Shown one piece after another: positions 1 through 18,288 of a stretch of DNA of 18,288 nt. The notes beneath the pieces were generated by a model. That model was given only the letters and a program-made list of their open reading frames with translations. It did no database searches and was not told the DNA's origin. The DNA is from a virus. Its lineage: Duplodnaviria > Heunggongvirae > Uroviricota > Caudoviricetes. How positions within the stretch are numbered: the first letter of the stretch is position 1; each line of letters opens with the position of its first letter. The translations under genes and the position numbers were made by a program. The stretch lies in IMG/VR virus record IMGVR_UViG_2703718771_000014; one strand, 5' to 3'.

Positions 1-1236
1 CTACGATAACCGCGCATTCAACATGGCTATCTGTTCGTCGTTCATGTCATCAATCCACATACCGTAAATTTCATACACCATCTGCGCAGTTTCATGCCCC
101 ATTTGGCTGGCTATAAATGCCGGGTTCGCTCCTGCCGTCAACAGCCAGCAGGCAAAAGTATGCCGCGTATGGTACGGATTACGACGGCGAATACCAGCAC
201 GTTTTACTGCTGCATTCCACCTTGCCCCCAAACTGCTTACCGAGTAATAAGGTTTTTGTTTTCCGTTACACACCCTGGGCATGAAAACAAAATGCAGTTT
301 TTGCTTTTCGGTTCTGCCGTACTCCCGATGGTAAAAGGTTATTTCGCTTTTGCGATGATGCCCGGTCAGTTTGTATTGCTCCTTCAGTGCTTCAAGAGCA
401 GGCTGCAGTAGTGTTACTGTCCGGATCCCGGCATTTGTTTTTGGGGGACCGAACATATCAAGTATCGTCAGGTTTCTTCTGACATTCACTATTCCCTTTT
501 CGAGATCCACATCCTCCCACGCCAGAGCTGCCAGTTCCCCGTGACGAAGTCCTGAGTAAACGGCAAATTTCCACAAGTTCTGGCTCTGTCCTTTTTCACT
601 TTCCATTAATGCATTGAATTCTGTTTTAGATAACGGATCAGGCTTTATTCTGTTTCGCTGTAATTTTTTTACTCCTTCAAATGGTTTGGTTGATATAAAT
701 CCCGACTGATACGCAAAACGCAACAGCGAACAGAGCAGGGCGATATAGTTATCAACTGTGCGCACGGTTCTTCCTTTTTTGTTGGATCTTGGATTATCCA
801 GGTAAAGCGTTTCTCCATGCAGCAGTTCATTCCGGTAGTTTAAGATATCGCTATAACGAATATGTGATATCGGGGTACTTTCACAAATTATTATTCTGAG
901 TGTTTTTAATTGTGATTTTGTTTTCTTCATTGTGTTTGTTGTTAACTCTGTCTCTTTAATTTTTGTCCAGATATCACAAAGCTCTCCGAACGTTTTTATG
1001 ACTCTCGTTGTCACCATTTTTGCCCCAGTGCTGGACTGGGGAAAACGTCTTAAATACTCAAATTCACCGGAGTTTATTTCATGAACTATCAGCGCTCTTA
1101 AATTTCCGGCCTTTTTAATATTACTGTTTGTAATCTCCCAGCCTTTTAATGTTTCCCGACATCGTTTTCCTCGAAACATGAACCAGATGCGAATGTATTT
1201 ACCTCGAATCTCGACACCTGTTGGTAATTTAGACAT
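1..1236 (-). CDS. intR: Phage integrase, tyrosine recombinase (Rac IntR type), 411 aa
   Basis: Full-length ORF in the six-frame track. The translation matches my recollection of E. coli K-12 Rac IntR along its whole length. The stop codon sits at window positions 1-3. Confidence 0.93.
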   Translation of the reverse strand: MSKLPTGVEIRGKYIRIWFMFRGKRCRETLKGWEITNSNIKKAGNLRALIVHEINSGEFEYLRRFPQSSTGAKMVTTRVIKTFGELCDIWTKIKETELTTNTMKKTKSQLKTLRIIICESTPISHIRYSDILNYRNELLHGETLYLDNPRSNKKGRTVRTVDNYIALLCSLLRFAYQSGFISTKPFEGVKKLQRNRIKPDPLSKTEFNALMESEKGQSQNLWKFAVYSGLRHGELAALAWEDVDLEKGIVNVRRNLTILDMFGPPKTNAGIRTVTLLQPALEALKEQYKLTGHHRKSEITFYHREYGRTEKQKLHFVFMPRVCNGKQKPYYSVSSLGARWNAAVKRAGIRRRNPYHTRHTFACWLLTAGANPAFIASQMGHETAQMVYEIYGMWIDDMNDEQIAMLNARLS

Positions 1237-1237
1237 A

Positions 1238-1453
1238 TCATGAGTCTTTGATAAACTGATTTATCTTTGGATAGTTGTACCAGATAATCCCTCGCTTACT
1301 GTCTGGCTTCCCTAAAGGAGATACTCGTTTGAAGTGGAAGCCTTCCACCCAACAGTTCTGGCGGTATGCTTCAATTTGTCTGGCCCCCAGACCAGTGCGA
1401 AGCATCAGGCCGTATTCAACCATCCACTCTTCATTAAAGATTACTTGTGCCAT
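1238..1453 (-). CDS. xisR: Excisionase-like small DNA-binding protein (YdaQ/XisR-like), 71 aa from the internal ATG
   Basis: The track ORF 1238..1477 begins with TTG. The in-frame ATG at 1453 is preceded by GAGGTG and gives [10 protein letters not shown]..., matching my recollection of K-12 YdaQ. It lies immediately upstream of int in the same orientation. Confidence 0.75.
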
Positions 1454-1552
1454 CGCATCACCTCTGGCAGGCGCCAATGTTAGACTGAAATTGACGCCCG
1501 ATGTTGATTATTAATAATCAGCTATGAAGTTTTAATTTGAATACAATGCAAT

Positions 1553-1753
1553 TCACGAGGACTGAAGTTGCTCGCAATTAAAATTTATCAGTTTTACTTT
1601 CTGCTCTCTGGAAACGCCTGCTTCTTTTTTACCTGAGAGCATTTTTTCGCATTCTGATTTGGTTAATTTTGTTTTTGAGTACCTTGTCCAGTTAGTAGGA
1701 GTGCCACCTTCCTTTTCAATAGTGGCGGTAATTTTATACATGAACACCTCCAT
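1553..1753 (-). CDS. Small phage protein, YdaC-like; start ambiguous (ATG at 1813, 1753 or 1741)
   Basis: Track ORF 1553..1813. A GGAGG lies 5 nt upstream of the ATG at 1741 and overlaps the 3' end of ralR. The position between xis and ralR matches the Rac gene order. Confidence 0.55.
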   Translation of the reverse strand: MEVFMYKITATIEKEGGTPTNWTRYSKTKLTKSECEKMLSGKKEAGVSREQKVKLINFNCEQLQSS

Positions 1754-1928
1754 TATTATTTCCAGTGGTTCGTTTATTCCATCGTTCGAGTGCTTCTTTT
1801 TCACTTCCACCATAGCCGGTTCGGGATTCGCATCCGTTACACTTCGCGCGGTAATATCCTGAAATGGCTTTCACCGTTACTGATGGACAACCACAAAAAG
1901 GGCATGGTTTGACTTTTTCATACCGCAT
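1734..1928 (-). CDS. ralR: Restriction-alleviation protein RalR/Lar (reported DNase toxin of the ralR/RalA type I pair), 64 aa
   Basis: The translation from the ATG at 1928 (MRYEKVKPCPFCGC...GGVHV) matches my recollection of K-12 RalR and contains CxxC...CxxC. The track ORF extends to a further upstream ATG at 1943 that has no SD. Confidence 0.85.
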   Translation of the reverse strand: MRYEKVKPCPFCGCPSVTVKAISGYYRAKCNGCESRTGYGGSEKEALERWNKRTTGNNNGGVHV

Positions 1929-1991
1929 TGTCTTTTCTCTCATAAAATAAAATTTTGTGATGGCGGTGAGGCTACACCGCCAAAGTCAATA

Positions 1992-3044
1992 TCAGGAGCC
2001 GATATATTCTGGTTTCATATCTGTCAGTGTCGTTTTATACGCCTCATATAATTCACCCAGATGTGGCCGGGCAGCATTCAGCGTATTTTCCAGAGCAGTA
2101 AATTTTTGTTCTGCTTCTGGATCACCTGAAGAAGGTAGGTCATTTATCATCTTCTCGATACGGGCAATAGCATTGAGACGGTGATGACGCTGAACCACTT
2201 TTCCTTTAAGTTCCGTATAGAGAGCGCCAAGTGTATTTTTATGATCTTCCACTTCCTGGCGAAGTGCTGTTGTTTCCCCGGTGCTTTGTGCCTGCTCAAT
2301 ACGTTCACGGAAAGCATCGATCCAGTTTTCCCCGGCATCCTGCTCAATAATTGTTGTTTCACGTTCCGCGCGGCAAGCGGAAGTGTTTTTATGTTCCTGA
2401 ACCGGATTAATGATTTTTTCCTGTGGCTCGTCCAGTTCGTCCCTGGTGTACACTCCAAGAATCACTTCGGGGCAATAAAGGCGCGCCCAGCGTTTCAGCG
2501 CTAGATAGGCAAGCTGCTGGCGAGGATCGTCGGCCCATAGCGTTGAGTTACGTGTTCTGGCCTGCGCCAGAAGTAATTCCAGTACGCGTGGTTTACTTTC
2601 GCCGCGTAGTGTTGCCTGGACACGAACACCGATCCCGTTTTCATCGGCCAGCTTCCAGCCAGGTACACGATATTCTTTCCCTTTGTCGCTCTTCCTGATT
2701 TCAAATTTCCCGATAATTTTTTCCCACGGCCCGAACCAGTCATATTCAATACGCCCGGTTAGCGGCCCACGAGTACTGATTACGGCATTAACCAGTTGCG
2801 CTTCATATCCGAGCACACCATTCACAACGAAAGTTTTCTGAGCTACTGCGTAAGGGTTCATTTGCCACTGCATCGCCTGCATGGTGATGGCCATGCAGTC
2901 TGATGGATTTCCTCGGAGGTGTTCCGGTACAGTAGCCATGCCGGAAGCCATTACCTGGGAAAATGTCTGAATTGCAGCCATGGACTGAGGGCTGAAAACC
3001 GCAACATTAGAGTTAATATTTTCTTGTTGAGTTAATTCGTTCAT
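1992..3044 (-). CDS. Putative single-strand annealing protein, divergent RecT-like, 350 aa, with a predicted C-terminal coiled coil
   Basis: ORF with an AGGAAGG SD. It lies 11 nt downstream of the recE stop, in the slot recT occupies in K-12. The sequence differs from K-12 RecT as I recall it, but the core motif layout (LW..DP..Q..A.KRWAR..P versus RecT PW..HWEEMAKKTAIRRLFKYLP) suggests the same family. Confidence 0.6.
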   Translation of the reverse strand: MNELTQQENINSNVAVFSPQSMAAIQTFSQVMASGMATVPEHLRGNPSDCMAITMQAMQWQMNPYAVAQKTFVVNGVLGYEAQLVNAVISTRGPLTGRIEYDWFGPWEKIIGKFEIRKSDKGKEYRVPGWKLADENGIGVRVQATLRGESKPRVLELLLAQARTRNSTLWADDPRQQLAYLALKRWARLYCPEVILGVYTRDELDEPQEKIINPVQEHKNTSACRAERETTIIEQDAGENWIDAFRERIEQAQSTGETTALRQEVEDHKNTLGALYTELKGKVVQRHHRLNAIARIEKMINDLPSSGDPEAEQKFTALENTLNAARPHLGELYEAYKTTLTDMKPEYIGS

Positions 3045-3055
3045 TGTGTCCTTCC

Positions 3056-6000
3056 TCAGATGCTCAGTGCTTCAAGACGACGAAGATCAAAGTCGTTTAA
3101 TTCGTCGGTATAACTTTCGGTAATCGGTGCTGGCCAGTTGTTTGTCTCCAGGGCTTCGTTTATCTGGCGTAGCGTCCGGCGATATTCCTGTCGACCAAGT
3201 TCCAGGAGTTCCTGCGAGGCTTCCACGACTGCCACCCAGTGATAGCCAGCATCTTTGTTGACGAAGATCCAGAAAAATTTGTCCAGGTTTGCCACATCGC
3301 AATACATTGCGGCGCTGAGGTGATAATCACGCTCAATAATTTCACGGTGCAGGCGATCTTTAAGTCGTTCCTGTCGCACATAACCGAGGCTGACTGACTT
3401 CACGTCAGCGCAAATGCTTTCGTATGGCAGCCGGATTTCGATATCAGGACGGACCCTGATTTCCAGCCCGGTTTCTTCATCAAACCCGAAATAGCTGATT
3501 TCAGATTTGCGATCCGGGTGGTTGAGTAGCCTTGCTGCATCGGTATTGTTTTGCAGTGCCGCGTGAATATTTTTTGCCTGTTCATACATCTCCGGACTGA
3601 TAAACGTTTTCCCGGCATTTTCTTCTTGCTGGCGTTTTTGCCAGTCCTCCAGTGTCACCAGTTCCGGGCGAATTTTCCGTGCGATTTCGGTTAATTGCTC
3701 TTTTGTGCCACTGATGTTGTAAGGCAAAGATTTAGCACGTTCTTTTTTTGCCAGTTCTGGGTCTACAGTTTCAATTTGATCCAGAAGCTGCTCCCGTGCT
3801 CCACTGGTTTTCAACAGAGGAGGGAGGCTTGCGTTGTATTCTTTAATACAGGCTTTCATTGCTGATGCTGTGTGTTTTTCCCCCTCAGGAATACGCCGAA
3901 ATTCCACCGGAAGCGAACCGTAAAGGATGCCTGTTTCTTCGGCCCCGGCACTTACAGACAGTGGCTGTATAAGAGTGCTGTTGTAGCTTTCGATCCACTC
4001 TTTCATCTGCTCTGGTGTCATCAGTGCTGGCAGACTGGCATTGTGTTTTTTAATGATGGCGATCAGTTCGCTAGAAGTAGTAACCACATATTCAGGAACC
4101 GGTACCGGAATGGCATATTCATCAGCGAATTTATCCGTTTCCAGAACATAGCTGTGAATGATCCGCCCACGCAGCAGTGCATCACTTTCCTCGTTCGGAA
4201 TAGTTCCGGCAATGTGCCGTCCGTGGTAATACATCAGGCTGATACGGGCATCCTTCAGCATCGTGCTGCTTATTCCGTTGGCGGAGTGATAAACCTCGTT
4301 CGGGAGGTTTTCATAGCGGCCAGGCTCGAAATATGACGGCCACATGATTTCAGTTGCTACAGGAGCTGACGCTTCACCAGTTTCATCACTGCAATCACGA
4401 TGCGGATCGCTGCCAGCATTCTCATTGTGCGGATGTTCAGCGCCTTCCATTTCCTCCGGATCATTTTCCTTAGCTTCAACCTGATTCTCTTCATCGAATG
4501 TTTCCTGGTATGTTGCGTCGCCCATCACCGCACCACAGTCAGGGCAGTTATCCCCGCCAGTCTGACCGCAGGCATTGCAGACTATTTCCGGTTTCTGTTG
4601 CACTACTGGCTCAGGTTGTTTCACATCCGGGCTGGTTTTTACAGTTTCTGGCGTGTTTTGTTTCGTTTCTGGCTGGTTCTGGTACACAGAGTCGCGAGTC
4701 TGGATCCCCTTTACCCATTTCGGATCGTTCGGGTCGCTAATTCCGTCAACAAATTCACCACGTGATGCAGCAAGCAATTTATCGGCATCGACAGGATTTT
4801 TTGATGGAATGTTTTTCCGGGCTTCATGGAGTTCTGCCCGCAGTTTCTGATATTTCGCATCAACAGAATTTACCTGTGACTGAGCATCCAGCGGCTGCGT
4901 GTCCTGATGATGTTCAGTTGCATCCGGTTCCACTGTTTCAGCCGTTGCCTGTTTATCTGCCATTGCGCAAGATGGTTGCGGTTTTTCTTCACCATCGTGT
5001 TTTCCTTCTTCTGTTACACGCTGCGGCATTGGGGCAGAGGAACGACCGCAGGCAATATCCACGATTTCCGGATCAGGGTTGGCATGATCGGTTTCAATCA
5101 GCACCTTGTTCAGATATTCAGTGACATGCGCAGGGATAACCTCGATCCCAATTGGTGCTTCTTTTACGGACGCAACCACGATGGCGCGGGAATAATCCAG
5201 CCCGCCAGGCATGGTGATGAATTTGTCGCGGAAAACAGAAAAGGGCGGTTTATTTTCAGAGATAATTTCCTCGACACGTTTAGCGTGTGCCGGATGAAGG
5301 TTATAAATGTCCACGTCCATTGAACGGGCCAGGACGCCAGTGGCTACGTCGCGCGCCAGTGACGTCAGATCGTGAACGAAACCTTCGCCGCGATCGGTGA
5401 GGTTCCCGCCGCCAGCATTAGCGCCGGAAGCCGTGCGCGTGATGCGTGAAACACGATTTCCTTTCATCCACTCTTTTGTCAGCAGACCACGATCGGTGTA
5501 GTCTGCGTCCAGGTATGCTTCGAAAAAAGCAGTCATCAGCCCCAGGCTTGAATTGCCTGGATTAGGGAAAACTCTGTCAGTATCACGCACCAGTTTGTGG
5601 AGATCGCGAATTTCCAGCGGGTCGAGCAGGCTGGTTTTGTGGGAAACAGCCAGGGCAGTAACAGCTGGTAGTTCTTCAGCTCGTGCAATGTGTAATGCCT
5701 GGAGTTCGTCGCGTGAAACGTGCGTTACCGGTTTTTCGCTGCCGTGTTGAGCAAGCCAGCGAATGGGCAGCTCCTGACCGGAAATCGGGAGTAGCATATT
5801 CTCCTCAATCTCCGTCATGTCTTCGCCATTAACATTGGTATTGTCAGTGCTGGCTGGTTTGTCCTGCGCAGAGGATGAGGGCGCGATAAATACCATTGTG
5901 ATGCCATCTTCCCCGCCTTTTTTGTAACGGTTGCAGAATTCCGTATCAAATACGCCCTCTGGTGGAAGGTCATCAACAACGGGCAAATTGACGCGAACAG

Positions 6001-6181
6001 GTTTTTTAAAGTCATCTTCATCGTAGCCAGCATCGTCAATCGCAACAGCACCACGGGATATGGCAATGGATAATTTTTTCGCTTCAGCCCAGTAGAAACC
6101 GCCTTTAATACCGAGACGTTTTCTTACTTTGTCATTTTTTGCTTCGTAATACAGTGGGTAAACTTGTTTATCGGTGCTCAT
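3056..6181 (-). CDS. recE: Exodeoxyribonuclease VIII (RecE), 1041 aa
   Basis: Track ORF. From about residue 110 onward ([38 protein letters not shown]...) it is nearly identical to K-12 RecE as I recall it, including the [16 protein letters not shown] segment and the C-terminal nuclease domain. The N-terminus is longer and divergent. Confidence 0.93.
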
Positions 6182-6252
6182 TGTTTTTTTAACCTCAACT
6201 TAGATTAAAATTACTGCGAGTGATGAATAAATGTCCCAGGTTCTTCACTCAG

Positions 6253-6284
6253 GCCTGCACAGTGTGCAGGCTTTCTTTTTTTTC
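6253..6284 (+). terminator. Plus-strand intrinsic terminator-like hairpin between racC and recE (antisense to the operon)
   Basis: GCCTGCACA-G-TGTGCAGGC stem followed by TTTCTTTTTTTT on the plus strand. On the minus strand the hairpin is not followed by a U tract. Confidence 0.45.
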
Positions 6285-6311
6285 AGATTTCACCCTTTGA
6301 TTTCATTGCAA

Positions 6312-6557
6312 TCAGAGTTGCCAGAAATTCGGCTTTTTTTCTGCGGGCAGATTCTTTCCGATATGCACCAGGCACATTTTTTTGACGCCTTCGTTAAGTG
6401 TTTTAACGTTGCCTGATGGACCGTCGATATCAACCACAGTGAAAGGGGTTTCTTTATTTTCTGTTTTAATCACGTAGCCAATACGCTTTCCTTCCAGGCT
6501 GACTTCGTGAACAATGTCATCAGTAGTAACAACAGTGGCTTCATAACTGGTAATCAT
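6312..6557 (-). CDS. racC: RacC, small Rac prophage protein
   Basis: The ATG at 6557 is preceded by AAGGAG. The translation MITSYEATVVTTDDIVHEVSLEGKRIGYVIKTENK... matches my recollection of K-12 RacC. The track ORF extends upstream to 6605. Confidence 0.8.
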   Translation of the reverse strand: MITSYEATVVTTDDIVHEVSLEGKRIGYVIKTENKETPFTVVDIDGPSGNVKTLNEGVKKMCLVHIGKNLPAEKKPNFWQL

Positions 6558-6631
6558 GTTTTTCTCCTTAATTAAGGTTGAGCGAATCCCTGCCATTGCT
6601 GGCATAAATTCAGTTTCGGATAGTCAGTTAA

Positions 6632-6802
6632 TTAAAGTTCGTGTGCCATCTGGTCTTTTTCGGCACAGATTTCACTACAATATTTTTTCATTTCCGTCGT
6701 TGGTATAACTCCACGCATGAAATGAAGTGGTCTTGTAATGATTTTGCTTTCTTCAATTTCTTTATTGCAAAGGTGATAAGCACATTTTATTTTCTTAGTC
6801 AT
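6632..6802 (-). CDS. ydaE: YdaE, small Cys-rich metal-binding protein, 56 aa (below the track cut-off; translated by hand)
   Basis: Hand translation gives [56 protein letters not shown]. Its ATG overlaps the kilR stop by 1 nt (TAATG). It matches my recollection of K-12 YdaE. Confidence 0.75.
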   Translation of the reverse strand: MTKKIKCAYHLCNKEIEESKIITRPLHFMRGVIPTTEMKKYCSEICAEKDQMAHEL

Positions 6803-7023
6803 TACCATGACTCCGCCTTTACAGGTAAACCATCACGACCGAGGAAGACTCTAATCATGCAGTCAGAAATGCATGTTTTTGTAGTCAGGCTACGAATATA
6901 AAGTTTTCGCTTTTTAATATTGTTTGCCGAGGCGATATATGTCCGACCTTCATGAAGAACATAATCGCCAGGGGTCACACACTGACGTGGTATTTCATCA
7001 GTTCCGAAGTGATGAGCAATCAT
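6802..7023 (-). CDS. kilR: KilR, FtsZ-targeting cell-division inhibitor, 73 aa
   Basis: The ATG at 7023 gives [40 protein letters not shown]..., matching my recollection of K-12 KilR. The track ORF starts 4 codons upstream. Confidence 0.85.
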
Positions 7024-7592
7024 AATTATCTCCATTTTTACAAATGAATTTTGTCGATGCGGTGCCTGGTGCCTCCAGGTGACGTTAACCAGTTAACAAT
7101 TAACGCCGGATACAGAGAATCCACCCATAACACTGTTTTTGGTTTTAACTGTTCCGCGTGCGCTTAGCCGCATTCACCGCATCACAAAATTCACTTTAAA
7201 AAGGGCGGCAGAGCAGCCACGGAGTAAAACTGATACCGCCAAACGTCACCAGAAAATTGATAACAGAGGGCGTTGCAGCGGGGTTGTCACTTAAGCGTAT
7301 GGTCAACCTGACAACCCGGTGTCCTCAATGGGGAAGGAATAACCCCGCCATACTTACCGCCGCGCCATTTCGCGGAGTGCCACAACCGGAAGCGCACGTT
7401 CGAAGAAATCTAACGACAAGCCTTCTGAGGGAAAGAGCTTCGCCGTACGCTTTCGCGTTATGCCCTGACTTTTCAGGGAAATATCCTTTCAGTAAACTGT
7501 CAGTACCGGATTCTTATCCGTGTCCGGCGCACGACCACACGTGACAGCGTGTTGGTCTCCATTTTTAACCCAGAACCTCAATGGAGGATAAA

Positions 7593-7802
7593 ATGCCAAA
7601 CAAAAAAAGAAATCCGCTTATTGAAAAACAGATTGAATGCCTGGTAAATCAACTCAGGCAATCAGGGTTATTAAAAACTCATTCAGAGTTGAGGCTCACA
7701 GAATCAGCATTCGACGATAAATTAAATAATGTCCTTTATAATGGCATTATTGATTTTAATCGTTCTGTTGGTCGCCGCGGCCCTGCTGGTGTTTCCTTAT
7801 AA
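7593..7802 (+). CDS. Hypothetical 69-aa protein, convergent with the 212-aa gene
   Basis: The ATG at 7593 is preceded by GGAGGA at 5-nt spacing. The stop codon (7800..7802) abuts the stop of the minus-strand gene (7803..7805). The gene looks AT-rich by eye. No family recognised. Confidence 0.45.
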   Translation: MPNKKRNPLIEKQIECLVNQLRQSGLLKTHSELRLTESAFDDKLNNVLYNGIIDFNRSVGRRGPAGVSL

Positions 7803-8441
7803 TTACCAGTCAATCCAGAGTGGACCGTGTTCAGCGTAAATATAACTGTACACATCCAGATTATATTTGTGGTCTGTTAAGAACAGGCCGCAAATACATG
7901 CCGAAGCTTCCAGTGCAGCGGCTCTGTTACTGAATAACCATGTAGCAACATTCCAGCGTTTTTCTGCATCCCAGTCTTTCTCAAGGCCTGATACCATGAA
8001 GAAACCGTTAGTGTTGCCATCAAATAATTCTGTTTCCAAATTTTTAAGCAATGCCTGATGGACTCTTGCCAGGTATTCCGCCGGAATTTCGCCACGAATT
8101 CTGATGAGATTGTCATAAACAAACATGTTCCCCGCATATGGCGATTTTTCTTTCTTGTTTTTTAAACCAGCATCATGAGCAAACTGATCAATTTCTTCTT
8201 CCGTTGGTTTCGTATTGATGTTTTGCGCTGTCGTTTCTGCAATTTTATTTGCCACACTCTCTGAGTCGTGTTTATTTATAGACGCACAGAAATACAATCC
8301 GGTAAACGCATCGCGCACATTACGAGCCATATTATCAGTGTCTTTTTTCGTTACCGATTCCAATTCAAGTTCGTTCAGACGATGACGAAGTGTGTGTGCT
8401 GCAATCTCCTGGATTGAAGGAGGTAAATCTTTAAATTCCAT
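7803..8441 (-). CDS. Hypothetical 212-aa protein with no recognisable family; downstream gene of the repressor-adjacent module
   Basis: Track ORF 7803..8453. The ATG at 8441 (MEFKDLPPS...) is preceded by GAGG at about 8 nt. There is an 11-nt gap to the upstream small gene. I see no Walker A motif, no predicted transmembrane segment and no familiar nuclease motif. Confidence 0.7.
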   Translation of the reverse strand: MEFKDLPPSIQEIAAHTLRHRLNELELESVTKKDTDNMARNVRDAFTGLYFCASINKHDSESVANKIAETTAQNINTKPTEEEIDQFAHDAGLKNKKEKSPYAGNMFVYDNLIRIRGEIPAEYLARVHQALLKNLETELFDGNTNGFFMVSGLEKDWDAEKRWNVATWLFSNRAAALEASACICGLFLTDHKYNLDVYSYIYAEHGPLWIDW

Positions 8442-8452
8442 CGTCAACCTCA

Positions 8453-8605
8453 TTAGTCGGAGTTTCTTGCTAACCAGCGATGCGCGCCAGCTTCGGTTTT
8501 AAACGATTTGCTTTTGGTATACGTCATGGCGGTGAATGTGCCGTCCTGATTGGGAAACACGCCACATACCAGAGATTCGTTGTTGCCAAGATCGATAGTA
8601 TCCAT
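8453..8605 (-). CDS. Small 50-aa protein (possibly YdaG/YdaF-like), first gene of the module
   Basis: The track ORF starts at a TTG at 8668. The internal ATG at 8605 is preceded by GAGG at 7 nt and gives MDTIDLGNNESLVCGVFPNQDGTFTAMTYTKSKSFKTEAGAHRWLARNSD. Confidence 0.55.
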   Translation of the reverse strand: MDTIDLGNNESLVCGVFPNQDGTFTAMTYTKSKSFKTEAGAHRWLARNSD

Positions 8606-8785
8606 GTTGACCTCATTTCCCCTTAACGCCGGGTGGCGGAACGTTTTATCTACTGCGCTTTGTATCAATCAACAACTGCCGTCATGTTCGTATGCCTCAG
8701 GCTGGCTACTTAGCCCTGTTCAGTGGCTGGATAACTCGAGGTATTGTCCAGCCGTTCTCTGGTGGGGCGTTGTTTGGATATGCTT

Positions 8786-8814
8786 ATTAAACACAATGCG
8801 TTTTCTTATGTCAA
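8786..8814 (-). promoter_or_regulatory. Sigma70-type promoter for the module (TTGACA-17-TTTAAT on the minus strand), flanked by operator-like AACAC-N5-GTGTT sites
   Basis: Minus-strand read: cgtgTTGACAtaagaaaacgcattgtgTTTAATaagc. Operator-like site B (8813..8827) overlaps the -35 edge and site C (8790..8804, one mismatch) overlaps the -10. Confidence 0.55.
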
Positions 8815-8855
8815 CACGAAATGTGTTTTGTGGTGGGTGTCATATGATGATGGTA

Positions 8856-8880
8856 CAAAAAAGCCCGCTGATAGCGGGCT
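8856..8880 (-). terminator. Intrinsic terminator downstream of the repressor gene
   Basis: On the minus strand: AGCCCGC-TATCA-GCGGGCT followed by TTTTTTG, placed 30 nt after the repressor stop. Confidence 0.7.
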
Positions 8881-8910
8881 GATTGGCATATTACTGTGAT
8901 AGCAAGATCA

Positions 8911-9330
8911 TTACTCCGGTGGGGGATTATCTTTAAGCCTGCCTCTCAAATATTTTTCTACATACTCATCGATTTCTTTTAGCCGGACTTCAAATAGCTC
9001 AATCATTCGTTGTTGTTCTGAGCCAGGTAGCTGGTTAAACAACTCAAGAAGTTTTCGTTGGGATTCATTTAACCACAATTCAGAAGATTCCTGTTCTCCA
9101 AATAGGAGCTCAGGAGGAGATATGCCAAGTGCCTTTCCCAATACGACAGCGTCATGCACTCCAACATTTCTGCTGCCCGCCTCATAGTTACCTATACGCG
9201 ATTGCGTCCATCCGCAGATTTCAGCAAGTTTTCCTTGAGATAAACCAAGCTTCTGCCTGCGCTCTTTAAGACGCATTGCAATTTTGTCATTGAGCCTACT
9301 AGCGGCAATTTTTTCGTTTTCTTTTTCCAT
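8911..9330 (-). CDS. Prophage repressor, XRE-family HTH (CI/RacR analogue), 139 aa, no S24 peptidase domain
   Basis: Track ORF with an HTH segment (LGLSQGKLAEICGWTQSRIGNYEAG). It is divergent from the Cro-like gene across a 96-bp region carrying palindromes, followed by its own terminator. It is too short to carry a LexA-like autocleavage domain. Confidence 0.85.
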   Translation of the reverse strand: MEKENEKIAASRLNDKIAMRLKERRQKLGLSQGKLAEICGWTQSRIGNYEAGSRNVGVHDAVVLGKALGISPPELLFGEQESSELWLNESQRKLLELFNQLPGSEQQRMIELFEVRLKEIDEYVEKYLRGRLKDNPPPE

Positions 9331-9426
9331 TGCATCCTTGTATCACGAATCGTGATTTACATAAAACACAAAACAGATTGACCATATAACACAAGGTGTG
9401 TTTAAAATTGTCATCGGAGGTTTTCA
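9331..9426. promoter_or_regulatory. Divergent immunity control region with two distinct palindromes and a candidate Cro-side promoter
   Basis: Perfect 7-1-7 palindrome ATCACGA-A-TCGTGAT at 9342..9356. AACAC-aaggt-GTGTT at 9388..9402. Plus-strand TTGACC (9378..9383), 17-nt spacer, TTTAAA (9401..9406), then GGAGG (9416..9420) and the ATG at 9427. Confidence 0.6.
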
Positions 9427-9669
9427 ATGAACAAAATTTCAACATATCGAAAACAGCTTGGGCTGTCTCAAAGACAACTTGCTGTTCAGTTAGGGTGGAT
9501 ACAAAGCCGACTGGCAAATTACGAAGCAAATTTTCGTACCCCTGGACTAGAGGAGTGCAGAAAAATTGTTTCTACCCTTAATCGGCTTGGCGCTCATTGT
9601 GGACTTGACGATGTATTCCCCCCAGACGGTAAGCATAGCGAAAACAGCATAGGAGCGGTTGATTCATGA
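9427..9669 (+). CDS. Cro-like / YdaS-like XRE HTH regulator, 80 aa
   Basis: Track ORF with a GGAGG SD and an HTH segment (LGLSQRQLAVQLGWIQSRLANYE). It is divergent from the repressor and its stop overlaps the next start (ATGA at 9666..9669). Confidence 0.8.
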   Translation: MNKISTYRKQLGLSQRQLAVQLGWIQSRLANYEANFRTPGLEECRKIVSTLNRLGAHCGLDDVFPPDGKHSENSIGAVDS

Positions 9670-10088
9670 AAATCAGGCATGAGCACATCGAATCAGTGTT
9701 GTTAGCCCTGGCAGCCGAAAAAGGGCAGGCGTGGGTCGCTAACGCAATTACTGAAGAATATCTGCGCCAGGGGGGCGGCGAATTGCCCCTTGTACCAGGC
9801 AAGGACTGGAACAATCAGCAGAATATCTATCACCGTTGGTTGAAAGGTGAAACGAAAGCGCAAAGGGAAAAAATTCAGAAACTGATCCCTGCGGTTCTGG
9901 CAATTCTTCCGCGCGAGCTGCGTCACCGACTCTGCATCTTCGATACCCTGGAACGCCGTGCATTACTGGCGGCGCAGGAAGCGTTGAGTACGGCAATTGA
10001 TGCGCATGATGATGCAGTCCAGGCCGTTTACCGGAAAGCACATTTCAGCGGTGGTGGGTCGCCCGGCGATTCTGTCGTAGTGCATTGA
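9666..10088 (+). CDS. YdaT-like (CII-like fold) protein, 140 aa
   Basis: Track ORF, translationally coupled to the Cro-like gene. The MKI.HEHI start, the C-terminal ...VVH end and the 140-aa length resemble K-12 YdaT as I recall it. Confidence 0.7.
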   Translation: MKIRHEHIESVLLALAAEKGQAWVANAITEEYLRQGGGELPLVPGKDWNNQQNIYHRWLKGETKAQREKIQKLIPAVLAILPRELRHRLCIFDTLERRALLAAQEALSTAIDAHDDAVQAVYRKAHFSGGGSPGDSVVVH

Positions 10089-10165
10089 TTGAAATTGATC
10101 GTGCCGGATTGTTTTGTTCGGTATCAGTTAAATGTAACGCTGCGAGCGTTACAAGGTGAAAACAA

Positions 10166-10954
10166 ATGGCTTCAAACTGGATAAAGCTCGAGGTTATTAC
10201 GCCGGATAAGCCGGAAATATTCAGGCTTGCTGAGATTCTGAATATTGATCCAGATGCCGCATTAGGGAAGGTTATTCGCTTCTGGGCATGGGCGGATCAA
10301 CAAATGATAGACGGTAATGCAGATTGTAACGCTCGCGGCGTTACAAAAAGTGCAATAGACCGCATCACTTTTATGGCTGGTTTTGCTGATGCGTTAATTC
10401 AGGTTGGATGGCTGGTCGAAAATGACGGTGGGCTTTCTCTACCTAACTTTGAACGTCATAACGGAAAAAGCTCTAAAAAACGGGCGGTTACAAACGAGCG
10501 AGTTACAAAAATACGCGAACTGAAACGAAAAGGTAACGCTGGCAGCGTTACACAAACGGATCAAAAAGCGTTACCAGAGGAAGAGGAAGAGGAAGATATA
10601 AATACTGATCTCCCCCTAAATCCCCCTCGCCAAAAACGAGCGTCTAAAAAATTCGAGCCGGAGGCTATCGAGCTGCCTGACTGGTTGCCGGAAACACTCT
10701 GGCATGAGTGGGTTAAGTTCAGGCAGGCATTGCGAAAACCGATTCGAACGGAGCAGGGCGCTAACGGGGCGATACGGGAGCTGGAAAAATTCCGTCAGCA
10801 GGGTTTTACACCTGAGCAGGTGATTCGACACAGCATCGCCAATGAATACCAGGGCCTGTTCGCGCCGAAAGGTGTTCGGCCTGAGACGTTGCTCCGACAG
10901 GTTAACACTGTCTCGTTGCCGGACAGTGCGATCCCGCCAGGCTTCAGGGGGTAA
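10166..10954 (+). CDS. Replication initiation / replisome organiser protein (lambda O-like N-terminal domain), 262 aa
   Basis: Track ORF with an AGGTGA SD. The N-terminus (NWIKLEVITPDKPEIFRLAEIL...) resembles the phage replisome-organiser N domain. It has an acidic EEEEEED linker, internal iterons, and sits directly upstream of the DnaC-like gene. Confidence 0.75.
   Translation: MASNWIKLEVITPDKPEIFRLAEILNIDPDAALGKVIRFWAWADQQMIDGNADCNARGVTKSAIDRITFMAGFADALIQVGWLVENDGGLSLPNFERHNGKSSKKRAVTNERVTKIRELKRKGNAGSVTQTDQKALPEEEEEEDINTDLPLNPPRQKRASKKFEPEAIELPDWLPETLWHEWVKFRQALRKPIRTEQGANGAIRELEKFRQQGFTPEQVIRHSIANEYQGLFAPKGVRPETLLRQVNTVSLPDSAIPPGFRG
10326..10575. repeat. Iteron cluster (GTAACGC-N5-GCGTTAC and GTTAC half-sites) inside the O-like gene; putative replication origin
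   Basis: Inverted repeats at 10326..10344 and 10533..10551. GTTAC half-sites at 10487..10491, 10502..10506 and 10570..10574, followed by GAGGAA repeats and an A+T-rich stretch. A fourth palindrome lies upstream of the gene at 10134..10152. Confidence 0.55.
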
Positions 10955-10960
10955 CGGACC

Positions 10961-11707
10961 ATGAAAAATATTGCGACAGGCGGCGTTCTGGAACGCATCC
11001 GCCGACTGACCCCGCCACATGTAACCGCCCCATTCAGAACGGTAGCGGAGTGGCGCGAGTGGCAACTTGCTGAAGGCCAGAAACGTAGCGAGGAGATCAA
11101 CCGCCTGAATCGCCAGTTGCGGGTGGAAAAAATTCTGAATCGTTCAGGCATCCAGCCGTTGCACCGTAAATGCTCGTTTGCGAATTACCAGGTGCAGAAC
11201 GACGGCCAGCGATACGCGTTAAGCCAGGCGAAATCCATCGCCGATGAACTGATGACCGGGTGTACAAATTTTGCGTTCAGCGGAAAACCTGGTACCGGGA
11301 AGAATCACTTAGCGGCAGCTATCGGGAATCGCCTGCTGAAAGACGGTCAGACAGTGATTGTGGTTACCGTGGCTGATGTTATGAGCGCCCTGCACGCCAG
11401 CTATGACGACGGGCAGTCAGGCGAAAAATTTTTGCGGGAGCTGTGCGAAGTAGATCTGCTGGTTCTTGATGAAATTGGCATTCAGCGCGAGACGAAAAAC
11501 GAGCAGGTGGTGCTGCACCAGATTGTTGATCGCCGGACAGCGTCGATGCGCAGCGTGGGGATGCTGACAAACCTGAACTATGAGGCCATGAAAACATTGC
11601 TCGGCGAGCGGATTATGGATCGCATGACCATGAACGGCGGGCGATGGGTGAATTTTAACTGGGAGAGCTGGCGTCCGAATGTCGTCCAGCCAGGAATTGC
11701 GAAGTGA
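10961..11707 (+). CDS. DnaC-like helicase loader / IstB-type AAA+ ATPase (YdaV-like), 248 aa
   Basis: Track ORF with a Walker A motif ([10 protein letters not shown]) and a Walker B-like motif (LLVLDEIG). It follows the O-like gene. Confidence 0.9.
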
Positions 11708-11729
11708 TTTTTACCGGGAGGAAGTTTTA

Positions 11730-12499
11730 ATGGAAACCGTATTGCATGCACTGAAAGCGATGGGTAAAGCCAATTCTGTTGAACTGGCGGCGCGGCTTGA
11801 TATCAGCCGTGAAGAAGTTCTCAACGAACTGTGGGAACTCAAAAAAATGGCGTTGTTGATAAAACGGGTCACACCTGGTTTCTGGCTGGTGAAGGTGAAT
11901 CCGGGGTAACCGAAGAGCAGCCAGCACAGTCTGAAGTACCGGATGTGCTGACCGGGGAGGTCGAACAAAAAGTTACCGCGGACATGATGATTGAGTTTAT
12001 CTGTCAGGATGGGGCTAAAACGTGTGAGGAACTGGCGGATAAGTTCGGTGTTAGCATTCGCAAGGTTGCTTCCACGTTGGCGGTCGTAACAGCAACGGGG
12101 CGCCTGGCACGCGTAAATCAGAACGGTAAATTTCGTTACTGCATACCGGGCGCTGATTTACCGGCAGAGCCGGAAGCTGCATCGGTAACGGAAACCGATG
12201 GTAAAGCCTTTCCTCAGCCAACAGGTGTTGCGTTACCAGTCCGGGAAGCGGAAACACAGGAAGAAATAAAAACTGAAAGTGTGGCGGTCACAGTGCAGTC
12301 ACAGCCGTTGTTCACCAGAAAACATCCGGATGGTCTGATTTTACCATCGCTGCATGTGGCTAACCGCGAGCTGCGCCGGGCAAAAGGTCAGGTTCAGAAG
12401 TGGGAGCGTGTCTGCGCCGCGCTGCGGGAGCTGAACAAGCACCGGGATATTGTTCGGCAGATTGTCGATTCATCCGGTCGTATTGTGTCGGAAAAGTGA
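11730..12499 (+). pseudogene. Two-domain winged-helix (DUF1627-like) gene split by a -1 frameshift at an A7 run (11841..11847)
   Basis: Frame A (ATG 11730, GGAGG SD) reads [39 protein letters not shown] and stops at 11909. Frame B (track ORF 11831..12499) starts at a GTG with no SD and carries a second copy of the same domain (MIEFICQDGAKTCEELADKFGVSIRKVAS...). One extra A in the run would fuse the frames. Confidence 0.6.
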
Positions 12500-12514
12500 T
12501 TGCCGGAGGCGCTT

Positions 12515-12721
12515 ATGGCGAAACCTTTTACACACGAACAGCGTGAAGAACTGAAGGCCCGAATTATCGGGCTGGTACGCAAAAATGAACGCATGACGAT
12601 ATCACAACTGGAGAGAGCGACGGGAGCAGGCTGGCATTCAGTCAGACGTTGCCTTGTGGATGTACTGGCTTGTGGCGATTTATACATGCCCGGTAAATAC
12701 GGTGTTTTTACATCAGAATAG
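12515..12721 (+). CDS. Hypothetical small protein, 68 aa
   Basis: The ATG at 12515 is preceded by GGAGG at 5 nt. The track ORF starts at a TTG at 12500. Confidence 0.5.
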   Translation: MAKPFTHEQREELKARIIGLVRKNERMTISQLERATGAGWHSVRRCLVDVLACGDLYMPGKYGVFTSE

Positions 12722-12910
12722 GTGTATCGCGTATGGCGTAAGGCAGCGGAGAAAACAACCGACCAGACATTGATTCGAAAGTTACCAGACGGAGAAATAC
12801 GCCGCTACGACAGACAACAGAACATAATCTGTGGCGAGTGCCGGAAGAGTGAAGTTATGCTGCGTGTACTGGCGTTCTATCAGGGCAATTTTCAGGAGGC
12901 GGTACTGTGA
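12722..12910 (+). CDS. Hypothetical small protein with a CxxC pair, 62 aa, GTG start
   Basis: The GTG start directly abuts the upstream TAG stop and there is no SD. Its stop overlaps the next GTG (GTGA). Confidence 0.3.
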   Translation: MYRVWRKAAEKTTDQTLIRKLPDGEIRRYDRQQNIICGECRKSEVMLRVLAFYQGNFQEAVL

Positions 12911-12966
12911 GTGAATTAGCTATCAGGCTTCAATTGTCGCTGGCATTCGCATCAAAGGAGAATGAG

Positions 12967-13551
12967 ATGACCACTTTTACAAAAGAGCAGTTAATCAGTC
13001 ATGTTAGTGAAAATGTAAAGGCGATGAAATTTGCAGTAAAACAGACAGCATTCAAAAATTCTCTCGAGGCAATTGAGTTGGATTTAGCACTGGCCCTTGT
13101 TGCTCAGGCTTCGCTGGAAGCAGAGCCCGTGCTTTATATGAATCGATTTACCGGAAAGACATTCTCACTGGAAGAGCAACCCGGTGCTGATAAGGAACCG
13201 GAAATATACGTGCCGCTATATGCTGCCCCGCCAGACAGCGCCGCCATGCTTCAGGCTGGAAACTTTCGGGAAAAGAAGGGTTCGTCAACCAATAATTTTC
13301 GGGAAATCTCGGAAACGTCAACCAACTATCCGGTAACTCTGGATGGTTGGATAAGCTGTAGTGAGCGAATGCCGGATGACGGTCAGCACGTAATTATTTT
13401 ATGTGATGGCGCATTCGTTCTTTATGCGCAATATCGAGACGGTGAGTTTTTTGATGTAGTCCGTGATGGTGATGAATTTTTCGAAACACAGAGCCGCAAT
13501 GTAACCGACTGGATGCCGCTACCAGAACCGCCGCAGGAGGTGCGCCAATGA
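12967..13551 (+). CDS. Hypothetical phage protein with a DUF551-like C-terminal domain, 194 aa from the ATG
   Basis: The ATG at 12967 is preceded by AAGGAG at 6 nt. The track ORF starts at a GTG at 12907. The C-terminal DGWISCSERMPDD...VTDWMPLPEPP resembles DUF551 as I recall it. Confidence 0.65.
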   Translation: MTTFTKEQLISHVSENVKAMKFAVKQTAFKNSLEAIELDLALALVAQASLEAEPVLYMNRFTGKTFSLEEQPGADKEPEIYVPLYAAPPDSAAMLQAGNFREKKGSSTNNFREISETSTNYPVTLDGWISCSERMPDDGQHVIILCDGAFVLYAQYRDGEFFDVVRDGDEFFETQSRNVTDWMPLPEPPQEVRQ

Positions 13552-13631
13552 ACTGGCCTGAAGCATTTGCAATTACAGGCGTTGCTATGGCTATCGCTTT
13601 TTTAGTATATGTTATTTGTCGGTGGGGGTAA
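13548..13631 (+). CDS. Tiny hydrophobic peptide, 27 aa, one predicted transmembrane helix (below the track cut-off; hand-translated)
   Basis: ATGA overlap with the upstream stop. The translation is MNWPEAFAITGVAMAIAFLVYVICRWG. Confidence 0.4.
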   Translation: MNWPEAFAITGVAMAIAFLVYVICRWG

Positions 13632-13666
13632 AAACGTTCGCCGGGATTAACACCAAAGGAGGGAAT

Positions 13667-13771
13667 ATGTCGGATGATATTTCACTGGCAATGGAAGGTG
13701 CGCTGGCTGTTATTGCTGTTGTGGGCGTTTACTGCCTGGTTGTGTTTTTGATGGATCGACTAGGGAACTGA
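13667..13771 (+). CDS. Tiny hydrophobic peptide, 34 aa, one predicted transmembrane helix (below the track cut-off; hand-translated)
   Basis: AGGAGG lies 4 nt upstream of the ATG. The translation is MSDDISLAMEGALAVIAVVGVYCLVVFLMDRLGN. Confidence 0.5.
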   Translation: MSDDISLAMEGALAVIAVVGVYCLVVFLMDRLGN

Positions 13772-14016
13772 ATTCATTACGATATGGGAATTCCCATATC
13801 GGGTAAAAACGGTTTGCGGTAAAGCGAGAGTTAAGTAGAATTGCTGCGGGTGCTTGAGGCTATCTGCCTCGGGCATGAACACCAACGGCAGATAGAGAAA
13901 AGCCCCAGTTAACATTACGCGTCCGGCAAGACGCTTAACATTAATCTGAGGCCATATCTATGCTCTACACACGTAGGTTAGCCTCTTACGTGCCGAAAGG
14001 CAAGGAGAAGCAGGCT

Positions 14017-14172
14017 ATGAAGCAGCAAAAGGCGATGCTAATCGCCCTGATCGTCATCTGTTTAACCGTCATTGTGACGGCACTGGTAACGAGGAAAGAC
14101 CTCTGCGAGGTACGAATCCGAACCGGCCAGACGGAGGTCGCTGTCTTCACAGCTTACGAACCTGAGGAGTAA
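14017..14172 (+). CDS. hokD: Hok/Gef-family type I toxin (HokD/RelF), 51 aa
   Basis: AGGAG lies 8 nt upstream of the ATG. The translation MKQQKAMLIALIVICLTVIVTALVTRKDLCEVRIRTGQTEVAVFTAYEPEE matches my recollection of K-12 HokD. The track ORF begins at an in-frame ATG at 13960. Confidence 0.9.
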   Translation: MKQQKAMLIALIVICLTVIVTALVTRKDLCEVRIRTGQTEVAVFTAYEPEE

Positions 14173-14240
14173 GAGACCAGGCGAGGGAGGAATCCCTCGC
14201 CACCTCTGATGTGTCAGGCATCCTCAACGCACCCGCACTT

Positions 14241-14264
14241 AACCCGCTTCGGCGGGTTTTTTGT
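14241..14264 (+). terminator. Intrinsic terminator downstream of hok
   Basis: AACCCGC-TTCG-GCGGGTT followed by a T run. Confidence 0.8.
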
Positions 14265-14446
14265 TGCGTGCTGAATGCGTAGGGTGAAAAATAACCATAT
14301 ATTAGATTATATACACAACAAAAAATAAAAGTCATTGTACCTGCACATTAAACAATCAAATATACGGCGTGAAATAAATATTTTTCAGATTAATATTTTT
14401 GTCTCTATGTGGATATAACCTTTTGTACTTATAAACTGGGGGCATC

Positions 14447-14659
14447 GTGGAAAAAATAAAGAAACTATTTAGTAGCAAATACGCAGTCATACGTCGTGAT
14501 GACCTGTCAGTTATAGTCGAAATGGATTACTTCCCTGAAACCCCAAAATCAATGATGTATCGTAATGGTCGAAAGGCAATTTTTTTACCGATGAGGGTAA
14601 GTGACATTATGGGAAATGATAAACTGCTGGATGAATTGCGAGTCAGAGCATCCTGTTAG
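14447..14659 (+). CDS. Hypothetical small protein, 70 aa, possibly Rem-like; GTG start
   Basis: Track ORF starting at GTG. It lies after a strongly A+T-rich region and is itself A+T-rich. Its position after hokD parallels the K-12 Qin order (hokD then rem) as I recall it. Confidence 0.45.
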   Translation: MEKIKKLFSSKYAVIRRDDLSVIVEMDYFPETPKSMMYRNGRKAIFLPMRVSDIMGNDKLLDELRVRASC

Positions 14660-14730
14660 TATTGGCATTAATTCTGTTATACTACATAACGGGCTGAACA
14701 CCCATTCTACTGCGCCAGCGGAGAACTACG

Positions 14731-15330
14731 ATGGCGCATATACAACTGGTCAAACAAACCTCTTCCGGATTACTTCTCCCGGCGACACCGGAGAGTTGCG
14801 ATTTTTTGCATCAAATCAAAATAGGTGAGTGGATACACGCGGACTTTAAGCGAGTGCGTAACTACGCGTTCCACAAGCGTTTTTTCAAACTCCTGCAACT
14901 GGGATTCGATTACTGGACTCCGAACGGTGGGGCGATCACGCCTCGAGAACGAGAACTGGTGTCCGGTTTCGTTGAGTATCTGTGCGAATCAGTTGGTCGG
15001 GAACACACTCCAGCCCTGAGCGAAGCCGCAGAGCAATATCTGAATGCCGTTGCGACACGCAGAACCCGGGATACGGCATTGCTTAAGTCATTTGACGCTT
15101 TCCGCGAATGGGTAACCATTCAGGCCGGATTTTACACCGAACATTTTTATCCGGACGGTAGTCGTGGGCGCAGGGCAAAATCTATCGCATTTGCGAACAT
15201 GGACGAAACCGAGTTTCAGCAGGTTTATAAATCTGTACTGAATGTGCTGTGGAACTGGATCCTGTTCCGTAAATTTTCCTCTCCTGAGGAAGTCGAAAAT
15301 GTGGCCGCACAGTTACTGGAGTTTGCGTAA
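14731..15330 (+). CDS. Phage protein, DUF1367-like (YdfU-like), 199 aa
   Basis: Track ORF with GGAG upstream. Its stop overlaps the next start (TAATG). Confidence 0.7.
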   Translation: MAHIQLVKQTSSGLLLPATPESCDFLHQIKIGEWIHADFKRVRNYAFHKRFFKLLQLGFDYWTPNGGAITPRERELVSGFVEYLCESVGREHTPALSEAAEQYLNAVATRRTRDTALLKSFDAFREWVTIQAGFYTEHFYPDGSRGRRAKSIAFANMDETEFQQVYKSVLNVLWNWILFRKFSSPEEVENVAAQLLEFA

Positions 15331-15620
15331 TGGTGGATTTACGTAAAGCGGCGCGGGGGCAGATGTGCACCGTCAGAATTCCTGGCTACTGCAATCACAA
15401 TCCCGAAACTTCTGTGCTGGCGCATTACAGGCTGGCGGGGACGTGCGGAACAGCGACAAAACCACACGATATGCAGGCAGCGATTGCCTGCAGCTCATGC
15501 CACGATTTAATCGACGGGCGGGTAAAAACCAGCGATTACACCAAAGAAGAATTACGCCTGATGCATGCAGAAGGTGTTTTTCGTACGCAAGAAATCTGGA
15601 GAAAGGAAGGTTATTTATGA
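15330..15620 (+). CDS. Cys-rich small phage protein (putative zinc-binding, DUF1364-like), 96 aa
   Basis: Track ORF with conserved-looking cysteines (C13, C21, C39, C54, C57). Its stop overlaps the Q-like start (ATGA). Confidence 0.65.
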   Translation: MVDLRKAARGQMCTVRIPGYCNHNPETSVLAHYRLAGTCGTATKPHDMQAAIACSSCHDLIDGRVKTSDYTKEELRLMHAEGVFRTQEIWRKEGYL

Positions 15621-16171
15621 TTTACCCAACAAATACAGGCAAAAGCGGGGAACACCTTCGTCTCACCACGCTGGAAAGTGTCTGGATTCAGGGAAAACTG
15701 CGCATGTGGGGGCGCTGGTCGTATATTGGCGGCGGTAAGACGGGAAATATGTTCAACCAGTTGCTGACCTCTAAAAAGCTGACAAAAACGGCAATTAACG
15801 AGGCGCTCCGGAGGATGAAAAAAGCAGGTCTGGACAAACCTGAACTTGAGGCTTTTTTGCGGGATATGATCAACGGCAAGCAAAAAAGCTGGCTGGTGCA
15901 TTGTACTGATGCAGAGGCGTTATGCATTGATCGTGTGATTAGTGAAGTGCTGGCAGAACACCCAGGATTGATTTGTATCCTCCGGCAACGATATGAAGGG
16001 AGGGGGATGACTAAGCGAAAAATGGCTGAATTGCTGAATGATTCACACCCTGAGTGGTGTTACGCCACGTGCCGTAATCGCATAGATGCGTGGTTGAAAA
16101 TGGCAGAGTTTATGCTCTATCTGCCGATGCGTGATGCATTCTCTTCCGGGGATCTAAAAACCGTCTGTTGA
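15617..16171 (+). CDS. Putative late-gene antiterminator Q-like protein, 184 aa
   Basis: The ATG at 15617 is preceded by AGGAAGG. The 5' part of track ORF 15365..16171 is an out-of-frame overlap. The gene ends within a near-consensus promoter that is followed by a terminator, the canonical Q context. Confidence 0.55.
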   Translation: MIYPTNTGKSGEHLRLTTLESVWIQGKLRMWGRWSYIGGGKTGNMFNQLLTSKKLTKTAINEALRRMKKAGLDKPELEAFLRDMINGKQKSWLVHCTDAEALCIDRVISEVLAEHPGLICILRQRYEGRGMTKRKMAELLNDSHPEWCYATCRNRIDAWLKMAEFMLYLPMRDAFSSGDLKTVC

Positions 16172-16197
16172 CTCAATCTGTTATCCGGGGCTATATT
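16168..16197 (+). promoter_or_regulatory. Late promoter candidate (PR'-like): TTGACT-18-TATATT
   Basis: TTGACT at 16168..16173 overlaps the Q-like stop codon. TATATT at 16192..16197. A hairpin (CGCCAG-caaaat-CTGGCG) lies just downstream. Confidence 0.6.
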
Positions 16198-16258
16198 CCT
16201 CACGCGCCAGCAAAATCTGGCGTCGGGATTGGAACCCCGGATAGAGACCGCGACAGAC

Positions 16259-16280
16259 ACACGCCGCGAGCGTGTTTTTT
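16259..16280 (+). terminator. Intrinsic terminator (tR'-like) about 70 nt downstream of the late promoter
   Basis: ACACGC-CGCGA-GCGTGT followed by TTTTTT. Confidence 0.7.
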
Positions 16281-16441
16281 ATTGTCGTATGCACGCGCAC
16301 ATCTGAATTATGGTGGGGCGCATGGGGGAGCTGAAAAGCTCGCCGGTCGGTTTCCCGGTAGTTCCAACCCTGTGCGTCTCACCACCCGATGATTGGAACC
16401 TGACGGTGGTGATAGTTTAGAAACCACCAGAGGGCGTCATT

Positions 16442-16999
16442 ATGACAACTCAAATTTCTGTTGAAACTCTCTCCCCGATCACCCATAACCGGATTCCTGT
16501 TATTACCACCGAACTTTTGGCGCAGCTTTACGGCACTGAGCCGGTGCGTATTCGCCAGAATCATCATGAGAACAAAGTACGCTTCGTTGAAGGGAAACAC
16601 TTTTTCAAAGTTGTTGGTAATGACCTTAAAGAATTGCGGGTAGCTTTAAACTACTCACAAAATCCCATCTCTCCCAAAGCCCGCTCCCTTATCCTCTGGA
16701 CAGAACGCGGAGCAGCCCGCCACGCAAAAATGCTCGAAACCGATCAGGCGTGGGATGTGTTCGAAAAACTGGAAGACTGCTATTTCAGTCAAAAGGATCC
16801 GTCAGCGCCAGTTGCATGCCAGAAAAGTTACGACACGCGAGTTCTCTGTTATCAGCGAGGCGGTGTCACTGTTTCCACAATTCAGTTGCGGGATGATGAT
16901 ATTGTTATTTCCCTTGAGTCATGGCTGGAACTGGCGAGAGCCAATGGTTGGTTTGTTGTTCGCAGAGATAAACTGGTGGAAAGGCTGATGCAGCTTTAA
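16442..16999 (+). CDS. ORF6N-domain antirepressor-like protein, 185 aa
   Basis: Track ORF. The N-terminal motif LAQLYGTEPVRIRQNHHENKVRFVEGKHFFKV resembles the ORF6N consensus as I recall it. It is the first gene after the late promoter and terminator. Confidence 0.65.
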   Translation: MTTQISVETLSPITHNRIPVITTELLAQLYGTEPVRIRQNHHENKVRFVEGKHFFKVVGNDLKELRVALNYSQNPISPKARSLILWTERGAARHAKMLETDQAWDVFEKLEDCYFSQKDPSAPVACQKSYDTRVLCYQRGGVTVSTIQLRDDDIVISLESWLELARANGWFVVRRDKLVERLMQL

Positions 17000-17097
17000 A
17001 AAAGTTCTTGCAATTTTAGCCATAAACTGCTTCAATTCCGGTACGCTTCGCAAAGCTGTATCGCGAGGCGAAACGCAAGTTTTTTTCGCACAAGGAA

Positions 17098-17119
17098 GCC
17101 ACCGGAAGGTGGTTTTTTT
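17098..17119 (+). terminator. Intrinsic terminator after the ORF6N gene
   Basis: GCCACC-GGAA-GGTGGT followed by TTTTTTT. A second hairpin with a T run lies just upstream at about 17060..17090. Confidence 0.75.
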
Positions 17120-17242
17120 GTGTCCGTAATATACAGCAGCGCAATAAATTCGCTGGTGGTTATTAATACCGGTCTTTCAACTTGCTGGCTTTTTCGACAA
17201 GAGTTATTGGTATGTCACGTTAACCGGAAAAGGGAAAAAGAC

Positions 17243-17440
17243 ATGCTAAAACAGCAGGATATGACAGAAACCGCCAGAGTGGTGTTTAATGAATTAAGCG
17301 TTACCGAACCGGCGACAGTCGGGGAGATTGCGCAGAATACTTACCTTTCACGCGAACGCTGCCAGTTAATACTGACCCAGCTGGTTATGGCGGGTCTGGC
17401 AGACTATCAGTGCGGTTGTTACAGACGCATTCAGTCCTGA
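17243..17440 (+). CDS. Hypothetical small winged-helix-like protein, 65 aa from the internal ATG
   Basis: Track ORF 17120..17440. The N-terminal 41 codons read like non-coding sequence. The ATG at 17243 has only a weak SD. Confidence 0.45.
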   Translation: MLKQQDMTETARVVFNELSVTEPATVGEIAQNTYLSRERCQLILTQLVMAGLADYQCGCYRRIQS

Positions 17441-17518
17441 AGGCTTTTTATTTGTGGTAAATGGGCGGCTGGTGGGGGGGCGGCACCTGTCAGTCCTTTG
17501 CTTATGTGTTGATGATAA

Positions 17519-17549
17519 TTTACCTTTTGGGGCTATAATTGAGCTAACC
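17519..17549 (+). promoter_or_regulatory. Candidate promoter for the AraC-family gene (TTGATG-19-TATAAT)
   Basis: A perfect -10 hexamer at 17544..17549 in an A+T-rich context. The 19-nt spacer is longer than optimal. Confidence 0.4.
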
Positions 17550-17574
17550 AATTGCTAATGAAAGTAAAATTATA

Positions 17575-18288
17575 ATGGCTGTTGTCTGTTCAGTTATCAT
17601 GGTTTGCTCCCCAATTAATATTTTTCTTGAAAAGGATACGTTGTCACTTAAGCCAGGCTCAGTCGTTCTGGCCACCAAATGCATCAGGGAGCTTTTCCTT
17701 ATGCATTATGGCAAAGTTAAAATTGTCGATATAAGCGAATCCGTCGTAAGTCAATATCTGGAAAGTCAGCATAAGCTGACGAGGACTCGTCTGACTGACA
17801 TTCCGCTTTACCTGTTGCTGGAACCCAACAACCCTGCGTTGGCTGCGGCTTTAATTACCAGCCAGGGATTTTCCGGAGAGGTCACGGATATGTTTCTTAT
17901 GATGGCCTGCCTGTCTCTGTTTGAAACAGATGAACGGATGTCATTGTTTTTAAGTGGATGTTTATCCAGCATAAGTGCCAAAGTCAGGGCGATAATTCAG
18001 ACAGATATATCAGCAAGCTGGACGCTTGGTGCGATTGCTCTACAGTTGCATATGAGTGAGAGTTTGTTAAAGACAAAACTGAAAAATGAAGGGGGCATGT
18101 TCAGTCGCTTGTTGCTGGAAGAGCGGATGCGTGTTGCTGTAAATATGTTATGTTCCCGGCATGGATATGGACAGGCTATAGCAGAAAAATGCGGTTATTC
18201 AAGCAGGTCCTACTTTATTTCTGTATTTCACCGCTATTATGGCTTCCCGCCAGACAGATATGTATCCAGGCAAGGGCTTGATTATTGA
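17575..18288 (+). CDS. AraC/XylS-family transcriptional regulator, AppY/EnvY-like, 237 aa
   Basis: Track ORF. The C-terminal dual HTH region (...LLKTKLKNEGG...AEKCGYSSRSYFISVFHRYYGFPP) and the N-terminus (MAVVCSVIMVCSP...KVKIVDI) resemble K-12 AppY and EnvY as I recall them. The gene is A+T-rich and its stop is at the window end. Confidence 0.85.
   Translation: MAVVCSVIMVCSPINIFLEKDTLSLKPGSVVLATKCIRELFLMHYGKVKIVDISESVVSQYLESQHKLTRTRLTDIPLYLLLEPNNPALAAALITSQGFSGEVTDMFLMMACLSLFETDERMSLFLSGCLSSISAKVRAIIQTDISASWTLGAIALQLHMSESLLKTKLKNEGGMFSRLLLEERMRVAVNMLCSRHGYGQAIAEKCGYSSRSYFISVFHRYYGFPPDRYVSRQGLDY

Follow-up and report, generated by a model that had tools for sequence, protein, structure and literature searches.

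The window analyzed here, an 18,288-nt stretch of DNA, carries the recE-recT operon of a Rac-family lambdoid prophage of E. coli integrated beside ttcA, and the question raised by this locus is whether a K-12-like RecE has been paired with an annealase of foreign origin or whether exonuclease and annealase were exchanged together. The initial annotation favored the former, describing a mosaic module with a swapped annealase. Our comparisons indicate that the operon is very probably a Rac-prophage recET in which one block that starts at a hinge near RecE residue 605 and takes in the whole of recT has been replaced by an allele of the Salmonella Gifsy type. The resulting RecE would join ~600 N-terminal and central residues of the Rac type to a Gifsy-type PD-(D/E)XK nuclease domain, and the gene downstream of recE would encode the annealase that matches this domain.

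Both open reading frames have the positions and lengths first ascribed to them, and Table 1 lists them together with the segments discussed below. The recT gene is co-oriented with recE and starts 11 nt past the recE stop, with a Shine-Dalgarno-like GGAAGGA in the spacer ahead of the recT ATG, and the two genes form one operon with tight coupling. A scan for promoters and terminators returned nothing exceeding shuffled expectation, and no promoter-like site was seen immediately 5' of recE.

Table 1. Coordinates of the recombination genes, their predicted domains, and the exchanged segment in the window
Feature	Position (nt)	Strand	Remarks
Exchanged cassette, recT and the 3' nuclease-domain portion of recE	1983..4357	.	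blastn vs K-12 Rac
recT-family annealase gene	1992..3044	-	350 aa
recE-recT spacer	3045..3055	-	11 nt, GGAAGGACACA, read directly
recE	3056..6181	-	1041 aa, intact ORF, exodeoxyribonuclease VIII family
PD-(D/E)XK 5'-3' exonuclease domain, RecE aa ~606/609-1041, Gifsy type	3056..4357	-	Predicted catalytic domain
All-helical insertion, RecE aa ~690-861, ~174 aa	3599..4114	-	MAFFT, AlphaFold2
RecE central region, aa 113 to ~605-608	4358..5843	-	K-12-like
RecE N-terminal tip, aa 1-112	5844..6181	-	Differs from K-12

Nucleotide comparison with the Rac prophage of K-12 (blastn) divides this part of the window into segments with and without similarity. Identity is 97.7% over positions 1 to 1982, absent from 1983 to 4357, 93.1% over 4358 to 5843, absent again from 5844 to 6173, and 86.5% from 6174 to 7241, and the megablast matches of recE to K-12 are confined to the 93.1% segment, which encodes the central region of the protein. 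The replaced block runs from just past the recT stop to RecE codon ~605, with the breakpoint at residue ~585 to 590 of the K-12 protein. Because it reaches this codon, the block includes the complete exonuclease catalytic domain in addition to recT, and its being a single contiguous stretch without K-12 similarity indicates a joint exchange of catalytic domain and annealase. The proposal of a swapped-annealase mosaic thus stands with respect to mosaicism and to the different lineage of the annealase, but not with respect to a K-12-like RecE in which the annealase was the sole unit of exchange.

Compared with its K-12 counterpart, RecE reads as a mosaic of three parts. The whole protein matches the NCBIfam equivalog NF007259 (1562.7 bits against a cutoff of 1269), a score probably owed largely to the K-12-like N-terminal and central region, and has Pfam matches to Exonuc_VIII and DUF3799. 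In the protein alignment, residues 1 to 57 are without similarity to K-12 RecE and residues 58 to 112 are only weakly similar; with the lack of DNA similarity over the same stretch, this agrees with the earlier observation that the first ~100 residues differ from K-12. The variant of the N-terminal tip is common to genes named "exonuclease" in other lambdoid prophages, and identity to the sequence used for comparison, an 814-aa exonuclease of strain 116, is 83% over the whole 1-610 alignment. The central region shows ~95% amino acid identity to K-12 RecE, as read by eye from the printed alignment, contains a CxxC-x8-CxxC motif at residues 535 to 549, and closes in an acidic linker (...SDETGE, residues ~592 to 608) that forms the hinge of the mosaic. 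Near-identity to K-12, which had been attributed to most of RecE, is confined to residues 113 to ~605, or ~48% of the protein.

Beyond the hinge, the nuclease domain (~436 aa) has the RecE-type PD-(D/E)XK fold but is only 29% identical to that of K-12 (80 of 273 aligned positions in MAFFT). In the same alignment, H675, D913, D926, and K928 pair with K-12 residues H652, D748, D759, and K761, numbered by counting along the alignment, and are the putative catalytic residues; the available text of a review (PMC11611040) gives the role of His-652 and the PD-DXK consensus, and His-652 is the one residue that it names. The domain finds a closer counterpart in Salmonella: including the insertion described below, it is 52% identical to a "Gifsy-1 prophage RecE" over 98% of the 438-aa query. 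At one Salmonella locus (L008), the gene downstream of this RecE encodes a RecT-family protein that is 48% identical to the window RecT over residues 10 to 349. Nuclease domain and annealase are linked across genera, and the pair in the window looks cognate rather than mismatched.

The nuclease domain carries its all-helical insertion in the place of K-12 RecE residues 665 to 698, a 34-residue disordered loop. AlphaFold2 pLDDT is 80 to 93 across the insertion, and its columns are conserved in the alignment with Gifsy-type homologues. Helix-end motifs of the form ..YN(A/S)(S/T)LP.. recur in it, and a self-BLAST found no internal repeat of significance. We considered SAP/HeH-like DNA-binding motifs as an explanation for the "YNASLP...SG(T/A)(K/R)EQL" repeats, but Pfam scans with the whole insertion and with individual repeats gave no such match at E values up to 10, and the idea is retained as no more than speculation. 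Comparison of the insertion with PDB sequences gave no match, and fold searches with the nuclease model returned nucleases only and did not type the insertion. When the insertion alone was used as the query, only RecE fragments from Enterobacterales were matched, and there is thus no evidence of it as a mobile domain. We note that a 469-aa Klebsiella protein (P0208) might represent a stand-alone nuclease domain; a search for the contig encoding it did not find one.

The 350-aa partner is clearly a member of the RecT family by profile: it matches Pfam PF03837 with 147.5 bits (cutoff 24; E = 4.6e-43), with residues 30 to 209 covering positions 2 to 190 of the 198-position profile, and the same model scores 188.9 bits for K-12 RecT and 115.6 bits for lambda Bet. 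PHROG 561 ("RecT-like ssDNA annealing protein") matches it over its full length (E = 1e-145). Direct comparison with K-12 RecT gave nothing significant in BLASTP (best E value of 0.36, over 16 residues) and no match in hhalign (probability of 0.3%), and pairwise and profile comparisons with lambda Bet yielded no usable alignment; the relationship to either protein is therefore visible only through the shared Pfam model. The divergence from K-12 RecT noted at the outset is borne out by these comparisons, and the protein, having neither full-length pairwise similarity nor DNA similarity to canonical RecT, falls outside the K-12 type.

A phmmer search of the annealase against PDB sequences found none. 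Its AlphaFold2 model lays out a core (residues ~17 to 195), a disordered linker (195 to 237), and a multihelix C-terminal domain (238 to 350, pLDDT ~85), so that the tail, first described as a predicted coiled coil, is modeled as a separate helical domain, which may or may not form a coiled coil. Both AlphaFold2 models, of nuclease and annealase, are of moderate confidence (mean pLDDT ~70) and were built from alignments only 15 and 26 sequences deep. The top Foldseek match of the annealase model in the PDB is the N-terminal domain of Redbeta (7UJL; probability 0.96, E = 0.019), at a low TM-score of 0.20/0.37 and with a model pLDDT of ~70.

Of 5426 complete E. coli genomes, 193 have this cassette and 1750 have the K-12-type cassette. 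Both exact proteins (UniProt A0A9Q6Y3T2 for RecE and A0A9Q6Y3M9 for the annealase) can be found on 1000 or more public contigs, where they carry the correct family names; an identical architecture lies beside ttcA/intR in ML35 and other strains, and the same cassette is found in the sequenced phage record Rac-SA53. Pairwise Nei-Gojobori comparison with Rac-SA53 gave dN/dS values of 0.10 to 0.23 in the two segments of the nuclease domain where substitutions occur, with very few substitutions behind these values (dS of 0.03 to 0.06); for the C-terminal domain of RecT the value was 0.29. IS3 interrupts recE in several O145 strains and recE is deleted in at least one strain, which indicates that the module is dispensable to the host, and it may be decaying in some lineages. 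One copy is frameshifted (L007), while another sequence (H100), considered as a RecT mosaic, is actually a deletion remnant.

It is highly improbable that the locus represents a K-12-like RecE re-paired, by a swap of the annealase alone, with a foreign and noncognate partner in a new combination. The identity of the RecE central region to K-12 at both the nucleotide and protein levels and the lack of similarity between the annealase and K-12 RecT would fit such a history, but the nuclease domain is no less foreign than the annealase, and the same nuclease domain and annealase type stand together in the same order in Salmonella. The portion of RecE that is K-12-like is, moreover, the N-terminal region, whose function is given as unknown in the available text of PMC11611040. 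What also speaks for a swap is the pairing, among Gifsy-type cassettes, of the same nuclease domain (97 to 100% identity) with either of two RecT core alleles sharing 55% identity, and judged from these sequences a reduced form of the idea does hold within such cassettes. The RecT C-terminal domain is near-identical despite the two different cores, which, in the tentative wider reading given below, hints at this domain as a determinant of partner specificity.

Several homologues of the window annealase, at 58 to 70% identity, bear the source name "enterohemolysin," which we take to correspond to EHAP1. Taken at face value, the name would make the 350-aa protein a phage-borne hemolysin rather than a DNA annealing protein, a reading to which we give almost no credence in view of the strong RecT-family profile and PHROG matches, the Redbeta N-terminal domain as the best fold match, and the position of the gene directly 3' of, and coupled to, the exonuclease gene; nor was any signal peptide or membrane segment seen when the sequence was read by eye. 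The EHAP1-like proteins are themselves described as a distinct RecT/Redbeta subgroup of E. coli and Salmonella (Iyer, Koonin, and Aravind 2002, as cited in the available text of PMC8093625). The case is somewhat different for the suggestion that the locus is the inert residue of a cryptic prophage, with both genes retained by chance and lacking a working recombination function, since the recET of K-12 Rac is silent unless activated and the IS3 interruptions, the deletion derivatives, the frameshifted copy, and the absence of a promoter-like site immediately upstream of recE all point in this direction. We nevertheless consider it quite improbable, because both reading frames are long and intact with catalytic residues conserved, pairwise dN/dS lies below 0.3, and identical proteins recur widely, with the cassette also present in a phage record.

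Under the preferred reading, in which a Gifsy-type block replaced the corresponding part of a Rac recET, we hypothesize that upon prophage derepression the nuclease domain would act at a double-strand end and resect its 5' strand, as expected from homology. In K-12 RecE, flexible DNA-capture loops occupy the position of the insertion, on the channel rim, and the insertion probably aids in engaging the duplex end, by analogy with the loop role given in the available text of PMC11611040. The annealase, again judging by homology, would be placed on the 3' single strand to pair it with complementary single-stranded DNA. The C-terminal domain of lambda Redbeta contacts the nuclease and/or host SSB, and loading of the window annealase could plausibly proceed through similar contacts of its linker-tethered helical C-terminal domain.

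A wider reading combines these elements with the hint about the RecT C-terminal domain and the proposed role of the insertion. It would treat the ~600-residue N-terminal and central region of RecE as a nuclease-agnostic carrier, to which at least three interchangeable effectors are joined at the hinge; we offer it tentatively and think it rather unlikely as a whole. The effectors may be a K-12-type PD-(D/E)XK domain with K-12 RecT, a Gifsy-type PD-(D/E)XK domain accompanied by an EHAP1-like RecT, and, with no annealase, a DnaQ-like exonuclease whose polarity is the opposite one, 3'-5'. If this reading were true, the insertion would be a DNA-end-handling module that alters substrate preference, for example, toward linear-linear recombination.

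The locus is an unremarkable example of a module type that is known and has been annotated before, and a specialist would find little to be surprised by, as mosaicism of Rec modules, the recET of Gifsy prophages, and nucleases of the DnaQ type in lambdoid phages have already been published. Its value for recombineering is modest and lies in a natural, intact, E. coli-adapted pair far from the K-12 and lambda systems in use. The nuclease domain and annealase were inherited here as one unit, in agreement with the notion that these parts hold partner specificity.

Compared with K-12, the window shares the Rac backbone genes intR, xisR, ralR, racC, and kilR at 86 to 98% nucleotide identity, and its RecE and annealase belong to the same Pfam families as their K-12 counterparts, with the central region, the PD-(D/E)XK fold, and the predicted catalytic residues of RecE in common. 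It differs in the N-terminal 112 residues of RecE, in the sequence of the nuclease domain (K-12 structure, PDB 3H4R), and in the 174-aa helical insertion that stands in place of a short loop. The annealase is 81 aa longer than K-12 RecT and has the helical C-terminal domain, and the two genes are 11 nt apart, whereas recE and recT of K-12 overlap by 8 nt. With lambda Exo/Redbeta the module has in common the two-component plan of a 5'-3' exonuclease and an annealase and, as modeled, the annealase architecture of N-terminal annealing domain, flexible linker, and helical C-terminal domain. The window annealase fits the Pfam model shared by K-12 RecT and lambda Bet while being pairwise unlike either protein, and indirect evidence, namely the source names of its homologues and the published description of the EHAP1-like family, would place it in the EHAP1-like branch of the RecT/Redbeta superfamily.

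A survey of lambdoid Rec modules (Genome Res 2025, PMC12315714) distinguishes, in its available text, four nuclease types, including RecE and DnaQ-like 3'-5' nucleases, and eight annealase sequence types in many combinations, and suggests shuffling of partner-interaction domains; in the same portion of the survey, we did not find a recE-internal breakpoint at the nuclease-domain boundary described. The closest resemblance is to the recET modules of Gifsy-1 and Gifsy-2, which share the nuclease-domain type with the large helical insertion, the RecT with a linker and helical C-terminal domain, and the placement of recE ahead of recT within a lambdoid early-left operon. The E. coli cassette differs from them in its ~50% identity, in being grafted onto a Rac-type RecE N-terminal and central region, and in its location at the Rac attachment site adjoining ttcA. 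It is also known here from sequence, whereas the Gifsy modules have been tested genetically: the Gifsy recET orthologues, when activated by mutation, suppress recombination defects (Lemire et al. 2008, as cited in the available text of PMC3121763 and PMC8496262).

The recE and recT-family genes of the window are separated by an 11-nt spacer that contains, by our reading of the sequence, a Shine-Dalgarno-like GGAAGGA. The genes around them correspond to those of the K-12 Rac prophage of E. coli (intR, xisR, the RalR/RalA toxin-antitoxin locus, racC, ydaE, and kilR), continuing with a repressor/cro-like pair and then ydaT/U/V. The top whole-window match, at 97.2%, is ML35, in which the same 350-aa and 1,041-aa genes adjoin ttcA, the Rac attachment site. 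Several small RNAs also lie in the window, among them RalA, the RalR antitoxin (type I system), which follows shortly after recT on the downstream side, and the antisense sRNA DicF, upstream of recE within the early-left operon.

Features of the recET region and blastn map of the window against K-12 Rac
Feature	Position	Strand	Description
recE	3056-6181	-	ORF, 1,041 aa
recT-like	1992-3044	-	ORF, 350 aa
KQNTPET insertion	4643-4663	-	RecE aa ~507-513
CxxC-x8-CxxC motif	4535-4579	-	RecE aa 535-549
RalA sRNA	1557-1735	+	Rfam RF02694, 215 bits
DicF sRNA	7203-7254	-	Rfam RF00039, 75 bits
sok antitoxin RNA (hok/sok-type locus; one of the two intervals); isrK/C4 antisense RNA cluster with a1b1 targets	13848-14022; 16191-16389	+	above Rfam gathering scores
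Rac-like segment	1-1982		97.7% identical to K-12 Rac
Replaced block	1983-4357		no similarity to K-12 Rac
Rac-like segment	4358-5843		93.1% identical to K-12 Rac
Dissimilar segment	5844-6173		no similarity to K-12 Rac
Rac-like segment	6174-7241		86.5% identical to K-12 Rac

The large replaced block starts shortly past the stop codon of recT and ends inside recE at codon ~605-608, within an acidic linker (the hinge), and therefore recT and the part of recE coding for the nuclease domain were swapped as one piece. The exchanged unit is a nuclease domain plus annealase of the type found in the Salmonella Gifsy prophages. The initial annotation had proposed a mosaic recET module with a swapped annealase; the annealase does differ in lineage from K-12 RecT, but the nuclease domain was swapped along with it. 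The natural breakpoint corresponds to K-12 RecE residue ~585-590, which we take to lie just before the crystallised RecE fragment, starting at about residue 606.

The 1,041-aa protein scores as exodeoxyribonuclease VIII with the NCBI equivalog model (1562.7 bits; cutoff, 1269) and contains the Pfam domains Exonuc_VIII and DUF3799 (PD-(D/E)XK-like). We compared it with the K-12 Rac region at the protein and DNA levels. As the initial annotation had noted, the N terminus is different: in the protein alignment residues 1 to 57 are without a K-12 counterpart and residues 58 to 112 are weakly similar. The further claim that most of RecE is nearly identical to K-12 did not hold, since identity of ~95% (read from the printed alignment) is confined to residues 113 to 603 and collapses from residue ~604 on, the whole catalytic domain being different (80 of 273 aligned positions identical, 29%, in a family-guided alignment). 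Within the central region, the 7-residue insertion KQNTPET relative to K-12 sits in a Pro/Glu/Thr-rich low-complexity stretch, and a zinc-ribbon-like CxxC-x8-CxxC motif lies ~50 residues N-terminal to the hinge; K-12 RecE shares this motif, and the DnaQ-type exonuclease described below has it in substituted form.

Judged by its sequence, the replaced C-terminal domain remains a nuclease of the RecE type. It matches the RecE crystal structure 3H4R (phmmer, E 1.9e-7), and H675, D913, D926, and K928 align with K-12 H652, D748, D759, and K761 (K-12 numbers counted along the alignment); His-652 and the PD-DXK consensus are named for RecE in a review (PMC11611040). An insertion of ~174 residues (aa ~690-861) without a K-12 counterpart occupies the place of K-12 residues 665-698 in the alignment and is confidently predicted by AlphaFold2 to be helical (pLDDT 80-93). 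It had no match to Pfam or PDB sequences, and a homologue search recovered it only in enterobacterial RecE proteins; its position suggests that it may help to engage DNA ends.

The 350-aa protein clearly belongs to Pfam RecT (147.5 bits) and is matched across its whole length by PHROG 561 ("RecT-like ssDNA annealing protein"). Neither BLASTP nor profile comparison gave significant similarity to K-12 RecT, and there was none to lambda Bet, yet all three proteins hit one and the same Pfam model. The initial view of a divergent annealase is thus upheld. Many homologues carry the legacy name "enterohemolysin," which presumably ties them to the EHAP1-like subgroup. This subgroup of the RecT/Redbeta superfamily was reported from E. 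coli and Salmonella (Iyer et al. 2002, cited in PMC8093625). In the AlphaFold2 model, an alpha/beta core (aa ~17-195) is joined by a low-confidence linker (aa 195-237) to a confident multi-helix C-terminal domain (aa 238-350), which corresponds to the previously predicted coiled-coil tail. In the PDB, the core has its top fold match in the N-terminal domain of Redbeta, at a probability of 0.96 but with E 0.019. The model agrees with a recent survey in which RecT C termini form compact or extended helical bundles, proposed to couple to exonuclease or SSB (PMC13490951).

Several observations favour a functional module: both ORFs are intact, both exact proteins occur on at least 1,000 public contigs, and dN/dS is low. 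Pairwise dN/dS against phage Rac-SA53 was 0.10 to 0.23 for the two nuclease-domain segments with substitutions, which were few; the C-terminal domain of RecT gave 0.29. The cassette is present in 193 of 5,426 complete E. coli genomes (159 of them at ≥80% coverage), and the K-12-type recT-plus-nuclease cassette in 1,750. In some strains recE is broken by IS3 insertions, deletions, or frameshifts, and the host can therefore do without the module; several O145 genomes (e.g., NZ_CP035768.1, 1473086-1478588) carry this recE allele split by an IS3-family insertion and annotated as two partial genes. RefSeq names the proteins "RecT family recombinase" and "exodeoxyribonuclease VIII," and Rac-SA53 (KU052037) has the genes annotated as recT and recE. 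A record labelled "Actinobacillus phage vB_Apl-pPE4" (PP818812.1, 793-4274) contains this recT together with the greater part of recE (96.5% nucleotide identity). Such a match would not be expected with a Pasteurellaceae host; the phage may derive from E. coli, or the record may be mislabelled.

Mosaicism goes further, and RecT is itself mosaic. The same nuclease domain (97-100% identity) also occurs with a second RecT allele, in Rac-SA53 and in P0013 of locus L007. Comparison of the window recT with L004:2501-3604 and P0013 (L007:6001-7095) showed that the second allele is only 55% identical in the core (aa 1-195) and 83-99% identical in the C-terminal domain; two RecT cores with one nuclease domain therefore indicate some annealase-core shuffling inside the family. 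An 814-aa prophage "exonuclease" of E. coli strain 116 (L003:2854-5298), compared with window 4350-6181, shares RecE residues 1 to 610 at 83% identity, including the non-K-12 N-terminal tip, and switches at the same hinge to a DnaQ/Rv2179c-like 3'-5' exonuclease domain (PF16473), with no annealase gene adjacent at that locus. This DnaQ-like C-terminal type is present in 4,089 of the 5,426 E. coli genomes, in up to 7 copies. DnaQ-like nucleases and many nuclease/annealase combinations were reported for lambdoid Rec modules in 2025 (PMC12315714).

The closest named relatives of the nuclease domain are Salmonella "Gifsy-1 prophage RecE" proteins, at 52% identity across 98% of a domain length that takes in the insertion. 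On a Salmonella contig, a Gifsy-1-type RecE gene precedes a gene of the RecT family whose product shares 48% identity with the window RecT over its full length, and from this shared order the pair is a conserved unit across genera. The RecE nuclease domain and RecT of the window are most likely cognate and would most likely act by the standard resection-and-annealing mechanism. The module is of value mainly as a candidate alternative pair for recombineering and as a naturally occurring marker of the domain boundary in RecE. [quoted passage not shown] 2008, cited in PMC3121763 and PMC8496262). It is through these Gifsy genes that the family is functionally validated, and the predicted recET module of the window belongs to a kind that is already known and annotated and has been validated genetically.

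Follow-up and report, generated by a model that had tools for sequence, protein, structure and literature searches.

The arrangement described here is best understood against the dicBF operon of the Qin prophage of E. coli K-12. In K-12, to which this knowledge is confined, the small RNA DicF binds Hfq and represses ftsZ; RNase E makes its 5' end, a 53-nt form arises by transcription termination, and RNase III makes the 3' end of a 72-nt form (PMC5069750, PMC9438474). Plasmid-borne 53-nt DicF is active by itself (PMC5069750), and in EHEC-type strains dicF is present several times, in different prophages (PMC5069750, PMC7873438). A second relative is KilS (b4833), an sRNA in the 5' UTR of kilR in the K-12 Rac prophage, which possibly has its own transcription start site (PMC8175672). 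Two further systems enter the comparison: the pL-oL-nutL-N region of phage lambda and the put RNAs of phage HK022, which are cis-acting antiterminator RNAs (PMC9378689).

We analysed a non-coding stretch in a window of 18,288 nucleotides (the whole length of viral DNA under study, IMG/VR record IMGVR_UViG_2703718771_000014) that lies between kilR on the minus strand and a plus-strand gene. Our results indicate that this stretch very probably belongs to the leftward early operon of a Rac-like prophage and is its untranslated dicF segment. Read along the minus strand, a leader domain (7386-7272) is followed by DicF (7255-7203) with its terminator and then by a kilR 5' UTR closed by a duplex. The features are as follows.

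7593-7802, plus strand: next gene beyond the spacer
7391-7533, minus strand: upstream part of the spacer; its homologue is the spacer after ydfC in Qin (hairpins by prediction only)
7386-7272, minus strand: conserved leader domain of about 115 nt, four helices and a pseudoknot (covariance model R1)
7256-7271, minus strand: single-stranded AU-rich linker GCCCUCUGUUAUCAAU, which reaches to the 5' end of DicF (from sequence)
7255-7203, minus strand: DicF sRNA gene, 53 nt (the match to Rfam RF00039 spans 7254-7203)
7198-7240, minus strand: DicF intrinsic terminator, hairpin GGCGGUAUCAG...CUGCUCUGCCGCC at 7240-7204, then UUUUU at 7202-7198 (Rfam structure line)
7175-7202, minus strand: 5' arm of the long-range duplex, starting directly after DicF (minimum-energy fold)
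7065-7174, minus strand: structured kilR UTR inside the duplex, about 110 nt (predicted fold)
7035-7064, minus strand: 3' arm of the duplex, ending 1 nt before the kilR Shine-Dalgarno sequence GGAG (minimum-energy fold)
7021-7033, minus strand: kilR ribosome-binding site, GGAG at 7033-7030 and ATG at 7023-7021 (from sequence)
6802-7035, minus strand: kilR open reading frame, true start ATG at 7023

The limits of the stretch are 7024 and 7592 because the kilR ATG lies at 7023 and the plus-strand gene begins at 7593; a preliminary description of this DNA had rightly called the region gene-poor but had drawn its ends at 7036 and 7580. The same kilR start is used by PGAP in a near-identical O145 locus, and the protein matches phrog_294, Kil protein (E = 8.5e-36). 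The plus-strand gene at 7593-7802 would be antisense to the long leftward transcript that we propose below, an observation that counts against our best explanation.

Two compositional remarks of the preliminary description hold. GC content is above that of the flanks (0.48-0.56 over 7100-7500 vs 0.34-0.43), and there is no credible ORF: the longest, on the plus strand at 7257-7544, has a TTG start and 95 aa, and we do not accept it because single-base indels between the window and the homologous K-12 Qin spacer disrupt every reading frame. A coding reading was thus rejected, the ORFs being short, without ATG starts and indel-broken relative to Qin. The sole match of a 31-aa ORF at 7038-7133 is phrog_24763 (function unknown), and PGAP calls a partial DicB pseudogene at 7050-7133. 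Since the same UTR sequence also precedes intact dicB, this "DicB fragment" is probably an artefact of DicB gene models over-extended at the N-terminus. A tRNA or tmRNA-like gene was likewise considered and rejected, as ARAGORN detects none in the window. The minus-strand RNA from 7580 to 7020 folds better than 100 of 100 dinucleotide shuffles (z = -3.79). The region is true non-coding sequence and not chiefly a promoter region.

An Rfam covariance-model search identifies DicF on the minus strand, the strand of kilR through recE, with RF00039 scoring 75.0 bits against a gathering score of 48 over model positions 1-52 of 52 (E = 2.9e-15). The suggestion of "perhaps a small RNA" in the preliminary description was thus well founded, although the minus-strand DicF gene itself had been missed. 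The rho-independent terminator hairpin and 3' U tract of the family are present, a terminator scan reports a terminator-like site at 7220-7205, and the setting is also that of RF00039, a lambdoid prophage early operon in which the sRNA adjoins a division-inhibitor gene. DicF here and K-12 dicF share 52 of 53 bases. The one difference, G for A at position 7217 (nt 39), turns an inner-stem U-A pair into U-G; judged by this near identity and the stem pair kept as G-U, the 5' and 3' target-pairing regions appear to be retained. The AU-rich linker at 7271-7256 is the expected RNase E processing site, a placement that we infer. DicF itself is already known, and as a DicF copy the finding is ordinary, because EHEC-type strains are known to hold several.

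What sets the locus apart is its composition. The minus-strand sequence 7533-7043 is 93% identical to the K-12 Qin ydfC-dicF-dicB spacer, and the spacer aligns with L002 2103-2594 at 93.3% identity over 495 nt. The Qin homology ends about 20 nt before the kilR start codon, after which the match is to K-12 Rac kilR. Because the sequence is Qin-like up to this point and Rac-like beyond it, the locus is, on sequence grounds, a dicF-kilR chimera, a Qin spacer recombined onto kilR. With the Qin dicBF operon it shares the terminator, an upstream spacer of about 340 nt (93% identity), the downstream UTR and its location in an early-left operon of lambdoid type, where the gene that follows encodes a cell-division inhibitor; it differs in that the downstream gene is kilR (Rac type) instead of dicB, and that ydfB and ydfC are missing upstream. 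The order here is racR - DUF1391 gene - 212-aa gene - dicF - kilR - ydaE - recE. KilS of K-12 Rac occupies the same slot between a plus-strand gene and kilR (PMC8175672), and the two loci share the terminator scaffold (GGCGG.AUCAG...CCGCCCUUUUU) as well as the UTR and duplex downstream of it. In contrast, the 5' part of KilS is another, with an RprA-like AUUGCUGUGUGUAGU, the Rfam DicF model gives it only a sub-threshold 39.1 bits, and K-12 Rac is without the leader domain (no R1 match).

From these comparisons we propose a mechanism in which every processing step at the locus is carried over by analogy from K-12 Qin. Leftward transcription would most likely start at a racR-proximal promoter (8814-8786) and cross the DUF1391 gene, then the 212-aa gene, before reaching the spacer. 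Some polymerases would halt at the DicF hairpin, and RNase E would trim the 5' end within 7271-7256 to leave a 53-nt, Hfq-dependent DicF that, going by published DicF biology, would repress host mRNAs, that of ftsZ among them. Read-through polymerases would make the kilR-ydaE-recE mRNA, and RNase III could cut the duplex to yield the 72-nt DicF together with a kilR mRNA whose 5' end adjoins the Shine-Dalgarno sequence. One transcript would therefore provide two FtsZ inhibitors, DicF as an RNA inhibitor of ftsZ translation and KilR as a protein inhibitor of FtsZ, a direct coupling that goes a little further than one more dicF copy.

The duplex on which the last step depends is predicted to pair 7202-7175 with 7064-7035 over 28 bp (6 + 13 + 9 bp, with two bulges). 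The published 72-nt DicF (53 + 19 nt) would end at about 7184, and because this falls inside the 5' arm we regard the duplex as a candidate RNase III site. The core of the duplex is kept before three downstream genes, dicB, kilR and a third beginning MLNVAIEN. Relatives differ within it only in wobble-compatible ways, apart from four single mismatches (L029, L071, L100, L131), and double compensation was found in none of the relatives compared. This UTR element also stands before dicB in Qin, before kilR in K-12 Rac and before tciA in P7. The kilR UTR (7201-7016) also aligns across the whole STnc100 model (RF02076) with the same hairpins; membership is not established, because the UTR at 38.2 bits and the P7 copy at 43 bits both fall under the gathering score of 47. 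Inside the duplex, hairpins are formed by 7107-7098 with 7090-7081 and by 7079-7075 with 7069-7065. The first of these bears the two GTTAAC sites that the preliminary description had reported as palindromes at 7061 and 7069: both sites exist, yet they lie 23 nt away, at 7084-7089 and 7092-7097, and they are the two arms of this single hairpin. As palindromes they are not meaningful, because GTTAAC is not enriched in the window (6 occurrences vs 3.9 expected; 40 of 200 shuffles reach 6).

In lambda, the pL-oL-nutL-N region likewise lies to the left of the immunity repressor and upstream of kil and the recombination genes, and the preliminary description had taken the present region for a lambda-like early control region holding the leftward promoter for kilR to recE. 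The position upstream of kilR is on the correct side for this, and KilS, the occupant of the same slot in K-12 Rac, may have its own promoter (PMC8175672). However, our consensus scans (a tool scan and a permissive scan) found no minus-strand sigma-70-like site of at least 8/12 within 7036-7580, and neither promoter, operators, nut site nor N-like ORF was detected in the region. A boxA-like GCTCTTT at 7431-7425, the only one, was rejected as a nut site, since the Qin homologue lacks it. Both K-12 Qin and phage Tritos have the homologous sequence inside an operon, between ydfC and dicB; the Tritos order is CI - ydfABC-like - DicF - dicB - ydfD - exoVIII - xis - int. The region is operon-internal here as well, and racR is 1.3 kb away, with a strong promoter-like site beside it.

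8814-8786, minus strand: best leftward early promoter candidate, TTGACA-17-TTTAAT with TG upstream of the -10 hexamer (11/12 consensus)

This site, about 1.2 kb upstream of the region, is the only strong leftward one in 8600-8920 and is unique in the window. On the minus strand it comes next after racR (8911-9330) and the terminator-like hairpin at 8880-8862. The aligned position of K-12 Rac holds TTGACA-17-TATAGT, and Rac, Tritos and the window all have a conserved leader after the promoter candidate. From its sequence and place, 8814-8786 is likely the early-left promoter, and we consider a lambda-like control region between kilR and the plus-strand gene very improbable. The observations of the preliminary description are thus confirmed in part, and its interpretation is supported in part.

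The part of the finding that is possibly new is the leader domain, whose helices are the following.

7386-7379 with 7279-7272, minus strand: helix P0
7375-7371 with 7364-7360, minus strand: helix H1
7347-7343 with 7333-7329, minus strand: helix H2
7317-7309 with 7289-7281, minus strand: helix H3, a 9-bp stem with the 19-nt loop GGUUGACCAUACGCUUAAG
7353-7348 with 7302-7297, minus strand: proposed pseudoknot, linker GUAUGG with loop CCAUAC

H3 is the hairpin of the preliminary description, GGGTTGTCA at 7281-7289 with TGACAACCC at 7309-7317, which had been placed exactly. A perfect hairpin of at least 9 bp occurs in 6% of the dinucleotide shuffles of the region, and for this reason the hairpin alone is marginal, weak evidence; we accept it as real because its stem covaries in relatives. 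The "structured leader" that had been suspected therefore takes form as a conserved folded domain directly upstream of DicF. The pairing of the stem is kept among 65 distinct sequences; K-12 Rac has no R1 match. The loop consensus GGUUGACCAUACGCYURAG is nearly invariant, whereas the stem is replaced wholesale across members, for example by GGCAAUU/AAUUGCC, CCGCUGG/CCAGCGG, GAGUUGCCA/UGGCAACAC or GGUUAUU/AAUAACC. H1 and H2 are joined by the linker AAGUAUGG.

The covariance model R1, built from 22 close relatives, matches the window once (7390-7262, 154 bits). It finds 66 copies, eight of them divergent (L143, L032, L140, L151, L159, L163, L160, L165; E 1e-13 to 1e-8), and none in HK022 (L017, L018), K-12 Rac, the Salmonella DicF locus or Shigella phage 75/02 Stx. 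In the alignment fitted to R1, 95.3% of cells are paired, compared with 33-57% in slid-partner controls, and 21 of 33 pairs show changes on both sides vs 6.5 +/- 2.0 in shuffles, none of 500 of which reaches 21; because E. coli-type sequences dominate this model-fitted alignment, these figures represent only about ten independent lineages. By helix, both-side changes among the 65 distinct sequences affect 8/8 pairs in P0, 9/9 in H3 and 3/5 in H2, and H1 shows no covariation in the same alignment. When close relatives are aligned with MAFFT only, 93.4% are paired and 7 pairs have changed on both sides. The pseudoknot gains support from one pair in which 61 sequences have A-U and 4 have C-G, with no half-changed case; in a loop-variant scan, the true members with the loop CCAGAC all have the linker GUCUGG, GACUGG or AUCUGG, and the linker change was not a selection criterion in the search that found the four C-G sequences.

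Could this be nothing more than a recombination scar, in which only DicF is functional and the leader, the hairpin and the UTR are inherited Qin sequence with a decaying dicB fragment? The locus is visibly chimeric, being Qin-like to about 20 nt before kilR, PGAP does call a DicB pseudogene fragment at 7050-7133, and the 53-nt DicF needs nothing else for its activity when plasmid-borne (PMC5069750). However, 21 of 33 leader pairs have changed on both sides with the helices kept, and this holds for lambdoid, P1-like and unrelated phage contigs with otherwise dissimilar stems; three different genes still have the UTR duplex in front of them, and the supposed DicB fragment lies in a UTR that also precedes intact dicB and is probably the product of over-extended gene models. 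We therefore think a mere scar unlikely, and we are highly confident that the leader domain is a real conserved structured RNA.

The domain is apparently an uncurated one. At E <= 10, Rfam has no family on the minus strand at 7262-7390, nor for the P7, Ayreon, L032, L140 and L143 copies of the domain, and a full-text literature search with the loop sequence returned nothing relevant. The hairpin of the preliminary description thus belongs to a covariation-supported RNA domain absent from Rfam 15; whether the domain amounts to an undescribed RNA family is, in our estimate, an evenly balanced matter.

The domain does not travel with DicF alone. BLAST searches against phage records show the roughly 120 nt upstream of DicF also where DicF is lacking, in Ayreon, cdtI, 2H10, Stx2c phages and P7, and pattern scans of viral contigs gave further members, some very divergent. 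It is common to Qin/Rac-like lambdoid phages, to P1/P7, where it stands at the start of the ban operon, and to unrelated phage contigs. In P7 about 45 nt separate the domain from the C1 operator upstream of it, that of the ban operon, Op(ban); in P7 and Ayreon the domain is shortly downstream of early promoters, and here the candidate promoter is about 1 kb away. Twelve distinct payload sequences follow the domain, 10 of them with a stable hairpin and U tract 50-90 nt after the H3 loop. They include DicF, the Ayreon type, an RprA-like seed (L057) that is also found in KilS, and in L140 a hairpin matching Rfam abiF RNA at 61 bits; convergent ORFs come after the L140 terminator. A ribosome-binding site stands directly after the domain in L032 and L151, with no terminator, and in P7, L160 and L165 it precedes tRNA genes. 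Conversely, K-12 Rac KilS and Shigella phage 75/02 Stx have an sRNA-like terminator without the domain. The slot between leader and UTR thus holds interchangeable sRNAs across phages, among them DicF, the RprA-like KilS and the abiF-RNA hairpin, and because different phages keep different sRNAs in it, this suggests a phage "payload" sRNA cassette system.

What the leader does is the weakest step of our proposal. Our preferred guess, which we offer tentatively, is that it works in cis on polymerase during elongation, setting how much termination at DicF occurs relative to read-through, in the manner of HK022 put. Like put, it is a structured RNA of early phage operons, in phages with no evident N-like gene. 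A place after an early promoter and before terminators is seen in P7 and Ayreon; here the distance to the candidate promoter is about 1 kb, and L032 and L151 have no terminator. It differs in having four helices and a pseudoknot in about 115 nt, where put has two stem-loops in about 70 nt, and in lying often far from the promoter. Homology to put was tried and rejected: local alignment scores of 36-40 stand against shuffle maxima of 41-53, and R1 has no match in L017 or L018. Under antitermination, a possible though doubtful reading, the leader would decide between a stop, with release of DicF or another payload sRNA, and read-through into kilR-recET-xis-int; if true, it would be the missing antitermination device of N-less lambdoid prophages. 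A riboswitch-like switch is not indicated, because the folds mostly keep domain and terminator separate: the minimum-energy folds of ten payload types contain no conserved alternative (antiterminator) pairing, and the pairing of domain with terminator seen in the whole-region fold was rejected as not general across these types.

The same independent folding of domain and terminator in most types fits a second role, in which the leader is a scaffold for maturation or stability that presents the AU-rich linker to RNase E and releases interchangeable payloads, or belongs to a longer ncRNA that works in trans. We hold this to be about equally likely, a close second that is no less speculative than the cis-acting role. 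Twelve payloads after the same domain, including DicF, the L057 RprA-like seed and the L140 abiF-RNA hairpin, speak for it, as do the resemblance of the L140 unit to a stand-alone convergent RNA gene and the position of the domain in P7, L160 and L165 before tRNA genes, which also need processing. It accords less well with L032 and L151, which have the domain without payload and terminator, and with KilS and the 75/02 Stx sRNA, which exist without the domain. If the leader controls termination, as in the cis-acting role that we prefer, or processing, this would account for how much DicF is made relative to the toxic genes downstream and would offer a handle on early-operon read-through in lambdoid prophages without N.

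Sequences of this kind are widespread in E. coli. A search of 5,426 complete E. coli genomes matched the region in 4,723 of them, at a median of two places per genome, and the dicF-kilR junction, counted with a split query demanding that DicF and kilR be adjacent, is present in 109 of the 5,426. A scan of species-representative genomes with the DicF core pattern returned 8 loci only, with little diversity. Phage Evi has the same arrangement as the window, DicF and then Kil, and phage Tritos annotates the same sequence as DicF; the dicF sequence is thus carried by functional or induced phages.

The structured 5' UTR that lies between DicF and kilR (7201-7016, minus strand; a sub-threshold match to the Rfam STnc100 family) is not confined to kilR. 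It was found before dicB and kilR and before a third type of gene, which starts MLNVAIENQNGW and replaces dicB or kilR behind the same UTR in viral contigs L085, L103, L118 and L122, so at least 3 different genes share this UTR as their front end. In the ban operon of phage P7 (L016 2001-2116), the STnc100-like element stands before tciA (terB) and tciB as well, and in its dicB, kilR and P7 tciA/tciB contexts it is always accompanied by genes annotated as inhibiting cell division. In a near-identical E. coli O145 genome, PGAP places a pseudogene, "DicB, missing C-terminus," at window positions 7050-7133 (minus strand). Since this sequence belongs to the conserved UTR, which also precedes intact dicB, the call is probably a model artefact: It probably reflects DicB models that are over-extended at their N-terminus. 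At these loci, dicF itself carries no RefSeq annotation.

From its sequence, KilS, the small RNA of the K-12 Rac locus (L003 5406-5503; b4833), looks like a paralogue of DicF, as the terminator scaffold and the downstream UTR are common to both. The paper describing KilS (PMC8175672) does not mention DicF. The 5' part of KilS contains AUUGCUGUGUGUAGU, an exact match to the conserved RprA core, and the Rfam RprA model aligns to this site at 28 bits. The same KilS/RprA-like seed stands behind the pseudoknotted leader domain in viral contig L057. In L140 (1618-1757), a GC-rich viral contig, the hairpin directly after the leader domain matches Rfam abiF RNA (61.3 bits versus 37). The neighbouring ORFs are convergent, and no AbiF-sized ORF was found downstream of the hairpin, possibly an antitoxin-RNA mimic carried by the phage.

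Upstream of the dicF region are 2 adjoining genes, the first of which holds the position of sieB in K-12 Rac; neither product has a Pfam match.

7593-7802, plus strand: 69-aa gene, phrog_4274, antisense within the leftward operon
7803-8441, minus strand: 212-aa gene, phrog_2151

Just after the repressor gene racR lies a strong sigma-70-like promoter candidate (TTGACA-17-TTTAAT; 8786-8814, minus strand), and between the two is a terminator-like hairpin.

8862-8880, minus strand: hairpin AGCCCGCTATCAGCGGGCT followed by TTTTTT, 31 nt past the racR stop codon

Downstream of the promoter candidate comes a leader of about 100 nt (8670-8785, minus strand), whose conservation extends to K-12 Rac and phage Tritos and includes the stretches CCACCCACCCCGC...GTTAAGTAGCCAGCC... 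Its position is where a nutL- or putL-type element would be expected.

Elsewhere in the window, the following RNAs matched at the Rfam gathering level.

1557-1735, plus strand: RalA antitoxin RNA, 215 bits
13848-14022, plus strand: sok RNA, 112 bits
16191-16243, plus strand: c4-a1b1 RNA, 50 bits
16204-16280, plus strand: isrK RNA, 77.5 bits
16306-16389, plus strand: C4 antisense RNA, 71 bits

Together, c4-a1b1, isrK and the C4 antisense RNA make up an antirepressor control module within the prophage that resembles immI of P1/P7.

Follow-up and report, generated by a model that had tools for sequence, protein, structure and literature searches.

By its pattern of substitutions, the 69-aa plus-strand ORF of the window (the whole 18,288-nt stretch of DNA analysed) is shown to be an intact protein-coding gene under purifying selection, and the comparison of loci shows that it forms, together with the 212-aa gene facing it, one cassette, which is exchanged as a whole between lambdoid prophages and P2/P4-like integrated elements. 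We lean towards the reading that the selected small gene and its partner make up a cassette occupying the sieB slot, in which the small gene would be expressed apart from the surrounding operon, linked to its partner and affected by antisense transcription. The gene pair is well defined and so far uncharacterised, and the arrangement itself is of a known kind.

Table 1. Features of the cassette and its surroundings, in window coordinates
Feature	Position	Strand	Remarks
dicB N-terminal remnant	7050-7133	-	annotated pseudogene; directly upstream of kil
DicF small RNA and terminator	7203..7254	-	Rfam RF00039, 75 bits (gathering 48), E = 6e-16; terminator-like site 7220-7205
Conserved DicF precursor region	7255..7533	-	downstream neighbour of the cassette; 93% to Qin
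Cassette-specific leader of the 69-aa gene	7534..7592	+	hairpin 7535-7555, then TCTCCATTTTT, then Shine-Dalgarno 7583-7588
69-aa gene	7593..7802	+	ATG at 7593, stop TAA 7800-7802; WP_001133037.1, phrog_4274
TAATTA, two stops back to back	7800..7805		plus-strand gene TAA 7800-7802; minus-strand gene stop 7803-7805 (TTA on the plus strand)
212-aa gene	7803..8441	-	WP_000394548.1; start ATG preceded by its own GAGG
C-terminal domain of the 212-aa protein, about aa 95-212	7803..8159	-	portion constantly accompanying the small gene
15-bp hairpin in the 212-aa coding sequence	7864..7896	+	62 nt past the 69-aa stop; without a U tract
N-terminal helical domain of the 212-aa protein, about aa 1-94	8160..8441	-	exchangeable; common to other phage families
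ydfA/ydaF-like DUF1391 gene	8453..8605	-	upstream neighbour of the cassette; Pfam PF07151 E = 7e-29
Strong intrinsic terminator after the repressor gene	8880-8862	-	terminator scan
HTH repressor gene, DicA/RacR position	8911-9330	-	HTH_3 E = 5e-13; early-left operon starts downstream

An exchangeable cassette in a Rac-type prophage

Around the pair, a 2-kb stretch matches the E. coli O145 RM9872 chromosome and many other O145 and O157 strains with 100% identity. The prophage in RM9872 adjoins ttcA and carries intR, xisR, ralR, recT, recE, kil, ydaT, ydaU and ydaV, a neighbour and a gene content which identify it as a Rac-type prophage. Along the minus strand the order is repressor, ydfA/ydaF-like gene (homologous to K-12 ydaF and Qin ydfA), 212-aa gene, DicF, dicB remnant, kil, ydaE, racC, recE and recT. 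Midway along this early-left operon, the other strand carries the 69-aa ORF, which is convergent with the gene upstream of it.

The Qin dicBF operon is expressed as one polycistronic transcript from a DicA-repressed promoter, out of which RNase III and RNase E excise DicF, and no internal promoter was found there (PMC10448788). The flanks of our cassette are common to this operon (ydfA-ydfB-ydfC-dicF-dicB), with 89% identity in the ydfA-like gene and 93% in the DicF precursor region and DicF; the precursor region is also about 90% identical to many lambdoid phages. In Qin the cassette is replaced by two genes of the operon strand, ydfB and ydfC, and YdfC is unrelated to the 212-aa protein. Unlike in Qin, dicB is present here only as a remnant, followed by Rac kil and recET, and this remnant looks like the join of a Qin-type dicBF segment with a Rac kil-recET segment.

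K-12 Rac is homologous up to 7241 and again from 8472, with its sieB in between. Homology to Qin covers 7043-7533 (93%) and 8460-8646, and that to some 80 sequenced phages likewise ends at 7533/7534. Together these breaks delimit an exchangeable cassette of about 7534-8459, comprising both genes and the leader; the same slot is filled by ydfB-ydfC in Qin and by sieB in K-12 Rac. The sequence-only reading of this DNA had supposed that a cargo cassette replaced ancestral sequence and that sieB was to be expected at this place. The second expectation was borne out by K-12 Rac, where sieB occupies the corresponding slot in the same orientation. As to the first, the region is indeed mosaic, but the breakpoints lie at the outer edges, at about 7534 and 8459, and not at the contact between the two stops. 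Both genes are A+T-rich, as had been judged by eye (GC 0.375-0.39 over 7600-7899 and 0.37-0.385 over 8000-8299); the left-hand prophage genes (6000-7100) are equally low at 0.34-0.43, so that composition does not mark the pair as a foreign insert.

Several further elements were seen in the surroundings of the cassette. K-12 Rac has a small RNA, kilS, annotated at the DicF position (compared with L002 7406-7503), where the window has full DicF; since homology to K-12 Rac ends within DicF, kilS would consist of the DicF 3' part and terminator with a different 5' end. A sub-threshold Rfam match to STnc100 (7016-7201, minus strand, 38 bits vs a gathering score of 47) falls on the dicB remnant, in the interval from DicF to kil. 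A weak Trp_leader match at 8855-8941 on the minus strand (27.5 bits vs gathering 41) was rejected, being really the intrinsic terminator after the repressor gene. The recE gene of the window (3056-6181, minus strand) has 1041 codons and that of K-12 has 2601 nt; their central parts do not align.

The 69-aa ORF is a conserved protein-coding gene

The ORF is preceded by a Shine-Dalgarno sequence, GGAGGA at 7583-7588, which is conserved among diverged copies; it had been recognised from the sequence alone, though with a spacing of 5 nt, and the spacer to the ATG is 4 nt (TAAA). RefSeq annotation of the 100% identical O145 genome gives both genes the same limits and names their products hypothetical proteins (accessions in Table 1). 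The frame is open and exactly 210 nt long in all diverged copies sampled except L026 (Salmonella, frameshifted) and L106 (viral, disrupted), two damaged copies which indicate that the gene is dispensable. Across E. coli, E. albertii and Salmonella, with dS up to about 0.6, dN/dS in the 69-aa frame is 0.13-0.25 (Fisher p 2e-3 to 5e-7). The five other frames over the gene contain 3-7 stops and give ratios of 0.3-4, purifying selection being found in the gene's own frame only.

Could the ORF nevertheless be untranslated, its conservation stemming from the minus-strand RNA, which would serve the DicF precursor transcript as a structured spacer? The region would lie within a processed polycistronic transcript, and both the leader and the downstream hairpin are structured. 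This explanation is nonetheless very unlikely, as third-position substitutions dominate the plus frame (23 vs 9 and 8), the low dN/dS is confined to the 69-aa frame, protein relatives are detected where DNA alignment already fails, and Qin produces DicF without the 69-aa sequence.

The product matches the profile of phrog_4274 over residues 1-69 of 69 (E = 1.2e-51), and alignments of the phrog_4274 / WP_001133037 family, to which it belongs, share the conserved core QIECLVNQL..SGLLK..S.F..KL..GI..FN. The protein is basic, is not hydrophobic and ends in a conserved tail, GRRGPAG; an AF2 model of low confidence (pLDDT 57.6) places helices at 8-24 and 40-58. When 1.84 billion proteins were searched with a profile (cut-off E <= 0.001), nine were returned, namely the intact small proteins P0024, P0066, P0067, P0069 and P0071, a frameshifted copy (P0036), and three long proteins that were rejected as tandem-repeat artefacts. 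Four further small relatives, 43-53% identical and with the core motifs kept, occur in unrelated elements. A search of species-representative genomes gave no match, and the family is narrow.

A strongly hydrophobic 36-aa ORF at 7729-7839, in the +2 frame across the junction of the two genes, was considered as a possible small membrane toxin and rejected: the start codon is missing in Salmonella, and in L004 a premature stop interrupts the frame.

Back-to-back stops in the sieB slot

The stops of the two genes abut with zero gap at 7802/7803, just as the sequence-only reading had stated, and form the hexamer TAATTA. This hexamer is invariant in L003-L011 and L021-L028, and all diverged E. coli and Salmonella loci examined have it. 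The proposal that the contact is a recombination junction does not hold, as the same TAATTA is found in 73 of 75 viral contigs and the genes travel together; the stop-to-stop contact is therefore an inherited feature of the cassette and not a recombination scar.

Abutting convergent stops are normal for the sieB slot. The ends of lambda sieB and N lie at 35036 and 35037, with TAA directly against CTA and a gap of 0 nt. In K-12 Rac, sieB and ydaF are convergent with a 4-nt overlap, and in P22 sieB faces gene 24 across a gap of 20 nt, the P22 record annotating a promoter and an RNA start of sieB's own. The 69-aa gene has the position of a sieB-type gene, lying antisense in the early-left operon and convergent with a promoter-proximal early gene. 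It thus resembles sieB of lambda, P22 and K-12 Rac in slot, in orientation against the operon and in convergent 3' ends, a likeness of position. The proteins differ: the 69-aa product is basic and looks soluble, SieB has 162-192 aa, and the sequences are dissimilar. Unlike sieB, which has no fixed partner domain, the 69-aa gene has one. The shared slot alone does not establish the 69-aa protein as a member of SieB.

The suggestion made on first reading, that a cargo cassette had cut a sieB-like gene down to its N-terminal part and so left this ORF, is refuted. Position and orientation do match those of K-12 Rac sieB, but the 69-aa protein has no sequence similarity to three SieB proteins. BLASTP gave no alignment at E <= 100 with SieB of K-12 Rac and of lambda, and merely a 3-residue chance match with that of P22 (E = 39). 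The lack of hydrophobicity and the full-length match to phrog_4274 argue in the same direction, as does the stop-stop junction, which is inherited and no breakpoint; in place of a remnant we find a full-length, conserved family present in many prophages.

Linkage to the C-terminal domain of the partner

The 212-aa protein is matched over its full length by phrog_2151 (E = 2e-147); an alternative 216-aa reading from the ATG at 8453 is likewise open. Its AF2 model, also of low confidence (pLDDT 63.3), is helical in the N-terminal half and alpha/beta in the C-terminal half. Residues 1-75 match phrog_1363, 9419, 6937 and 33007. YdfC was considered as a source of the N-terminal domain and showed no similarity to it. 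Profile searches of both proteins against Pfam, NCBIfam, PADLOC and PDB gave no match, and PHROGs gave two families, phrog_4274 and phrog_2151, both labelled 'unknown function' and with no record of a linkage between them. Fold searches in BFVD found nothing for the model of the 69-aa protein, and for that of the 212-aa protein only marginal Prp/YsxB-like and SUI1-like matches (E >= 3.6e-3). Nothing was found in the literature under the protein accession, 'Ybl81' or KilS.

The two genes occur together. Among 5426 complete E. coli genomes, at least 80% of the small-gene region was found in 597 and at least 80% of the 212-aa gene in 597, while 332 further genomes match only the 5' part of the 212-aa gene, which encodes the N-terminal domain. 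About 11% of the complete E. coli genomes thus have the cassette; most of these are Shiga-toxin-producing O157, O145 and O111 strains, and several prophages of a single genome often carry it. Among the IMG/VR loci with the small gene, the C-terminal domain of the partner is present in 75/75 and the zero gap with TAATTA in 73/75; one of the remaining two is disrupted (L106) and the other comes from a subfamily with an 11-nt overlap. In the IMG/VR partners, identity drops to 53% in the N-terminal domain and remains at 80-85% in the C-terminal domain. The pair stays intact at 67-90% partner identity, in immunity regions with YdaS/YdaT, with P22 Cro and an S24 repressor, or with ParE/PaaA2 neighbours.

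The more distant relatives narrow this linkage to one domain. The partner facing P0067 has 220 aa and overlaps by 53 nt; the one facing P0071 has 294 aa and overlaps by 11 nt. They are 32% (E = 3e-16) and 41% (E = 8e-14) identical, respectively, to the C-terminal domain of the 212-aa protein. Only this domain is common to them and the 212-aa protein. Their N-terminal parts differ, and the 294-aa relative alone has an HTH insert, which matches DicA and RmrA-type HTH models. Both loci are integrated elements with a P2-type Cox gene, one P0067 locus having in addition a faint Ash-family match. In Salmonella L006 the small gene adjoins an ORF limited to the C-terminal domain; the N-terminal domain is encoded in a separate 119-aa gene with its own leader copy and a convergent 64-aa ORF. 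P0066 and P0069 have no such partner and adjoin unrelated genes, and the GRRGPAG tail is absent from them too. From these comparisons the small protein is probably tied to the C-terminal domain of its partner, a domain-level link that draws on three deep lineages only.

Most sampled copies of the pair are more than 80% identical, and the linkage could reflect tight packing and shared descent. A distinctly less probable explanation than the one we lean towards, though one to be taken seriously, is accordingly that the small gene, as an accessory gene in its own right, touches the 212-aa gene only through compact packing and common descent, with no functional coupling. The ends of lambda sieB and N, and those of Rac sieB and ydaF, abut or overlap although these genes are functionally unrelated, the homologues P0066 and P0069 adjoin unrelated genes, and the sampled copies are mostly close relatives. 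Against independence, the N-terminal domain of the partner has been swapped or lost and the C-terminal domain kept in three deep subfamilies and Salmonella, and the genome counts of the two genes are equal, 597 and 597. Under the cassette reading that we favour, the small, basic, two-helix product would probably either cooperate with the C-terminal domain of the partner or oppose it, acting for instance as antidote, immunity factor or modulator.

A specific form of such coupling, a toxin-antidote-like pair, appears quite unlikely. Here the small protein would neutralise, in the lysogen, a leaky and harmful C-terminal domain of the 212-aa protein, or the reverse. The domain-level linkage would agree with this, as would the opposite orientation, which allows separate control, and the toxic products that the operon already has (DicF, kil); P22 SieB/Esc offers a model for the reversed roles, esc being annotated in the P22 record as protection against self-exclusion by SieB. 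However, toxin, antitoxin and defence models gave no match to either of the two window proteins, and in L026 the small gene is frameshifted yet the 200-aa partner is intact, which argues against an essential antidote. The co-directional bicistronic layout of type II toxin-antitoxin systems is also not the one found, the 69-aa and 212-aa genes being convergent.

Genes in the sieB slot are classic prophage-encoded exclusion functions. A far-reaching and unlikely possibility is that the small protein and the C-terminal domain of its partner constitute an undescribed two-gene system for prophage exclusion and defence, or for self-immunity, switched by antisense transcription. If so, a head-on antisense switch would set which gene is expressed, one of them in the lysogen and its counterpart solely upon induction, and the system would be a non-homologous counterpart of P22 sieB and esc.

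Probable expression of the small gene against the operon

The leader hairpin at 7535-7555 (CCACACG-TGACAG-CGTGTTGG) sits exactly on the mosaic boundary, and the stretch 7506-7592 is better conserved than the 69-aa ORF itself, Salmonella included. By analogy with sieB, we assume for the small gene a transcription of its own that does not depend on the repressed early-left operon. A scan of its conserved 59-87 nt leader for sigma-70 promoters gave none that was convincing, the single match (7565-7594) being placed such that it would initiate transcription within the ORF; promoter scans at the distant small-gene loci gave none that was convincing either.

At the other end of the gene, the remark that there is no room for terminators was right in so far as intergenic space is absent, but the plus strand can form a 15-bp hairpin within the 212-aa coding sequence, 62 nt beyond the 69-aa stop. 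The region around it folds with z = -4.0. Among 6 distinct sequences, 90% of the cells pair, vs 32-44% with the partner slid, and there are 2 compensatory pairs; 44 of 500 shuffles equal this pairing result. At the equivalent position L019 has a hairpin with a T-rich tail. The hairpin at 7864-7896 is a candidate for the 3'-end structure of the small-gene mRNA.

On the minus strand, a scan between the 212-aa gene and DicF found no terminator-like site, so that transcription of the operon should continue through the small gene in antisense. If both strands are transcribed, the layout of the genes makes their transcripts overlap. Upon derepression of the operon, the transcript running towards DicF, kil and recET would be antisense to the entire small gene, and collision together with RNA duplex formation would turn the small gene down, while the operon transcript could be trimmed. 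Such an antisense interplay of the small gene with the operon is plausible from the geometry of the locus, and we infer that the interference is likely either a by-product or a layer of control. Directly downstream of the cassette comes DicF, a small RNA on which work in O157 already exists, and a gene antisense to the operon, the sole route known to DicF, kil and recET, could influence the output of these products.

Two variants of the leader were observed among the related loci. In L003 and L005 the 6-nt loop of the leader hairpin, TGACAG, is changed to its exact reverse complement, CTGTCA, which suggests an inversion at the palindrome. In the Salmonella integrated element L006 (3227-3870), the leader (window 7506-7598, Shine-Dalgarno sequence and ATG included) is duplicated, and the second copy starts the different, plus-strand 64-aa ORF, which overlaps the 3' end of the minus-strand 119-aa gene. 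Judged by its layout, this is a second convergent pair built on the same plan.

Follow-up and report, generated by a model that had tools for sequence, protein, structure and literature searches.

The stretch of DNA analysed here, an 18,288-bp window that is a Rac-site lambdoid prophage of E. coli, carries one palindrome, AACAC-N5-GTGTT, both between a repressor gene and a divergent Cro-like gene and on a leftward promoter on the other side of the repressor gene, raising the question of whether one phage regulator governs both places, and what this would mean for the genes behind the leftward promoter. An earlier note made from the sequence alone had suggested that the repressor or the Cro-like protein controls both, tying the expression of a gene module to prophage state. 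Our analysis indicates that the palindromes very probably serve as operators in a lambdoid immunity cassette with a short repressor of the DicA/Gifsy/RacR/PaaR2 type, placed on its early promoters PR and PL (Table 1).

Table 1. Coordinates of the immunity region and left operon in the window; promoters and operators are predictions.
Feature	Position	Strand	Remarks
DicF sRNA	7203..7254	-	Rfam RF00039, 75 bits; terminator 7220-7205
212-aa phage protein, phrog_2151	7803..8441	-	Second left-operon gene; variable cargo gene
DUF1391 (YdfA/YdaF family) protein, 50 aa	8453..8605	-	First left-operon gene; DUF1391 E 7e-29
PL, predicted early-left promoter of PL/dicBp type	8786..8814	-	TTGACA 8814-8809, 17 nt, TTTAAT 8791-8786; sequence reading
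OL1, putative operator	8790..8804		AAAACGCATTGTGTT on the minus strand; one mismatch; in PL spacer, overlaps -10 by 2 nt; matrix rank 3
OL2, putative operator	8813..8827		Perfect AACAC-N5-GTGTT; last TT is the start of -35 TTGACA; top matrix score
Intrinsic terminator of repressor transcript	8862..8880	-	Directly upstream of OL2
Repressor, 139 aa, WP_000410105.1	8911..9330	-	N-terminal HTH_3 and short DicA-like C-terminal helical region
OR3-like putative operator	9342..9356		ATCAC-GAATC-GTGAT (ATCACGAATCGTGAT); 12 nt upstream of repressor ATG; matrix rank 4
OR2-like degenerate candidate site	9365..9379		AACAC-AAAAC-AGATT (AACACAAAACAGATT); 23 bp from each neighbour
PR-type predicted promoter of Cro-like gene	9378..9406	+	TTGACC 9378-9383, 17 nt, TTTAAA 9401-9406
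OR1-like putative operator	9388..9402		AACAC-AAGGT-GTGTT; fills PR spacer, overlaps -10 by 2 nt; second-best matrix score
Cro-like HTH_3 protein, 80 aa, WP_001033914.1	9427..9669	+	Recognition helix QSR..NYE as in repressor
YdaT, functional CII equivalent	9666..10088	+	YdaT-box-like TTGATTCATGAAAATCAG at 9659-9676 across start codon

Putative operators and promoters on either side of the repressor gene

The three palindromes lie exactly where the earlier note had placed them: AACACGAAATGTGTT (8813-8827, with gaaat as N5) and AACACAAGGTGTGTT (9388-9402) match AACAC-N5-GTGTT perfectly, and AACACAATGCGTTTT (8790-8804) differs by one mismatch. Allowing for at most one mismatch, they are the only matches in the 18,288 bp, against 0.62 expected, and at least three matches arose in 3 of 200 shuffles, so this mildly unusual count, only slightly above chance, is by itself weak evidence. 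Their location, the scores of a weight matrix and their conservation across 77 related regulatory regions nevertheless mark the palindromes as non-random. All three fall within the two intergenic regions flanking the repressor gene, some 400 of the 18,288 bp, where by simple arithmetic three random hits would coincide with a probability of about 1e-5. The weight-matrix scan of the prophage that the earlier note had proposed, here with a matrix trained solely on sites from other genera, placed four good sites at ranks 1 to 4 in the window (8813, 9388, 8790 and 9342, in that order), and three sites scoring at least 13.6 occurred in none of 500 null sequences. A literature search for the motif string gave only unrelated archaeal TrmB papers.

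The palindrome at 9388 does sit on the spacer and -10 hexamer of the Cro-side promoter, as proposed, but the single operator envisaged there becomes a right operator of three putative sites with the addition of two that had been missed (9342 and 9365), all spaced at 23 bp within the 96-bp gap between the repressor and Cro-like genes. The site at 9342 has the CAC-N5-GTG core of the other palindromes and is invariant among the E. coli variants, and among 17 representative variants, 15 have a counterpart 26-27 nt ahead of the repressor ATG and two have it at -20 and -8; at 9388, the N5 spacer alone varies among relatives. The OR2-like sequence at 9365 is a poor match, the weakest part of the arrangement, and might not be a site. 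It falls outside the top 14 matrix hits and is therefore kept only as a degenerate site supported by position: its last TT opens the PR -35 hexamer, in the register of OL2 at PL, and the equivalent position is degenerate in other genera too. An alternative -10 hexamer for PR is TAAAAT at 9403-9408, transcription from PR would be expected to start near 9413 on the plus strand, and the PR layout is kept in other genera. The repressor's own promoter had no confident location; the candidates are TACAAG at 9342-9337, from which the mRNA would be almost leaderless, and hexamers around 9360-9366.

The left operator comprises two putative sites 23 bp apart, which agree with the proposal of one palindrome at the -35 edge and one on the -10 of the leftward promoter, each overlapping its hexamer by 2 nt; nothing motif-like was present 23 bp to either side (8767 and 8836), where a third site might be sought. 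The arms of OL2 are invariant among relatives of the same helix class, which carry eight different N5 spacers, and OL1 has a counterpart in loci of Citrobacter and Enterobacter; in E. coli variant L010, a change within OL1 leads away from the consensus. Transcription from PL is predicted to start near 8779 on the minus strand, and the layout of PL after the repressor terminator recurs in L003, L004, L006, L013, L057 and L072.

PL and PR share a common layout: the final TT of one site belongs to the -35 hexamer, and a second site takes up the spacer and reaches with its own final TT into the -10 hexamer. At the sequence level, the putative operators of both promoters overlap both hexamers, so that bound protein would exclude RNA polymerase, as in lambdoid OR and OL. 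Both promoters were read by eye and then compared with the layouts conserved in other genera; a consensus promoter scan called neither, because TTTAAT and TTTAAA do not have the A at -10 position 2 that the scan requires.

Covariation of putative operators with repressor and Cro-like protein

The comparison drew on related loci, which gave 77 distinct regulatory variants. Of these, 76 have two or more CAC-N5-GTG sites beside the repressor start and 74 have one or more within 200 bp after the repressor stop; elsewhere in those loci the motif is no denser than chance, at 0.20 per kb. The N5 spacers differ freely between variants, but the arms do not change. The outer dinucleotide (AA, TT or GA/GT) tracks the recognition helix of both proteins, OR and OL being always alike: repressor helix GW[TAV]QSR accompanies AACAC sites, GWSG[AS]SR and GWSAASR accompany TTCAC or CTCAC, and GW[AS]T[AG]SR accompanies GACAC, GTCAC or GCCAC, with Cro-like helices also co-varying with site type. 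In L007, an unrelated helix-turn-helix domain is joined to the same C-terminal domain, and TAAGC-type palindromes occupy both places. Operator specificity thus appears to shift with repressor and Cro together, identically at OR and OL, which is the pattern that defines heteroimmunity.

These relatives might form a natural specificity series on a single scaffold, a tentative reading in which an unchanging CAC-N5-GTG core is flanked by an outer dinucleotide that depends on the first two or three residues of the recognition helix: Q-S-R in both repressor and Cro with A-A, T-A-S-R in the repressor and R-S-R in Cro with G-A, and G-A-S-R in the repressor and Q-P-R in Cro with T-T. Within the window, half-site position 2 is A at OR1 and OL and T at OR3, a difference that under the same reading may cause repressor and Cro to occupy these sites in opposite orders. 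Were this so, recognition would follow a simple, readable code, and the relatives would supply short repressor-operator pairs orthogonal to one another; the covariation series is a tidy resource for specificity studies, although conceptually expected.

The repressor appears to belong to the short DicA/RacR/Gifsy/PaaR2 type, its 139 aa lying within the range of about 125-160 aa, and it is homologous to DicA of K-12 (29% identity over 129 residues, E 2e-15), the one characterised short repressor used for this comparison. Its Pfam matches are HTH_3, HTH_31 and HTH_19 only; likeness to the 434, P22 and lambda repressors is confined to the helix-turn-helix region, and a C-terminal motif, LP.SEQ...RLKEIDEYVEKYL, is common to relatives and partly to DicA. 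An autocleaving repressor of the lambda cI or LexA type would be recognised by an S24 domain with an Ala-Gly cleavage site; Pfam detected no Peptidase_S24 domain in this short protein, which does not appear to be of that type. Since this domain is lacking, the repressor is probably inactivated not through RecA-stimulated cleavage but by an antirepressor, as in Gifsy and Qin (PMC3121763, PMC10448788). Related loci also have a hairpin and T-run where the terminator of the repressor gene lies here. No similarity to DicC was detected for the Cro-like protein, which is therefore not a DicC homologue.

The earlier note had left the choice between repressor and Cro-like protein open as an either/or; regulation by the phage's own regulator holds, but both proteins probably use the putative operators, because they are 45% identical over the helix-turn-helix region, including the QSR..NYE helix. 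It is improbable that one of them is the sole user while the other binds different DNA. Such a division would be consistent with the L057/L059 class, which has the window's Cro-like helix (GWIQSRLANYE), a different repressor helix and sites of the TTCAC, CTCAC or ATCAC type, so that the two proteins need not have identical preferences. Against it stand, besides the helix shared in the window, the parallel change of both helices in the GACAC and TTCAC classes, the 96-bp intergenic region, in which no second family of repeats was present, and the overlapping DNA footprinted by both CP-933P proteins (PMC8630535).

The left operon and its predicted regulation

The prophage genes are ordered int, xis, ralR, recT, recE, kil, dicB', cargo gene, DUF1391 gene, repressor, Cro-like, ydaT, ydaU, ydaV. 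With a ydfA-family first gene and DicF behind the leftward promoter, the left operon appears to be of the dicBF type, and in RM9872 a dicB pseudogene is annotated just downstream of DicF. The 212-aa gene is presumably part of what the earlier note called the module. Neither its product nor a 69-aa protein on the opposite strand had PADLOC or Pfam matches, and their PHROGs are families without known function only. The RNA fold of the operon leader (8600-8780) was no better than shuffles (z = -0.05), with no Rfam match. Transcription from PL probably continues into kil, recET and int; the DicF terminator may stop much of the transcript, leaving the reach of repression uncertain.

The immunity cassette, with differing genes behind PL, was found in 153 E. 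coli genomes; about 3% of the complete genomes of this species carry it, O145, O157, O111 and O55 strains among them. These distributions bear on the claim that the module is specially wired to the switch, with a leftward promoter dedicated to the DUF1391 and 212-aa genes as, for example, defence or toxin cargo sensing prophage state, which seems very unlikely even though the two genes are the first transcribed from that promoter, the DicF terminator lies about 600 bp further on, and the 212-aa gene is of the variable cargo kind. The same promoter and operators stand in other prophages before Rha, sieB with ydaF, or a 102-aa hypothetical protein in the cargo slot, and in Citrobacter and Enterobacter phages before unrelated downstream genes, and the 212-aa protein matches no defence family. 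Because the same operators precede differing genes, they belong to the repressor cassette, which moves as a unit, its promoter and operators travelling with the repressor gene; the supposed module-specific wiring gives way to an ordinary OL/PL. The wider proposal, that one phage regulator acts at the switch and at the leftward promoter so that the module follows prophage state, is supported by the shared layout of PL and PR, the conservation in 74-76 of 77 variants, the covariation with the helices and the precedents of Qin and CP-933P.

From conserved and co-varying sites in register with promoter-like hexamers, we infer how binding, order of occupancy, cooperativity and read-through might combine in an immunity cassette of this kind. 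In the lysogen, repressor dimers would occupy OR1 and, cooperatively, the weak OR2, occluding the spacer, -10 and -35 of PR and keeping the Cro-like gene, ydaT and the replication genes off. Repressor on OL1 and OL2 would occlude PL and silence the DUF1391 gene, the 212-aa gene and DicF and, should transcripts extend past the DicF terminator, dicB', kil, recET, xis and int as well. OR3, with its variant ATCAC half-site, would probably serve Cro-mediated shut-off of the repressor, autoregulation by the repressor, or both. Upon inactivation of the repressor, PR and PL would both fire, and the Cro-like protein, with the same recognition helix, would then take the same sites.

With PL predicted to be repressed in the lysogen and to fire upon inactivation, the module would be early-lytic cargo and not lysogen-expressed. 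The prediction for DicF and the DUF1391 and 212-aa genes is thus silence in the lysogen and expression upon induction, which bears on the question of whether this cargo works during lytic growth or already in the lysogen, where it could for example serve defence; any cargo behind PL, here the phrog_2151 protein, would be automatically timed to induction.

The least likely explanation, that a host transcription factor binds the sites or that they are a regulator-free by-product of a PL/PR promoter duplication, would be consistent with the raw match count, just modestly above chance, and with the roughly 60% identity by eye of PL and PR over 46 nt in similar register, but it can hardly account for OR3, which has the same core outside any promoter copy, for invariant arms around varying spacers, or for half-site types that switch with the phage's own helix-turn-helix domains, wholly so in L007; on this covariation evidence, host-factor and chance explanations were rejected.

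Comparison with known systems

In its divergent repressor and Cro-type genes, with several putative operators between them that recur on the leftward promoter, the locus resembles a lambdoid immunity region. It shares with lambda (and 434 and P22) a tripartite OR between repressor and cro, operators also on PL, a spacing of 23-24 bp and the overlap with -35 and -10 hexamers. The lambda consensus, T-ATCAC-CGCCG-GTGAT-A, has the ATCAC-N5-GTGAT geometry seen at 9342, and helix 3 of both lambda cI and Cro also begins with Gln-Ser. Unlike lambda, the window has no S24 autocleavage domain, two clear OL sites instead of three, and no N gene, the first PL gene being the DUF1391 gene.

The Gifsy-1, Gifsy-2 and Gifsy-3 repressors of Salmonella (GfoR, GtgR and GfhR) belong with it to one broad family of short lambdoid repressors that are not cleaved, a likeness drawn from the family description; DicA and RacR are reportedly members too, the reported hosts are E. 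coli, Citrobacter, Klebsiella and Enterobacter, and heteroimmune members recognise different operators (PMC3121763).

The PaaR2/YdaS/YdaT system of CP-933P in E. coli O157:H7 likewise combines a short repressor, a Cro-like HTH protein, YdaT and several equally spaced OR operators. PaaR2 and YdaS footprint OR, and both repress PL933P, a PL analogue with matching -35 and -10 hexamers whose OL1-3 resemble the OR operators (PMC8630535). The CP-933P operators are 18-bp palindromes of the GTTTAGTAA type, unlike the consensus found here, and its repressor gene heads a toxin-antitoxin operon (paaA2-parE2), whereas the repressor gene of the window stands alone and ends at a terminator. The YdaT box, to which the sequence at the ydaT start codon is similar, has been described for Rac and CP-933P (PMC11879457, PMC9986795).

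The dicA-dicC region of Qin in E. coli K-12 matches the window in the order and orientation of a ydfA-family gene, a short repressor and a divergent Cro-like gene, and in having DicF and dicB in the left operon. DicA represses dicBp, with operators in the dicA-dicC region and at dicBp (PMC10448788), and binds Oc (PMC3441716); as in the window, the leftward promoter and the divergent intergenic region thus each carry palindromic operators, one of which runs from the spacer into the -10 (PMC10448788; Oc in PMC3441716). Qin differs in its operator, TTAG(T/C)-N4-(G/A)CTAA as against AACAC-N5-GTGTT, in its regulators (the repressor here being just 29% identical to DicA and the Cro-like protein unlike DicC), and in that the window has YdaT as CII equivalent and an early region that, with recET, int and replication genes, is largely intact. 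The locus is thus a textbook lambdoid arrangement, real but ordinary, that leaves the understanding of lambdoid regulation unchanged and carries a new operator specificity: this cassette can now be assigned a promoter map and a concrete operator, AACAC-N5-GTGTT, of which OR3 shows the variant ATCAC-N5-GTGAT.

Predicted operators and promoters of the immunity region

Our analysis supports reading the AACAC-N5-GTGTT palindromes as predicted operators, wired as OR and OL ordinarily are in lambdoid prophages. The earlier note had proposed that one regulator may act through this palindrome at both the lytic switch and the promoter of a "module" (presumably the DUF1391 gene and the 212-aa gene), tying the module to prophage state. 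Shared control of the two promoters is supported, and a special link between module and switch is not, the common lambdoid arrangement taking its place: the "module promoter" is the head of a dicBF-type early-left operon and corresponds to PL of lambda and dicBp of Qin.

The prophage occupies the Rac attachment site, adjoining ttcA, and the part searched, the immunity region at 8400-9700, has 99.8% identity to E. coli O145 RM9872. Its repressor is 29% identical to K-12 DicA over most of its length (E 2e-15), a domain search found no peptidase domain in it, and by sequence the immunity region is assigned to the DicA/RacR/Gifsy/PaaR2 type.

Features of the prophage, with operator sites and repeats
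Feature	Coordinates	Strand	Remarks
int	1-1236	minus	
xis, ralR		minus	between int and recT in gene order
recT	1992-3044	minus	
recE	3056-6181	minus	
ydaE, kil, dicB pseudogene		minus	between recE and DicF in gene order
DicF sRNA	7203-7254	minus	Rfam, 75 bits
DicF terminator	7220-7205		ahead of kil, recET, xis and int for transcription from PL, some of which may pass it
212-aa protein	7803-8441	minus	without assigned function; phrog_2151
DUF1391/YdfA-family gene	8453-8605	minus	
OL1	8790-8804		AACACAATGCGTTTT, one mismatch
OL2	8813-8827		AACACGAAATGTGTT
Terminator	8862-8880		between DUF1391 and repressor genes
Repressor	8911-9330	minus	139 aa, HTH_3
OR3	9342-9356		ATCACGAATCGTGAT
OR2, degenerate	9365-9379		AACACAAAACAGATT
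OR1	9388-9402		AACACAAGGTGTGTT
Cro-like gene	9427-9669	plus	80 aa, HTH_3; divergent from repressor gene
YdaT-box-like inverted repeat	9659-9676		TTGATTCATGAAAATCAG
ydaT	9666-10088	plus	
ydaU, ydaV		plus	after ydaT
GTAACGC-N5-GCGTTAC	10134-10152, 10326-10344, 10533-10551		perfect 19-bp palindromes

OL1, OL2 and OR1 lie exactly where the earlier note placed them, and the 18,288-bp window has no further match when up to one mismatch is allowed. Their count alone is mildly unusual (0.62 expected; three reached in 3 of 200 dinucleotide shuffles), and site function is therefore argued from position and comparison. Relaxing half-site position 2 revealed OR3, which a repeat finder independently clustered with the 8813 and 9388 sites and which is separated from the downstream repressor ATG by 12 nt; with OR2 the total rises from three to five. 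Start-to-start spacing is 23 bp within both the right operator (9342, 9365, 9388) and the left (8790, 8813).

A scan of the whole window, which the earlier note had called for, was made with a weight matrix whose training sites all came from Citrobacter, Enterobacter and Raoultella loci and none from E. coli. The sites at 8813, 9388, 8790 and 9342 ranked first to fourth (19.5, 18.5, 13.6 and 11.3), and in 500 first-order Markov null sequences three sites scoring at least 13.6 never occurred together. This cross-genus matrix gives OR2 no score, so only its position speaks for OR2.

In transcriptional orientation, PL is AACACATTTCGTG[TT]GACA-TAAG-AAAACGCATTGTG[TT]TAAT and PR, the promoter of the Cro-like gene, is AACACAAAACAGA[TT]GACC-ATAT-AACACAAGGTGTG[TT]TAAA. 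Sites and hexamers stand in identical register in both: the last two bases of the distal site are the first two of the -35 hexamer, while the proximal site occupies the 17-nt spacer and runs two bases into the -10 hexamer, and the overlaps first described are therefore correct. The sequence gave no confident placement of the repressor's own promoter. The leader from PL to the DUF1391 gene (8620-8790, ~170 nt) is nearly identical across prophages with different downstream genes and, up to ~8762-8790, common to prophages with other immunity regions. A hairpin lies within it at 8725-8753, and the leader as a whole folds no better than shuffles (z = -0.05).

Conservation of the sites and covariation with recognition helices

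Repressors of 53-68% identity from other genera have CAC-N5-GTG palindromes at the same places. Most of the 17 representative variants have their two clearest sites ~73 and ~26 nt upstream of the repressor ATG, and one or two further sites lie past the repressor terminator, on a TTGAC -35 hexamer and in its spacer. At least two sites occur in the 160-bp right-operator zone of 76 of the 77 distinct regulatory variants, and 74 of the 77 have one or more in the 200 bp that follow the repressor stop codon; in the rest of these loci the density is at chance level (0.20 per kb). At the OL2 position, eight different N5 spacers were found within the window's recognition-helix class, with arms invariant.

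The outer dinucleotide of the half-site tracks the start of the repressor recognition helix and is always of the same type at both operators. Helix GW[TAV]QSR.GNYE goes with AACAC, GWSG[AS]SR.ANYE or GWSAASRLANYE with TTCAC or CTCAC, and GW[AS]T[AG]SR.GNYE with GACAC, GTCAC or GCCAC. Cro-like helices covary likewise (Q-S-R with AACAC, R-S-R with GACAC, Q-P-R with TTCAC), and in the window the helix-turn-helix regions of the repressor and the Cro-like protein are 45% identical, QSR..NYE included. The exception is the L057/L059 class of IMG/VR loci, in which the repressor helix differs (GWSGSSRIANYE), the Cro helix is of the window's type (GWIQSRLANYE) and all operators carry T at half-site position 2; from this pattern, the window's Cro-like protein may favour the ATCAC of OR3.

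In a Phytobacter locus (L007), the repressor keeps its C-terminal domain, and both its helix-turn-helix domain and Cro are unrelated. Its right operator has TAAGC-N5-(G/A)CTTA-type palindromes, and its downstream TTGACA promoter three more, 23-24 bp apart. A host factor, chance or neutral promoter duplication as the source of the sites is hard to reconcile with helix-site covariation that extends to this swapped domain. The covariation is the pattern expected of heteroimmune lambdoid cassettes, and the series adds modest value beyond the operator finding itself.

Genes behind PL and a proposed circuit

The immunity cassette was found in 153 of 5,426 complete E. coli genomes, at 90-100% identity and in full every time. 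Substitutions are confined to N5 spacers and inter-site linkers, bar a change inside the 8790 site of one variant; no half-site of 8813, 9342 or 9388 varies. Genes directly behind PL vary among the carriers: the DUF1391 gene and 212-aa gene in the window, the DUF1391 gene and a Rha-family gene in one O157:H7 strain, a 44-aa ORF and ydaF, then sieB on the opposite strand, in two strains, and a 102-aa hypothetical protein in one. It is therefore the repressor that the promoter and operators accompany, rather than the "module".

The slot at 7593-8441, from the DUF1391 gene to the dicB'/kil genes, is variable cargo, holding the 212-aa gene and a 69-aa opposite-strand gene (phrog_4274) in the window and, in other prophages with the same cassette, Rha, sieB or the 102-aa ORF. 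PADLOC gave no match for any of this cargo. The N-terminal 50-75 residues of the 212-aa protein are common to four other PHROG families.

In the lysogen, repressor dimers would bind OR1 and cooperatively OR2, and likewise OL1 and OL2, blocking RNA polymerase at PR and PL. Both promoters would fire once repressor was lost, probably through an antirepressor, by analogy with Gifsy and Qin, where this route has been demonstrated (PMC3121763, PMC10448788). The same sites would then be taken by the Cro-like protein, probably OR3 first, to shut off the repressor gene. Because PL would be silent in the lysogen and fire on repressor loss, we infer that the DUF1391 gene, the 212-aa gene and DicF give early-lytic products. 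YdaT may boost repressor synthesis from a PRE-like promoter: the YdaT-box-like repeat, one mismatch from TTGATT-N6-AATCAA, spans the Cro-like gene stop and the ydaT ATG, the equivalent place to that described for Rac and CP-933P (PMC11879457, PMC9986795), which implies a CII-like PRE circuit.

Rfam matches above gathering score were DicF, RalA, sok, isrK, C4 antisense RNA and c4-a1b1, in regions 7203-7254 (-), 1557-1735 (+), 13848-14022 (+) and 16191-16389 (+). The isrK/C4 cluster, directly upstream of a 185-aa ORF (16442-16999), may be part of a control module for an antirepressor or antiterminator, which would bear on how the window's non-cleavable repressor is inactivated.

To the right, the ydaU allele differs, encoding 262 aa in the window (10166-10954) versus the 289-aa YdaU of RM9872; in the comparison of 10090-10960 with L001, the window is not identical to RM9872 outside the immunity region. 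Sequence comparison thus places a mosaic joint immediately right of ydaT. Of the three GTAACGC palindromes, ~200 bp apart, one lies shortly before the ydaU start (10166) and the others inside the gene; their arms are invariant and their N5 varies in L009-L013, which have the same ydaU allele, and they are absent from L001 and L008, which have a different one. Candidate functions for them are as replication-initiator, origin or autoregulatory sites.

Comparison with known systems

The ATCAC-N5-GTGAT geometry and the Gln-Ser opening of helix 3 resemble lambda cI and Cro, a likeness that we take as a lead only. In Qin, dicA deletion derepresses dicBp 22-fold (PMC10448788) and DicA binds the palindrome Oc (PMC3441716); in our search the K-12 sequence showed Oc and related palindromes in the corresponding positions. 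In CP-933P, both PaaR2 and YdaS give footprints on the right operator and repress the PL933P promoter with its OL1-3 (PMC8630535), and RacR of Rac has multiple operators (PMC11879457). The OR/OL design has already been tested experimentally in close relatives. A text search of the literature for the AACAC-N5-GTGTT motif found no earlier description, and what is new here is only this specificity and its relatives.

Follow-up and report, generated by a model that had tools for sequence, protein, structure and literature searches.

A palindrome beside a prophage repressor gene as the probable OR3-equivalent site of a lambdoid right operator

In an 18,288-bp stretch of phage DNA (hereafter the window), a perfect 15-bp palindrome lies just upstream of a repressor gene and close to a second inverted repeat of different sequence. 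What reads this palindrome, and are the two repeats one kind of site or two? The initial annotation had proposed two operator classes serving two regulators of different specificity. We favour, with a probability of about 0.8, the reading that the palindrome is the repressor-proximal, OR3-equivalent site of a three-site right operator in a lambdoid, Rac-like prophage with a single operator class. To judge from the sequence, the palindrome is very probably an operator. The analysis shows the sequence with its statistics, the spacing and conservation of the sites, their covariation with the recognition helix, and a register shared with lambda; which protein binds the palindrome, in what order the sites fill, and exactly which promoter and transcription start are used, we infer.

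The palindrome and the operator pattern

The palindrome (9342–9356), ATCACGA-A-TCGTGAT (ATCACGAATCGTGAT), is a perfect 7-1-7 inverted repeat that extends no further, positions 9341 and 9357 both being t. It lies 12–26 nt upstream of the repressor ATG (9330–9328, minus strand), and its end at 9356 is 32 nt from position 9388, where the second motif, AACACAAGGTGTGTT (9388–9402), begins. The initial annotation gave all of these coordinates correctly, and its placement of the palindrome in the repressor/Cro intergenic control region also holds. Specifically, the repressor gene (8911–9330, minus strand) encodes a 139-aa protein to which Pfam and alignment assign an N-terminal HTH_3 domain and a DicA-like C-terminal helical region without a peptidase domain, while the Cro-like gene (9427–9669, plus strand) encodes an 80-aa HTH_3 protein. 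The two genes are divergent, with a 96-bp gap and an HTH_3 domain on either side, as in a lambdoid switch.

The bare palindrome is not statistically remarkable; its significance lies in its context. The window holds five perfect 7-1-7 palindromes versus 1.4 ± 1.2 expected from 300 dinucleotide shuffles, 74% of which contained at least one, and about 0.006 would be expected within the 96-bp intergenic region. The palindrome does differ in sequence from the second motif, as had been claimed, and literally so, but the difference comes down to a single T/A change per arm (ATCAC versus AACAC); arm length, spacing and the CAC/GTG core are the same.

Both repeats fit one pattern, AWCAC-N5-GTGWT, which has three exact matches in the window (8813, 9342 and 9388) versus 0.10 expected. 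All three flank the repressor gene, and none of 200 shuffles of the window gave three exact matches. When one mismatch is allowed, there are five matches versus 2.0 expected, among them 8790–8804 (AACACAATGCGTTTT), which lies 23 bp from the 8813 site.

Between the divergent genes, sites at 9342, 9365 and 9388 follow one another in 23-bp steps, two of them full sites and one a half-consensus site. The OR3-equivalent, that is, the palindrome itself (9342–9356, ATCAC-GAATC-GTGAT), is assigned on its exact match to the pattern, its invariant arms, and its position in relatives, and it is centred about −19 from the repressor ATG and the predicted transcription start. The OR2-equivalent (9365–9379, AACAC-AAAAC-AGATT, AACACAAAACAGATT) is centred about −42 from the repressor ATG; it lies 23 bp from both neighbours, and one of its half-sites, an invariant AACAC, fits the consensus. 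Since this middle site has a single consensus half, the count of three operators would rest, for the third, on spacing and conservation. The OR1-equivalent (9388–9402, AACAC-AAGGT-GTGTT) is again an exact match with invariant arms. With +1 at 9330, the three right sites are centred at about −19, −42 and −65.

On the other side of the repressor gene, just past its intrinsic terminator (8862–8880, minus strand), a second pair of sites stands 23 bp apart. The OL2-equivalent (8813–8827, AACAC-GAAAT-GTGTT) matches the pattern exactly, while the OL1-equivalent (8790–8804, AACAC-AATGC-GTTTT) has one mismatch.

Predicted promoters and conservation of the arms

The sites overlap predicted promoters on both sides of the repressor gene. 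The putative rightward promoter of the cro operon, PR (9378–9408, plus strand), has its −35 element TTGACC at 9378–9383 and, as −10 element, either TTTAAA at 9401–9406 (17-bp spacer) or TAAAAT at 9403–9408 (19-bp spacer); the same TTGAC(A/T)-N17-TTTAAT layout is found in relatives and in PL. The OR1-equivalent lies inside the PR spacer, and the OR2-equivalent overlaps the −35 element by 2 bp. The putative leftward promoter, PL (8786–8814, minus strand), is near-consensus, with −35 TTGACA at 8809–8814, a 17-bp spacer, and −10 TTTAAT at 8786–8791, and is conserved in the E. coli and Salmonella copies. Here the OL1-equivalent lies inside the spacer, and the OL2-equivalent overlaps the −35 element by 2 bp. 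A second operator cluster, conserved in relatives, thus sits over TTGACA-N17-TTTAAT at the leftward promoter.

The repressor promoter (PRM-like) is read from a predicted extended −10 element, TG-A-TACAAG (TGATACAAG; 9337–9345, minus strand), whose register is common to relatives and lambda. Its TG and first T fall in the right arm of the palindrome, and the ATG follows 6 nt further on, which implies a leaderless or near-leaderless repressor mRNA; the transcript is probably leaderless. The −10 hexamer, which is TACAAG in the window and TAAAAG in Salmonella, is without the conserved T at its end, and the −35 element, TTTATG, is weak. An SD-like AAGGA at 9335–9339, 4 nt ahead of the repressor ATG, would alternatively suit a leadered mRNA, made either from an upstream establishment-type promoter or from a true start within the palindrome; the palindrome would then stand at or just after +1 instead of at −19, where it would still be repressive. 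A strict σ70 consensus scan called neither PR nor PRM, in the case of PR because position 2 of TTTAAA is not A. The promoter assignments, and with them the overlap of operators with PR and PRM, accordingly rest on elements read by eye and on comparison with relatives and lambda.

The arms of the sites are conserved in close relatives. The comparison comprises 80 IMG/VR loci from E. coli and Salmonella, with repressors 84–100% identical to that of the window, which together give 33 distinct in-register intergenic variants. Among these variants, none of the 25 arm columns (both arms of the 9342 and 9388 sites and the AACAC half of the 9365 site) is variable, versus 36 of the 71 other intergenic columns (Fisher p = 1e-6). 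The palindrome keeps its arms while its centre takes the forms GATTC, GAATC and GCATC, the 9388 site keeps its arms around nine or more forms of the centre, and the 9365 site keeps its AACAC half while the other half varies. The left operator likewise combines invariant arms with variable centres. Such a combination of invariant arms and free centres is the signature expected of a dimeric protein that would read the outer arms. Furthermore, the T/A difference between ATCAC and AACAC is kept in all 80 related loci.

Recognition helices, relatives and known switches

The recognition helices of the two proteins are GWTQSRIGNYEAG in the repressor and GWIQSRLANYEAN in Cro. They share GW.QSR..NYE, and the proteins are 45% identical over 42 residues of the HTH. 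With recognition helices that are nearly identical, the repressor and Cro would both be expected to read the same sites.

Operators of more distant relatives point in the same direction. In coliphage mEp213, the OR sites (AACACATATTGTGAT, AACACAAATCGTGTA and ACCACGGAATGTGAT) and the OL sites (AACACGTGTTGTGAT, ATCACATTTCGTGTT and AACACAATTTGTGAT) stand in steps of 23/24 and 22/24 bp, and single operators mix the two halves, as AACAC...GTGAT and ATCAC...GTGTT. The left operator of Aeromonas phage pAEv1818 pairs ATCACTATTCGTGAT with GACACGTATCGTGTC (ATCAC-N5-GTGAT and GACAC-N5-GTGTC), 23 bp apart, and the left-operator sites of Citrobacter phage Chris1, at 1972, 1995 and 2018, are also in 23-bp steps. 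A middle site with one good half occurs in relatives as well.

Across 16 or more loci from several genera, the outer base of the operator tracks the recognition helix. In particular, the repressor helix GW.QSRIGNYE with the Cro helix GW.QSRL(S/A)NYE goes with A-x-CAC half-sites, GW(A/S)TASRVGNYE with GW(K/G)RSRLSNYE goes with G-x-CAC, and GWSG(S/A)(S/P)R(I/V)ANYE, for which the Cro helix varies, goes with (T/C)TCAC. The shared helix, and the covariation of both helices with the outer base, lend indirect support to the idea that repressor and Cro would bind common operators in opposite orders of affinity. In homologues with the same C-terminal domain but an unrelated HTH, the operator motif is wholly absent and other repeats take its place. 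These homologues (L094–L103 and L105, from Klebsiella, Sodalis, Serratia, Kluyvera, Pluralibacter, Dryocola, Phytobacter, Symbiopectobacterium and Lonsdalea loci) have an unrelated N-terminal HTH (e.g. ...AGVTPQAVNGWFKKG...) and GTTTAC/TAAAC-type repeats in the control region, and are a natural domain swap that serves as a specificity control.

The position of the palindrome is conserved along with its sequence. Of 16 diverse loci, 15 have a site of the form xxCAC-N5-GTG(A/G)T that begins 26–29 nt ahead of the repressor start, and 15 loci show the proximal site, then TG-n-TAnnnn, then 6–9 (mostly 6) unconserved nucleotides, then ATG, a layout that would represent an extended −10 promoter with a transcript starting at or next to the start codon. 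The repressor-proximal site deviates from the PR-proximal one in relatives too, as GTGGT or GCCAC variants. Together with the strict conservation of the T/A difference, this deviation suggests tuned affinity, and tuning within one operator class, as between lambda OR3 and OR1, is plausible.

The lambda OR3/PRM layout is matched to the nucleotide. Written in the direction of cI, the lambda sequence is [TATCCCTTGCGGTGATA]GATTTAACGT-ATG and that of the window is [AATCACGATTCGTGATA]CAAGGATGCA-ATG. In both, the repressor-proximal operator ends in GTGATA, followed by exactly 10 nt and the repressor ATG, and the lambda register, GTGA-TAGATT-TAACGT-ATG, is that of the predicted PRM of the window. Both also have divergent repressor and cro genes, three operators 23–24 bp apart with a 6-bp gap between the proximal and middle ones, and a second cluster at the leftward promoter. 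In lambda, the centre of OR2 falls near −42 relative to PRM. The half-site core of the window, ATCAC/AACAC, is that of lambda TATCAC and TAACAC. The N-terminal domain of the repressor is 31% identical to lambda CI (E = 2e-6), the match being confined to the N-terminal 75 residues, and a PDB sequence search with the repressor gives matches that include the 434, lambda and P22 repressors. A Gln-Ser pair opens the recognition helix in both proteins, aligning with Gln44-Ser45 of lambda CI. In structure 1LMB, it is positions 2 and 4 of TATCAC that Gln44 and Ser45 contact, which fits A-x-C of the window half-site. Unlike lambda CI, the repressor of the window has 139 aa, no S24 peptidase/RecA-cleavage domain, and a DicA-like C-terminus; unlike lambda Cro, the Cro of the window is an HTH_3 paralogue of the repressor rather than a protein of the lambda Cro fold. 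The operators of the window also differ in being 15-mers, with an A/T-rich and apparently uncontacted centre, and the role of CII is taken by a YdaT-family protein.

Other characterized switches share parts of this arrangement. CP-933P of E. coli O157:H7 (PaaR2/YdaS/YdaT) and Rac (RacR/YdaS/YdaT) are, like the window, lambdoid cryptic-prophage immunity systems with a short repressor, an XRE-type Cro and YdaT, and the intergenic region of CP-933P, at about 97 bp, is about as long as that of the window. In CP-933P, the footprints of PaaR2 and YdaS fall on overlapping operators that cover PRM and PR, with YdaS filling the PRM side first; the paaR2 mRNA is leaderless, as is that of cI, and there is an extra PL/OL (PMC8630535). 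CP-933P differs in its consensus half, GTTTAGTAA, in its HTH recognition helices, and in the paaA2-parE2 toxin-antitoxin pair that follows the repressor where the window has a terminator. The CI of mEp213 is 58% identical to the window repressor in the N-terminal HTH (helix GWASQSRIGNYESG), and mEp213 has A(A/T/C)CAC-N5-GTG(A/T)T operators, three each in OR and OL, at the same positions relative to cI; unlike the window repressor, its CI is a complete LexA-family protein that includes the cleavage domain, and the phage has a lambda-like CII. Relatives of mEp213 with a comparable cI/cro region include ECP1 and CurroJimenez. A literature search found no publication characterizing the mEp213 operators, and in the searchable literature there was no match to the exact operator sequences of the window and no published description of its immunity type. 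In mEp213 (L085, 1498–1506), the second ATG gives MNRTETIAARIK, matching the family N-termini, and stands 6 nt after a TG-A-TATAAA extended −10 element, as expected for a leaderless cI; the annotated cI start (MRMNRTE...) is probably two codons too long.

In its C-terminal part, the repressor resembles DicA/Gifsy-type short repressors, not LexA-family CI. Pfam gives only HTH domains in the 139-aa protein and no Peptidase_S24 domain with an Ala-Gly cleavage site; the C-terminus aligns with those of DicA-like short, non-cleavable-type repressors, sharing the motif LF.QLP..EQ...RLKEIDEYVEKYL of its short-repressor family, and one close relative has been annotated 'DicA' by its depositors. It shares with the DicA/Gifsy type a short length and the lack of a peptidase domain. 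Gifsy repressors are inactivated by antirepressors, not by cleavage (PMC3121763).

Proposed switch, rival readings and prophage setting

In the proposed mechanism, dimers of repressor and of Cro would read A-(A/T)-C-A-C half-sites spaced by 5 bp. The outer site (9388) would lie in the PR spacer, the middle site would abut the −35 elements of both promoters, and the palindrome would span roughly positions −26 to −12 of the promoter that serves the repressor gene, with the TG of the extended −10 element among them, so that a protein bound there would stop the synthesis of repressor. If lambda and CP-933P are a guide, Cro would be the first to occupy the palindrome once the prophage is induced; the repressor would do so only when its concentration is high, as negative autoregulation. 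The conserved T (ATCAC, not AACAC) would tune their relative affinities. The regulatory roles offered by the initial annotation are retained in part: the position of the palindrome would fit repressor autoregulation or Cro shut-off, but nothing that we found points to an antirepressor-responsive site. In the window, which spans part of the prophage, the LexA box CTGT-N8-ACAG is no more frequent than chance predicts, and no LexA-controlled antirepressor was found.

The strongest challenge to a single operator class is that the palindrome could be read by one HTH protein only, for example as a Cro-only site, with AACAC-N5-GTGTT as a repressor-only site. The T/A difference, strictly conserved in every related locus, speaks for such a division, as does a pairing found in phage vB_Apl-pPE4 (L083) and in L174 and L181. 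There the Cro proteins, 76–100% identical to that of the window and with the same helix GWIQSRLANYEAN, accompany operators that are all xTCAC, the proximal site again having ATCACG, so ATCAC may be a Cro-preferred half-site. Nevertheless, the two recognition helices are nearly identical, single operators of mEp213 combine AACAC with GTGAT, the two kinds of site agree in core, arm length, spacer and 23-bp spacing, and Cro must also act at PR and PL in every characterized lambdoid switch (PMC8630535). A Cro preference for ATCAC is plausible and exclusivity is not, and we regard the division into separate sites as unlikely. Set against the single pattern, the 23-bp lattice, the mEp213 hybrids, the pAEv1818 pair and the near-identical helices, the wider claim of two operator classes for two regulators of different specificity is not supported.

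It is very unlikely that the palindrome belongs to another regulator (a YdaT/CII-like protein, a host factor or an antirepressor-linked factor) or arose by chance. YdaT proteins do bind within racR-ydaS-type intergenic regions in Rac (PMC11879457), yet the palindrome has no similarity to TTGATT-N6-AATCAA, and a YdaT-box-like repeat occurs separately, at 9659–9676; an SOS or antirepressor link finds no counterpart in the LexA-box count. Chance alone would supply one perfect 7-1-7 palindrome per 18 kb, but conservation, spacing and helix covariation are strongly against chance as the explanation, which was rejected on four grounds only, namely the motif family, the 23-bp spacing, the conservation of the arms and the covariation with the helices. 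A CRP, FNR or Fur site was considered and rejected, as neither orientation nor sequence seems to fit their consensus sequences. Least credible is an RNA hairpin in the repressor transcript that would control translation or stability. In its favour, the SD-like AAGGA and the ATG follow closely on the palindrome, and transcripts from an upstream establishment-type promoter would include the repeat; against this, the minus-strand RNA 9366–9322 folds at −5.8 kcal/mol (z = −0.9), 42 of 200 shuffles fold as well, a 7-1-7 repeat is unable to form a full stem, the arms are invariant without compensatory changes in the 33 variants, and sites of the same type stand in promoter spacers outside that RNA.

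In the L083, L174 and L181 loci, this Cro stands alongside another repressor (GWSGSSRIANYEAG), the operators are of the (C/T)TCAC/ATCAC kind, and DNA homology to the window starts at the cro ATG, which together indicate a mosaic junction inside the switch region. The pairing suggests that Cro tolerates different outer bases in its operators. More speculatively, and we consider it unlikely, the immunity module may read half-sites of lambda specificity; if its resemblance to lambda reflects a true overlap in specificity, lambda CI or Cro and the regulators of the window could cross-bind each other's operators, which would amount to cross-talk between nominally heteroimmune prophages. As part of this unlikely reading, with one Cro allele in two prophage types that differ in repressor and in operator outer base, the repressor alone would set immunity specificity and Cro would read only the CAC core.

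The preferred reading, an OR3-equivalent within one operator class, corrects the view of two regulators with two motifs and yields a map of operators and promoters, open to test, for one prophage immunity type (OR1, OR2, OR3, OL1, OL2, PR, PL and a probably leaderless PRM). The natural covariation of helix residues with the outer base of the operator is a small, clean data set on HTH specificity. The immunity type is an undescribed one of a very well known kind of switch; as an ordinary lambdoid switch, it has modest general significance, the points of note being the nucleotide-exact lambda register, the lambda-like half-sites, and one Cro allele across two prophage types.

The window represents part of a lambdoid E. 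coli prophage of Rac-like type, in which int, recT, recE and a Q-like gene are also found. Many complete E. coli genomes contain prophage DNA that matches the 1.4 kb around the palindrome at 99% identity or more. Of 5426 such genomes searched, 153 have a match spanning at least 80% of the 1401-bp query, and there the region sits between a recT/recE/kil arm and a replication/Q/lysis arm. Relatives of the immunity type occur in Salmonella, Citrobacter, Klebsiella, Serratia and other genera.

Several further features of the prophage were noted. A gene for a YdaT-family protein, the CII-equivalent, follows cro (9666–10088, plus strand), and a YdaT-box-like repeat of the form TTGATT-N6-AATCAG (TTGATT-CATGAA-AATCAG) spans its ATG (9666) at 9659–9676. 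The published YdaT boxes are TTGATT-N6-AATCAA in CP-933P and ATGATT-N6-AATCAA in Rac, both spanning the ydaT ATG (PMC11879457, PMC9986795). Given a repressor that lacks a cleavage domain, an ORF6N-domain protein (16442–16999) encoded downstream of the Q-like antiterminator gene (15365–16171) is a candidate antirepressor. Immediately ahead of the gene for the 1041-aa RecE-like protein (start at 6181, minus strand) stand a 15-mer with one mismatch to the operator pattern, ATTACTGCGAGTGAT (6210–6224), which is probably there by chance, and a perfect palindrome, GCCTGCACAGTGTGCAGGC (6253–6271). Finally, a 19-bp palindrome, GTAACGCT-N3-AGCGTTAC, occurs in three copies about 200 bp apart (10134–10152, 10326–10344 and 10533–10551), just upstream of and inside an ORF that has no Pfam match (10166–10954) and precedes a gene for an IstB/DnaC-like ATPase (10961–11707); the three copies may be replication-origin iterons or initiator-binding sites.

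Follow-up and report, generated by a model that had tools for sequence, protein, structure and literature searches.

Three near-identical inverted repeats (dyads) lie within and immediately upstream of a replication initiator gene in the 18,288 bp stretch of viral DNA analysed here (the window), and, with a probability of roughly three in four, we interpret them from sequence comparisons as the origin from which a Rac-like lambdoid prophage replicates, positioned inside and just 5′ of the gene for its own initiator. That the dyads are initiator-binding sites forming an intragenic origin is strongly supported by comparative evidence. The features concerned, with their coordinates in the window, are as follows.

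10134-10152: 19-bp inverted repeat GTAACGCTGCGAGCGTTAC
10326-10344: 19-bp inverted repeat GTAACGCTCGCGGCGTTAC
10533-10551: 19-bp inverted repeat GTAACGCTGGCAGCGTTAC
10133-10153, unstranded: upstream dyad U TGTAACGCTGCGAGCGTTACA, between ydaT and the initiator gene
10166-10954, plus strand: replication initiator gene, 262 aa, YdaU-like in its C-terminal part only
10196-10459, plus strand: region encoding the N-terminal domain (aa 11-98), a predicted winged helix, putatively a site-specific DNA-binding domain
10325-10345, unstranded: dyad 1, inside the gene, TGTAACGCTCGCGGCGTTACA; its codons specify C54-T60, part of a low-confidence N-domain loop
10485-10510, plus strand: pair of direct GTTACAAA half-sites with GTTAC at 10487 and 10502, auxiliary, not family-conserved
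10532-10552, unstranded: dyad 2, also inside the gene, GGTAACGCTGGCAGCGTTACA; its codons specify G123-T129, within the disordered linker
10568-10575, plus strand: half-site GCGTTACC, abutting the polypurine tract (codons A135-L136-P137)
10576-10596, plus strand: polypurine tract AGAGGAAGAGGAAGAGGAAGA, (GAGGAA)3, encoding E138-D144
10594-10611, unstranded: short A+T-rich stretch AGATATAAATACTGATCT, which, with the polypurine tract, is the candidate region for unwinding
10673-10951, plus strand: region encoding aa 170-262, the DnaT-like C-terminal domain with the terminus IPPGFRG, a putative helicase/loader adaptor
10961-11707, plus strand: DnaC-like helicase-loader gene ydaV (Pfam IstB_IS21, 1.3e-19; Bac_DnaA ATPase, 1.3e-8)
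GTAAC/GTTAC pentamers: 10134 (minus), 10148 (plus), 10326 (minus), 10340 (plus), 10487 (plus), 10502 (plus), 10533 (minus), 10547 (plus), 10570 (plus)

The dyads have the form GTAACGCT-N3-AGCGTTAC, extended to a 21-bp consensus of T/G-GTAACGC-T-NNN-A-GCGTTAC-A, and are located exactly where the original prediction had placed three 19-bp inverted repeats. A search of the window with the pattern GTAACGCTNNNNGCGTTAC, allowing up to two mismatches, returned six strand-hits, none of them outside the three dyads, as compared with a mean of 0.03 and a maximum of 2 in shuffled sequences (0 of 200 shuffles reached six), and a chance origin of the dyads is excluded. GCGTTAC is present 10 times in the window versus 1.74 expected, with seven of the 10 between 10134 and 10574, and the nine GTAAC/GTTAC half-sites that had been counted in ~440 bp are all present in the 442 bp from 10134 to 10575, versus 43 in the whole window (by arithmetic from this total, ~0.8-1 would be expected per 442 bp). 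A tandem iteron array is, however, not the arrangement found. With spacings of 192 and 207 bp, the dyads are dispersed rather than tandem, so that the gene has two dyads ~200 bp apart and a half-site that abuts the tract; next to the tract there is one full dyad plus half-sites, without a tandem array. Direct half-site repeats are also present as claimed, but only GCGTTACC at 10568-10575 is conserved within the family. The GTTAC at 10502 (relative position +336) recurs in the remaining Enterobacterales relatives that have the full N-terminal domain, Samsonia excepted, those from Mixta, Erwinia, Pantoea and Pectobacterium among them; the GTTAC at 10487 (+321) is local to its own lineage. A degenerate extra left half-site, GGTAATGC, is located at 10314-10321, 12 nt upstream of dyad 1.

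The gene that contains these sites had been described as O-like, but it is ruled out as a lambda O homolog: a Pfam scan of the initiator (E ≤ 0.01) returned no families, the lambda O family included, and the only matches are to PHROG ‘replication initiation’ families. These are phrog_2509, ‘replication initiation protein’ (E 1.5e-89), and, marginally, phrog_4880, ‘replisome organizer’ (E 0.0086); related phage records label the initiator ‘DNA replication protein O’ or ydaU. The protein has a winged-helix-like N-terminal domain and a DnaT-like C-terminal domain separated by a linker (residues 99-160) with pLDDT <50. The N-terminal domain is predicted, from the structural model, to be a novel winged-helix-like domain, and a Foldseek comparison with the PDB found nothing under E 0.1. 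Residues 54-57, within the dyad 1 peptide, also have pLDDT <50, and dyad 2, the half-site and the tract together encode aa 123-144, inside the linker. The C-terminal domain (aa 170-262) is related by phmmer, run against PDB sequences, to the DnaT C-domain (2ru8_A, E 1.1e-4; 9zbt_D, E 3.7e-4), and the NCBIfam DnaT match to the initiator is weak (E 0.0059, 16 bits versus a curated cut-off of 201). The C-terminal part is common to K-12 YdaU, and the homology breakpoint with other ydaU alleles is at 10593 or 10697, just past the tract, a module boundary that leaves the N-terminal domain and its sites to be inherited together.

As the original prediction suggested, conservation of the repeats was compared across related phages. 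Relatives were collected by peptide patterns outside the repeats and grouped into 47 clusters (≤90% N-domain identity) that extend from Enterobacterales to Planctomycetota and include phages and many metagenomes. The family scans were alignment-based and led by a distant member; with the window protein as query, the viral contigs yielded nothing but copies 96-100% identical. Dyads are present in 46 of the 47 clusters, in most cases both of them at the matching two gene positions, and are almost absent elsewhere in the loci (up to ~6 kb). Dyad 1 is kept at +148/+160 in 46/47 clusters and dyad 2 at +337 to +400 in nearly all, without a fixed relationship to the reading frame, as frame 1 is the usual one for dyad 2, with frame 0 used in several clusters, and dyad 1 is in frame 0 in two. 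The synonymous codons of dyad 1 are frozen, with GGT used in 34/34 cases (22% elsewhere), AAC in 39/39 (61%), AGC in 30/30 (24%), GTT in 39/39 (32%) and ACA in 30/36 (27%). The spacers, in contrast, are free, with 54 distinct sequences among 93 sites, and among the E. coli alleles 2 of 42 arm positions are variable versus 8 of 15 spacer positions (p = 1.3e-4).

When the arms differ from the consensus they do so in concert at all the sites of one genome. In the relative designated L197 both dyads read GTGACGC..GCGTCAC, and the tract is adjoined by GCGTCACC. In L214 one dyad reads GTCACGC..GCGTGAC and the other GTCACGA..GCGTGAC, with ..CGTGACC at the tract, while L187 has GTGACGC..GCGTAAC twice. 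More distant N-domain lineages have other dyads at matching gene positions, as exemplified by Raharianne (GTAGACG-N6-CGTCTAC at +153 and +369) and phiPSA1 (TGTCCGC-N7-GCGGACA at +64 and +364), and in Epsilon15 there is a cluster of GTCCGC/GCGGAC sites of which the last, GCGGACC, is at the tract. Taken together, the frozen synonymous codons, free spacers, differences in reading frame, concerted arm variants and lineage-specific dyads show that the dyad DNA itself, and not the protein, is under strong selection. The C-terminal regions of the relatives fall into 17 unrelated groups, and the genes upstream (methylase, Roi, repressor, ydaT) and downstream (DnaC-like, DnaB-like, RuvC) vary, so that only the N-terminal domain travels with the sites.

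The GAGGAA repeats that had been noted are present as the polypurine tract, for which most relatives have (GAGAA)4-5 as the counterpart of the (GAGGAA)3 in the window. Family-wide, the coding strand is 86% purine at +20 to +39 past dyad 2. Arginine codons within the relatives' tract are AGA in 90 of 90 cases, versus 10% elsewhere, and the (GAGAA)n repeat is kept in every reading frame, all three frames encoding the cyclic peptide EKRRE. By these measures the tract is conserved at the DNA level, although some of this conservation could reflect the acidic linker that the tract specifies in the protein. The junction with the half-site is strict. Among the 45 clusters with a readable junction, 30 have GCGTTACC and the remainder close variants, which follow the dyad variant of their own genome (GCGTCACC for L197; for L214 and L229, sites of the GCGTGACC type); other lineages have GCGGACC or GCGACTACC, and the junction ..ACC followed by AGAGAAGAG is invariant across lineages with differing half-sites. 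The A+T-rich stretch of the original prediction is present, if modest. Within 9900-11300, stability is lowest in the 30 bp at 10581-10611 (97.7th percentile of the whole window), and with a GC content of 0.38 over 10550-10609 (~62% AT) the stretch is short and only modestly A+T-rich. The proposal of a lambda-type intragenic origin stands as regards putative initiator sites beside a tract in the linker-coding region, for which the comparative evidence argues strongly; the details of the gene and of the site arrangement do not.

A mechanism consistent with this organization can be outlined. The dyads would most likely be bound by dimers of the putative winged-helix N-terminal domain of the initiator, and the duplex would open at 10576-10611, in the polypurine/A+T-rich stretch beside dyad 2 (10532-10552) and the half-site (10568-10575). 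The dyads ~200 bp (10325-10345) and ~400 bp (10133-10153) upstream would add further initiator dimers, for instance through DNA looping or wrapping in the manner of the lambda O-some, and dyad U, the more distant of the two, may in addition throttle read-through transcription into the initiator gene. Helicase recruitment would follow, with the DnaT-like C-terminal domain bringing in DnaB via the DnaC-like protein encoded next, and replication would start. The polypurine repeat might itself be engaged as single-stranded or non-B DNA, as a phage analogue of the DnaA-box/DnaA-trio arrangement. Points against this reading are the short, modest A+T-rich stretch, the single full dyad beside the tract, and the lack of DnaA-box enrichment in the window (44 versus 40.7 expected), with none adjoining the sites.

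The dyads might alternatively be autoregulatory operators only, with the true origin elsewhere, for example in or beyond ydaV. Dyad U is 14-32 nt before the ATG, in an intergenic spacer of the operon, starting 32 nt 5′ of the ATG and ending 1 nt 5′ of the Shine-Dalgarno sequence AAGGTGA. Every E. coli-type allele has it at -32/-33, the arms unchanged and the spacer tgcga, ttaca or tcaca; its arms being conserved and its spacer variable, dyad U is probably functional. The published K-12 Rac ‘oriJ’ primers, moreover, map inside ydaV, at 11218-11372, but K-12 has a different allele and an amplicon need only be near an origin. A promoter scan placed a sigma-70-like site near none of the dyads, leaving promoter occlusion by dyad U unsupported. 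Dyad U is also present at -42 in Mixta/Erwinia and at -44 in Pantoea, but is absent from the other lineages, and so is missing in most, whereas the intragenic dyads are nearly universal. Simple repression also leaves unexplained the strict abutment of half-site and tract, repeated with other half-sites, and regulation and origin function are mutually compatible. An exclusively regulatory role is thus unlikely.

It is less likely still that the dyads are bound by a protein other than the initiator, either a host factor or a nearby phage-encoded protein such as YdaT (CII-like), RacR or YdaS. YdaT and further HTH regulators are indeed encoded directly upstream in the window, but in the relatives the dyads persist beside different neighbours (methylase, Roi, repressor, RuvC, DnaB-like) and across hosts from Enterobacterales to Planctomycetota. 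The C-terminal domains are interchangeable, and it is the N-domain lineages that the arm variants and alternative dyads track.

That the palindromes act as RNA or ssDNA hairpins, in mRNA stability, processing, translational signalling or termination, seems very improbable. Each dyad can form a 7-8 bp stem with a 3-5 nt loop, and the symmetric changes in both arms of L197 and L214 are of the kind that maintains a stem. However, 42 of 49 arm deviations from the consensus break the pairing and 7 keep it, L187 has identical mismatched arms at both dyads, and it is the half-site sequence itself that is conserved, also where a half-site has no partner arm, as in GCGTTACC. An Rfam scan covering 9300-11800 gave no relevant match. 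An intrinsic terminator was considered and rejected, as the only call is dyad 2 itself, on the minus strand and therefore the wrong one, the single site is below the shuffle expectation (2.4), and there is no T-run after dyad U. An explanation of the repeats as the by-product of a required peptide motif, G/C-N-A-x-S/G-V-T, is barely credible: dyads 1 and 2 in the window both encode xNAxxVT, but synonymous positions are frozen, in frame-0 lineages the dyad 2 peptide is VTQQALQK or VTHDALPR, an identical dyad is present in non-coding DNA upstream, and the peptides are in a low-confidence loop (dyad 1) and a disordered linker (dyad 2).

If the dyads do constitute an origin, it would be located for a prophage type present in ~1/8 of complete E. 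coli genomes (679/5,426) and for many phages of other bacteria. One DNA stretch would both encode part of a DNA-binding protein and serve as its probable site, the correspondence of half-site to N-domain lineage would amount to a DNA-recognition code that could be tested by swaps, and the conserved polypurine repeat would be a candidate generic opening/loading element. There would also be sequence rules for the annotation of phage origins and the building of minimal replicons. More tentatively, the window may hold one example of a widespread class of phage origins, apparently undescribed so far, in which lineage-specific half-sites always ending in ..ACC are set directly against a nearly universal short-period polypurine repeat that would serve as the unwinding/helicase-loading element; the half-sites across lineages include, among others, GTAACGC, GTCCGC, GTCACGC, GTAGACG and GGGGGAC. 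Should this class exist, origins would be predictable from sequence in hundreds of phages. Searches of the literature on the polypurine 19-mer, the EKRREE peptide, DUF1376 and DnaT-like phage origins found nothing relevant.

An active origin, oriJ, has been reported in Rac (PMC3945230, PMC11014345). The gene order int, recT, recE, racR-like, ydaS, ydaT, initiator, ydaV, ydaW is common to K-12 Rac and the window, and the C-terminal part of the initiator gene is ~94% identical to K-12 ydaU at the DNA level. K-12 records match, however, only positions 609-872 of the query, corresponding to 10697-10960 of the window; K-12 YdaU has a different N-terminal domain, annotated DUF1376, and K-12 ydaU lacks both the GTAACGC dyads and the polypurine tract, with GTTCAAACA repeats at the equivalent place. 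The origin proposed here differs in sequence from K-12 Rac oriJ, as K-12 ydaU shares the C-terminal part only, and a rep_origin feature was not found at that locus in the K-12 RefSeq record. Origins with repeats and AT-rich DNA inside the initiator coding sequence are also present in the Bacillus phage SPP1 (oriL in gene 38, encoding the replisome organizer G38P) and P22 (ori in gene 18). The repeat types differ from those in the window, and the only sequence link is the marginal phrog_4880 match. By analogy, the DnaA boxes and DnaA-trio of oriC also place a double-strand site against a short-period repeat, possibly engaged as ssDNA, but the proteins and sequences differ and the repeat period is 3 nt versus 5-6 nt.

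The layout recurs in many other phages, as a lambda-like design in a version that seems undescribed. The middle of lambda O holds iterons that are imperfect 19-bp inverted repeats, together with an AT-rich tract; for unwinding, the AT-rich region and two of the iterons are enough (PMC7466680). As proposed for the window, the origins of lambda and its lambdoid/Stx-phage variants are in the linker-coding part of the initiator gene. Lambda ori likewise has inverted-repeat sites of ~19 bp that would suit a dimer, beside them a less stable A-rich/purine-rich tract and, immediately downstream, a helicase-loader gene, and its sites and N-terminal domain are swapped between phages as one module (PMC7466680). 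In contrast to the four to six tandem iterons of lambda, the window has two or three dyads ~200 bp apart plus single half-sites, one of the dyads being inside the region that encodes the putative DNA-binding domain. The initiator is not homologous to O, the place of the lambda tract is taken by a polypurine repeat of short period, (GAGGAA)3 or (GAGAA)n, whose AT-rich core is short, the C-terminal domain resembles DnaT, and a DnaC-like partner stands in for lambda P.

This window comes from E. coli and is a lambdoid prophage of the Rac-like type, with its main features arranged as follows; a gene for a DUF1627 protein comes after that for the DnaC/IstB-like ATPase.

1-1236, minus strand, integrase
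1992-3044, minus strand, RecT
3056-6181, minus strand, RecE/exonuclease VIII
8911-9330, minus strand, RacR-like HTH repressor
9427-9669, plus strand, YdaS-like HTH protein
9666-10088, plus strand, YdaT/CII-like protein
10166-10954, plus strand, 262-aa initiator protein
10961-11707, plus strand, DnaC/IstB-like ATPase

Escherichia phages vB_EcoS-666R9, -673R7 and -613R10 and 'phage Rac' MN652886 are closely related to it (93-96% DNA identity), and their records label the 262-aa gene 'DNA replication protein O' or ydaU; among 5,426 complete genomes of E. coli, 679 have the entire gene. A record of the Actinobacillus pleuropneumoniae phage vB_Apl-pPE4 (PP818812) has 95.5% DNA identity to ydaS-ydaT (window 9427-10093), an odd match for such a host that could stem from recent transfer or from contamination of the record. 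Direct repeats, TTGATTGAAATTGATC, at 10087-10102 straddle the junction between ydaT and the intergenic spacer, shortly upstream of the first inverted repeat, and could be a regulator site.

The repeats in this region form a genuine element under strong selection, and this is most likely an intragenic origin of the lambda style. Three 19-bp inverted repeats lie exactly where originally noted, within dyad U (10133-10153, upstream of the initiator gene) and the intragenic dyads 1 (10325-10345) and 2 (10532-10552), dispersed at spacings of 192 and 207 bp. With up to two mismatches, GTAACGCTNNNNGCGTTAC matches at these three dyads only (shuffle mean 0.03), and 9 of the 43 GTAAC/GTTAC pentamers in the window cluster within 10134-10575. 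The GAGGAA repeats are likewise present, at 10576-10596; the A+T-rich stretch said to follow them exists but is short and modest (GC 0.38 over 10550-10609), and the lowest-stability 30 bp within 9900-11300 begin at 10581. Enterobacterial alleles have a 12-nt (4-codon) duplication immediately before dyad 1 (DGNA-xxNAxSVT; window 10314-10321) that supplies an additional left half-site, intact as GGTAACGC in Mixta, Pantoea and Pectobacterium (loci L003, L010 and L011, relative position +148) and degenerate in the window (GGTAATGC).

The O-like gene encodes an initiator, PHROG 'replication initiation protein' families matching the product (phrog_2509 at 1.5e-89), but is not homologous to O; a Pfam scan of the 262-aa protein matched no family. 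Its last part, residues 170-262, is similar to the C-terminal domain of primosomal protein DnaT and has the same final IPPGFRG (E 1e-4). As modelled by AlphaFold2 (mean pLDDT 66.9), the N-domain (aa 11-98) is confident and ordered helix, helix, loop, helix, helix, beta-hairpin, the linker after it (99-160) is disordered and the C-domain is helical; the dyad 1 peptide would fall in a low-confidence loop and the dyad 2 peptide in the linker. K-12 Rac YdaU (DUF1376) has only the C-terminal part in common with the window gene (10697-10960), and other ydaU alleles are homologous from 10593 onward. The homology breakpoints between the window allele and other E. coli ydaU alleles fall directly after the polypurine tract (10593) or ~100 bp further on (10697). 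As only the downstream part is common to the ydaU alleles, N-domain, repeats and tract form one exchangeable module, and the N-domain has therefore been swapped with its sites, as a cassette, onto a common DnaT-like C-domain.

N-domain relatives were gathered with peptide patterns placed outside the repeats, which yielded 252 loci with 83 unique N-domains in 47 clusters (<=90% identity), from E. coli/Shigella, Mixta, Erwinia, Pantoea, Pectobacterium, Samsonia, Stieleria (Planctomycetota) and many freshwater, marine and gut metagenomes, with TL-2011b, Xanthomonas CP2, Pseudomonas PAN70 and Ralstonia QkW1 among the named phages. The dyads are conserved across these relatives: GTAACGC-N5-GCGTTAC is present at ~+148/+160 from the initiator start in 46 of the 47 clusters and a second dyad at +337 to +400 in nearly all, with dyads almost absent elsewhere in loci scanned up to ~6 kb. 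The extended consensus is GTAACGC-T-NNN-A-GCGTTAC, with 54 distinct spacers among 93 dyad sites. The Stieleria magnilauensis chromosome has two copies of the module, at 7.98 Mb and 8.02 Mb (L013, L014), both with the two canonical GTAACGC dyads and a (GAGAA)n tract; its N-domain is 54% identical to that of E. coli. A host span from E. coli to a planctomycete is unusually wide for one site specificity.

Codon usage, reading frame, arm variation and the placing of the dyad peptides in a low-confidence loop and the linker indicate that selection on the dyads acts on DNA, not protein. Synonymous choice in dyad 1 is fixed, with GGT in 34/34 cases (against 22% in the rest of these genes), AAC in 39/39 (61%), AGC in 30/30 (24%), GTT in 39/39 (32%) and ACA in 30/36 (27%). 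The frame of dyad 2 is shifted in several clusters, encoding VTQQALQK or VTHDALPR rather than xNAxSVTx, and that of dyad 1 differs in two; among close E. coli alleles, 2/42 arm positions vary versus 8/15 in spacers (Fisher p = 1.3e-4).

The dyads also behave like targets of a sequence-specific protein that co-evolves with them. Core changes occur at all sites of a genome together: in locus L197 both dyads read GTGACGC..GCGTCAC and the tract site reads GCGTCACC; in L214 one dyad is GTCACGC..GCGTGAC, the other GTCACGA..GCGTGAC, and ..CGTGACC stands at the tract; L187 has the asymmetric GTGACGC..GCGTAAC in both dyads; and a GCGTTAG-type right arm is common to PAN70 and L218. Arm complementarity is kept in only 7 of 49 deviations from the consensus, so that a hairpin is disfavoured and recognition of the individual half-sites favoured. 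Distant N-domain lineages have other dyads at matching positions, GTAGACG-N6-CGTCTAC at +153 and +369 in Ralstonia phage Raharianne and TGTCCGC-N7-GCGGACA at +64 and +364 in Pseudomonas phiPSA1; one Vibrio phage has GTCAC/GTGAC-type sites and Epsilon15 a GTCCGC/GCGGAC cluster. The N-domain alone is constant: the C-terminal regions of 45 clusters form 17 groups unrelated by BLAST, and the neighbours vary both upstream (methylase, Roi, repressor or ydaT) and downstream (DnaC-like, DnaB-like or RuvC).

Beside dyad 2, the half-site GCGTTACC (10568-75) adjoins AGAGGAAGAGGAAGAGGAAGA and then TATAAATACTGATC; in most relatives it adjoins AGAGAAGAGAAGAGAAGAGAAGA, that is (GAGAA)4-5, which encodes cyclic EKRRE in all three frames. 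Tract DNA is identical in epsilon15, CP2, QkW1, phiPSA1 and Raharianne, whereas the half-sites differ (GCGGACC, GCGTTACC, GCGACTACC). Reading frames across the tract differ (ALPEKRREEK versus VTREEKRREE), its Arg codons are AGA in 90/90 cases (10% elsewhere) and its Lys codons AAG in 55/57; it follows that the repeat is conserved at the DNA level. Positions +20 to +39 after dyad 2 (20 bp) average 86% purine and 62% A+T across the family, and the 43 bp of half-site, tract and AT core (10562-10604) are 93% identical in genes otherwise 67% identical. The exact 22-mer AGAGAAGAGAAGAGAAGAGAAG (window counterpart 10568-10596) occurs in at least 120 IMG/VR viral contigs (L267-L386). Among the matches listed, most lie a few hundred nt into an initiator-like ORF starting mostly MAGDWIK.., otherwise MRIKNWEKFNLY.., MAKELPYFKF.. 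or MIVEPGFFDHWKT.., and in most the preceding ~50 nt hold 3-4 short lineage-specific repeats (including GTCCGC, GTAACGC, GTCACGC, GTAGACG, GGGGGACAAA, CTAGAGG and AATGCAA), often arranged as two forward then two inverted copies at ~11-nt spacing and ending ..ACC against the tract. A literature search found no mention of AGAGAAGAGAAGAGAAGAGAAG or the (GAGAA)n tract in a phage context.

Dyad U is limited to E. coli-type alleles (-32/-33), Mixta/Erwinia (-42) and Pantoea (-44). In Pantoea sp. BAV 3049 (L010, 2930-2990) its surroundings repeat the coding sequence that flanks dyad 1 (..ATCGACGGTAACGCAAATAGTAACGCTGCGAGCGTTACAAAAAGCG..), and so it arose by duplication of the internal site. With invariant arms and a variable spacer, it is probably functional. 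A promoter scan found no promoter-like site close to it, and it may serve as a third site of the origin, as a roadblock to transcription, or as both.

We put the probability that the repeats are the prophage's origin at about 0.75, because their four-part layout is the design of oriλ. The dyads would be sites for a dimeric initiator and the less stable purine-rich tract in the linker-coding region a putative part of the origin, with the C-terminal recruitment domain and downstream loader gene as the remaining parts; binding, unwinding and replication are inferred. The literature searched held no description of this origin type. Such an element is ordinary in principle; what is noteworthy is the clarity of the comparative signal and a widely common polypurine repeat that accompanies lineage-specific half-sites.

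In oriλ, iterons that are 19-bp imperfect inverted repeats lie with an AT-rich tract in the middle of O, and unwinding needs no more than two iterons and the AT-rich region (PMC7466680). The window differs from lambda in that its initiator is non-homologous to O, its dyads are dispersed whereas the lambda sites are tandem, one dyad lies within the putative DNA-binding-domain coding region and a polypurine repeat of short period makes up the tract. For Rac, an active origin, oriJ, has been reported (PMC3945230, PMC11014345); the K-12 record has no oriJ feature annotated, and the published K-12 Rac 'oriJ' PCR primers (PMC3945230, supplement) map to window 11218-11236 and 11354-11372, inside the DnaC-like ydaV and ~650-800 bp downstream of the dyads. 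K-12 ydaU has no GTAACGC dyads, and GTTCAAACA repeats occupy the corresponding position. In MG1655 ydaU (DUF1376 N-domain), the equivalent linker-coding position (L266 4511-4577; NC_000913.3 ~1421510-1421576) has two direct copies of GATGTTCAAACA 33 bp apart, an inverted TGTTTGAACA and then an A-rich stretch. These repeats are candidate iterons of K-12 oriJ, and their difference from those of the window fits each N-domain type bringing its own sites.

Follow-up and report, generated by a model that had tools for sequence, protein, structure and literature searches.

The stretch of DNA analysed here (the window, 18,288 nucleotides) is a Rac-like lambdoid prophage from the E. coli draft genome GCA_001607995.1, and 14,559 bp of it are 100% identical to contig LOCR01000151.1. 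The prophage carries intR, xisR, ralR/RalA, recT, recE, racC, ydaE, kilR, DicF, a racR-like repressor, ydaS, ydaT, ydaU and ydaV, followed by the gene under study, a ydaW-like DUF1627 gene that sits behind the O/P-like replication genes ydaU and ydaV. DUF977, DUF551 and hok/sok come after it, and then DUF1367, DUF1364 and DUF1133. Above the Rfam gathering score are RalA, DicF, sok, isrK and the C4 antisense RNA with its a1/b1 targets (1557-1735, 7203-7254 on the minus strand, 13848-14022 and 16191-16389), the usual small-RNA complement for a Rac-like or lambdoid prophage. No RNA family was found by the Rfam scan within the DUF1627 gene itself (11730-12499).

The DUF1627 gene occupies 11730-12499 on the plus strand and measures 770 nt, as compared with 771 nt in intact alleles, which encode a tandem winged-helix protein with a long C-terminal helix. 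A Shine-Dalgarno sequence, GGGAGGAAG (11716-11724, plus strand), can be read directly from the DNA, with its GGAGG core (11717-11721) 8 nt before the ATG at 11730, and the start that PGAP assigns in relatives agrees with this ATG. The ORF that opens here (ORF1, 11730-11909, plus strand) encodes 59 residues, of which 1-39 are native and correspond to helices 1-3 of the first winged helix, and the following 20 are out of frame and end at a premature TAA (11907-11909). The remainder of the gene lies in the -1 frame relative to ORF1, in an ORF of 222 codons counted from a GTG (ORF2, 11831-12499, plus strand). ORF2 covers the domain 1 wing and the linker behind it, the second winged helix, and the C-terminal helix with the low-complexity linker before it, and the match to the Pfam DUF1627 model within it begins at residue 91 in the numbering of the repaired protein. 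The two ORFs overlap by 79 nt, and inside the overlap lies a homopolymer of seven A (A7, 11841-11847, plus strand, codons AAA AAA A), the site of a -1 contraction from A8. In intact alleles, the A8 run is read as AAA AAA AAT and encodes Lys38-Lys39-Asn40 at the end of helix 3.

An earlier note on this DNA had described two ORFs offset by -1 that overlap across the A7 run, the second with a GTG start lacking a Shine-Dalgarno sequence, and had proposed that one extra A would join them into a single protein. The coordinates and frames hold, and no Shine-Dalgarno-like sequence is visible 5-12 nt before GTG 11831. ATG 11984/11987 in ORF2 is likewise not preceded by one, and a promoter scan of 11400-13000 revealed no internal promoter able to drive ORF2 alone. 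Insertion of one A at the run yields a single ORF of 256 amino acids, the product of which is 100% identical over its full length (E 1e-162) to the DUF1627 protein P0001, present on 198 E. coli contigs. The single-ORF architecture of DUF1627/YdaW proteins, two winged helices and a C-terminal helix, is thus found in the window only when one A is added.

Two further genes of the window are disrupted. The racC homologue (6283-6557, minus strand) has A7 in place of the A8 of K-12 racC, seen as T7 on the plus strand at 6334-6340. This A7 is shared with E. coli ML35, an independent complete genome whose copy PGAP calls 'frameshifted', and among complete genomes with the same flanks the racC run is A7 in 3 and A8 in 65. 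The DUF977 (Ren-like, phrog_142) gene (12515-12910, plus strand) is interrupted in frame by a TAG at 12719-12721, a codon that reads CAG in relatives. Two sister copies of the prophage, L028 and L104, share this amber stop, indicating that it predates the A7 event in the DUF1627 gene. With three of its genes disrupted within 18 kb, the prophage fits the picture of a cryptic one in decay.

The region around the target is also mosaic. Relative to the ML35 prophage, a module has been swapped at about 10100-12960: the proteins on its flanks are mostly 93-100% identical, many of them 100%, as against a ydaU product of which only the C-terminal part aligns (81% at the amino acid level), 81% for DUF1627 and 64% for DUF977. 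The DUF1627 part of this segment is closest to strain OkiPb01681, and the DUF977 part to the O157:H7 allele. The O55:H7 strain DEC5E (L130) has kept DUF1627 intact, but both neighbours are pseudogenes there, ydaV through an internal stop and DUF977 as a partial gene. Which member of this three-gene module decays thus differs between lineages.

Fold and conservation of the DUF1627 protein

The repaired protein matches Pfam PF07789 with 284.6 bits (cut-off 28.1, E 2e-85) over residues 91-245, and its match to phrog_630 (E 2e-132) covers the full length. Judged by the full-length identity to P0001 and by the PF07789 score, the pair of ORFs is not due to chance. An AlphaFold2 model built on a 40-sequence alignment (mean pLDDT 79) predicts two units of the order helix-helix-helix-strand-strand, each with pLDDT >93: residues 4-52 (H4-11, H16-23, H27-39, E43-46, E49-52) and residues 84-138 (H84-94, H99-106, H110-122, E127-131, E134-138). 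Disordered linkers are predicted between and after the winged helices, and a long helix (208-254) forms the C-terminus. The frame is lost where helix 3 of the first unit ends, and the 59-residue product therefore lacks the beta-hairpin wing.

The earlier note had also claimed that the two winged-helix-like domains are homologous to each other. The two AlphaFold2 units confirm this claim, as does a profile-profile comparison of domain 1 with domain 2 (hhalign, probability 95%, E 3.4e-8); pairwise BLASTP of the two returned no alignment, and their homology is visible only at the profile level. When the repaired protein was compared by sequence with the PDB, no hit reached significance (best E 0.064). 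At the level of structure, Foldseek ranks tandem winged-helix proteins highest against the model, among them ScpB and the C-terminal domains of SelB, which likewise consist of two consecutive winged-helix domains. This likeness is one of fold only, with an overall TM-score of about 0.2-0.3 and 15-19% identity, and justifies no functional inference; neither ScpB nor SelB shares the long C-terminal helix or the disordered linkers, which are peculiar to DUF1627. The second domain of the repaired protein also resembles, weakly, the Ren-like PHROG 142, the family to which DUF977 belongs. The tandem winged-helix fold confirmed in this way is a modest addition to the description of an uncharacterised family.

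Intact alleles have a dN/dS of 0.25-0.33 in the three folded modules and of 0.56-0.79 in the linkers. By this measure of sequence change, the folded modules of the intact gene are under purifying selection and the linkers are relaxed. Synonymous divergence is low at the 5' end of the gene (pS 0.063 over 11730-11903, codons 1-58, as against 0.15-0.29 elsewhere), which may reflect ascertainment, as a 24-nt exact search pattern lies there, or a conserved recombination junction next to ydaV.

No functional study of DUF1627 or ydaW was found in the literature, where the gene appears in one mention of synteny and in one overexpression screen. In that screen, the prophage genes reported to block RcaT, the toxin of retron-Sen2, included K-12 ydaW and racC (bioRxiv 10.1101/2020.06.22.160242). 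The report provides a lead and is not a test of function. The homologues of racC and ydaW are the two genes with A8 tracts that are frameshifted in the window, which may be a coincidence.

Length of the A run and recurrence of its contraction

The comparison of run length among orthologues, which the earlier note had proposed, favours one of its readings, a frameshift-inactivated gene, and speaks against another, a slippage-prone switch. In IMG/VR, a scan for the conserved flanks separated by a gap of 6-10 nt found 113 loci, with A8 in 78, A7 in 16, the in-frame interrupted run AAAAGAAA in 13, another in-frame interrupted run, AAAGAAAA, in 5, some other state in 1 and A9 in none. The run is therefore A8 or interrupted in frame at 96 of the 113 loci, and the interrupted forms occupy whole clades on the allele tree. 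Among sequenced phages with the run context, all six have an 8-nt run, and the exact A7 context occurs in no sequenced phage of the collection. Distant full-length homologues (20-80% identity when aligned) consist of a single ORF with the three-module architecture in 39 of 39 cases, including the most distant (20-46% identity), and the Lys-Lys-Asn from which the A run arises is not conserved among them. The gene thus descends from a single ORF. The earlier note had named orthologues consistently carrying A7 with two separate conserved genes, together with the lack of a detectable fused protein, as what would refute its reading of a pseudogene or slippage-prone switch, and the pattern seen among orthologues is the opposite. 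The idea of two separate conserved genes was accordingly rejected.

The context of the run is present in 673 of the 5,426 complete E. coli genomes. Exact copies with A7 occur in 288 genomes, with A8 in 309 and with A9 in one, strain MBT-5, where PGAP annotates the gene as frameshifted. The 'frameshifted' label is attached by PGAP to the A7 and A9 copies examined. The complete genomes with exact A7 are mostly O157:H7 among the matches listed. In O157:H7 strain 2149, whose allele is divergent (86.5% DNA identity), the site is likewise A7, and PGAP labels this copy 'frameshifted'. Because the O55:H7 strain DEC5E keeps an intact A8 gene, sequence comparison suggests that the A7 of O157:H7 is a single inherited event, and the run could serve as a lineage marker, with A8 in DEC5E and A7 in the O157:H7 genomes examined. 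Strain TR01 has one A7 and one A8 copy within one assembly. The closest relative among complete genomes, OkiPb01681 (97% identity), has A8 and an intact gene of 771 nt.

The sister copies of the window are closer still. The IMG/VR contig L104 aligns with 7282-13875 of the window (6595 bp) without a mismatch and with one gap; a second IMG/VR contig, L028, aligns over 9172 bp with 3 mismatches and likewise one gap. Since both contigs have A8 in DUF1627, the lone gap of each is at the A run. As these copies differ so little from the window and have A8, the A7 of the window is either younger than any substitution in 6.6 kb or a sequence error. The split form of this exact allele was found on 2 contigs from two samples (as a call of 170 amino acids), as compared with 198 for the intact protein. 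An exact look-up of the 222- and 171-residue products of ORF2 found neither in the protein collection, where only the 170-residue call is present. The exact 59-residue product is present on at least 25 contigs, in several prophage backbones.

The same loss has occurred repeatedly. On a neighbour-joining tree of 59 alleles, constructed with the run masked, parsimony requires at least 11 independent changes between A8 and A7, a count that is approximate because these prophages recombine and because part of the sample was picked for being A7. Five alleles carry both A7 and A8 on otherwise identical sequence, and within A7 clades the alleles differ among themselves by a few bases at most. In 100 sampled copies, contraction of the A run accounts for 12 disrupted alleles and other truncations for 3. 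In all 12 A7 alleles with full gene context, the downstream frame is otherwise open to the normal stop, a pattern that is consistent with recent events, though maintenance by selection would leave it as well. The strong excess of A7 over A9 could stem from mutational bias together with clonal sampling, or from selection.

Other runs provide a control, of limited size since the loci overlap only around the target and gave few comparable runs in shared flanks; the usable ones are the A8 runs of racC and of a repressor-like gene. The latter gene (MQKKEIRRLRLKEWF...) has its run at codons 2-4, and of 12 copies 9 carry A8 and 3 carry A7. This gene lies, for example, at about 7304 in L004 and about 6654 in L006 (both plus strand), and A7 would abolish its ORF right after the start. 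A7 runs that the related loci share are mostly monomorphic. Because the racC and repressor-like runs behave like the DUF1627 run, the one-base contraction of A8 is general in these prophage sequences. The DUF1627 run looks somewhat more affected than that of racC, a comparison that is blurred by clonal sampling, especially of O157:H7.

Origin of the frameshift

The DUF1627 gene of the window was probably inactivated by a recent, non-programmed contraction of A8 to A7 at a homopolymer hot spot. The A8 run of the native gene (Lys-Lys-Asn) lies where the recognition helix of the first winged-helix domain ends. One A would then have been lost, most likely by strand slippage during replication, with a shift of the frame as the consequence. 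Ribosomes starting at ATG 11730 would stop at TAA 11907-11909, after 39 native and 20 out-of-frame residues and before the wing, and the product would presumably be without function. The second winged helix and the C-terminal helix would be left in an untranslated -1 frame without a ribosome-binding site of its own, and full-length protein would be made from the A7 allele in at most trace amounts, by accidental -1 slippage on AAA AAA. An inactivating frameshift had been among the alternatives of the earlier note, and it gains support from the A8 and the intact gene of the nearest relatives, from the 'frameshifted' label on the A7 copy of strain 2149 and from the single ORFs of the homologues. 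As expected of a pseudogene, the gene is disrupted while its nearest relatives are intact (A8 in L104 and L028) and selected (dN/dS 0.25-0.33). The recurrence of the same loss in many E. coli prophage lineages is explained by the A8 run being a mutational hot spot, and the same slip having happened many times in other strains indicates ordinary decay at such a spot and not a programmed switch.

Programmed recoding predicts features at the run that can be looked for. In the zero frame, the site reads CTC AAA AAA ATG, making the heptamer C_AAA_AAA and not X_XXY_YYZ, so that perfect re-pairing is open to the A-site tRNA only, and no in-phase slippery heptamer of the latter form is present at the run. 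The 80 nt downstream fold no more stably than shuffled sequence (-22.1 kcal/mol vs a shuffle mean of -22.5, z 0.14), and no AGGAGG-like stimulator lies 10-14 nt upstream of the run. Conservation of the two-frame layout was not found either, given the many IMG/VR loci in which the run is A8 or interrupted in frame. Transcriptional slippage matters at runs of nine or more nucleotides in many genomes (Baranov et al. 2005, PMC1088944), and the run of the window, with seven A, is below this length. With every testable defining feature having failed, programmed recoding was rejected. The slippage-prone switch of the earlier note, giving both short and long forms, is not supported as a programmed feature, as neither stimulators nor a conserved split layout were found. 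Low-level accidental slippage at A7 may still occur, since A-rich sequences are known to be slippery. If tRNA-Lys slipped by -1 on AAA AAA, the native sequence would be restored, and full-length protein might be made in trace amounts. A-rich slippery sites are discussed in PMC10861913.

Two other explanations deserve to be weighed against the inactivating contraction. It is conceivable but unlikely that the strain truly has A8 and an intact gene and that one A was dropped in the draft. In the alignments with the two sister copies, which come from other assemblies and span 6.6 kb and 9.2 kb, this base is the lone gap, and with the split allele on 2 contigs and the intact one on 198, an artefact has to be reckoned with for the A7 of the window. 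Moreover, several A7 carriers of the 59-residue product (L119-L121, L123) are assemblies with many fragmented genes, typical of long reads prone to homopolymer errors. The sister copies, however, reveal no further homopolymer discrepancy over the same 6.6 kb or 9.2 kb, the other A7 of the window, that of racC, is reproduced in the complete genome of ML35, and the split allele comes from two samples. Real inherited A7 alleles also exist, as in O157:H7, and TR01 holds A7 and A8 in one assembly. Much less likely is a functional role of the site, in slippage or in phase-variable switching, either through an on/off state at the DNA level or through an A7 allele that yields the 59-residue and the full-length protein in useful quantities, owing to transcriptional slippage or -1 ribosomal slippage. 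The occurrence of A7, A8 and A9 on otherwise identical alleles, which indicates that no other site of the gene changes as fast as the tract, would agree with a switch, as would the share of run contractions among the disruptions in the 100 sampled copies and the perfect re-pairing of tRNA-Lys in the -1 frame that AAA AAA should permit, recreating Leu-Lys-Lys-Asn-Gly. The retron-toxin screen (bioRxiv 10.1101/2020.06.22.160242) could be read in the same way, as both blockers, racC and ydaW, have A8 tracts that are contracted here. Against a switch stand the phase and length of the run and the lack of stimulators, as well as a split layout that most copies do not share, being A8 in frame, with clades that carry AAAAGAAA or AAAGAAAA and distant homologues that lack the run. 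The many O157:H7 genomes with exact A7 suggest stable inheritance and not toggling, and because other A8 runs in the same prophages vary alike, a switch does not need to be invoked.

A further idea, of low probability, is that the A8 tracts of racC and of the ydaW-like gene are contingency loci that toggle accessory, possibly anti-defence, genes of the prophage in lysogens. If this were true, repeated loss and occasional regain of an A would toggle these genes, and selection, not mutation bias alone, would account for A7 outnumbering A9 and the other kinds of disruption.

The preferred reading, a broken gene, has consequences for annotation. Where gene callers report a 59-residue 'DNA-binding protein' and a 'DUF1627' ORF of 160-220 residues, they have picked up the halves of a single broken gene. 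Two PHROG families labelled 'unknown function' appear to stem from these halves. The family phrog_16668 (59 residues) matches residues 1-56 of the intact protein and phrog_11856 (160 residues) matches residues 95-251; from these matches, both look like collections of frameshifted DUF1627 halves and not like independent genes. With at least 11 independent hits, the site is a clean natural case of a prophage gene whose decay is dominated by one 8-nt A run. The type of lesion is well known, PGAP already flags copies in other strains, and no new mechanism is revealed; the by-products are a correct gene model, a count of recurrent events and a fold assignment for DUF1627.

Comparison with known systems

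With respect to dual-frame expression, the site invites comparison with E. coli dnaX, in which programmed -1 frameshifting occurs at A_AAA_AAG. An A-rich tract of lysine codons lies where two frames overlap in both cases, and, as in dnaX and in the programmed transcriptional slippage of IS elements and Shigella mxiE, a -1 shift or the insertion of one A in the mRNA would restore the full protein. Unlike dnaX, the window has no in-phase slippery heptamer, no stimulators and no conserved two-frame layout, and whereas the IS elements and mxiE use runs of nine or more A/T, the run here has 7 A. The contingency loci of Neisseria, Haemophilus and Campylobacter also have an intragenic homopolymer whose length varies between otherwise identical alleles, and such polymorphism is found here (five alleles with A7 and A8, and A9 once), with A8 corresponding to ON and A7/A9 to OFF. 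The tract is, however, short for one of the A/T type, no sign of reversion was seen, other A8 runs vary comparably, and the OFF state is found in most O157:H7 genomes among the matches listed, consistent with stable inheritance.

The YdaW/DUF1627 genes (PF07789, phrog_630) of Rac-like and other lambdoid prophages occupy the same position, after ydaU and ydaV and before DUF977, whereas in the window the deletion of 1 nt has divided the ORF. The ydaW of K-12 seems to be truncated by another route, as only its 5' part matches and a lysis-protein gene is annotated alongside. Homopolymer-frameshift pseudogenes of cryptic prophages provide further parallels. The racC A7 allele of ML35 represents the same type of lesion, present also in the racC of the window. 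The DUF1627 gene of O157:H7 strain 2149 has the identical A8 to A7 lesion at the identical site, and, as the allele of the window is otherwise identical to A8 copies, the event in the window is independent of that in strain 2149 and much younger.

Follow-up and report, generated by a model that had tools for sequence, protein, structure and literature searches.

[quoted passage not shown] Within the window, by which we mean the whole stretch of 18,288 nucleotides that was analysed, the cassette travels as cargo of a Rac/Qin-like lambdoid E. coli prophage, in whose early-right (nin) region it lies. The hok/mok/sok module is of an ordinary type, and the locus is a standard prophage hok/sok module rather than a regulatory oddity. 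Such modules are common: hok is enriched in prophages, and of 5426 complete E. coli genomes, 4020 carry the intact module.

The toxin gene (14017-14172, plus strand) encodes a 51-aa protein that is 100% identical to K-12 HokD by tblastn, and that matches both Pfam HOK_GEF (E=1.2e-23, the gathering score of the family being 22 bits) and PHROG 251 (E=2.8e-33). As the preliminary description had reported, it has a Shine-Dalgarno (SD) sequence, AGGAG at 14003-14007, and a terminator downstream, a hairpin at 14241-14258 followed by a run of T (Rho-independent terminator, 14241-14264, plus strand). The open reading frame list also holds a 70-aa mok frame (13960-14172, plus strand), which shares the reading frame of hok, as mokC and mokW do, has a GAGG SD at 13949-13952, 7 nt upstream of it, and is homologous to the annotated mokW of phage 933W and to "MokC" (ECs_1520) of strain Sakai. 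Together with the leader, the fbi (fold-back inhibition) element and the terminator, mok and hok make up a predicted full-length hok mRNA spanning 13848-14264 on the plus strand. The Rfam sok/hok-leader model (RF01794) matches over its full length at 13848-14022, scoring 111.7 bits where the gathering score is 59, and the 416-nt RNA folds with a minimum free energy of -172.7 kcal/mol (z=-6.9). The ends of both the hok and the Sok transcripts are placed here by transfer from homologous systems. A putative hok promoter can be read from the sequence at 13814-13841 (plus strand), with TTGCGG (13814-13819), a 16-nt spacer and TAGAAT (13836-13841). It is a weak match to consensus that the promoter scan did not flag, but it is correctly placed for an mRNA that begins at 13848, the first position matched by the Rfam hok-leader model; an equivalent promoter, TTGGCG-17-TAGAAT, was found by the scan in phage Tritos.

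Folding the hok RNA and looking for long-range pairing, as had been proposed earlier, brought out the pairing expected of a hok mRNA. The tac element at the 5' end (13848-13859, plus strand) pairs with its 3' partner fbi (14222-14234, plus strand) through 12 base pairs, with pair probabilities of 0.958-1.0 (at least 0.96 to two decimals), and when the 3' end is removed from the mRNA, the 5' end refolds into a local hairpin. Across 125 distinct modules tac is invariant, and the variants of fbi are only those that keep the pairing, either G-U wobbles or changes at a bulged base. A covariation test of tac and fbi yielded one-sided, pairing-compatible changes only, the modules being too similar to one another.

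On the opposite strand, a Sok gene with its own promoter, complementary to the translation-initiation region of mok, is present, and its expression is predicted. The Sok antisense RNA would be about 71 nt long (13898-13968, minus strand; coordinates transferred from the sokW annotation in 933W), with a 5' tail that is single-stranded and spans the start and SD of mok, followed by a long terminator hairpin and a U-rich end, and it folds with -30 kcal/mol (z=-4.3); its hairpin carries an 18-nt insertion relative to the Rfam consensus. The promoter (13975-14003, minus strand) consists of a -35 hexamer TTGCCT (14003->13998), a 17-nt spacer and a -10 hexamer TAACCT (13980->13975), and is identical in sequence to that of sokW. 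The preliminary description had seen no obvious Sok-like antisense promoter over the hok start, a promoter that was missed because its -10 hexamer is non-consensus, and had suggested that hok may be under different control here. One may indeed consider that this hok lacks Sok control and is otherwise regulated, for instance by the upstream peptides, since a simple consensus scan flags no Sok promoter; yet the leader matches RF01794 in full, the Sok promoter and RNA match those of the validated sokW exactly or nearly so, and the tac-fbi pairing is present. Every canonical hok/mok/sok element is in place, with 94% identity to hokW-sokW of 933W, so that a hok free of Sok is already refuted at the sequence level and is, in our judgement, extremely improbable. 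[quoted passage not shown] HokD, identical to the Hok protein described here, serves as a toxic control (bioRxiv 10.1101/2025.08.07.668861). Toxicity of Hok, its neutralisation by Sok, and killing that is post-segregational or linked to induction would be expected at this locus by analogy with the identical HokD and the 94%-identical hokW-sokW.

By homology to R1 hok/sok and to hokW-sokW, the cassette's own weak promoter would start the hok mRNA near 13848, and pairing of the 5' end (tac) with the 3' fbi element would keep this mRNA inert. Slow trimming of the 3' end would release the lock, allowing translation of mok (13960) and, through mok, of hok. As long as the short-lived Sok RNA (13968->13898, minus strand) is supplied it would pair with the mok initiation region and block translation; once its supply stops, either by loss of the element or upon prophage induction, Hok would be made and the inner membrane damaged.

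Upstream of the cassette lie the two short hydrophobic ORFs already recognised in the preliminary description, each of which has one strongly hydrophobic stretch of at least 17 residues. The first, a 27-aa single-pass membrane micro-ORF (13548-13631, plus strand; MNWPEAFAITGVAMAIAFLVYVICRWG), follows a DUF551 phage gene (12907-13551, plus strand; Pfam DUF551 E=1.1e-20, in agreement with the PGAP annotation of a homologous locus). Its ATG is overlapped by the TGA stop of DUF551 (13549-13551), and this ATGA start/stop overlap implies translational coupling to the upstream gene. A perfect AGGAGG SD had been credited to the second small ORF only; it is indeed there, but the 27-aa ORF has one too, at 13535-13540, inside the DUF551 gene and 7 nt before the ATG. 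Homologues of the 27-aa ORF are carried by about 97 phage records, and they always begin in an ATGA overlap, behind genes as unrelated as DUF551, Ea22 and L0139 of 933W; the overlap, the SD and the length are conserved, the length being invariant among homologues that are 55-70% identical. Among 32 nucleotide alleles encoding 23 peptides, pN/pS was 0.30 for the reading frame itself and 0.85 and 1.72 out of frame. As far as can be read from sequence, the ORF thus looks like a "tail" gene, placed behind a variety of early phage genes and coupled to them in translation. A mixed protein cluster hinted at a frameshift fusion between DUF551 and the 27-aa peptide; this was rejected, since the 121-aa members of the cluster do not contain the peptide, and the mixed cluster is therefore a clustering artefact. 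Inspection of the DUF551/27-aa junction by eye revealed no obvious slippery heptamer.

The second ORF, of 34 aa (13667-13771, plus strand, SD AGGAGG at 13657-13662; MSDDISLAMEGALAVIAVVGVYCLVVFLMDRLGN), likewise encodes a single-pass membrane protein, and is known from PGAP and Sakai annotations: in prophage Sp6 of E. coli O157 Sakai it is ECs_5710, part of XECs145. ECs_5710/XECs145 was reported to be transcribed and ribosome-covered in LB, with an RCV of 4.35 and a coverage of 0.99 by RIBOseq, in a strain that has several similar prophages, where multi-mapping is possible, and the ORF as published reaches further 5', beginning at an upstream start and comprising 53 codons (PMC5597208). A canonical Sok RNA together with untranslated peptides had been named beforehand as the outcome that would speak against the earlier reading; the Sok gene is present in the sequence, whereas the 34-aa ORF has this published RIBOseq signal. 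Besides the 34-aa form (class A), a divergent class B of 29-30 aa also occurs upstream of hok; identity between the two classes is about 50% for the protein and about 55% for the DNA. Within-class pN/pS is 0.25 for class A and 0.22 for class B, against 0.7-2.3 out of frame. The class B ORF is present, though unannotated, in about 1700-2300 of the 5426 complete E. coli genomes. In a wider taxonomic search, relatives of the 34-aa family were found only in Escherichia and Shigella, besides metagenome-assembled (MAG) contigs whose 90-100% identical matches probably derive from Escherichia DNA. When the peptide strings were sought in the full-text literature, main texts gave no match and a supplement gave one.

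Could both small ORFs have arisen by chance and yield no protein? They are indeed very short, annotations almost always omit the 27-aa ORF, and neither peptide has a credible match in Pfam, PHROGs or NCBIfam. On the other hand, the purifying selection is frame-specific, length and start/stop overlap are retained across homologues that have diverged to 55-70% identity, both SDs are perfect, and the 34-aa ORF has a RIBOseq signal, all of which makes chance a very unlikely explanation. Both ORFs look like real small membrane-protein genes under purifying selection, and to that extent the earlier idea that the peptides might be further membrane-active toxins or holin-like modulators holds; evidence for a toxin or a holin was not found. 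A role as holins or antiholins was not supported: the ORFs sit in the early replication/nin block and not in the late lysis cassette, the holin and lysozyme genes of a homologous prophage being about 6 kb further downstream, and no holin family in Pfam, PHROG or NCBIfam matches them. The peptides being truncated Hok paralogues was rejected, local alignments against shuffles giving p=0.13, 0.34 and 0.08 and thus no similarity to Hok that exceeds composition.

An independent type I toxin, with an antisense RNA antitoxin of its own, encoded by one or both ORFs would suit the small size and hydrophobicity of the peptides, and a minus-strand promoter-like sequence, TTGCCA-16-CATATT (13691->13664), would drive a transcript complementary to the SD of the 34-aa ORF. 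Such promoter-like matches, however, are within chance (five found, 2.2±1.5 expected), and this one is not kept in class B, whose counterpart of the -10 is missing the key A. Nor was a minus-strand terminator or an Rfam family found for such an RNA: at permissive E-values, a search of the window and of phage Tritos returned only the hok leader. The 200-nt leader of class B is not unusually structured (z=-1.0), which gives no support to a hok-like fold-back either, and ribosome coverage of the 34-aa ORF in growing cells would be odd for an unrepressed toxin. We therefore consider additional type I toxins to be unlikely, and keep to separate small membrane-protein genes in front of an ordinary hok/sok module.

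Between the 34-aa ORF and the hok promoter there is a perfect 22-bp palindrome (13780-13801; CGATATGGGAATTCCCATATCG), with one match in the window where none was expected. Nearly all class A loci have it behind their small ORF, near-palindromic variants occur in loci L023, L052/L053 and L264, and a U-tract is absent downstream. It may perhaps be a candidate insulator hairpin or protein-binding site.

The association between the small ORFs and hok is one-sided. Every class A or class B ORF with enough DNA to judge has hok or a hok remnant downstream; among non-redundant loci hok is directly downstream in 59 of 59 for class A and in 52 of 57 for class B, the five exceptions being hok remnants. 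Viewed from hok, only about 15 of 65 contexts carry a class A or B ORF. The 29-34-aa family is exclusive to hok neighbourhoods, in contrast to the 27-aa gene, which is coupled to many different phage genes. In a hok-centred sample of the best 80 matches, whose contexts are phylogenetically related, an SD-preceded hydrophobic ORF lay upstream of hok in 33 of 57 contexts, compared with 0/57, 0/42, 2/286 and 1/61 in controls, and these ORFs belong to three unrelated families: the 27-aa ORF, the 29-34-aa ORF and a 59-aa two-helix ORF. The frequent presence of small membrane-protein ORFs, from three unrelated families, in front of hokD-type cassettes is a mildly new observation.

The frequency of such ORFs hints at a link with hok, which the main explanation treats as hitch-hiking.

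One may also consider that hokD cassettes of Escherichia prophages are larger units, in which one or both upstream membrane proteins are functional accessories that work with Hok, as modulator, immunity or protective factor or co-toxin, or feed the transcription of hok or Sok. Divergent as they are, the class A and class B ORFs are both followed directly by hok modules sharing about 95% identity, the boundaries of the class B cassette (leader, ORF and hok/sok) are sharp on both sides, and the upstream contexts exceed the near-zero controls with three unrelated families. Nevertheless, hok does without them: 933W has only the 27-aa ORF, many contexts have none, and hokW-sokW acts as a complete toxin-antitoxin system on a plasmid (PMC8621323). 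Because most hokD cassettes lack the 34-aa ORF, the small ORFs are not needed for hok/sok function. In addition, the 27-aa ORF is often far from any hok, hitch-hiking within a cassette lineage would also produce one-way linkage, and the upstream counts come from related contexts among the best 80 matches. An accessory role thus appears rather doubtful, although clearly less so than the other alternatives, and separate genes that travel with a self-sufficient hok/sok module are the preferred reading. Should the upstream peptides after all interact with Hok, the limits of prophage hok cassettes would have to be drawn anew. The two conserved membrane micro-proteins, very widespread in E. coli prophages and mostly unannotated, may be of modest value to research on small proteins of bacteria and on type I toxins; the hokW-sokW plasmid construct in the literature itself starts at the 27-aa ORF, which is unremarked there.

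Among known systems the closest is hokW/mokW/sokW of the Stx2 phage 933W and of Sakai Sp5 (AF125520; PMC8621323), with 94% nucleotide identity over the module (13804-14244). As here, 933W has an in-frame mok, the identical Sok promoter and the extended Sok hairpin, and a homologue of the 27-aa ORF lies immediately upstream, ATGA-coupled to the preceding gene. The proteins differ at the C-terminus (…FTAYEPEE here, …FVDYESEK in HokW), and the module of 933W comes after L0139-L0142, whereas here it is in the replication/nin block. Both the 34-aa ORF and the palindrome are absent from 933W; here they form an insert of about 175 bp between 11-bp direct repeats (GGGTAAAAACG). In Sakai Sp6 the arrangement is the same as here: the DUF551 gene (ECs_1518), the 27-aa ORF, ECs_5710 and mok/hok (ECs_1520).

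R1 hok/sok (parB) shares the architecture (tac/fbi, mok, Sok against the mok initiation region, terminator) and belongs to the same Rfam and Pfam families. Its Sok promoter, TTGCGC-17-TATCCT, is in the same place as here, while its mok is out of frame with hok, unlike the in-frame mok described above. The Sok hairpin is longer here than in R1, and the R1 protein is only about 44% identical, a figure given for HokW (PMC8621323).

The familiar hokD (relF) of K-12, downstream of relBE in the Qin prophage, is 98% identical in DNA from the hok SD to the terminator, but homology begins only at 14003, and the hok promoter, tac, the mok start and the Sok gene are absent from K-12, their place being filled by relBE. 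The absence of relBE noted in the preliminary description was borne out, no RelB or RelE homologue occurring anywhere in the window (tblastn E>0.03), and strain LF82 has, at the same prophage position as K-12 hokD, an intact cassette with a class B small ORF. The relE-hokD junction is found in 1164 of the 5426 complete E. coli genomes. The K-12 relBE-hokD copy is thus a 5'-truncated derivative and the state without relBE is the normal one, which corrects a common bias: the K-12 layout is a rearranged exception, not the reference state.

The hok gene of this prophage is very probably under canonical control. Its product (14017-14172, plus strand; 51 aa) matches Pfam HOK_GEF (E = 1.2e-23) and PHROG 251 ("MokW-like host killing") and is 100% identical to HokD of K-12; on the same strand lie its Shine-Dalgarno (SD) sequence, AGGAG (14003-14007), and a terminator made of a G+C-rich hairpin and a T-run (14241-14264). 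The preliminary description was right in what it observed, since the Hok protein, SD, terminator and two small ORFs of 27 and 34 aa are all found in the sequence, and no relatives of RelB or RelE were found across the whole 18-kb window. Its readings that no obvious Sok-like antisense promoter lies over the hok start and that hok may be under different control were not supported. The Rfam "sok" model represents the leader of the hok mRNA, 5' end through hok start codon, and aligns over its full length to 13848-14022, scoring 111.7 bits (gathering score, 59). The mok frame (13960-14172, plus strand; 70 aa) opens 7 nt downstream of a GAGG and continues in frame into hok, as do the annotated mokW of phage 933W and "MokC" of Sakai. 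The long-range pairing typical of hok mRNAs, suggested earlier as a check, is present in the computed fold of 13848-14263 (-172.7 kcal/mol, z = -6.9), where tac, the first 12 bases of the mRNA (13848-13859), pairs with its 3' partner fbi (14222-14234), each pair having a probability of 0.958-1.0; in an mRNA trimmed back past fbi, the computed 5' end forms a local hairpin instead. Among all 125 distinct module copies tac is unchanged, and the few fbi variants still pair.

A gene for the antisense RNA is there as well. Positions 13804-14244 are 94% identical to the 933W locus with annotated sokW, mokW and hokW, and coordinates transferred from sokW place a 71-nt Sok RNA on the minus strand (13968->13898), with a predicted fold (-30 kcal/mol, z = -4.3) in which the 5' tail, covering the mok start and SD, stays free ahead of a long hairpin with its U-rich tail. 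Its promoter, also on the minus strand (TTGCCT, 14003->13998; 17 nt; TAACCT, 13980->13975), is identical in sequence to that of sokW. It had been overlooked because TAACCT fits the consensus poorly, and an automatic promoter scan missed it too. Exactly this -10 region was replaced with primers YO-421/422 in a "pro-less" mutant that unmasks HokW toxicity, growth being partly restored by sokW in trans (PMC8621323).

The window is a lambdoid E. coli prophage resembling Rac and Qin, carrying RalA, DicF, isrK and C4-type RNAs, with the gene order of its closest annotated relative (recET, kil, ydaT, replication genes, DUF977, DUF551, hokD, DUF1367, DUF1364, Q-like gene). A second type I-like toxin-antitoxin of this prophage, ralR/ralA of Rac, is recognisable by a full-length RalA antitoxin RNA (1557-1735, plus strand; Rfam 215 bits). 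DicF lies at 7203-7254 (minus strand), and directly downstream of the Q-like gene is an isrK/c4-a1b1/C4 antisense RNA cluster (16191-16389, plus strand), a P1/P7-type antisense immunity or anti-Q arrangement. The hok terminator is followed by a very AT-rich spacer with two promoter-like matches on the minus strand (14280-14440) and by a conserved 70-aa ORF (14447-14659; PHROG 1813, function unknown; PGAP hypothetical WP_001356604.1).

Upstream of hok, the 27-aa ORF (13548-13631, plus strand) has its ATG in an ATGA overlap with the stop codon (TGA) of the DUF551 gene, and its perfect AGGAGG lies 7 nt upstream within that gene. By tblastn, homologues at 55-70% identity occur in about 97 phage records and are almost never annotated. 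The ATGA overlap was present in every case examined, the virulent phage Av-05 included, and the preceding genes are mutually unrelated (DUF551, Ea22-like, L0139 of 933W, hypothetical genes). For 32 nucleotide alleles (23 peptides), pN/pS was 0.30 in frame versus 0.85 and 1.72 when the frame was shifted; of 172 occurrences, 153 are 27 codons long and the remainder are a 25-codon variant, and the peptides share the motif M-x-W-P-[ED]-A-[FI]…G…[YF]…[CF]-R-W-G. The ORF is often far from hok, standing alone in 16 of 102 non-redundant contexts, typically near xis/int, and we take it to be a separate, translationally coupled micro-gene. Pfam, PHROG and NCBIfam gave no matching family. Its grouping with 121-aa DUF551 proteins in a 90% identity collection is a clustering artefact, as the sequences share nothing, and such artefacts could mislead searches that use very short proteins.

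The 34-aa ORF (13667-13771, plus strand; a PGAP hypothetical protein, annotated as ECs_5710 in Sakai prophage Sp6) represents class A of a family found in Escherichia and Shigella only. A longer call of its frame, XECs145, was covered in a Sakai RIBOseq study, with the reservation that reads may multi-map among Sakai prophages: in LB the RNA RPKM was 79.1, ribosome RPKM 346.1, RCV 4.35 and coverage 0.99, and in BHI the RCV was 1.14 (PMC5597208). Class B members (29-30 aa, V(V)LVLKCALAIAAVMAIYCLAVVLMDRLSD) have a GTG start and their own AGGAG(G), and share with class A about 50% protein and 55% DNA identity. Within the classes pN/pS was 0.25 and 0.22 in frame versus 0.7-2.3 out of frame, and single-site variants comprised 24 synonymous and 14 non-synonymous changes, where about 26% synonymous would be expected at random.

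Compared with 933W, the class A segment has about 175 bp extra, comprising the ORF and a perfect 22-bp palindrome, CGATATGGGAATTCCCATATCG (13780-13801), which lies behind the ORF in almost all class A loci. An 11-bp direct repeat, GGGTAAAAACG, flanks the two (13626-13636 and 13801-13811), whereas 933W has one copy, at the junction of the 27-aa ORF and hok; the segment therefore resembles an insertion with a target-duplication-like repeat. The 22-mer (2204-2225 of locus L005) also occurs within a gene for a "DNA-binding protein" on the minus strand of phage vB_EcoS-666R9, and locus L264 has a diverged, still palindromic version upstream of hok.

The class B ORF lies directly upstream of hok behind a conserved leader of about 200 nt, for example in phage Tritos (leader and ORF at 1318-1610 of its locus) and E. 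coli LF82 (5001-5331). Diversity profiles delimit a cassette of about 870 nt (leader, ORF and hok/sok) with sharp edges on both sides. Leader and ORF were matched over at least 80% in 1677 of 5426 complete E. coli genomes and in part in 2268, and no annotated feature was found beneath them among the matches listed. Where non-redundant IMG/VR loci extended far enough, hok lay at most 700 nt downstream of the class B ORF in 59 of 59 cases and of the class A ORF in 52 of 57, the five exceptions all keeping either a disrupted hok module or remnants of the DNA upstream of it. The linkage is one-way: in a hok-centred sample, limited to the best 80 matches and with contexts related by descent, only some 15 of the 65 contexts upstream of hok had a class A or B ORF. 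In that sample 33 of 57 non-redundant upstream contexts had, on the same strand as hok, a hydrophobic ORF of 20-70 aa with an SD before it, against 0/57 in the reverse complement, 0/42 downstream of hok, 2/286 random window segments and 1/61 far-upstream segments. Three unrelated families are represented among these ORFs, the third being a 59-aa ORF that encodes two hydrophobic helices (MKNALQFLFVAFWLF…CIEYWR), has no match in Pfam or PHROG, and lies about 70-250 nt before the hok promoter in three IMG/VR loci (L270, L260 and L266). We consider this recurrence a lead rather than a result; the only mildly new point is that small membrane ORFs recur directly upstream of hokD-type cassettes, together with the confinement of the 29-34-aa family to that position.

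The two peptides are probably real small membrane proteins. For the further suggestion that they might be toxins or holin-like modulators, sequence comparison gave no support: neither had significant similarity to Hok beyond composition, and we found for the small ORFs no conserved antisense promoter, terminator or Rfam family, no lysis-cassette context and no holin family match.

The hok/sok module itself is already known and extremely common, and hok enrichment in prophages is documented (bioRxiv 10.1101/2025.08.07.668861). Of 5426 complete E. coli genomes, 4020 have at least 80% of the intact module (13829-14262), and the median number of matching places was two per genome with any match. 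By homology, the copy studied here probably plays the same role as hokW-sokW of Sakai prophage Sp5, a working type I toxin-antitoxin in which mitomycin C makes sokW RNA vanish, HokW is produced RecA-dependently and localises to the inner membrane, and phage release is about twice that of the deletion mutant (PMC8621323). Speculatively, since early-operon transcription runs in the hok direction here, read-through during induction could interfere with the convergent Sok promoter. The pBAD18-hokW-sokW insert of that study (primer YO-432; 1927-1949 of the 933W locus) begins 6 nt before the ATG of the 933W homologue of the 27-aa ORF, and the construct therefore also had this unrecognised ORF under the arabinose promoter.

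A hok module without relBE is the normal state. Homology to K-12 hokD extends only from the hok SD (14003) to the terminator, at 98% identity, and therefore the promoter, tac, mok start and Sok RNA gene were lost there to the relBE segment; Pedersen and Gerdes, in 1999, reportedly called hokD inactivated by rearrangement. The hok SD (AAGGAGA) is the exact breakpoint of independent rearrangements of the module: K-12 retains the right side fused to relBE, and loci L023 and L153 retain the left side fused to unrelated DNA; this point may be a recombination hot spot. The K-12 type of relE-hokD junction occurs in 1164 of the complete E. coli genomes. The Qin-like prophage of LF82 carries an intact cassette where K-12 has relBE-hokD.

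Follow-up and report, generated by a model that had tools for sequence, protein, structure and literature searches.

In the immI region of phages P1 and P7, which comprises c4, icd, and ant, the C4 RNA and its targets derive from one transcript, from which C4 is cleaved, and the specificity that underlies P1/P7 heteroimmunity is set by a few bases at the b sites. The interval between the Q antiterminator gene and the lysis genes is a known cargo slot, and in the Stx2 phage VT2-Sakai it holds stx. Reporter assays with Gifsy-1 have established that the isrK promoter drives isrK-orf45-anrP (PMC4825925). In that prophage the IsrK RNA acts in trans to activate translation of the antirepressor, and the antirepressor then induces the prophage (Hershko-Shalev et al. 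2016, PMC4825925). PsrB, an AraC-like regulator encoded in EHEC, is an activator of gadE and hdeA, through which it indirectly represses type III secretion (reviewed in PMC10877973 and PMC8565820).

The window analyzed here is a stretch of 18,288 nucleotides of viral DNA, and all features described below lie on its plus strand. Examination of the region that follows its Q-like gene revealed two already known prophage add-ons, an antirepressor cassette of the IsrK/C4/AnrP type and PsrB. We consider it highly probable that positions 16168-16999, 17008-17119, and 17151-18288 form a three-unit mosaic in an E. coli lambdoid prophage located at the Rac site. This reading is carried by sequence and structure homology, covariation, and gene order, from which IsrK, C4, and Ant activity in this prophage, the late promoter, and Q readthrough into psrB are predicted. 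By sequence comparison, the relatives of 16168-16791 are Gifsy-1 and VT2-Sakai, and those of 17111-18288 are Sakai Sp4 and EDL933 OI-57. The ORF6N gene, the small ORF, and the AraC gene, treated in the initial annotation as a single cassette, instead belong to two independent mosaics with different relatives. Every gene and motif enumerated in that annotation is present where it had been placed; the list had passed over the C4-type RNA (16306-16389), an ORF of 36 codons, and a conserved element located at 17008-17072.

The Q-like antiterminator gene (15617-16171) encodes a member of the DUF1133 family (Pfam, 358 bits) that is a distant relative of the phage 21 Q protein. It scored 27.5 bits against Phage_antitermQ (cut-off 26), matched the PHROG termed anti-termination protein Q-like, and had as its closest solved structures the Q21 chains 6P18 and 6JNX (E ~0.002). 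The designation of DUF1133 proteins as Q is a putative one, made by remote homology. We surveyed 80 related prophage loci with a DUF1133 Q, and the ant cassette was found in 31 of these and was missing from the other 49.

Directly after this gene is a promoter (16168-16197) having the -35 hexamer TTGACT, an 18-nt spacer, and the -10 hexamer TATATT, with the Q stop codon falling within the -35 hexamer. A simple promoter scan returned 3 sites versus 3.3 expected, and so by itself was not above chance. The sequence aligned with the isrK promoters of Gifsy-1 and VT2-Sakai with scattered substitutions only. The 77-nt RNA encoded downstream (16204-16280) matched the full isrK model of Rfam, positions 1-77 (RF01394, 77.5 bits; gathering score 50). 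Its two 5' hairpins (16204-16239) bear the a1 and b1 sites and matched the c4-a1b1 family (RF03163, 50.1 bits; gathering score 46.7), and they are followed by an intrinsic terminator at 16259-16280. The covariance-model matches to isrK, C4, and c4-a1b1 had E values from 3e-16 to 5e-11, far beyond chance, and Gifsy-1 and O157 strain Anguil show all three in identical order.

The promoter and terminator noted earlier at 16168-16280 are therefore both present. They had been interpreted as a PR'/tR' unit loaded by Q, through whose readthrough the ORF6N, small ORF, and AraC genes would be expressed as one cargo cassette. This arrangement is suggested by the promoter starting at the Q stop codon and the terminator following ~60 nt on, within ~100 nt of the Q gene, as at lambda PR', and by the use of the Q-lysis slot for cargo such as stx in VT2-Sakai. 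However, Q proteins are promoter-specific, and in VT2-Sakai the same promoter, RNA, and terminator occur within the nin region, 2.4 kb before Q; in Gifsy-1 the promoter and RNA adjoin an unrelated Q82-type protein. Because of these two placements and the absence of the unit from 49 of the 80 DUF1133-Q loci, 16168-16280 is not a Q-specific PR'/tR'. The RNA moreover belongs to a curated small RNA family with a different established role, and the mosaic relatives of the three genes differ. We regard the PR'/tR' interpretation as very unlikely and assign 16168-16280 as the isrK gene heading the antirepressor cassette.

A dual use might also be envisioned for those prophages that share the Q C-terminus of the window. 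There, the isrK promoter would have been recruited to serve as an extra Q-loading site, and Q would boost readthrough into ant in a positive feedback. The last ~36 codons of the Q gene (16062-16167) are a variant found only with the isrK cassette (31 of 31 loci), the -35 hexamer includes the Q stop codon, and IsrK, AnrP, and AntQ of Gifsy-1 make up one regulatory circuit. Such co-occurrence can, however, be plain linkage arising from one recombination event with its junction at 16061, the point inside the Q-like gene at which homology to Sakai Sp10 ends, and the sampled loci are closely related. Prophages whose Q is unrelated or distant also have the same promoter sequence, and all variant-Q loci retain the conserved post-Q core downstream. 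Dual use appears very unlikely to us.

Following isrK is a C4-type structured antisense RNA at 16306-16389 (Rfam RF01695, 71 bits; gathering score 45), the counterpart of STnc1160/orf45' in Gifsy-1. Analysis with RNAalifold gave stems of 27 pairs, of which 7 had compensatory changes and none were broken. Its pairing sites are an exposed a' loop (16345-16358) and a b' stretch (16358-16370). The same segment has an acceptor-like stem, an ACCA end, and an alignment with ileZ of Sp10, and was considered as a tRNA or tRNA remnant; ARAGORN returned nothing for it, and it is the C4 RNA. Targets for the pairing sites are found in the leader of the ant mRNA (16391-16434), with b2 at 16391-16400, a2 at 16419-16425, and the Shine-Dalgarno sequence AGAGGG at 16429-16434.

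Whole-molecule RNA duplex energies for cognate versus non-cognate C4 and target pairs were uninformative since they ignore internal structure, and we therefore relied upon aligned covariation to assess pairing. The b1, b', and b2 sites co-vary and fall into three classes. Two of these read GGCGT/ACGCC/GGCGT and GGAAC/GTTCC/GGAAC, and the third carries a matching insertion of one base at each of the sites. In the aligned relatives a' and a2 also change in concert. No variation is seen in the a1 loop of IsrK, although a' varies, and clear pairing between IsrK and C4 is found only at the b sites.

Inside the C4 region is an upstream ORF of 36 codons (16310-16420), within the range of 27 to 45 codons seen among relatives. 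Counted from the inferred transcription start, its AUG codons are at +107 and +119, as in orf45 of Gifsy-1. The ORF ends 21 nt short of the ant ATG, whereas the Gifsy-1 counterpart overlaps the start of ant, and because of this lack of overlap translational coupling to ant may differ from that in Gifsy-1 or work less well.

The gene that follows (16442-16999) was described initially as antirepressor-like with an ORF6N domain, and this description was borne out. The product has an N-terminal ORF6N domain (Pfam, 71.8 bits) and a variable C-terminal domain, matched the PHROG anti-repressor family over its full length with 312 bits, and is 56% identical to AnrP of Gifsy-1 (STM2616) from end to end over 185 residues. 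We designate it ant, an AnrP-type antirepressor gene. No Rfam match to isrJ was obtained in the window after ant, whereas Gifsy-1 does give one.

Homology and covariation identify 16168-16999 as an antirepressor switch complete in itself, of the type seen in Gifsy-1 isrK-orf45-anrP and with a build like that of P1 immI, for which we propose the following workings. Transcription from its own sigma-70 promoter would yield the 77-nt IsrK RNA ending at the intrinsic terminator, with part of the transcripts passing the terminator into the C4-type RNA with its upstream ORF and then into ant. In the long RNA, the b' and a' stretches of C4 could pair either with b1, which is part of IsrK, or with the b2 and a2 sites that immediately precede the ribosome site of ant, and such pairing would prevent translation of ant. 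Free IsrK, working in trans, would then compete for b' and open the leader, allowing the antirepressor to be made. The antirepressor would in turn inactivate the prophage repressor, with the result that the early genes and Q are turned on.

At least three b-site classes exist. Class I is common to the Stx2 phage VT2-Sakai and many DUF1133-Q prophages, and the prophage studied here is of class II. The three co-varying specificity classes of IsrK and C4 provide a ready system in which prophage crosstalk at the RNA level could be examined. We put forward, as a speculation that is probably wrong in its full form, that the b-site variants of IsrK may serve as an RNA address code between co-resident prophages, including class-specific cross-induction. 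If so, the IsrK of one prophage would trigger synthesis of the antirepressor solely in prophages sharing its class, possibly including Stx phages. A class II chain leading from IsrK to Ant, to Q, and to the late promoter would then co-express PsrB in this prophage, and stress-triggered induction would be tied to acid resistance and to control of type III secretion.

Downstream of ant is the conserved post-Q element (17008-17072), a candidate late promoter whose core was present in 79 of the 80 DUF1133-Q loci. It consists of TTGCAA (17008-17013), a 17-nt spacer, TTCAAT (17031-17036), the -10-like sequence TACGCT (17042-17047), and an invariant block extending to 17072. The core lies exactly 9 nt past the Q stop codon in the 49 loci without isrK, and is kept downstream in the loci bearing the cassette as well. 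The pattern TTGNNN, 17 nt, and TTCAAT followed by TA(C/T/A)GCT is conserved in three sequence contexts, and the element is 88% identical to the post-Q region of Sakai Sp10. As a -10 hexamer TTCAAT is poor, since its second position is not the conserved A, and it was passed over by the consensus scan. The element is followed by the two terminators reported earlier after the ORF6N gene, and these were confirmed as intrinsic hairpins with U runs at 17073-17086 and 17098-17119 (folding energy of 17073-17119, -30.9 kcal/mol; z = -4.0). Relatives have at this place a single tR'-like terminator, CCCGC...GCGGG-T7, and then tRNA genes and lysis genes.

We view 17008-17072 as a better candidate for the late promoter than 16168-16280. 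Most likely 17008-17119 comprises the real late promoter, here a putative assignment, together with the Q-loading region and terminators. The 17000-17120 interval was also considered as a source of HnrS, a multicopy 66-nt small RNA of prophages Sp9, Sp10, and Sp12 (PMC13502914). The 15-mer of Sp10 complementary to the end of mazF lies near L002 25995 on the minus strand, after Rz and far from Q, and this candidate was rejected.

The third unit begins with a conserved leader (17151-17242) preceding a gene for a small protein of 65 residues (17243-17440), named as TrmB family by NCBI and falling into PHROG 331, of unknown function. The ORF noted in the initial annotation is present; its label as winged-helix was weakly supported. 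The match to TrmB was below the cut-off (E 0.002), and the AlphaFold model (pLDDT 85.7) had winged-helix domains for all of its top structural matches, each with E ~0.5. The protein is probably a winged-helix DNA binder. Residues 1-49 are identical at 48 of 49 positions to Sakai ECs_1086, with the C-termini diverging, and a longer reading of 106 residues from the GTG at 17120 outscored the 65-residue reading against PHROG 331.

The final gene of the window, ending at its last nucleotide, is an AraC/XylS family regulator (17575-18288). Its C-terminal double helix-turn-helix was detected with both HTH_AraC (50.3 bits) and HTH_18 (39.8 bits) of Pfam. The protein is identical at 235 of 237 residues (99%) to the product of the EDL933 gene at 1,905,274-1,905,987, which is inside OI-57 by the coordinates used for psrB identification (PMC8565820, PMC10877973), and is 90% identical to Sakai ECs_1087. 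The OI-57 copy differs from ECs_1087 by 10%, matching the published divergence of PsrA and PsrB. We equated the EDL933 gene with z2104 through the OI-57 coordinates of the review and this 90% identity relation, rather than by locus tag. The naming of psrA differs with the source, being ecs1087 in Sp4 (PMC13502914) or z1789 in OI-50 (PMC8565820, PMC10877973). On homology grounds the gene is psrB, encoding prophage-encoded secretion regulator B.

It had been described as an AppY/EnvY-like AraC regulator. The protein does belong to the AppY/YdeO/GadX branch and is host-directed, but it is PsrB and not an uncharacterized AppY-like gene. E. coli K-12 AppY and EnvY are of the same AraC subfamily; AppY shares 29% identity with PsrB from end to end, N-terminal motif included, and EnvY shares 40% across the C-terminal 138 residues. 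YdeO is the best NCBIfam model for PsrB, but with only 108 bits compared to the equivalog cut-off of 348. By these scores the protein is not an equivalog of YdeO or AppY, and its true ortholog is PsrB.

The possible promoter proposed earlier for this gene proved to be conserved. It lies at 17512-17539 with a perfect -10 hexamer TATAAT (17534-17539), and no differences in this stretch were found among the window, EDL933 psrB, Sakai Sp4 psrA, and O157 strain Anguil. There is a real chance, if short of even, that psrB is expressed from this candidate promoter only, under H-NS/Hha silencing and host signals, with induction and Q adding nothing that matters. The invariance of the promoter across psrA and psrB contexts with different Q types is consistent with this, as is the response of psrA to the Hha-targeting small RNA HnrS (PMC13502914). 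Two terminators also separate the candidate late promoter from psrB, and inspection of the sequence past the small ORF revealed a possible terminator-like sequence (17431-17453). On the other hand, the psr block in relatives is always just past the tR'-like terminator and before the tRNA genes, and a gene located behind a late promoter and ahead of the lysis genes is ordinarily transcribed by polymerase that Q has modified, stx being an example. Coupling of psrB to Q readthrough from the candidate promoter at 17008-17047 is therefore plausible, predicted from position.

The Q-to-lysis interval had been described as an accessory-gene slot without lysis genes next to the AraC gene, and both points agree with the relatives. 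As well as the ant cassette in 31 of 80 loci, the block of small ORF and AraC gene occurred in 2 of 20 loci having the cassette and sufficient flank, and the order small ORF, psr, tRNA is shared by Sakai Sp4 and EDL933. The window stops at the AraC stop codon; in close relatives extending further downstream, holin and lysozyme genes begin ~3.7 kb past the AraC gene. The A+T-richness attributed to this gene was correct in direction and modest in degree, with 38-46% GC versus ~48-52% in the flanks.

Overall, these results represent known biology with a corrected annotation and leave current understanding unchanged. A consensus promoter and terminator directly after a Q gene need not be PR'/tR', and here they belong to an antirepressor-gating small RNA gene. 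For EHEC, the arrangement places both an induction switch and a probable late promoter upstream of PsrB, at a distance of a few hundred bases.

Of the known systems, Gifsy-1 has the same order of Q gene, isrK, C4-like RNA with upstream ORF, and ORF6N antirepressor, with 77% nucleotide identity across 16168-16791 and positional conservation of the promoter, inferred start, and terminator. It differs in having an unrelated Q, in the b sites (GGAAC versus GGCGT) and the a' site, in an upstream ORF of 45 rather than 36 codons that overlaps the antirepressor start, and in carrying isrJ after anrP where the post-Q core is found here. The immI region of P1 and P7 likewise has a C4-family RNA (Rfam clan CL00128) with a1/b1 upstream and a2/b2 at the downstream ribosome site. 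In the window, however, the a1/b1 part is terminated and is predicted to be a free activating small RNA, IsrK, beyond a mere leader segment; icd is absent, and the element is a lambdoid prophage. PsrB (z2104, OI-57), PsrA, and PatE of EHEC O157:H7 are similarly AraC-like, with the flanking small ORF, promoter, and tRNA genes shared. In EDL933 the psr block directly follows Q, core, and tR', while here isrK-ant separates Q from the core and a different terminator is present. Finally, lambda and the Stx phages also produce a short terminated RNA (6S, StxS) from PR' to tR' right after Q, and have tRNA and accessory genes between this RNA and the holin and endolysin genes. The RNA at 16204-16280 is instead part of the antirepressor cassette, and 17008-17119 is the region of this prophage that likely corresponds to PR'/tR'.

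The window is an E. coli prophage of the lambdoid type, located at the Rac site, in which intR and recET are followed by replication genes, DUF1367, YbcO, and a Q-like gene, and it is 94 to 97% identical to prophages of EHEC O157, O145, and O111. Upstream of the DUF1367 gene is a 70-aa ORF (13960-14172) that encodes a hydrophobic core and shares its relative position with a gene annotated Hok/Gef in a related O157 prophage; the likeness is positional. On the minus strand, the ORF at 8911-9330 is a candidate for the prophage repressor and carries that annotation in relatives. Every ORF named in the initial annotation was found, namely the DUF1133 Q-like gene (15617-16171), an ORF6N gene (16442-16999), a 65-aa small ORF (17243-17440), and an AraC-family gene (17575-18288). 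The Q-like product has a weak Phage_antitermQ score; among solved structures, Q21 chains are its best relatives. Its TGA stop (16169-16171) is embedded in a TTGAC motif (within 16168-16173), as it is in Sakai Sp10 (L002, 19563-19568), and this motif is common to the two prophages despite unrelated downstream sequences. The interval beyond the Q-like gene very probably consists of an IsrK/C4/Ant induction switch, then a conserved post-Q element, and then a block comprising the small ORF and psrB. The complete 15300-18288 arrangement was present, at a coverage of at least 80%, in 35 of 5,426 complete E. coli genomes.

Consensus scans by themselves performed no better than on shuffled sequence, with 3 promoter-like sites versus 3.3 expected. 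The promoter TTGACT-18-TATATT (16168-16197) and the terminator (16259-16280) reported after the Q-like gene are real, as are the two terminator hairpins 3' of the ORF6N gene. An Rfam scan of the window returned three matches, all exceeding the curated thresholds: isrK at 16204-16280 (77.5 bits versus a gathering score of 50), C4 antisense RNA at 16306-16389 (71 bits versus 45), and the c4-a1b1 target motif at 16191-16243 (50.1 bits versus 46.7). Gifsy-1 has the same three matches in identical order between its Q gene and STM2616 and can be aligned to the window from the -35 hexamer through the start of ant, the AnrP-type antirepressor gene. The AUGs of the upstream ORF are at +107 and +119 in the window as in Gifsy-1, and the ORF6N protein is 56% identical to Gifsy-1 AnrP from end to end. 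Unlike its Gifsy-1 counterpart, the upstream ORF of the window is 36 codons long and stops 21 nt short of the ant ATG. Relatives have versions of 27 to 45 codons, so the amino-acid sequence of this ORF is probably not the conserved feature. The Gifsy-1 locus has been dissected experimentally; its isrK promoter gives rise to a 77-nt terminated sRNA and also to a readthrough isrK-orf45-anrP mRNA that is untranslated. When IsrK acts in trans, the ribosome site of orf45 is opened and AnrP is produced by coupling; AnrP in turn increases upstream antiterminator expression and triggers prophage induction (PMC4825925).

The initial annotation had taken 16168-16280 to be a PR'/tR'-like unit of this Q, a reading that the distribution of the cassette (isrK, C4 RNA, upstream ORF, and ant; 16168-16999) contradicts, as the same cassette occurs elsewhere with other Q types and is absent from many loci. 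The VT2-Sakai copy, 84% identical, lies between nin60 and roi within the nin region, and the Q of that phage and its stx late region come 2.4 kb further downstream; the Gifsy-1 copy adjoins a Q82-type protein having no detectable similarity to the Q of the window. Of 80 viral contigs that encode a close relative of the window Q, 49 have no cassette. Each Q protein acts specifically at its own promoter; a promoter that occurs with several Q types, and that some loci of a single Q type lack, is therefore not the Q-loading site.

Downstream of ant is the post-Q element, a candidate late promoter (17008-17072) followed by terminators (17073-17119). Its 49-nt core (17024-17072) was present in 79 of 80 DUF1133 Q loci (L008-L087), and the sole locus without it is cut off by its own contig end. 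Two GCTTC repeats are located 16 nt apart within the core. In all 49 cassette-free loci, the core begins exactly 9 nt past the Q stop; in the 30 cassette-bearing loci, this distance is 847-1057 nt. In Sakai Sp10 and EDL933, the core is directly 3' of Q and precedes a strong terminator, tRNAs, and late genes; compared to Sp10, the window has the end of Q replaced and the cassette inserted (16062-16997) between Q and the post-Q element. The arrangement TTGNNN-17-TTCAAT is kept across three different upstream contexts with a -10-like TA(C/T/A)GCT after it, and by sequence the element is similar to a late promoter that carries a promoter-proximal pause element. Since the -10 is weak, the late-promoter assignment is one that we infer, with moderate confidence. 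The core is probably the late promoter and Q-loading region of the DUF1133 Q family.

The region 17111-18288 is 93.7% identical to Sakai Sp4 (ECs_1086 and ECs_1087), and the AraC-family protein is 90% identical to ECs_1087, which has been named psrA (PMC13502914). The protein is identical at 235 of 237 residues to the product of an EDL933 gene at 1,905,274-1,905,987, itself 90% identical to ECs_1087 and falling inside OI-57 (1,849,324-1,929,825). OI-57 encodes PsrB (z2104), described in reviews as 90% identical to PsrA (PMC8565820, PMC10877973). Because of the match inside OI-57 and the 90% PsrA/PsrB relation, we filed the gene of the window as psrB. Reviews describe PsrB as binding to the promoters of hdeA and gadE, increasing acid resistance, and repressing type III secretion indirectly (PMC10877973, PMC8565820). 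The earlier AppY/EnvY-like label is fair at the subfamily level (29% identity to AppY over the full length and 40% to EnvY at the C-terminus), the gene itself being filed as psrB; the best model for the protein was YdeO, with a score far below the cut-off. Upstream of psrB is a perfect TATAAT promoter that is invariant in psrA and psrB contexts. The isrK promoter (16187-16197) and the psrB promoter (17529-17539) have in common the string GGGGCTATA(T/A)T around the -10, which may be a coincidence. The small-ORF and psrB block is accessory and was found in 2 of the 20 cassette-bearing loci having enough flank. A PsrB paralog, 37% identical (4770-5516 of the DUF1133 Q locus L083), is found in the same slot of other DUF1133-Q prophages, and the slot after Q and the core seems to repeatedly collect regulators of PsrB's subfamily. 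The L083 regulator is directly after Q, the core, and a terminator, and before the lysis genes.

The small ORF belongs to a family widespread in Enterobacteriaceae prophages (NCBI name TrmB family; PHROG 331). The top structural matches to its AlphaFold model (pLDDT 85.7) were all winged-helix domains, none of them statistically significant; thus, the winged-helix fold is likely but not proven. A 106-aa reading from GTG 17120 (17120-17440) scored 153 bits against PHROG 331, versus 127 bits for the 65-aa form, which makes it uncertain where the small gene truly starts. A conserved leader (CGCTGGTGGTT...GGTCTTTC...; 17151-17242) follows the tR'-like terminator in many prophages and is kept even where the downstream gene differs; it could be an RNA element instead of coding sequence.

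The lysis genes, as first noted, are not adjacent to Q. In the closest complete relatives, psrB is followed by tRNA-Ile, one or two tRNA-Arg, TerB, DUF3927, and a SASA esterase, and then by holin, lysozyme, an antirepressor-domain protein, and spanin, with holin starting approximately 3.7 kb after psrB and 5.9 kb after Q. In relatives, the stretch that follows the tRNAs contains STnc100 and AgvB, an anti-sRNA (Rfam 143-146 and 96.5 bits; L001 16068-16323 and, in Sp10, L002 20728-20982), and regulatory RNAs are densely packed between Q and the lysis genes of these prophages. HnrS is a published sRNA marked by a 15-mer complementary to the mazF end (PMC13502914). This 15-mer is found after the Rz gene of Sp10 (L002, about 25995, minus strand), which places HnrS in the late region and outside the studied interval. 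The position of psrB favours induction raising PsrB via Q readthrough. However, psrB has a promoter of its own, terminators intervene, and Hha-linked control is reported for psrA (PMC13502914); these features suggest that independent psrB expression dominates in lysogens.

Nine distinct cassette versions from the fetched loci made up the covariation set and fell into three classes, in each of which b1 in IsrK, b' in C4, and b2 before ant (16227-16236, 16358-16370, and 16391-16400 in the window) change together. Class I has GGCGT/ACGCC/GGCGT (b1/b'/b2) and is found in Gifsy-1, VT2-Sakai, and many prophages, while class II, that of the window, has GGAAC/GTTCC/GGAAC. Class III, found in O157 strain Anguil and L017, has an extra A, T, and A at the three sites, a matching one-base insertion. 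The loci compared for class included L001 (12905-13150), L003 (34131-34316), and L004 (6001-6285). Class I is common to many non-Stx prophages and to VT2-Sakai, an Stx2 phage. Changes in the a' loop are matched by changes in a2, which immediately precedes the Shine-Dalgarno sequence of ant, and 7 of the 27 pairs in the C4 stems are compensatory, with none broken. The b-site and a'/a2 covariation and the compensatory C4 pairs provide evidence that the cassette RNAs are under selection.

Both functional units have already been published, and the composite is present in many sequenced EHEC genomes; what is new is incremental: the promoter assignment is corrected, the cassette falls into three specificity classes, and DUF1133 Q genes have a conserved partner element. 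Heteroimmunity in phages P1 and P7 is defined by C4 specificity, and the C4 logic of the window is that of their immI region.
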